A stretch of DNA of 15,962 nt, taken from positions 1 through 15,962 of the forward strand of contig CAZWVL010000015.1 in NCBI GenBank assembly GCA_964637115.1. Direction: 5' to 3'. Every line of letters begins with the position of its first letter. Positions within the stretch are counted from its first letter, which is position 1. This stretch comes from an uncultured Methanosarcinales archaeon. Its GTDB lineage: Archaea > Nanobdellota > Nanobdellia > Woesearchaeales > ARS49. Both the position numbers and the translations under genes were made by a program. Under the pieces are notes generated by a model. It saw only the letters and a list, made by a program, of their open reading frames with translations, ran no database searches and was not told the DNA's origin. Below are positions 1 to 15,962 of this stretch, piece after piece.

Positions 1-62
1 TTTTTTTCTAGAGACGGCCCGATGCTTACTTAAACTTTAGTCGTATCAATGAAGTAAAAAAA

Positions 63-443
63 TTAAACTCCGTAACTGATCGATACGGATTTGCGTTTGA
101 CGTCAACCTGGAATGGGAATGACTTGCCCGCTACTACCAGCGTTCCTAGATTGTTCGTGTCAAACTGTACTTCTATTTTTTGTTTTTGTCCTTTAAACCT
201 GTCTTCAAAGATGACTTTTCGCATTTGTCTATCAATGCCGCTGATGCTTAGCGCGTGTCTTACGCCGTCAATGGTTCTTGTGAACGAGTTTCCATTCACG
301 CGTACAATCTGGTATCTGTTGTACGAACGCACAACGCTTTCTCCTTGGCCGTAATAGTTGCCATATGCAGGTACTGTTCGTGCCACTACGACTGGCAGTG
401 CCAACATCAGAACAAGGCACAGCAATACAAACGTCTTCCTCAT
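63..443 (-). CDS. Hypothetical secreted protein (126 aa)
   Basis: ORF with SD AGAGGTGA just upstream of ATG; N-terminus MRKTFVLLCLVLMLALPVVVA resembles a Sec signal peptide; A7 on + (T7 on -) at 56-62 follows the stop. No family recognised. Confidence 0.75.
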   Translation of the reverse strand: MRKTFVLLCLVLMLALPVVVARTVPAYGNYYGQGESVVRSYNRYQIVRVNGNSFTRTIDGVRHALSISGIDRQMRKVIFEDRFKGQKQKIEVQFDTNNLGTLVVAGKSFPFQVDVKRKSVSISYGV

Positions 444-577
444 TACGCATCACCTCTTTTGTATTCAAAAGAGACCAGCTGAAAGCTCTGCCTCTTTTGG
501 TACTTTATATATGGCAGGTAATATTAAAATTTTACGCCTTCTGCAGTATACTTTTTACCTCTTGGAAAACAGAAACG

Positions 578-585
578 TTTATAAA
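578..585 (+). promoter_or_regulatory. TATA box (TTTATAAA) of tuf-rps10, with purine-rich BRE-like stretch upstream
   Basis: GAAAACAGAAACG-TTTATAAA about 60 nt upstream of the tuf ATG; SD GGAGGGG lies before the ATG. Confidence 0.55.
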
Positions 586-644
586 CCCCCGTCTGACTTT
601 TTTAGTTTTGTAATATTAACACTCAAGAAGGAGGGGCATATACA

Positions 645-1922
645 ATGGCAAAAGGAAAACCACACTTAAACATAGTATTCGTCGGTCACGTTGACCACGG
701 AAAGTCAACTACAGTTGGCAGAATGCTTTTCGATGCAGGCACTATTGATGAGCAGACTATGAGAAAGCTCAAGGAAAAAGCACAGGAGCTTGGAAAGTCA
801 GGCTTCGAATTCGCGTTCGTTATGGACTCATTGAAGGAAGAGCGAGAGCGTGGTATTACCATTGACTTGTCTCACAAGAAGTTCTCAACAAAGAAGTTTG
901 ACTTCACCATTATTGACGCACCTGGTCACAGGGACTTTATCAAGAACATGATTACCGGCGCTTCACAGGCAGATGCCGCTGTGCTCGTTATCGGTACTGA
1001 AGGTATCCAAGCTCAGACTAAGGAGCACGCATTCTTGTGCAAGACGCTTGGCGTTCAGCAGTTGATTGTTGCTTGCAATAAGCAGGACTTGAACAAGTAC
1101 GATCAGGCAAAGTTTGAAGCTACCAAAAAAGCAGCCCAGGACCTTGTCAAGAGCGTTGGCTACAAAGTTGATGACGTGCAGATTGTTCCAATAGCATCAT
1201 ACCCTGGCGAGAACGTTGTCAAGAAGCTTGGCAACATGCCTTGGTACACCGGCCCTTCATTGCTTGAAGCAATTGACAATTTGAAGGAACGTGTGAAGCC
1301 TACAAACTTGGCTTTGAGACTTCCAATCCAGGACGTTTACAACATTACAGGTATTGGTGTTGTTCCAGTCGGCAAGATTGAAACCGGCATTATGAAGGTT
1401 GGCCAAAAGGTCATCGTCATGCCGGGCAGGTCTGGCACCGGTATTACTGGCGAAGTCAAAACCATTGAAATGCACCACGAGCAGCTTACAGAAGCAGAGC
1501 CTGGTGACAACGTTGGTTTCAACTTGCGTGGTGTCGAAAAGAAGGACATCGCAAGAGGCGACGTTATTGGTCCAGTCGACAACCCTCCTACCGTTGCTGT
1601 TGAGTTTACTGCAAACATGATTATCTTGAACCATCCGACTGTTGTGACTGTTGGCTACACTCCTGTGTTCCACATCCACACTGCTCAGGTTGCGTGCCAG
1701 ATTACCGAGATAGTCAAGAAAATTAACCCGGCAACCGGCGAAACTTTGGCAGAGCATCCGGACTTCGTGAAGAATGGAGACGCTTGCGTCGTTAAGATTA
1801 AGCCAATCCAGCCTCTCGTTATCGAGAAGGTCAAGGAGTTCCCTCCATTGGGAAGGTTTGCAGTGCGTGACTCAGGCAACACTGTTGCTGCGGGCATGTG
1901 CATTGACTTGGTCAAGAAATAA
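645..1922 (+). CDS. tuf: Translation elongation factor 1-alpha (aEF-1A)
   Basis: GHVDHGKST (G1), ERERGITID (switch I), DAPGHRDF (G3), NKQD (G4), [10 protein letters not shown]-terminal GRFAVRD.G.TVAAG; 425 aa, archaeal type. Confidence 0.99.
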
Positions 1923-1934
1923 TTTTTTATTTTC
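1923..1934 (+). terminator. T-rich tract after tuf (possible partial terminator)
   Basis: TTTTTTATTTTC directly after the tuf stop; oligo-T tracts are established archaeal termination signals. Confidence 0.35.
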
Positions 1935-1977
1935 ATTAATTAATCACGAAGACCTAAGAATCTCCGTGAACTGAAAC

Positions 1978-2289
1978 ATGCAGAAAGCAAGAATTAAGTT
2001 GGCGAGTGTAGACATTGACAAGTTAAATCAGACTTGTGCTTTCATTAAAGATATTGCTGACAAGACCGGTGTTGACATGCGCGGTCCTATTCCTCTTCCT
2101 ACAAAACGATTAAAACTCGCAACAAGACGTTCTCCTTGCGGTCAGGGCACTTCAACCTGGGAAAGGTATGAAATGCGTGTCCACAAGCGTTTGATTGACC
2201 TTGGTTTGGATGAAAGAGCTTTGCGCCTTGTTATGAGAGTTCCTATTCCAGAAGGTTTGAATATTGAGATAGAAATGATTGATGTTTAG
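1978..2289 (+). CDS. rps10: 30S ribosomal protein S10 (uS10)
   Basis: ARIKLAS..., GPIPLPTKRL, RRSPCGQGTSTWERYEMRVHKRLID: archaeal uS10 signature, in its canonical position after tuf. Confidence 0.98.
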   Translation: MQKARIKLASVDIDKLNQTCAFIKDIADKTGVDMRGPIPLPTKRLKLATRRSPCGQGTSTWERYEMRVHKRLIDLGLDERALRLVMRVPIPEGLNIEIEMIDV

Positions 2290-2360
2290 TTCTGATAAGC
2301 AAGGGTTTTAAGACGGTAAAAAACAAAACTTTAAATTTAGAGGATGTTCTGACCAATAAA

Positions 2361-2717
2361 ATGCTACCGCCTCATACACTGACAGACGTCATCAATAATA
2401 TTATTGACTTTCTGTTTGATTATCCGGGAGACTTGGTAGATTGGAACTGTTTGCCCGTCGGGAAGAATTTTGAAATGGATTTACTTTCAGGAAAGTCGAA
2501 TAATGACTTTTTTAAAGAATCTGCCATAAGATTGAGTGAATTCTTATTCGGTGAATTACAGGAAATTGATTTTCCTCTGGGAGATTTGAAAAAAGCAACA
2601 CTTTCTGGTTCTGCAAGTTCTGGCGTGTCTCGGGTAAAAATAGTTATTCTTCTTAAATCAGGCAAGGAATACTCAAAGGAACACGTTGTTCATCATGAAT
2701 CACCCAAGCAAGCTTAA
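2361..2717 (+). CDS. Hypothetical protein (118 aa), probably leaderless
   Basis: ORF fills the gap after rps10; TTTAAAT at 2330-2336 is 25-31 nt before the ATG. No family recognised. Confidence 0.7.
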   Translation: MLPPHTLTDVINNIIDFLFDYPGDLVDWNCLPVGKNFEMDLLSGKSNNDFFKESAIRLSEFLFGELQEIDFPLGDLKKATLSGSASSGVSRVKIVILLKSGKEYSKEHVVHHESPKQA

Positions 2718-2744
2718 TTAAGCAACAATTATTTCCAGTTCAGA

Positions 2745-2825
2745 ATGCAACACTGCGAAGAATGCGGTATGACTGGGCCTGTGTGCAAGGGCTGTAACAA
2801 GTGTCCGTCGTGCTGTACGTGCTAG
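2745..2825 (+). CDS. Cys-rich micropeptide MQHCEECGMTGPVCKGCNKCPSCCTC (26 aa, 8 Cys); metallothionein-like or zinc-binding candidate. Not in ORF track
   Basis: Hand translation of ATG 2745 to TAG 2823-2825; pattern CxxC-x6-CxxCxxCxxCCxC; fills the gap up to the ZIP gene; TTAATTAA at 2714-2721 sits at TATA distance. Confidence 0.7.
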   Translation: MQHCEECGMTGPVCKGCNKCPSCCTC

Positions 2826-3577
2826 CGCACAAATACCGTCATCGCCCAGATGACCGCTACTCCAAGTAAGAAAAAGAATAATTGCTGGAACGCTTTCTGA
2901 ATATTGCGCTCTTTGTGCAGTTCTGGTAAAAGATCTGCACTTGCAATATAAATAAATCCGCCTGCTGCAAATGGAACTAAGAACGCGCTCAGGTTGCCGA
3001 ACACTATGCTGAAATAAAAGACTGCCAGTGCTCCAAGTATTGCCGTGAGTGCCGACAGGAAATTGAAAAATAATGCTTTTCCTCTGGACAATCCTCCGAA
3101 TATGAGTATTCCGAAATCTCCCAGTTCTTGTGGTATTTCGTGCAAGACAACCGCTACTGTTGTCGCAATGCCAACAGGAATGCTTGCCAGATAACCAGCC
3201 GCTATTATCATTCCGTCAACAAAGTTGTGGATGGCGTCTCCAAACAAATTGAGCCAGGCGAACGGATGCACTTTCTTGTGTGTTGCGTGGTGATGGTGAT
3301 GCCCATAGTGGCAGTGATACCAATAAAGGAATGTTTCAATGATGTAAAATACCAACACTCCTACAAGTGCATAAACAAAAATTGGCCCGCCTGTTGTTTC
3401 GAGTGATTCTGGCAGCAAATCAAGGAATGCTGCTCCCAGCAATGCTCCTGCCGCAAAGCTTACCAGTCCAAACAAAATCTTGTCAAGCAATTTTGGTCGC
3501 AAATAAAGTGTTAGTACACCGACAAATGATACTAAGCTGACAAGAATGACTGATACCAAGATGTATGTTAAAACCAT
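2822..3577 (-). CDS. ZIP family divalent metal (Zn/Fe/Mn) transporter
   Basis: About 8 hydrophobic segments; TM4 HNFVDG and TM5 HEIPQELGD motifs; His-rich loop HCHYGHHHHHATH. Confidence 0.95.
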   Translation of the reverse strand: MVLTYILVSVILVSLVSFVGVLTLYLRPKLLDKILFGLVSFAAGALLGAAFLDLLPESLETTGGPIFVYALVGVLVFYIIETFLYWYHCHYGHHHHHATHKKVHPFAWLNLFGDAIHNFVDGMIIAAGYLASIPVGIATTVAVVLHEIPQELGDFGILIFGGLSRGKALFFNFLSALTAILGALAVFYFSIVFGNLSAFLVPFAAGGFIYIASADLLPELHKERNIQKAFQQLFFFLLGVAVIWAMTVFVR

Positions 3578-3597
3578 ACTCTATTCTTCTCATACGC

Positions 3598-3636
3598 TAT
3601 ATAAAAATCTTTGGTACTTCTAAAAAGGATTAAATA
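3598..3636. promoter_or_regulatory. Back-to-back TATA boxes for ZIP (- strand, 3598-3605) and NUDIX-yvcK (+ strand, 3630-3636)
   Basis: TTTATATA on - is 21-28 nt from ZIP ATG 3577; TTAAATA on + is 23-29 nt from ATG 3659. Both fit leaderless starts. Confidence 0.5.
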
Positions 3637-3658
3637 CCCCCCTATTTCATTTTACGCT

Positions 3659-4186
3659 ATGAAAGAGGTTTTGGATATTGTTGACGCGCACGATGAAATA
3701 GTTGGCAAGGCAGATAGGGCTGACGCCCACAAGAAGGACTTGCTGCATCGTGTTGTGCACGTCATGGTATTTGATCCTGATGGCAAACTCTTTATACAGC
3801 AGCGAGCATTGTCAAAAGATAAGTACCCGGGTTTTTTTGAAGGTTCTTTATCTGGCCATGTTAAGAGCGGTGAAACATTCAAAGATGCTGCAGAAAGAGA
3901 GCTGCATGAGGAGTTGAATATTTGTGCAGTGCCCAAGCGTGTCAAGGAAATTATTAAGTTCGGTCTTCATGAAGCAGACGAGCGGATTTTAACAGAGTTG
4001 TACGCCCTGAAAGATTTTAAAGGCGGGATTGAACTTGACAAAGACGAAGTTAAGTCTGGTGAATTTTGGACGATGAAAAAGTTGGATGAAGAAATAAAAG
4101 CAGGAAAGAAATTATTTCATCCGTTATTCCTCAAAGCATTAAAAGAATTTAGGGCAATGAAAGAAACAACCAAGGAGTATTTATGA
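3659..4186 (+). CDS. NUDIX hydrolase, IDI/YfcD-like (start re-called to ATG 3659)
   Basis: Nudix box GHVKSGE-x7-RELHEELNI; IDI-like N-terminus DIVD..D.IVG...R..AH...LLHRVVHV. The track start at 3611 is TTG and overlaps the promoter region. Confidence 0.9.
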   Translation: MKEVLDIVDAHDEIVGKADRADAHKKDLLHRVVHVMVFDPDGKLFIQQRALSKDKYPGFFEGSLSGHVKSGETFKDAAERELHEELNICAVPKRVKEIIKFGLHEADERILTELYALKDFKGGIELDKDEVKSGEFWTMKKLDEEIKAGKKLFHPLFLKALKEFRAMKETTKEYL

Positions 4187-5124
4187 AAGTTGTCGTTATC
4201 GGCGGCGGAACCGGCAGTTTCACAGTATTAAGAGGATTAAAAAATAAAGTAGATGACCTCAGTGCCGTTGTTACCATGTTTGACAGCGGCGGCTCTACCG
4301 GTCTTTTAAGAGACGAATTCGGCATCCTGCCTCCTGGTGATGTCAGGCGTTGCCTTATCGCATTGGCAGACGAAAACGACAATGTTCTCAGGCAGTTGTT
4401 TATTTTCCGTTTCGACGAGCACAGCAGCCTGCAGGGCCATTCTTTCGGCAATCTTTTCCTTACTGCATTGACAGAACTTACTGGCAGCGAAGCAGAAGCT
4501 ATCAGGCAGGCTTCAAAGGTTCTCCGCATTAAAGGCAGGGTTCTTCCTGTTTCGTTTGACAACTGCCACGTTTGCGCAGAACTTGAGAACAAGCAGATTA
4601 TCAAGGGTGAAACAAACATCGATATTCCTCAGCACGATCCGAATTTGCGCATTATGAAAGCTTGGCTTGAGCCTGAGGCAAAGGCAAATCCCGAAGCAAT
4701 CCAGGCGATAAAAAATGCTGATTTGGTCGTCATAGGTCCTGGAGACTTATTCTCAAGCATTGTTCCCAATTTATTGGTCAAAGGTGTTACTGAAGCGTTG
4801 AAATCTACAAAAGCAAAGAAGGTTTTTGTGTGCAGTCTGATGACTAAATATGGAGAAACAACCGGTTACAAAGCATCTGATTACTTGAAAGAAATTATCA
4901 AGTACGGCGGCTCTCCAGATGTCATTCTTTGCAACTCTGCAAAGGGCAATCCTGTTTTGCTGAAGAAGTACGCCAGCCAGAATCAGTTTCCAGTGCAGGT
5001 TGACGAAAAGGAAATCGCAAAGACCGGCGTGAAATTAGTAACAGGCGACGTGATGTCCGCTCCTGAACTTATCCGTCACGATAGTGAGAAGTTGGCAAAC
5101 GCGTTAATCAAGCTGGCCCAGTAA
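4183..5124 (+). CDS. yvcK: YvcK/GlmR (UPF0052, CofD-related) family protein
   Basis: KVVVIGGGTG, DSGGSTGLLR, LPPGDVRRCL, GHSFGNL, GPGDLFSSIVPNL, RHDSEKLA; ATGA overlap with the NUDIX gene. Confidence 0.9.
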   Translation: MKVVVIGGGTGSFTVLRGLKNKVDDLSAVVTMFDSGGSTGLLRDEFGILPPGDVRRCLIALADENDNVLRQLFIFRFDEHSSLQGHSFGNLFLTALTELTGSEAEAIRQASKVLRIKGRVLPVSFDNCHVCAELENKQIIKGETNIDIPQHDPNLRIMKAWLEPEAKANPEAIQAIKNADLVVIGPGDLFSSIVPNLLVKGVTEALKSTKAKKVFVCSLMTKYGETTGYKASDYLKEIIKYGGSPDVILCNSAKGNPVLLKKYASQNQFPVQVDEKEIAKTGVKLVTGDVMSAPELIRHDSEKLANALIKLAQ

Positions 5125-5443
5125 GTTCGTTTATTTTCGCTGCAAGAATGAAATCATTCTCGCTCAGTCCCTTGATGGCGTGAGTTATCATCTCTAAAGT
5201 TATCGTGTTCCAATACCAATGTATGTCTGGGTGGTGTCCTTCTGCTTCTGCTAAAAACTTGATTTTCTCCAGCCACGAGCTTGCTTCAACAAAATCTGCA
5301 AACTTCCAGGTGCGGTGTAACTTGCCGTCTACAATCTTCCATCCTTGTACTTTTGGCAGAAGTTTTTCTATCTGAACTTTTGTCAGCGACTGTACGCCTC
5401 CTTCACACGGCTCGCATTTCTTTTTAGTTAAATCAGTGCTCAT
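5108..5443 (-). CDS. phhB: Pterin-4-alpha-carbinolamine dehydratase
   Basis: CEPCEGG N-terminus, W.F.DF..A, AEAEGHHPDI, THAIKGLSENDFILAAKIN. Confidence 0.93.
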   Translation of the reverse strand: MSTDLTKKKCEPCEGGVQSLTKVQIEKLLPKVQGWKIVDGKLHRTWKFADFVEASSWLEKIKFLAEAEGHHPDIHWYWNTITLEMITHAIKGLSENDFILAAKINELTGPA

Positions 5444-6227
5444 GGTTCTTCTCGACCGAATGTTTGATGAAGACTATGAGTGCAAGCAGCACTACTAATG
5501 TGACGAGCGAGGCAAGCGTAATGGTCGGCATTGCAATGCGTTGTTCTGTAAAGGTGAACTCTATCATCCAGACGCCCATTACAATAAGGAGTACGCCGGT
5601 AAACAACCGCATGAGTCCTTTATGTTTTTGACGCCAGTTCTCAAAGTGTTTCCAATGGATGCCTTTGTAGACCATGAAAAGTATTAGGATAAGCGGTACG
5701 ACAAAAATCAGATTGTAAATGACAAGGAAGCTAATATTGCCAACGGTAACGCCGCTCAATGACATTAGTGCAAGAACTGCTAAATATACCGCTCCCGTGC
5801 ACGGCAGTTCAACAAGTGCAACAAATGTTCCAAGGAATGCAGAAGTGTACCACTTGTCTCCAACGTGTTTGACGTATTTTTTGATGCGTGCTGCTTCTGA
5901 CGGGAAAATCGTTAAACTGAATCCTTTTCCGTACCAGAAGTAGTCTTTTATTTCTATTAGTCCGGCAAGAACAACAAGCCCGGCTATAACATAGTATGAT
6001 GCGACCGAGAATCCTGCCAGTTTTCGGATGATTGGCAAAAGTATCAGTCCGCATACTAGATATGTTAGAAACACGAAAAAAATGTAGACAAGGCCGTTTA
6101 AGAGCATCTTGCGCTTGGCAGTTTTTGCCAGGTAGGCGAGCATGAAGATAAGTACTCCAAATGCGCAGGGGTTGATTCCGTCAATTAATGCTGCGCCTAC
6201 TATGATTGGAAGGCTTATTTCGCTCAT
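5433..6227 (-). CDS. CcdA/DsbD transmembrane-domain-like protein (GAP/CcdA-related)
   Basis: Polytopic membrane protein with two Pro-Cys motifs, DGINPCAF and ELPCTGAVY, placed like the redox Cys pair of CcdA/DsbD-beta. Confidence 0.8.
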   Translation of the reverse strand: MSEISLPIIVGAALIDGINPCAFGVLIFMLAYLAKTAKRKMLLNGLVYIFFVFLTYLVCGLILLPIIRKLAGFSVASYYVIAGLVVLAGLIEIKDYFWYGKGFSLTIFPSEAARIKKYVKHVGDKWYTSAFLGTFVALVELPCTGAVYLAVLALMSLSGVTVGNISFLVIYNLIFVVPLILILFMVYKGIHWKHFENWRQKHKGLMRLFTGVLLIVMGVWMIEFTFTEQRIAMPTITLASLVTLVVLLALIVFIKHSVEKNHEH

Positions 6228-6230
6228 AAA

Positions 6231-6284
6231 CTAGCAAAACTCGCAGACGTTTTTCTTTGCTTTCTTCTTCTTTTTTGGTGCCAT
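6231..6284 (-). CDS. 17-aa micropeptide MAPKKKKKAKKNVCEFC (poly-Lys plus C-terminal CxxC). Not in ORF track
   Basis: Hand translation; GAGG SD in the 11 nt between the upstream stop (6296) and this ATG (6284); its TAG ends 3 nt before the next ATG (6227). Confidence 0.65.
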   Translation of the reverse strand: MAPKKKKKAKKNVCEFC

Positions 6285-6295
6285 GATTGCCTCTT

Positions 6296-6832
6296 TTAGC
6301 TAAAAGTAATTAGTATCTCATCATCATCTTTCCAGACGTACTTGTCGAATTCGGTGCTTGGTTGTTCGTTGACAAACATTCTTACTGTTCCTGGTTTTCC
6401 ATCTGGGCATGCATCGCCGTTGCAATAGTTTGCAATGCAGCGTTCATTGAATCTGATGTCAAAATCGTTCATTAGTGTTCCTAATTGTAATGGGGTTGTT
6501 TCCAGCAGTTTGCCGCTGACCGGGTCATATGGCAGTCGTTCGTGGAAATGTACGTAATTGCGTTCTTTATGAGTGTGTGACGTCTCTAGCGGGCCGTGTT
6601 CTAATGGCATGCTGATGCTCTTGCCGCATATGTCAAAGTGTATGCCCATATGGATGTGGAATGTTTTGACGCATTTGTCCGGTCCGCATACTTCAAATTC
6701 TTCGACGCTTTCCTGGTTCTCGATAACATACCAGACTGAATATGCAATGTAGATTAAAACTATGACTGCTGCTATGTAGCCAGCCGTTATCCACGGATTC
6801 CTCTTTTTCTTCCATATGTCTTTGCGTGCCAT
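6296..6832 (-). CDS. Membrane-anchored His/Cys-rich exported protein of unknown function (178 aa)
   Basis: Basic N-terminus followed by one TM helix; motifs HIHMGIH, HTH and HFH; 6 Cys; TTAATAAA on - at 6857-6864, about 25 nt upstream. Confidence 0.85.
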   Translation of the reverse strand: MARKDIWKKKRNPWITAGYIAAVIVLIYIAYSVWYVIENQESVEEFEVCGPDKCVKTFHIHMGIHFDICGKSISMPLEHGPLETSHTHKERNYVHFHERLPYDPVSGKLLETTPLQLGTLMNDFDIRFNERCIANYCNGDACPDGKPGTVRMFVNEQPSTEFDKYVWKDDDEILITFS

Positions 6833-6907
6833 CTGTCTTTAAATGCACTTTGCTCTTTTATTAATGTTGTGGTAAGATTTATATGCCAAGACAGCATGAA
6901 AACATCC

Positions 6908-7117
6908 ATGGGGATTGTTTCAAAACTTAATTCGTGGGTGGTTGAGGGTATTGCCGCAGTGGTTTTGGTATCGTGTACAGGCTGCCCGACTGGTCAGATT
7001 TCTGACAATGAAAAGCGCGCATTTGACACAGAAATATATCAGAATAATCTGCGCCAGTCGCAAAGATTTGGCGCTTCAGGAAACGTATACCGCCCAACCT
7101 ACGCTCAGGATAAGTAA
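6908..7117 (+). CDS. Putative small lipoprotein (69 aa; start re-called from 6869)
   Basis: TTTATAT at 6878-6884 is 24-30 nt before ATG 6908; hydrophobic stretch ends in lipobox-like VLVSC; stop lies next to the tRNA 3' end. Confidence 0.5.
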   Translation: MGIVSKLNSWVVEGIAAVVLVSCTGCPTGQISDNEKRAFDTEIYQNNLRQSQRFGASGNVYRPTYAQDK

Positions 7118-7118
7118 A

Positions 7119-7202
7119 CGCGGCCGCCCGGATTTGAACCGGGAAATCCTTTCGGAAACCGGTTTTCAAGACCGGCGCAGTACCGGGTTGTGCCACGGCC
7201 GC
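7119..7202 (-). tRNA. trnS: tRNA-Ser(UGA), class II, no intron, CCA not encoded
   Basis: Acceptor GCGGCCG/CGGCCGC plus G73; anticodon arm CCGGT-CTTGAAA-ACCGG; variable arm TCC-GAAA-GGA; T arm CCCGG-TTCAAAT-CCGGG. Confidence 0.98.
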
Positions 7203-7227
7203 ATAAGAAGGTTATCGTTCTCAGGGC

Positions 7228-7235
7228 TTTTTAAA
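7228..7235 (-). promoter_or_regulatory. TATA box of tRNA-Ser (TTTAAAAA)
   Basis: 26-33 nt upstream of the tRNA 5' end. Confidence 0.6.
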
Positions 7236-7240
7236 CCTTA

Positions 7241-8422
7241 TCACACTTTTTTGAGCATCCGCTTTAGAACAAAAGGCGATATGAGCGTTGAAACTGCTGC
7301 CATGAAGATGAGTGAGGAAAAAATAGTGCTGGTAATTACACCGGCTGCAAGGGCAATTTGTGCAATGACAAGGCCCGTGTCTCCTTTTGCGTTCATCGCC
7401 CAGCCTACAATCCATCCTTCTTTCCAGTTGCGGACAATCATATGATATCCTAAGGCGCTGCCGACTACCGTGCCGGCAATGGCAAGAATGGTAATTAGAA
7501 CATTGAACCAGATGTTTTCCCATATGGCAAGCACGTTTGTCTGGAGGCCGATAAAAAGGAAAAAGAATGGAACAAGGAAGCCGAAGGCAATTGTGTGAAC
7601 TGAATGCATGATTTCTGTCCGCTCCCATGGAAAATGCCCGGGTTCCTTGAACAGTACCTGCCGCACTATAACCCCGCTGAAAATTGCTCCAATCAGTGCT
7701 CCAACGCCAAGATAGTCTGCGAGAACTGCCATGACGAGTGTGATGATAAGTGCTCCCGTAAACAGCTGCGCATGTTCTGGCTGTCCTTCAATTCTTTTGA
7801 TTACAAAGGGAATAATCCAGAACCTGAAAATTGTGACAATGCCTGCAAACAATATCACGCCGTACAAAAGTTGCAGCAGGGTTGTTTGCTTGATTGCCGT
7901 TTCAAGAAAAGTAAGTACTCCTGTGATGAGAAACAGCTCAACCATGTCGTCAAAAGTTCCTGCGCTGGCGATAAGCACGCCAATTTTGGTTCGCAGTTTG
8001 TTGAATTCTTCAAGCAGGTCAAGTGCGATTGCTGTTGCGCTGACGCTCATGCAGATGCCAACAATAATGCTGGTGCTGTTGTCTAAGGAAAACACGTACC
8101 TGCTGGCAAGGTATCCCAAAATAAGCGGCAGGCTGGTGTTGAAAAAAGAAATCCACGCGCTGCAGACAATGTTTTTCTTGAACTGTTTGAAGCTGACTTG
8201 CAGTCCGACAAAGAAAAGAAGCAGGATAAGGCCGACATCTGCAAGGAATTTCACCAGCGCCATGCTTTCTGTGGTAAAGAGGTAATGGCTGATTGCTGGA
8301 AGCCCAAGAATTATGCCTGCGCCAATCTGGCTTACGGCGCGGGGCACTGAAAATGTGCGCAGCACTTCAGAGAGGATATATATGACAATGAGACAGACAA
8401 GAACAGCAACTAATGGATTCAT
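7241..8422 (-). CDS. Cation:proton antiporter, CPA2 (NapA/KefB-like), no C-terminal KTN domain
   Basis: 393 aa, highly hydrophobic; QIGAGIILG, LLFFVGL, SVSATAI, GTFDD, IGAIFSG, MNAKG motifs; SD GAGGTGA. Confidence 0.92.
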   Translation of the reverse strand: MNPLVAVLVCLIVIYILSEVLRTFSVPRAVSQIGAGIILGLPAISHYLFTTESMALVKFLADVGLILLLFFVGLQVSFKQFKKNIVCSAWISFFNTSLPLILGYLASRYVFSLDNSTSIIVGICMSVSATAIALDLLEEFNKLRTKIGVLIASAGTFDDMVELFLITGVLTFLETAIKQTTLLQLLYGVILFAGIVTIFRFWIIPFVIKRIEGQPEHAQLFTGALIITLVMAVLADYLGVGALIGAIFSGVIVRQVLFKEPGHFPWERTEIMHSVHTIAFGFLVPFFFLFIGLQTNVLAIWENIWFNVLITILAIAGTVVGSALGYHMIVRNWKEGWIVGWAMNAKGDTGLVIAQIALAAGVITSTIFSSLIFMAAVSTLISPFVLKRMLKKV

Positions 8423-8483
8423 ATATTCACCTCTTTAAATACCATCAAATTATGATTGTATATAAATATGGCGAAACAATACA

Positions 8484-8491
8484 TTTATATA
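8484..8491 (+). promoter_or_regulatory. TATA box (TTTATATA) for the CxxC-x17-CxxC gene
   Basis: Predicts a TSS near 8516, where a hairpin begins; SD GGGTGA at 8555-8560. Confidence 0.45.
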
Positions 8492-8568
8492 GTCCCCCAT
8501 ATCACATATACTCAGTATACAGAGACTAGTTCTCGTCGTATAACTAACACAACCGGGTGAATAAGAAA

Positions 8569-8724
8569 ATGGGATTCGGAAACGATTTTGGCGCTCCACG
8601 TGAGATGCACGATGCAACGTGCTCTGAATGTGGACAACAGACCAAGGTTCCTTTCAAGCCAACTGAAGGAAAACCAGTCTATTGCCGAGAATGCTACGCA
8701 AAACGCAAGCCTCGACGCTTCTAA
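8569..8724 (+). CDS. CxxC-x17-CxxC domain protein (51 aa; zinc ribbon, probable nucleic-acid binder). Not in ORF track
   Basis: MGFGNDFGAPREMHDATCSECGQQTKVPFKPTEGKPVYCRECYAKRKPRRF; exact CxxC-x17-CxxC spacing with the VPFKP and PVYC..C hallmarks; SD GGGTGA. Confidence 0.95.
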   Translation: MGFGNDFGAPREMHDATCSECGQQTKVPFKPTEGKPVYCRECYAKRKPRRF

Positions 8725-8747
8725 GTTAAACTACTAACGTTTAACTT
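8723..8747. repeat. Perfect 9-bp inverted repeat AAGTTAAAC-N7-GTTTAACTT
   Basis: Seen directly; followed by T-rich 8755-8780 (terminator or ahpC promoter). Confidence 0.7.
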
Positions 8748-8800
8748 CACAAACTTTTTATTTTTCTTTCATTTTTCTTCATAGAACGGGGGTAGATGCC

Positions 8801-9367
8801 ATGAGCTTATTTGTAGGAAAACCAGCACCAGAATTTATTGCAGAAGCATTTCAGAACAATAAAACTGTCAAGATTAACTTGAAAGATTACCGCGGAAAAT
8901 GGGTAATTCTTGCATTCTATCCTGCTGACTTCACTTTTATCTGTCCGACAGAGCTTGGAGAATTGGCTGACATGTATGAGGCTTTCAAGAAGATGAACGC
9001 TGAAATTCTTTCTGTCAGCACTGATACTACCTTTGTGCACAAGGCATGGCACGATAACTCTCCTACAATAAAGCAAATCAAGTATCCGATGATTGCGGAT
9101 CCAACAAGAACTATCTGCACTGCGTACGGCTCTCTTATTGAAAACGATGGTCTTTCTCAAAGATGCACTGTCATCATTGACCCTAAGGGTATTGTAAAGT
9201 CGTATGACATTCATGATAACAGTATTGGCAGAAGTGCATACGAAATCATGCGCCGTTTGCAGGCAGCCCAATTTGTCTCAAAGAACCCTGGCTTGGTCTG
9301 CCCTGCTTCATGGAAGCCTGGCAGCAAGACCCTGAAACCCGGTCTTGACTTGGTTGGCAAGATTTAA
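8801..9367 (+). CDS. ahpC: 2-Cys peroxiredoxin (AhpC/Prx1)
   Basis: FYPADFTFICPTEL (peroxidatic Cys), IGRS..EI.R, VCPASW (resolving Cys); SD GGGGGT. Confidence 0.96.
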   Translation: MSLFVGKPAPEFIAEAFQNNKTVKINLKDYRGKWVILAFYPADFTFICPTELGELADMYEAFKKMNAEILSVSTDTTFVHKAWHDNSPTIKQIKYPMIADPTRTICTAYGSLIENDGLSQRCTVIIDPKGIVKSYDIHDNSIGRSAYEIMRRLQAAQFVSKNPGLVCPASWKPGSKTLKPGLDLVGKI

Positions 9368-9393
9368 TAACCTTTTAATTAATTTCATTCTTA

Positions 9394-9678
9394 ATGAAAA
9401 ATCTGGTCTGGTATCTCTTCGCAGGCACACGTGGCGGCGAGACAAGAGTTCTTATTGTTACTTCATTGAAGAAAAAGCCGATGAACATGCACCAGCTGGC
9501 AAAACTGCTGAATCTTGATTACAAAACAGTACAGCATCATATTCGCATCTTGCTTGATAACCGGATTATTACGGCAATTAATAAAGGCAAATACGGCGCT
9601 GTCTACTTCATTTCTGATGAAATGGAGAGATTATGGAATGATTTCCGTGTAATTTGGAAGAGATTTGGGAAAAAGTAG
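9394..9678 (+). CDS. Winged helix-turn-helix transcriptional regulator (ArsR-like)
   Basis: LFAGTRGGETR..I..L...PMN..QLAK.L.LDYKTVQHHI..L..N.II, wing KYG.VYF. Confidence 0.88.
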   Translation: MKNLVWYLFAGTRGGETRVLIVTSLKKKPMNMHQLAKLLNLDYKTVQHHIRILLDNRIITAINKGKYGAVYFISDEMERLWNDFRVIWKRFGKK

Positions 9679-9705
9679 TTAAATGAGATTTAGGAGGAAA
9701 ACACC

Positions 9706-9990
9706 ATGGAATTCGTGATGAAAGCAACGTTTGTGCTGACGGCAGTGAATATGATATTACTGCTGATGCTGGCATTTGTGTATGGCAAAAACTGGGTGAA
9801 AATACGTTCCGCATTTACCACCGGGTTGCTGCTGTTCACAGTGGCGTTTTTGGCTCAGTATGCGATGTCGTTTTACTTTTACGTCACCAGCATGAACTAC
9901 TTTGTTGAGATAGTCAGCATGCACGTGTTCATCCTGACAATATTGCAAACAATTGCTTTCACCGTATTGAACGCGATTTCCTGGAGCTGA
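9706..9990 (+). CDS. Small integral membrane protein (about 3 TM) next to the wHTH
   Basis: 94 aa, three hydrophobic segments, basic loop KNWVKIRSAFTTGL; SD AGGAGG. Confidence 0.85.
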   Translation: MEFVMKATFVLTAVNMILLLMLAFVYGKNWVKIRSAFTTGLLLFTVAFLAQYAMSFYFYVTSMNYFVEIVSMHVFILTILQTIAFTVLNAISWS

Positions 9991-9993
9991 AAA

Positions 9994-10557
9994 ATGAAAC
10001 AATACGTACTCGTTGCATTGTTGGTATTGCTGGTAGCGTGCGCGCCGACAAAGCAGATGATGGGCGAGACTCCTGAGCAGAAAACGATGGAAAAAGAGGC
10101 TATGGAAAAGGGCGACTGGACTGCCGAACAGATGGAGCAGATGAAAAAAGATGAAATGATGGAAAAAGACAGCGTGCCTGAAGGCAGGATGATGGAGCCT
10201 GGTTTGATTGGCGGCGGCACATCAAGATATTACAACTGGGACAAGACCATGTTTGACAAGGCTGTTGCTGAAGGAAAAACTATTTATTTGGAATTCTCTG
10301 CCGACTGGTGTGGTATTTGCCAGAAGCAGGAACCGCACTTGATTGCTGCATTCAGTGAATTAAATGACCCGAATGTTGTTGGTTTCAAGATTCATTACAA
10401 GGATGACCAGACAACTCCTGAGCATGCAGCATTGGCACAGCAATACCAGATTGCTTACCAGCACACCAAAGTTGTTCTGAAGAATGGCCAAATCGTGAAG
10501 AAGAGCCCTGAAGCCTGGACAAAGGACAAATTCCTGCAGGAAATGAGGAGTCTCTAA
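9994..10557 (+). CDS. Thioredoxin-fold lipoprotein with Met-rich linker
   Basis: Lipobox LVAC (Cys16); 10 Met in residues 22-67; active site FSADWCGIC. Confidence 0.9.
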   Translation: MKQYVLVALLVLLVACAPTKQMMGETPEQKTMEKEAMEKGDWTAEQMEQMKKDEMMEKDSVPEGRMMEPGLIGGGTSRYYNWDKTMFDKAVAEGKTIYLEFSADWCGICQKQEPHLIAAFSELNDPNVVGFKIHYKDDQTTPEHAALAQQYQIAYQHTKVVLKNGQIVKKSPEAWTKDKFLQEMRSL

Positions 10558-11259
10558 ATGGCTGAAATTTCTTTTTTTATTGCTTTTATTGCGGGCATTA
10601 TTTCATTCTTCGCTCCGTGCATACTTCCATTAATTCCAGCATTCCTGGGCTTTTTGGCCGGTCAGAAAGTTGAACAGACGTCCCGTTGGAAATTGTTTGG
10701 CCACAGTTTCTTGTTTGTACTCGGCTTTGGCACGGTATTTTCAATTGTTGGCGTCTTGCTCAACAGCATTCTTGCGAATGTCGCATATACAACGCAGACG
10801 TGGCTGGGCCGTGTTGCAGGCGTCATCATCATCCTGTTCGGATTTTACCTGCTTGGTTTTATCAAGCCCGAATTTTTACAGAGAGAACACAAGTTCAGAG
10901 TTCCCAAGATTGGCAATCGTGCAGTATCAAGTTTCTTGTTTGGTGCTGCATTTGCCGTTGGCTGGACGCCTTGTGTTGGTGCTGTGCTTGGCTCGATTCT
11001 TGCGCTTGCAACAGCAATGCCCAGTGATGCGTTTGGACTGCTTTTGTCGTATTCATTGGGCTTAGGCATTCCGTTTCTGATAGTTGGTTTGTTTGCCCAT
11101 AATTTCATTGCGTGGATCCAGAAGCACGGCACATTCCTAAAATATTTCAACATTGTTGTCGGCTTGCTGGTTGTTGCGCTCGGTATATTAGTTTTCACAA
11201 ACAAACTCGCATTAGTGGCAGGCAGCTTTAACTTCCTGAACAGGTTTTTACTGGGATGA
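10558..11259 (+). CDS. ccdA: CcdA (cytochrome c biogenesis / transmembrane electron transporter)
   Basis: SFFAPCILPLIP and GWTPCVGAVL motifs, YSLGLGIPF, about 6 TM; ATG directly follows the upstream stop. Confidence 0.94.
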   Translation: MAEISFFIAFIAGIISFFAPCILPLIPAFLGFLAGQKVEQTSRWKLFGHSFLFVLGFGTVFSIVGVLLNSILANVAYTTQTWLGRVAGVIIILFGFYLLGFIKPEFLQREHKFRVPKIGNRAVSSFLFGAAFAVGWTPCVGAVLGSILALATAMPSDAFGLLLSYSLGLGIPFLIVGLFAHNFIAWIQKHGTFLKYFNIVVGLLVVALGILVFTNKLALVAGSFNFLNRFLLG

Positions 11260-12290
11260 AAAAAATCTGGTTTGTTGTTTTGCTGGCGCTCGTAATAGCT
11301 TCAATTATTTACTTGCAAGAACCTTCAAAAGAGGTCGAGCGTGTTTCTCCTGCTGTGCAAAAGAAGAACGGCATTCCTGCGCCTGAACTCGCAGGCATTG
11401 CCGGCTATATTAATGCCGATAATATCACAATCAGCAGTCTTGTTGGCAAAAAGGTAATTCTCATTGACATTTGGACGTACAGCTGCATTAACTGCCAGCG
11501 TACTCTGCCCTATCTTACCATGTGGCACGACAAATACAAGGACAAAGGTCTCGAAATTATCGGCGTTCATTCTCCTGAGTTTGAGTTTGAGAAAAAGTAC
11601 GAAAATGTCAAGCGTGCTGTTGAGAAGTTTGGAATTAAATATCCTGTTGTTTTAGATAACGACCATGCAACATGGAATGCATTTATGAATCGCTATTGGC
11701 CGAGAAAATATCTGATTGATATTGATGGATACATTGTCTGGGATCATATTGGTGAAGGCGGCTATAAAGAAGCAGAAAGGAAAATTCAGGAACTGTTGGA
11801 AGAGCGTGCGACAAAGCTGGGCATGACTGAAGGTATTCCAACAGAAGTCTCTGAAGTTAAAGCACCAAAAGTCGAGTTTATGAGAATTGGCACTCCTGAA
11901 ATCTATCTGGGCTATGAATTTACAAGAGGAAACTTTGGCAACAAGGAAGGTTTGCCAGCAAGACAGGAAATGACGTATATGCTTCCATCATCAATTTCAT
12001 CAAACAACGTCTACTTGGAAGGAACTTGGTTTGTTGACACTGACCACGTACGTTTAGTAAGCGAAACTGGCAAAGTTATTCTCAAATACAACGCAAAGAA
12101 CGTGAACATAGTTGCTTCTGGCAATCCCGGCTCTGACATAGCAATAAATGTTGATGACAAAGTAATTAGCTCTCAAAAAGTCGACGTAGAAGACCTTTAT
12201 ACGTTGGTTGACTCTGAATACGGCCAGCATACTTTGTCATTTGACGTGAAAGGTTCTGGCTTCAAACTATATACGTTCACATTCGGATAA
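11256..12290 (+). CDS. Membrane-anchored TlpA-like redoxin with DipZ-like C-terminal domain
   Basis: N-terminal TM; WTYSCINCQRTLP, IIGVHSPEFEFEK, NRYWP..YLID..G; C-terminal TPEIYLGY ... YTFTFG, as in DipZ-type proteins. Confidence 0.9.
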   Translation: MKKIWFVVLLALVIASIIYLQEPSKEVERVSPAVQKKNGIPAPELAGIAGYINADNITISSLVGKKVILIDIWTYSCINCQRTLPYLTMWHDKYKDKGLEIIGVHSPEFEFEKKYENVKRAVEKFGIKYPVVLDNDHATWNAFMNRYWPRKYLIDIDGYIVWDHIGEGGYKEAERKIQELLEERATKLGMTEGIPTEVSEVKAPKVEFMRIGTPEIYLGYEFTRGNFGNKEGLPARQEMTYMLPSSISSNNVYLEGTWFVDTDHVRLVSETGKVILKYNAKNVNIVASGNPGSDIAINVDDKVISSQKVDVEDLYTLVDSEYGQHTLSFDVKGSGFKLYTFTFG

Positions 12291-12324
12291 CTTGTAATTT
12301 TATATAAATTCTTATGACAAGTTA
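12288..12324. repeat. Inverted repeat TAACTTGT-N21-ACAAGTTA
   Basis: Perfect 8-bp arms with an AT-rich, near-palindromic spacer; spans the redoxin stop and the next TATA box. Confidence 0.7.
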
Positions 12325-12353
12325 TAAATCTCTGGCCATCTATATATCTTTTT

Positions 12354-12521
12354 ATGAGCGAGTTTGCTGGGTTTTGGGAAACTGAACTTGAAAGAGTAGT
12401 TCAAAAACTTGCCAAAGGGGGTGCTGCCCGAGTCATTGACCATGAGGGCAAGGAAGTAATCGTTAGGGTCGAACCAATCGACCCTGGTAGAGAGGACACA
12501 AACGATACTGCATGGGCCTAA
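12354..12521 (+). CDS. Small hypothetical protein (55 aa), leaderless. Not in ORF track
   Basis: MSEFAGFWETELERVVQKLAKGGAARVIDHEGKEVIVRVEPIDPGREDTNDTAWA; TTATAAA at 12322-12328 lies 26-32 nt upstream; T6 follows the stop. Confidence 0.65.
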   Translation: MSEFAGFWETELERVVQKLAKGGAARVIDHEGKEVIVRVEPIDPGREDTNDTAWA

Positions 12522-12525
12522 GGCA

Positions 12526-12554
12526 TTTTTTCTGAAAAAAAGTTTGAGTTTTTT
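12526..12554. terminator. Bidirectional oligo-T/oligo-A terminator between convergent genes
   Basis: TTTTTT-CTG-AAAAAAA-GTTTGAG-TTTTTT between stops at 12521 (+) and 12560 (-). Confidence 0.6.
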
Positions 12555-12559
12555 CTAAT

Positions 12560-13624
12560 TTAATGTGCACCAACTAAGTGCGCCTTCTGTCTGCGTGTCT
12601 GCTGAAGTTCTTGTCGCAAAATGTGTTCGTGTCTTTTCATAGACTTGAAATATTCATAGATGTTGCTGATAACTATTTTTGCTACAACGTAAACTGGGAT
12701 GGCTATTACCATGCCTATAACGCCTGCTACCTCTCCAGCGATGAGCGTGATTATGACAACCATCAGCGGATGTATGTCCACAAATTTTGAAATTATCCAT
12801 GTCTGTAATATCGTGTTGTCAATGACTTGTGCGATGAATATTACCAGCATTGAAAGGCCGAATAATGGGAATCCACCTATTACAAATGCAGCCAGGCCTA
12901 TAGGCACGGCTGCAAACAGTGGTCCCAAGTATGGTATGATGTTCAAGATTCCTGCAAGTATTCCAAACAGCAATGGCTGCGGCATTCCTATTGCCCAGAA
13001 GCCCAGGGCGTGCAAAATGACCATTATGATGGTCTCCACTATTTTTGCTACTGAGTAGCTTTCAACGTGGTCTACAATCTTGTATATGATTCCGACTACA
13101 ACCTCAAAGTATTCGTTTGGAATGTTTTTGGTAAACTCCTGATGAAGTGTGTTTCTTGATGCGAGCAGGATGACAGCCAATAAAATAATAGTTACTGCAC
13201 TTGTCAGAATGTCCCCTGTTATTGCGAGCACTTTTGCGCTCGCTGCTACTAATTTTGACTTGATAGACTCCTGTGCTTTTACCAAGTAGGGGAACGTGTC
13301 TGATAGTTCCATTACTTTCGTGTTTATTTTTTCAGCAATTTCGGGCAATTGTACAATTAGCGCTTTTGTTTGTTCAACTACTGGAATGCTGACGAATAGT
13401 ATAAAGCTCGTTGCTACTATGCCGAATACTATTGCGAGTATGGTGTAAGCTGCCAGTCCTTTGATTCCTTTGCGTTCCAGCCAGTCAAGGAATTTATCAA
13501 TCATGAAGTAGAGTAAAAAACCGCCAACAATATTGGCAGTGATAAACCAGTACTTGAAAACAAGAACTCCCAAAACGACTAGGGCGAGAATGCTCAGTCC
13601 AAAATAAACGTTAAACTTGTTCAT
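12560..13624 (-). CDS. AI-2E family (PerM/UPF0118) transporter
   Basis: Polytopic; GILNIIPYLGP, QVIDN.I.Q..I.SKFVDIHPL.V.I..IAG..GV.G..IAIP pattern. Confidence 0.92.
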   Translation of the reverse strand: MNKFNVYFGLSILALVVLGVLVFKYWFITANIVGGFLLYFMIDKFLDWLERKGIKGLAAYTILAIVFGIVATSFILFVSIPVVEQTKALIVQLPEIAEKINTKVMELSDTFPYLVKAQESIKSKLVAASAKVLAITGDILTSAVTIILLAVILLASRNTLHQEFTKNIPNEYFEVVVGIIYKIVDHVESYSVAKIVETIIMVILHALGFWAIGMPQPLLFGILAGILNIIPYLGPLFAAVPIGLAAFVIGGFPLFGLSMLVIFIAQVIDNTILQTWIISKFVDIHPLMVVIITLIAGEVAGVIGMVIAIPVYVVAKIVISNIYEYFKSMKRHEHILRQELQQTRRQKAHLVGAH

Positions 13625-14097
13625 ACCTGCTCTATGATTGCTGACAGTCTTTGTGCCAGAATCTTTCCGATTATACTCTGCATCTTATTGCCAAGTATTG
13701 GATAGTTTTTGATTATTCTTTCAAAATCGTGTCTGAAAAGGCAGACTAAGATTGAGTCTTCTGTTGACATTGCGCTTGCTGTTCTTGGCACATCGTGTAC
13801 TAGTGCCAATTCTCCAAAAAAGCTGCCATTTCCAAGGTCCGCAAATATAGTTTTCTTGCCATTTCCTATTTTGCTGATTTGGACGTTTCCTCTTAGAACA
13901 ATGAATAAGGCCGAACCTTTGTCGCCTTCGAAGAATACTCTTTCTCCTTTTCTGAACTGTCTTATTTGCAAATATTTGCTTACTGTCCTCATTTCCGGGC
14001 TTGTAAGCTGTTTAAAGATTGTAGTCTGGTTTATGTCGTTCTGGAGCTTTCTGATGTCCGGCTTTTCGAATAGGAAATTGTCAAATAATGCTTTCAT
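13621..14097 (-). CDS. Stand-alone cyclic-nucleotide-binding domain protein (no HTH)
   Basis: F.KGE.VFFEGD.G..LFIVL.G.V; phosphate-binding cassette FFGELAL....RTASA; ATGA overlap with the AI-2E gene. Confidence 0.92.
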   Translation of the reverse strand: MKALFDNFLFEKPDIRKLQNDINQTTIFKQLTSPEMRTVSKYLQIRQFRKGERVFFEGDKGSALFIVLRGNVQISKIGNGKKTIFADLGNGSFFGELALVHDVPRTASAMSTEDSILVCLFRHDFERIIKNYPILGNKMQSIIGKILAQRLSAIIEQV

Positions 14098-14216
14098 TGT
14101 ATGCCCCCATTTTACTCGTATAATGCGCTTTCCCTTTATAAAGCTTTCGTTTTGATACTACCTATTAGGGACAACAGAACAATAGGTTTTTATGTAACAA
14201 TGAATTCCGGAGCCCT

Positions 14217-14831
14217 ATGGTGCAAAAAATCTACCTTTGCAGGCACGCCCAGTATGTCAAGTCCGATAATCCCGTAAAGCCCTCTACGCGCCAGGATCTC
14301 ACTGAGGATGGCAAAAGGCAATCCGGAGAATTGGGTGAGTATATTCGTCGTTTTGTGGACCCAGAATCAGCAATTTTCATAACTTCGACATTAGAACGCT
14401 CACTAAAGACTGCAAAAATTGTAGCGAAAAGTATGGGCACCCGTCTCAAAAAAGGAAACCATTATGCTATTAATGAACTAGGTGAAACTGACATCAAAGA
14501 CTACGTCCGCGACTATGTGAAAGCAGGTGGCGTGAAATCAATAGCAGATTATCCACGAAGTTATCTCAGCAAGCTGCCAACGTCGAGAACTGTGGCAAAT
14601 CGCATATCAGGCCATCTTATCAAATTAGGCGATAAGCATCCGGACAAGAGCTTAATCGCCATCTTGCACGGCATTATTAATGCTGCCTTCTTGCATCACG
14701 CAGATAACAGGAGAAAAAGCTGGTTAAATTATCGAATGGATTATTGCGAGTTGTGGGAACTTGAGCGCAAAGGTTCAAATATTGTTCCGCTCGTCCATAG
14801 ATTCCGCCCTATGGATTCAGAGCACATTTAA
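14217..14831 (+). CDS. Histidine phosphatase superfamily protein (PGM-like branch)
   Basis: IYLCRHA (RHG variant), LT..G..Q, STLERS..TA, ELGE, ILHG. Confidence 0.85.
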   Translation: MVQKIYLCRHAQYVKSDNPVKPSTRQDLTEDGKRQSGELGEYIRRFVDPESAIFITSTLERSLKTAKIVAKSMGTRLKKGNHYAINELGETDIKDYVRDYVKAGGVKSIADYPRSYLSKLPTSRTVANRISGHLIKLGDKHPDKSLIAILHGIINAAFLHHADNRRKSWLNYRMDYCELWELERKGSNIVPLVHRFRPMDSEHI

Positions 14832-14878
14832 AGGCAAATTGCGTCAAGTTTAAGAAAGACCACAATTATCCTCGCAAT

Positions 14879-15955
14879 ATGCATAAGAAAATAGGAATGC
14901 TTTTTGCACTTTTGTTGCTTGTTGCCTGCGCCGGCAAGACAGGCAGCGTAGTTCTGAATGCGTCTGTGGAAACAAGCGAAAATACTCTATTTGTCGACCC
15001 TTCCACAGTCCAGGACAAGCAGCTCGATTTTGAGAAAAGCTTGAAAGCTACTGGCACAATTACAAACAAGCGCGCGTTATACGAAGAATTCATTGACGTT
15101 ATCGGCGCAAATGGTATTCTTGATGGAATAGAAAAAGTGTATTCCGGCTGCCACAGCCAAGCTCATGACGCTGGAAAGGTGATTTTTGCAAGGGCCAAGG
15201 ACATTTCTACTGCTTTGCGCATCTGTGGTGATGCTTGTTACACCGGCTGCATGCACGGTGTGCTGATGGAAGTTTTCAAGGGCGCAGAGGGAGATGATGA
15301 AGATCATCACGTTGATATTGACAAGTTAAAACCGATGCTGCGCGACATTTGCTTGACGAATGCAGAAATGACGTCATCATATGGTCCTGGTGAGTGTGCT
15401 CATGGCGTTGGCCATTCTGTTATGTTCTTGAGCGGCTACCTTATTCCTGATGCTTTGGCAGCGTGTGCGAGTTTTGATGACAAGAAGATGGAATATTATT
15501 GTGCTGACGGTGCATACATGGAATATCTAACAGCAAAGGATGCTTCAGACAAGAGTTTGTTTCACCCTTGTGATTCTTTTGCTTATCCGGCTACTTGTAT
15601 GCGCACAAAAGTTGGTCTTGTGGGAAAGAAGCTGGACAAGGTTGGTCTTGATTTGGTGGCAGAGTGTAAGAAACTGGAAGGCAGAGTCCGTCTTGGCTGC
15701 TTCCACGGCATTGGAACTTCTCACGCAAAGATTTTCGTTCTTGGAAAACTGCACATCAAGGATGTCTGCGTTGGCTCTCATGATGAGCAGGTTGCCTGCA
15801 TTGAAGGTGCTGGAGAGTTTATGGGCAAGTACTTCCCTGAGAATGCTGAGAGCGTTTGTTCTGAGCTTAATAGCGATTTGAAGAATGTCTGCCTAACAGC
15901 AGGAAAGCATAAACTTTACAGTTTAGATAAAGATCTAAGTCTATATCTTGGTTAA
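14879..15955 (+). CDS. Cys/His-repeat lipoprotein of unknown function (358 aa)
   Basis: Lipobox LVAC; 16 further Cys; repeated C..C-x-[HDE]-G units (CMHG, CAHGVGH, CADG, CFHGIG, CIEG). Confidence 0.85.
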   Translation: MHKKIGMLFALLLLVACAGKTGSVVLNASVETSENTLFVDPSTVQDKQLDFEKSLKATGTITNKRALYEEFIDVIGANGILDGIEKVYSGCHSQAHDAGKVIFARAKDISTALRICGDACYTGCMHGVLMEVFKGAEGDDEDHHVDIDKLKPMLRDICLTNAEMTSSYGPGECAHGVGHSVMFLSGYLIPDALAACASFDDKKMEYYCADGAYMEYLTAKDASDKSLFHPCDSFAYPATCMRTKVGLVGKKLDKVGLDLVAECKKLEGRVRLGCFHGIGTSHAKIFVLGKLHIKDVCVGSHDEQVACIEGAGEFMGKYFPENAESVCSELNSDLKNVCLTAGKHKLYSLDKDLSLYLG

Positions 15956-15962
15956 TGCCGGG

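What the first reader, a model, noticed from the sequence alone, without database searches (positions are those of the whole stretch)
2745..2825. Unannotated 26-aa, 8-Cys metallothionein-like peptide interlocked tail-to-tail with a ZIP transporter
Seen: ATG CAA CAC TGC GAA GAA TGC ... TGC TGT ACG TGC TAG encodes MQHCEECGMTGPVCKGCNKCPSCCTC. It is 31% Cys, has no aromatic residues, follows CxxC-x6-CxxCxxCxxCCxC, uses both Cys codons (5 TGC, 3 TGT) and is GC-richer than the window's intergenic DNA. Its stop (TAG 2823-2825) and the ZIP stop (2822-2824, - strand) share one CTAG. TTAATTAA lies 24-31 nt upstream, which fits a leaderless mRNA. Established: metallothioneins are short, Cys-rich, aromatic-poor Zn/Cu/Cd binders (bacterial SmtA, MymT), and ZIPs import divalent metals. 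I know of no characterised archaeal metallothionein of this size. Inference: a minimal archaeal metal-buffer peptide (2-3 ions) paired with an importer; overlapping 3' ends may also allow antisense coupling.
Basis: partly seen in the sequence, partly recalled or inferred. Interest (0 to 1): 0.85.

Follow-up and report, generated by a model that had tools for sequence, protein, structure and literature searches.

The report
Conserved eight-cysteine archaeal microprotein gene
A 26-residue, eight-cysteine peptide gene that gene callers miss is real and conserved in a group of tiny DPANN (Woesearchaeales) archaea; it probably binds metal ions and in this genus sits beside the cell's only detected ZIP or ZnuABC-type metal importer, but its metal and role are untested.

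Summary
The ORF at 2745-2825 is a real gene under purifying selection. Intact homologues of 26-30 aa occur in 7 of 15 genomes of the genus, 3 metagenome contigs, and at least three other lineages of the same order, including 11 of 61 genomes of one family. Only the eight Cys and one Gly are invariant. Every Cys column switches between TGC and TGT. Variable sites by codon position are 11/10/21. dN/dS is 0.02-0.09 between close pairs. The stop stays in the same place while its codon changes.

The family matches no Pfam or NCBIfam model and no protein among 1.84 billion representatives.

In this genus the gene always sits at the 3' end of the only ZIP importer. In one genome ZIP has been replaced by an ArsR-like regulator plus ZnuABC, and the peptide gene was kept as the first gene of that operon. 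Outside the genus this link to an importer is absent. In another family the recurring neighbours are transketolase and a flavoprotein disulfide reductase.

Best reading: a new metal-thiolate microprotein, probably binding zinc. It is like a metallothionein in composition but belongs to no known metallothionein family. A small two-zinc finger, or an Fe or thiol-redox protein, remains a live rival. This scan earlier noted a different Cys-rich microprotein family in Woesearchaeota (e1-976491).

The parts
2714..2721 (+). TATA-like box (TTAATTAA) of the microprotein gene, 24-31 nt upstream of the ATG; it contains the stop codon of the non-conserved ORF118
   Evidence: An A/T box at the same distance (-32 to -22), with no Shine-Dalgarno site, is present in the four other closest orthologues. 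Promoter function is inferred.
2745..2825 (+). Cys8 microprotein gene (26 codons plus TAG)
   Evidence: Orthologues are intact. Eight Cys and one Gly are invariant. Third-position variation and low dN/dS indicate purifying selection.
2822..2825 (.). CTAG shared by the two convergent stop codons (peptide TAG 2823-2825; ZIP stop 2822-2824 on the - strand)
   Evidence: The same 4-nt overlap is seen in G006, G013, L023 and L024, but not in G003, G007 or G011.
2822..3577 (-). ZIP-family divalent-metal importer (251 aa, His-rich loop); the only ZIP found in this genome
   Evidence: Pfam PF02535, E 2.6e-43. Best NCBIfam hit is ZupT, below cut-off. Single locus in G000.
3602..3611 (-). TATA-like box of the ZIP gene, about 25-34 nt upstream of its ATG
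   Evidence: An A/T-rich box at this position is conserved in all 13 aligned ZIP upstream regions. Function is inferred.
2636..2640 (-). First run of five or more T downstream of the ZIP stop on its own strand (possible terminator). If used, the ZIP 3' UTR would run antisense across the whole microprotein gene.
   Evidence: The + strand has no run of five or more T between 2600 and 3700, so the peptide transcript may in turn read antisense into ZIP. Inference only.

Best explanation
Shown by comparison: the ORF is a real, independently transcribed and translated 26-aa microprotein. It founds a previously unannotated family of 26-30 aa proteins confined, as far as searched, to the DPANN order Woesearchaeales.

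Inferred: the family's only invariant residues are eight Cys and the Gly of a CxxCG knuckle, and everything else is hydrophilic and variable. Its function is therefore most likely metal-thiolate binding itself rather than recognition of a specific partner. The first four Cys probably form a Zn(Cys)4 knuckle pair. The dense C-terminal CxxCxxCC-x-C block would bind a second ion, or possibly a second and third in a bridged cluster.

Inferred for this genus: the gene lies at the cell's only detected ZIP or ZnuABC-type importer locus. It most likely works as a small cytosolic acceptor or buffer for the imported divalent metal, probably Zn2+ and less likely Fe2+. That is metallothionein-like behaviour without membership of any known metallothionein family.

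Speculative: the convergent 3' overlap with ZIP could add mutual transcriptional interference.
For: The gene is real.
- Intact orthologues occur in 7 of 15 genus genomes, 3 metagenome contigs, G185, G084 and four f94 genomes, and 11 of 61 f94 genomes by HMM.
- All eight Cys columns flip between TGC and TGT. Variable sites by codon position are 11/10/21. The stop is TAG, TGA or TAA at one position.
- dN/dS is 0.02-0.09 for close pairs.

Expression signals.
- A TATA-like box at -31 to -22 in one subgroup, and a TATA box plus GGGGGTG or AGGTGA Shine-Dalgarno site in the others.

Metal-binding character.
- The invariant residues are 8 Cys plus 1 Gly only.
- Two AF2 models (pLDDT 82 and 86.7) give a knuckle hairpin.
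- All best structural neighbours, though not significant, are zinc modules. Ribosomal S14 aligns over 23 residues at rmsd 1.3-1.5 A; the rest are FYVE, PHD, MYND, RING and HVO_2753.
- ESM Atlas neighbours (all below 0.9) include a 'putative Metallothionein' cluster, LIM and HVO_2753_ZBP.

Link to the importer.
- The order S10, variable region, peptide, ZIP (convergent), Nudix, CofD is conserved in 8 loci, while the upstream region is replaced by unrelated genes in every genome.
- In G005, ZIP is replaced by DUF2061, an ArsR/SmtB-like HTH protein and ZnuA/C/B. The peptide gene is kept, with its stop 1 nt before the next ATG.
- G000 has one ZIP and no ZnuA. G005 has ZnuA and no detected ZIP.
- A Fur-family regulator and a 7-1-7 box lie beside ZIP in three relatives.
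Against: - There is no experimental evidence of expression or metal binding.
- The importer link rests on one inherited arrangement plus one replacement event within a single genus, so the loci are not independent.
- In six other lineages examined, ZIP lies elsewhere and the neighbours are unrelated.
- In family f94 the recurring neighbours are transketolase and a flavoprotein disulfide reductase. This points to thiol redox rather than metal import.
- Half of the genus keeps ZIP without the peptide.
- A gene beside an importer is not the usual place for a sequestering metallothionein. smtA, for example, sits beside its repressor smtB.
- The second half also fits CxxC(G)xCxxxC, the ferredoxin motif. 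Weak Fer4 and PsaC matches exist (Pfam Fer4 E 0.7-2.7; PsaC chains E about 9).
- The neighbouring Fur-family regulator scores best with Fur and PerR models and worst with Zur.
Confidence: 0.45

Rival explanations
1. It is a structural two-zinc mini zinc finger, either cross-braced or two sequential Cys4 sites. It acts on a macromolecular partner such as a regulator, RNA, ribosome or transporter, like the C(P)xCG zinc-finger microproteins of Haloferax. The metal would be only a scaffold.
For: The CxxCG knuckle is invariant. AF2 gives a hairpin with pLDDT 82-87. The nearest structures, though not significant, are S14, FYVE, PHD, RING, MYND and HVO_2753. The ESM Atlas lists HVO_2753_ZBP and LIM clusters. 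The varied genomic contexts outside the genus fit a general-purpose small regulator.
Against: No non-Cys residue except one Gly is conserved across 15 aligned members, and the Cys2-Cys3 spacer varies from 6 to 9 residues. That leaves almost no conserved surface for a specific partner. There is no hit to PF07754 or any zinc-finger family.
Confidence: 0.2
2. It is a redox microprotein: an Fe(Cys)4 (rubredoxin or desulforedoxin-like) or Fe-S mini-ferredoxin, or a thiol/disulfide relay or sink serviced by a disulfide reductase.
For: Cys3 to Cys7 fit CxxC(G)xCxxxC, and the only Pfam and PDB sequence matches are Fer4 domains and PsaC (Pfam Fer4 E 0.7-2.7; PsaC chains E about 9). In f94 the gene repeatedly lies convergent to a dihydrolipoyl-dehydrogenase or mycothione-reductase-like flavoprotein. 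The regulator beside ZIP in relatives is more Fur/PerR-like, with a Fur-type box. Earlier scan note e1-976491 places another Woesearchaeal Cys-rich microprotein between a thioredoxin reductase and a ferredoxin (not checked here).
Against: All Fer4 matches are far below significance. The Pro that normally follows the fourth Cys is missing. The peptide is hydrophilic, with too few hydrophobic or aromatic residues to shield a cubane or a rubredoxin-type centre (inference from known ferredoxin and rubredoxin structures). Eight Cys in 23 residues is too compact for two cubanes.
Confidence: 0.2
3. It is a precursor of a ribosomally made, post-translationally modified or secreted Cys-rich peptide, such as a sactipeptide or ranthipeptide, or a metallophore.
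For: It is short, the Cys-rich part is C-terminal, and its distribution across lineages is sporadic. A radical-SAM-like gene lies about 4 kb away in G084.
Against: No maturase, protease or exporter lies next to any of the loci examined. No SPASM-domain protein is found anywhere in G000. No NCBIfam RiPP precursor family matches. There is no leader: only 3-6 residues precede the first Cys.
Confidence: 0.03
4. It is not a protein gene. The conserved sequence would be a 3' UTR or antisense RNA element of ZIP, or a chance ORF.
For: It overlaps the ZIP 3' end. Cys-rich six-frame ORFs are not rare in this genome (49 of 35,982).
Against: The codon-position pattern, synonymous Cys flips, low dN/dS and conserved start and stop all argue for coding. 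It is present without ZIP in G005, G185, G084 and f94. Rfam finds nothing significant (one JUMPstart hit far below its gathering score).
Confidence: 0.02

Closest known systems
Metallothioneins, especially the smallest ones (fungal Cu-MTs of about 25 aa) and bacterial SmtA/BmtA (my own knowledge of the family definitions)
   Same: Very small, about 30% Cys, CxxC and CC motifs, few or no aromatic residues, hydrophilic variable residues between invariant Cys, and a location in a metal-homeostasis locus in this genus. In G005 an ArsR/SmtB-like regulator is in the same operon.
   Different: No sequence match to any metallothionein Pfam family. It uses CxxC rather than CxC spacing and has a CxxCG knuckle. 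It sits beside importers rather than beside a metal-induced repressor or efflux system. Several members carry Tyr or Phe. Metal-thiolate clusters have not been shown.
Archaeal zinc-finger microproteins with C(P)xCG motifs (e.g. Haloferax volcanii HVO_2753; PDB 6ydh appears)
   Same: Archaeal, under 60 aa, CxxCG knuckle, predicted beta-hairpin zinc-ribbon-like core, and missed or poorly annotated by gene callers.
   Different: Half the size. Only the first knuckle is of the CxxCG type. The last five Cys form a dense CxxCxxCC-x-C block not seen in those proteins. No PF07754 match. No conserved surface residues.
[4Fe-4S] ferredoxin motif CxxCxxCxxxCP (Pfam Fer4 families; PsaC)
   Same: Cys3, 4, 5 and 7 reproduce CxxCxxCxxxC, often with Gly after the second of these Cys.
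   Different: E-values of 0.7-9 are not significant. There is no Pro after the fourth Cys, no second motif, no hydrophobic shell, and the length is 26-30 aa against 55 or more.
Zn-binding ribosomal protein S14 (Thermus, PDB 1fjg chain N)
   Same: It is the best structural superposition of both AF2 models: 23 residues, rmsd 1.3-1.5 A, TM about 0.57 normalised to the query. This suggests a Cys4 knuckle pair in the N-terminal half.
   Different: Foldseek E is 3-6, so not significant. VIA-align finds nothing at Z of 2 or more. There is no sequence relationship and no ribosomal context beyond lying downstream of S10.

Membership tests
Metallothionein (operational definition) | Low molecular mass and very high Cys content in CxC/CxxC/CC motifs | tested here: met
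   26 aa with 8 Cys (31%) in CxxC and CC motifs. This holds in all 15 aligned members.
Metallothionein (operational definition) | Aromatic residues absent or scarce | tested here: inconclusive
   There are none in the window's peptide. Tyr or Phe is present in G006, G185 and most f94 members.
Metallothionein (operational definition) | High metal content bound in metal-thiolate clusters | not testable with these tools
   This needs metal titration with ESI-MS and 113Cd NMR on the peptide.
Known metallothionein sequence families (Pfam MT families, including bacterial SmtA type) | Significant match to a family profile | tested here: not met
   hmmscan of all members at E up to 10 returns no metallothionein family. 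It returns only non-significant matches: four Fer4 families, and also zf-C2H2_FBX41 and UPF0547. NCBIfam returns none.
4Fe-4S ferredoxin (Fer4) | CxxCxxCxxxCP motif with a profile score over the cut-off | tested here: not met
   The motif is present only if Cys7 is counted as the fourth ligand, and there is no Pro. Best Pfam E is 0.73. PsaC gives E about 9.
Archaeal C(P)xCG zinc-finger microproteins (HVO_2753_ZBP, PF07754) | Two or more C(P)xCG knuckles and a match to the family profile | tested here: not met
   There is one invariant CxxCG, and the second knuckle is Cx[GKDE]C. PF07754 gives no hit. Only an ESM Atlas lead at 0.81.
Radical-SAM-matured RiPP precursors (SCIFF, ranthipeptide, sactipeptide) | Adjacent or co-occurring radical SAM/SPASM maturase and a match to a precursor family | tested here: not met
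   No SPASM domain in G000. No maturase next to the loci examined. No NCBIfam precursor family matches.

The most novel reading that the evidence does not exclude
This is the founding member of the first archaeal metallothionein family and the smallest prokaryotic one. It would be a 26-aa peptide that wraps a Zn-thiolate cluster of 2-3 ions. In this genus it would be wired to the cell's only importer by fully overlapping convergent transcription, so that uptake and buffering are expressed as a toggle, in a genome with no detectable Fur/Zur regulator.
Probability: 0.15. Interest if true: 0.8.

Novelty: new variant of a known kind. Interest (0 to 1): 0.6.

Why it matters
No characterised archaeal metallothionein turned up. 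The phrase 'archaeal metallothionein' occurs in none of about 8.4 million searchable papers. DPANN archaea have tiny genomes, and little of their metal and redox homeostasis is understood.

This family falls at or below the usual 30-codon gene-caller cut-off. It is absent from 1.84 billion protein representatives. Yet it is under strong purifying selection across several families of Woesearchaeales.

Its size makes it chemically tractable. It can be synthesised and titrated with metals directly, so the question of what metal buffer or thiol system these reduced archaea use becomes testable.

Together with an earlier scan finding of another Cys-rich microprotein family in the same order, it suggests that standard annotation hides a layer of Cys-rich microproteins.

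Tried and rejected
- Pfam and NCBIfam scans of all members gave only non-significant matches: four Fer4 families, plus zf-C2H2_FBX41 and UPF0547 for one member each.
- The PDB sequence profile search gave nothing significant.
- An exhaustive HMM search of 1.84 billion protein representatives gave 0 hits, so no fused or longer forms were detected.
- Foldseek on two AF2 models gave only E above 3. VIA-align wide gave nothing at Z of 2 or more.
- Model coordinates could not be read, so Cys-Cys distances and the pairing of ligands are unknown.
- Rfam on 2290-2900 gave only a sub-threshold chance hit.
- The RNA-element and chance-ORF readings were rejected on codon evidence.
- The RiPP reading was rejected for lack of any maturase.
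- No remnants of the gene were found in peptide-less genus members, and none of the orthologues found is disrupted.
- A Fur-type box was sought in the window and not found beyond chance. No FUR-family gene was found in G000, nor in G005, G011, G003 or G007 with the G006 protein as query.
- The first DNA pattern search at order level gave mostly low-complexity noise and one true new hit.
- Literature searches found nothing on archaeal metallothioneins or this motif.

Full report
OBSERVATION

Window 2745-2825 (+) translates to a 26-residue peptide ending in TAG. Its Cys lie at positions 4, 7, 14, 17, 20, 23, 24 and 26, giving CxxC-x6-CxxC-xx-C-xx-CC-x-C. It has no F, W or Y, and uses 5 TGC and 3 TGT codons.

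- The ATG at 2745 is the only possible start after the upstream in-frame stop at 2715-2717.
- The ZIP gene on the - strand is 2822-3577 including its stop, so the two stop codons share CTAG at 2822-2825.
- TTAATTAA is at 2714-2721, 24-31 nt upstream of the ATG.
- The ORF has 54% GC, against 29-30% in four intergenic gaps of the window.

All stated facts are therefore correct. Cys-richness alone is weak evidence. In the six-frame translation of this 1.27-Mb genome, 49 of 35,982 stop-to-stop segments have at least 8 Cys in a 26-residue window.

IS IT A GENE?

Yes. A DNA search of relatives found the ORF conserved at up to 89% nucleotide identity, more than the neighbouring ZIP at 72-77%. Six-frame scans then found intact orthologues at the same place.

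Across ten sequences from the genus and from metagenomes:
- every one of the eight Cys columns uses both TGC and TGT;
- variable sites by codon position are 11, 10 and 21 of 23 codons;
- the stop is TAG, TGA or TAA at exactly the same position.

Nei-Gojobori dN/dS is 0.02-0.09 for close pairs, and synonymous sites are near saturation. This pattern excludes a conserved RNA element or a chance ORF. Rfam finds nothing significant in 2290-2900 (one JUMPstart hit at 17 bits, far below its gathering score of 35).

EXPRESSION SIGNALS (inferred)

The five closest sequences (G000, G005, G006 and two metagenome contigs) have an A/T-rich TATA-like box at about -32 to -22 from the ATG and no Shine-Dalgarno site. 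This is as expected for a leaderless archaeal mRNA. The second subgroup (G003, G007, G011, G013 and one metagenome contig) has a TATA-like box further upstream, plus GGGGGTG or a similar site at -14 to -7. The G185 homologue has AGGTGA. Two different but appropriate solutions support an independently expressed gene.

ORGANISM AND DISTRIBUTION

Public records holding the orthologues are titled Candidatus Nanoarchaeia or Woesearchaeota archaeon. One record carries a Methanosarcinales label on DNA whose peptide ORF and upstream frame read identically to those of G011.

- An HMM of the peptide finds it in 7 of 15 genomes of the genus and in 0 of 62 genomes of 28 other genera of the family. The genus tally includes G010, an unpublished genome, as a non-match.
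- Three JGI metagenome contigs carry it.
- DNA patterns encoding the Cys spacing found true homologues in another family of the order (G185).
- They also found one in another genus of the same family (G084) and four in family f94.
- None was found in about 120 genomes of other orders of the class.
- An HMM search within f94 finds it in 11 of 61 genomes, once as two tandem paralogues.
- In the 15-sequence alignment the only invariant columns are the eight Cys and the Gly after Cys2. The Cys2-Cys3 spacer varies from 6 to 9 residues, and some members have 1-3 extra C-terminal residues.
- The exhaustive profile search of 1.84 billion protein representatives returns nothing. Pfam and NCBIfam return no family.

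The family is therefore unannotated and, as far as searched, confined to Woesearchaeales. These are samples, so 'not found' does not mean 'absent'.

CONTEXT IN THIS GENUS

The gene order is EF-1alpha, S10, a variable region, the peptide, ZIP (convergent), Nudix, CofD. It is conserved in eight loci.

- The S10-to-peptide region holds different, mutually unrelated genes in every genome. The window's ORF118 (2361-2717) has no Pfam match and no counterpart in relatives. The peptide-ZIP junction stays put.
- The 4-nt stop overlap is seen in 5 of 8 ZIP-linked loci. The others have gaps of 1, 14 and 114 nt.
- Genus members without the peptide have S10 and ZIP adjacent or separated by other genes, with no remnant of the ORF.
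- On a ZIP tree the peptide-bearing genomes fall in one clade. That clade has support of 86/98 and also contains the peptide-less G009, and G001 whose contig ends at ZIP. A sister clade of four genomes lacks the peptide.
- In G005 the ZIP gene has been replaced, between the peptide gene and Nudix, by a DUF2061 membrane protein, an HTH protein and ZnuA, ZnuC and ZnuB. The best NCBIfam hit for the HTH protein is the ArsR/SmtB metalloregulator family, below cut-off.
- All of these are co-directional with the peptide gene, whose stop lies 1 nt before the next ATG.
- The G005 peptide differs from the window's by one residue, so the native gene was retained and the new cassette was fused behind it.
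- G000 has a single ZIP and no ZnuA. G005 (83% complete) has ZnuA and no detected ZIP.

In G006, G013 and G012 a 121-122-aa Fur-family regulator (PF01475, E 1e-18 to 1e-21) is transcribed divergently from ZIP. A Fur-type 7-1-7 palindrome lies between them, perfect (TGATAATGATTATCA) in G012. Its best NCBIfam hits, all below cut-off, are Fur and PerR; Zur is the weakest. G000 has no FUR-family gene and no such box.

The locus is thus a regulated divalent-metal uptake locus. Zinc is favoured by the His-rich ZIP loop and by ZupT, AdcA and AztC being the best hits, all below cut-off. Iron is not excluded.

CONTEXT OUTSIDE THE GENUS

In G084 and four f94 genomes, ZIP genes lie on other contigs or 24 kb away. 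G185 has no detected ZIP at all. Immediate neighbours are unrelated: FHA, bPH_2, MarR-like HTH, CYTH, metK and unknown membrane proteins.

Family f94 shows a recurrent arrangement in G498, G466 and G656, and in part in G667 and G643. Its elements are:
- the transketolase C-terminal subunit;
- sometimes another Cys-rich ORF;
- the Cys8 gene;
- a convergent flavoprotein disulfide reductase, whose best hits are dihydrolipoyl dehydrogenase and mycothione reductase, below cut-off.

The link to an importer is therefore specific to one genus. A thiol-redox theme appears elsewhere.

STRUCTURE

AF2 with the family alignment gives pLDDT 82 for a 35-aa construct with 9 non-native N-terminal residues, and 86.7 for the 30-aa G498 member. 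Both show a short beta hairpin or bridge around the first two Cys pairs.

Foldseek finds nothing significant (E of 3 or more). The listed neighbours are almost all zinc modules. Zn-type ribosomal S14 is the best superposition for both models (23 residues, rmsd 1.3-1.5 A); the rest are FYVE, PHD, MYND, RING and HVO_2753. VIA-align finds nothing at Z of 2 or more. ESM Atlas neighbours score below 0.9 and are leads only: hypothetical clusters, a 'putative Metallothionein' cluster, LIM and HVO_2753_ZBP.

The only sequence resemblance is to the ferredoxin motif. Cys3, 4, 5 and 7 fit CxxC(G)xCxxxC, with Fer4 at E 0.7-2.7 and PsaC at E about 9. None of these is significant.

MECHANISM

Shown: this is a translated, selected microprotein whose only constrained residues are eight Cys and a knuckle Gly.

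Inferred: the function is metal-thiolate coordination itself. The likely arrangement is a Zn(Cys)4 knuckle pair plus a second site or a bridged cluster in the C-terminal block. The hydrophilic, aromatic-poor composition argues against a shielded Fe-S or rubredoxin centre.

In this genus the peptide was retained at the only importer locus through a change of transporter. That suggests it receives or buffers the imported ion.

The + strand has no run of five or more T across ZIP. The first T5 on the ZIP strand lies beyond the peptide gene. The two transcripts may therefore overlap fully, which would allow mutual interference. This is speculation.

I put 0.45 on the metallothionein-like buffer or acceptor reading. 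I put 0.2 on a structural two-zinc finger with a partner, 0.2 on an Fe or thiol-redox role, 0.03 on a RiPP precursor and 0.02 on 'not a gene'. The remaining 0.1 is left for readings not considered here.

COMPARISON AND NOVELTY

The peptide meets the compositional definition of a metallothionein. It matches no metallothionein family, and metal clusters are untested, so it should not be filed as one. It is not a member of Fer4, of the C(P)xCG microprotein family, or of any RiPP precursor family.

No paper in the searchable library mentions an archaeal metallothionein.

Verdict: a new family of a known general kind, Cys-rich metal-binding microproteins, and of moderate to high interest.

CAVEATS

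- The genus loci are related to one another and do not count as independent observations.
- Genome samples are partial.
- G010 (counted as a non-match) and G282 (a noise hit, not used) are unpublished genomes.

Noticed in passing
L014:2442-2810 (+), L019:278-643 (-), L012:1078-1446 (-); box at L012:1450-1464: In G006, G013 and G012 a 121-122-aa Fur-family regulator (PF01475) lies between ZIP and Nudix, divergent from ZIP. A Fur-type 7-1-7 palindrome sits over its own presumed leaderless start. The window's genome has neither the gene nor the box.
   Followed up: yes
L020:229-3341 (G005): The ZIP gene is replaced in situ by DUF2061, an HTH protein (HVO_0163-like N-terminal domain plus an ArsR/SmtB-like wHTH) and ZnuA/ZnuC/ZnuB. 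This is a swap of one metal importer type for another at one locus.
   Followed up: yes
window 2290-2744, with the equivalent S10-to-peptide regions of L013, L014, L015, L017, L019, L023 and L024: This is a hypervariable insertion spot downstream of S10. Each genome carries different, mutually unrelated ORFs there. The window's ORF118 (2361-2717) has no Pfam match and no counterpart in relatives, so its reality is uncertain.
   Followed up: partly
L071:1308-1691; L072:1618-1872; L062:7403-8749; L074:3-1298: In family f94 the Cys8 gene recurs between a transketolase subunit and a convergent flavoprotein disulfide reductase. G656 has two tandem Cys8 paralogues. A second, unrelated Cys-rich ORF with an FICPTC motif lies just upstream in G656 and G667.
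   Followed up: partly
L022 (CAZTVK010000017.1): A contig labelled 'uncultured Methanosarcinales archaeon' carries a peptide ORF and upstream open frame that read identically to those of the Woesearchaeal genome G011. The taxonomic label of that MAG looks wrong.
   Followed up: no
window 3611-3656: The Nudix ORF is listed from TTG 3611. Orthologues start at the Met that corresponds to ATG 3656 (MKE..DIVDAHD). The ZIP-Nudix divergent intergenic region is therefore about 78 nt and holds the ZIP TATA-like box.
   Followed up: partly
L058:11149-12261 (G084): A radical-SAM-like gene (CxxxCxxC near the N-terminus) lies about 4 kb from the Cys8 gene in G084, separated from it by unrelated genes on both strands. 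It is probably coincidental.
   Followed up: no
window 5108-12290: The rest of the window is dense in thiol-redox genes: two CcdA-like membrane proteins, AhpC, thioredoxin-like lipoproteins and a pterin dehydratase with a CxxC.
   Followed up: no
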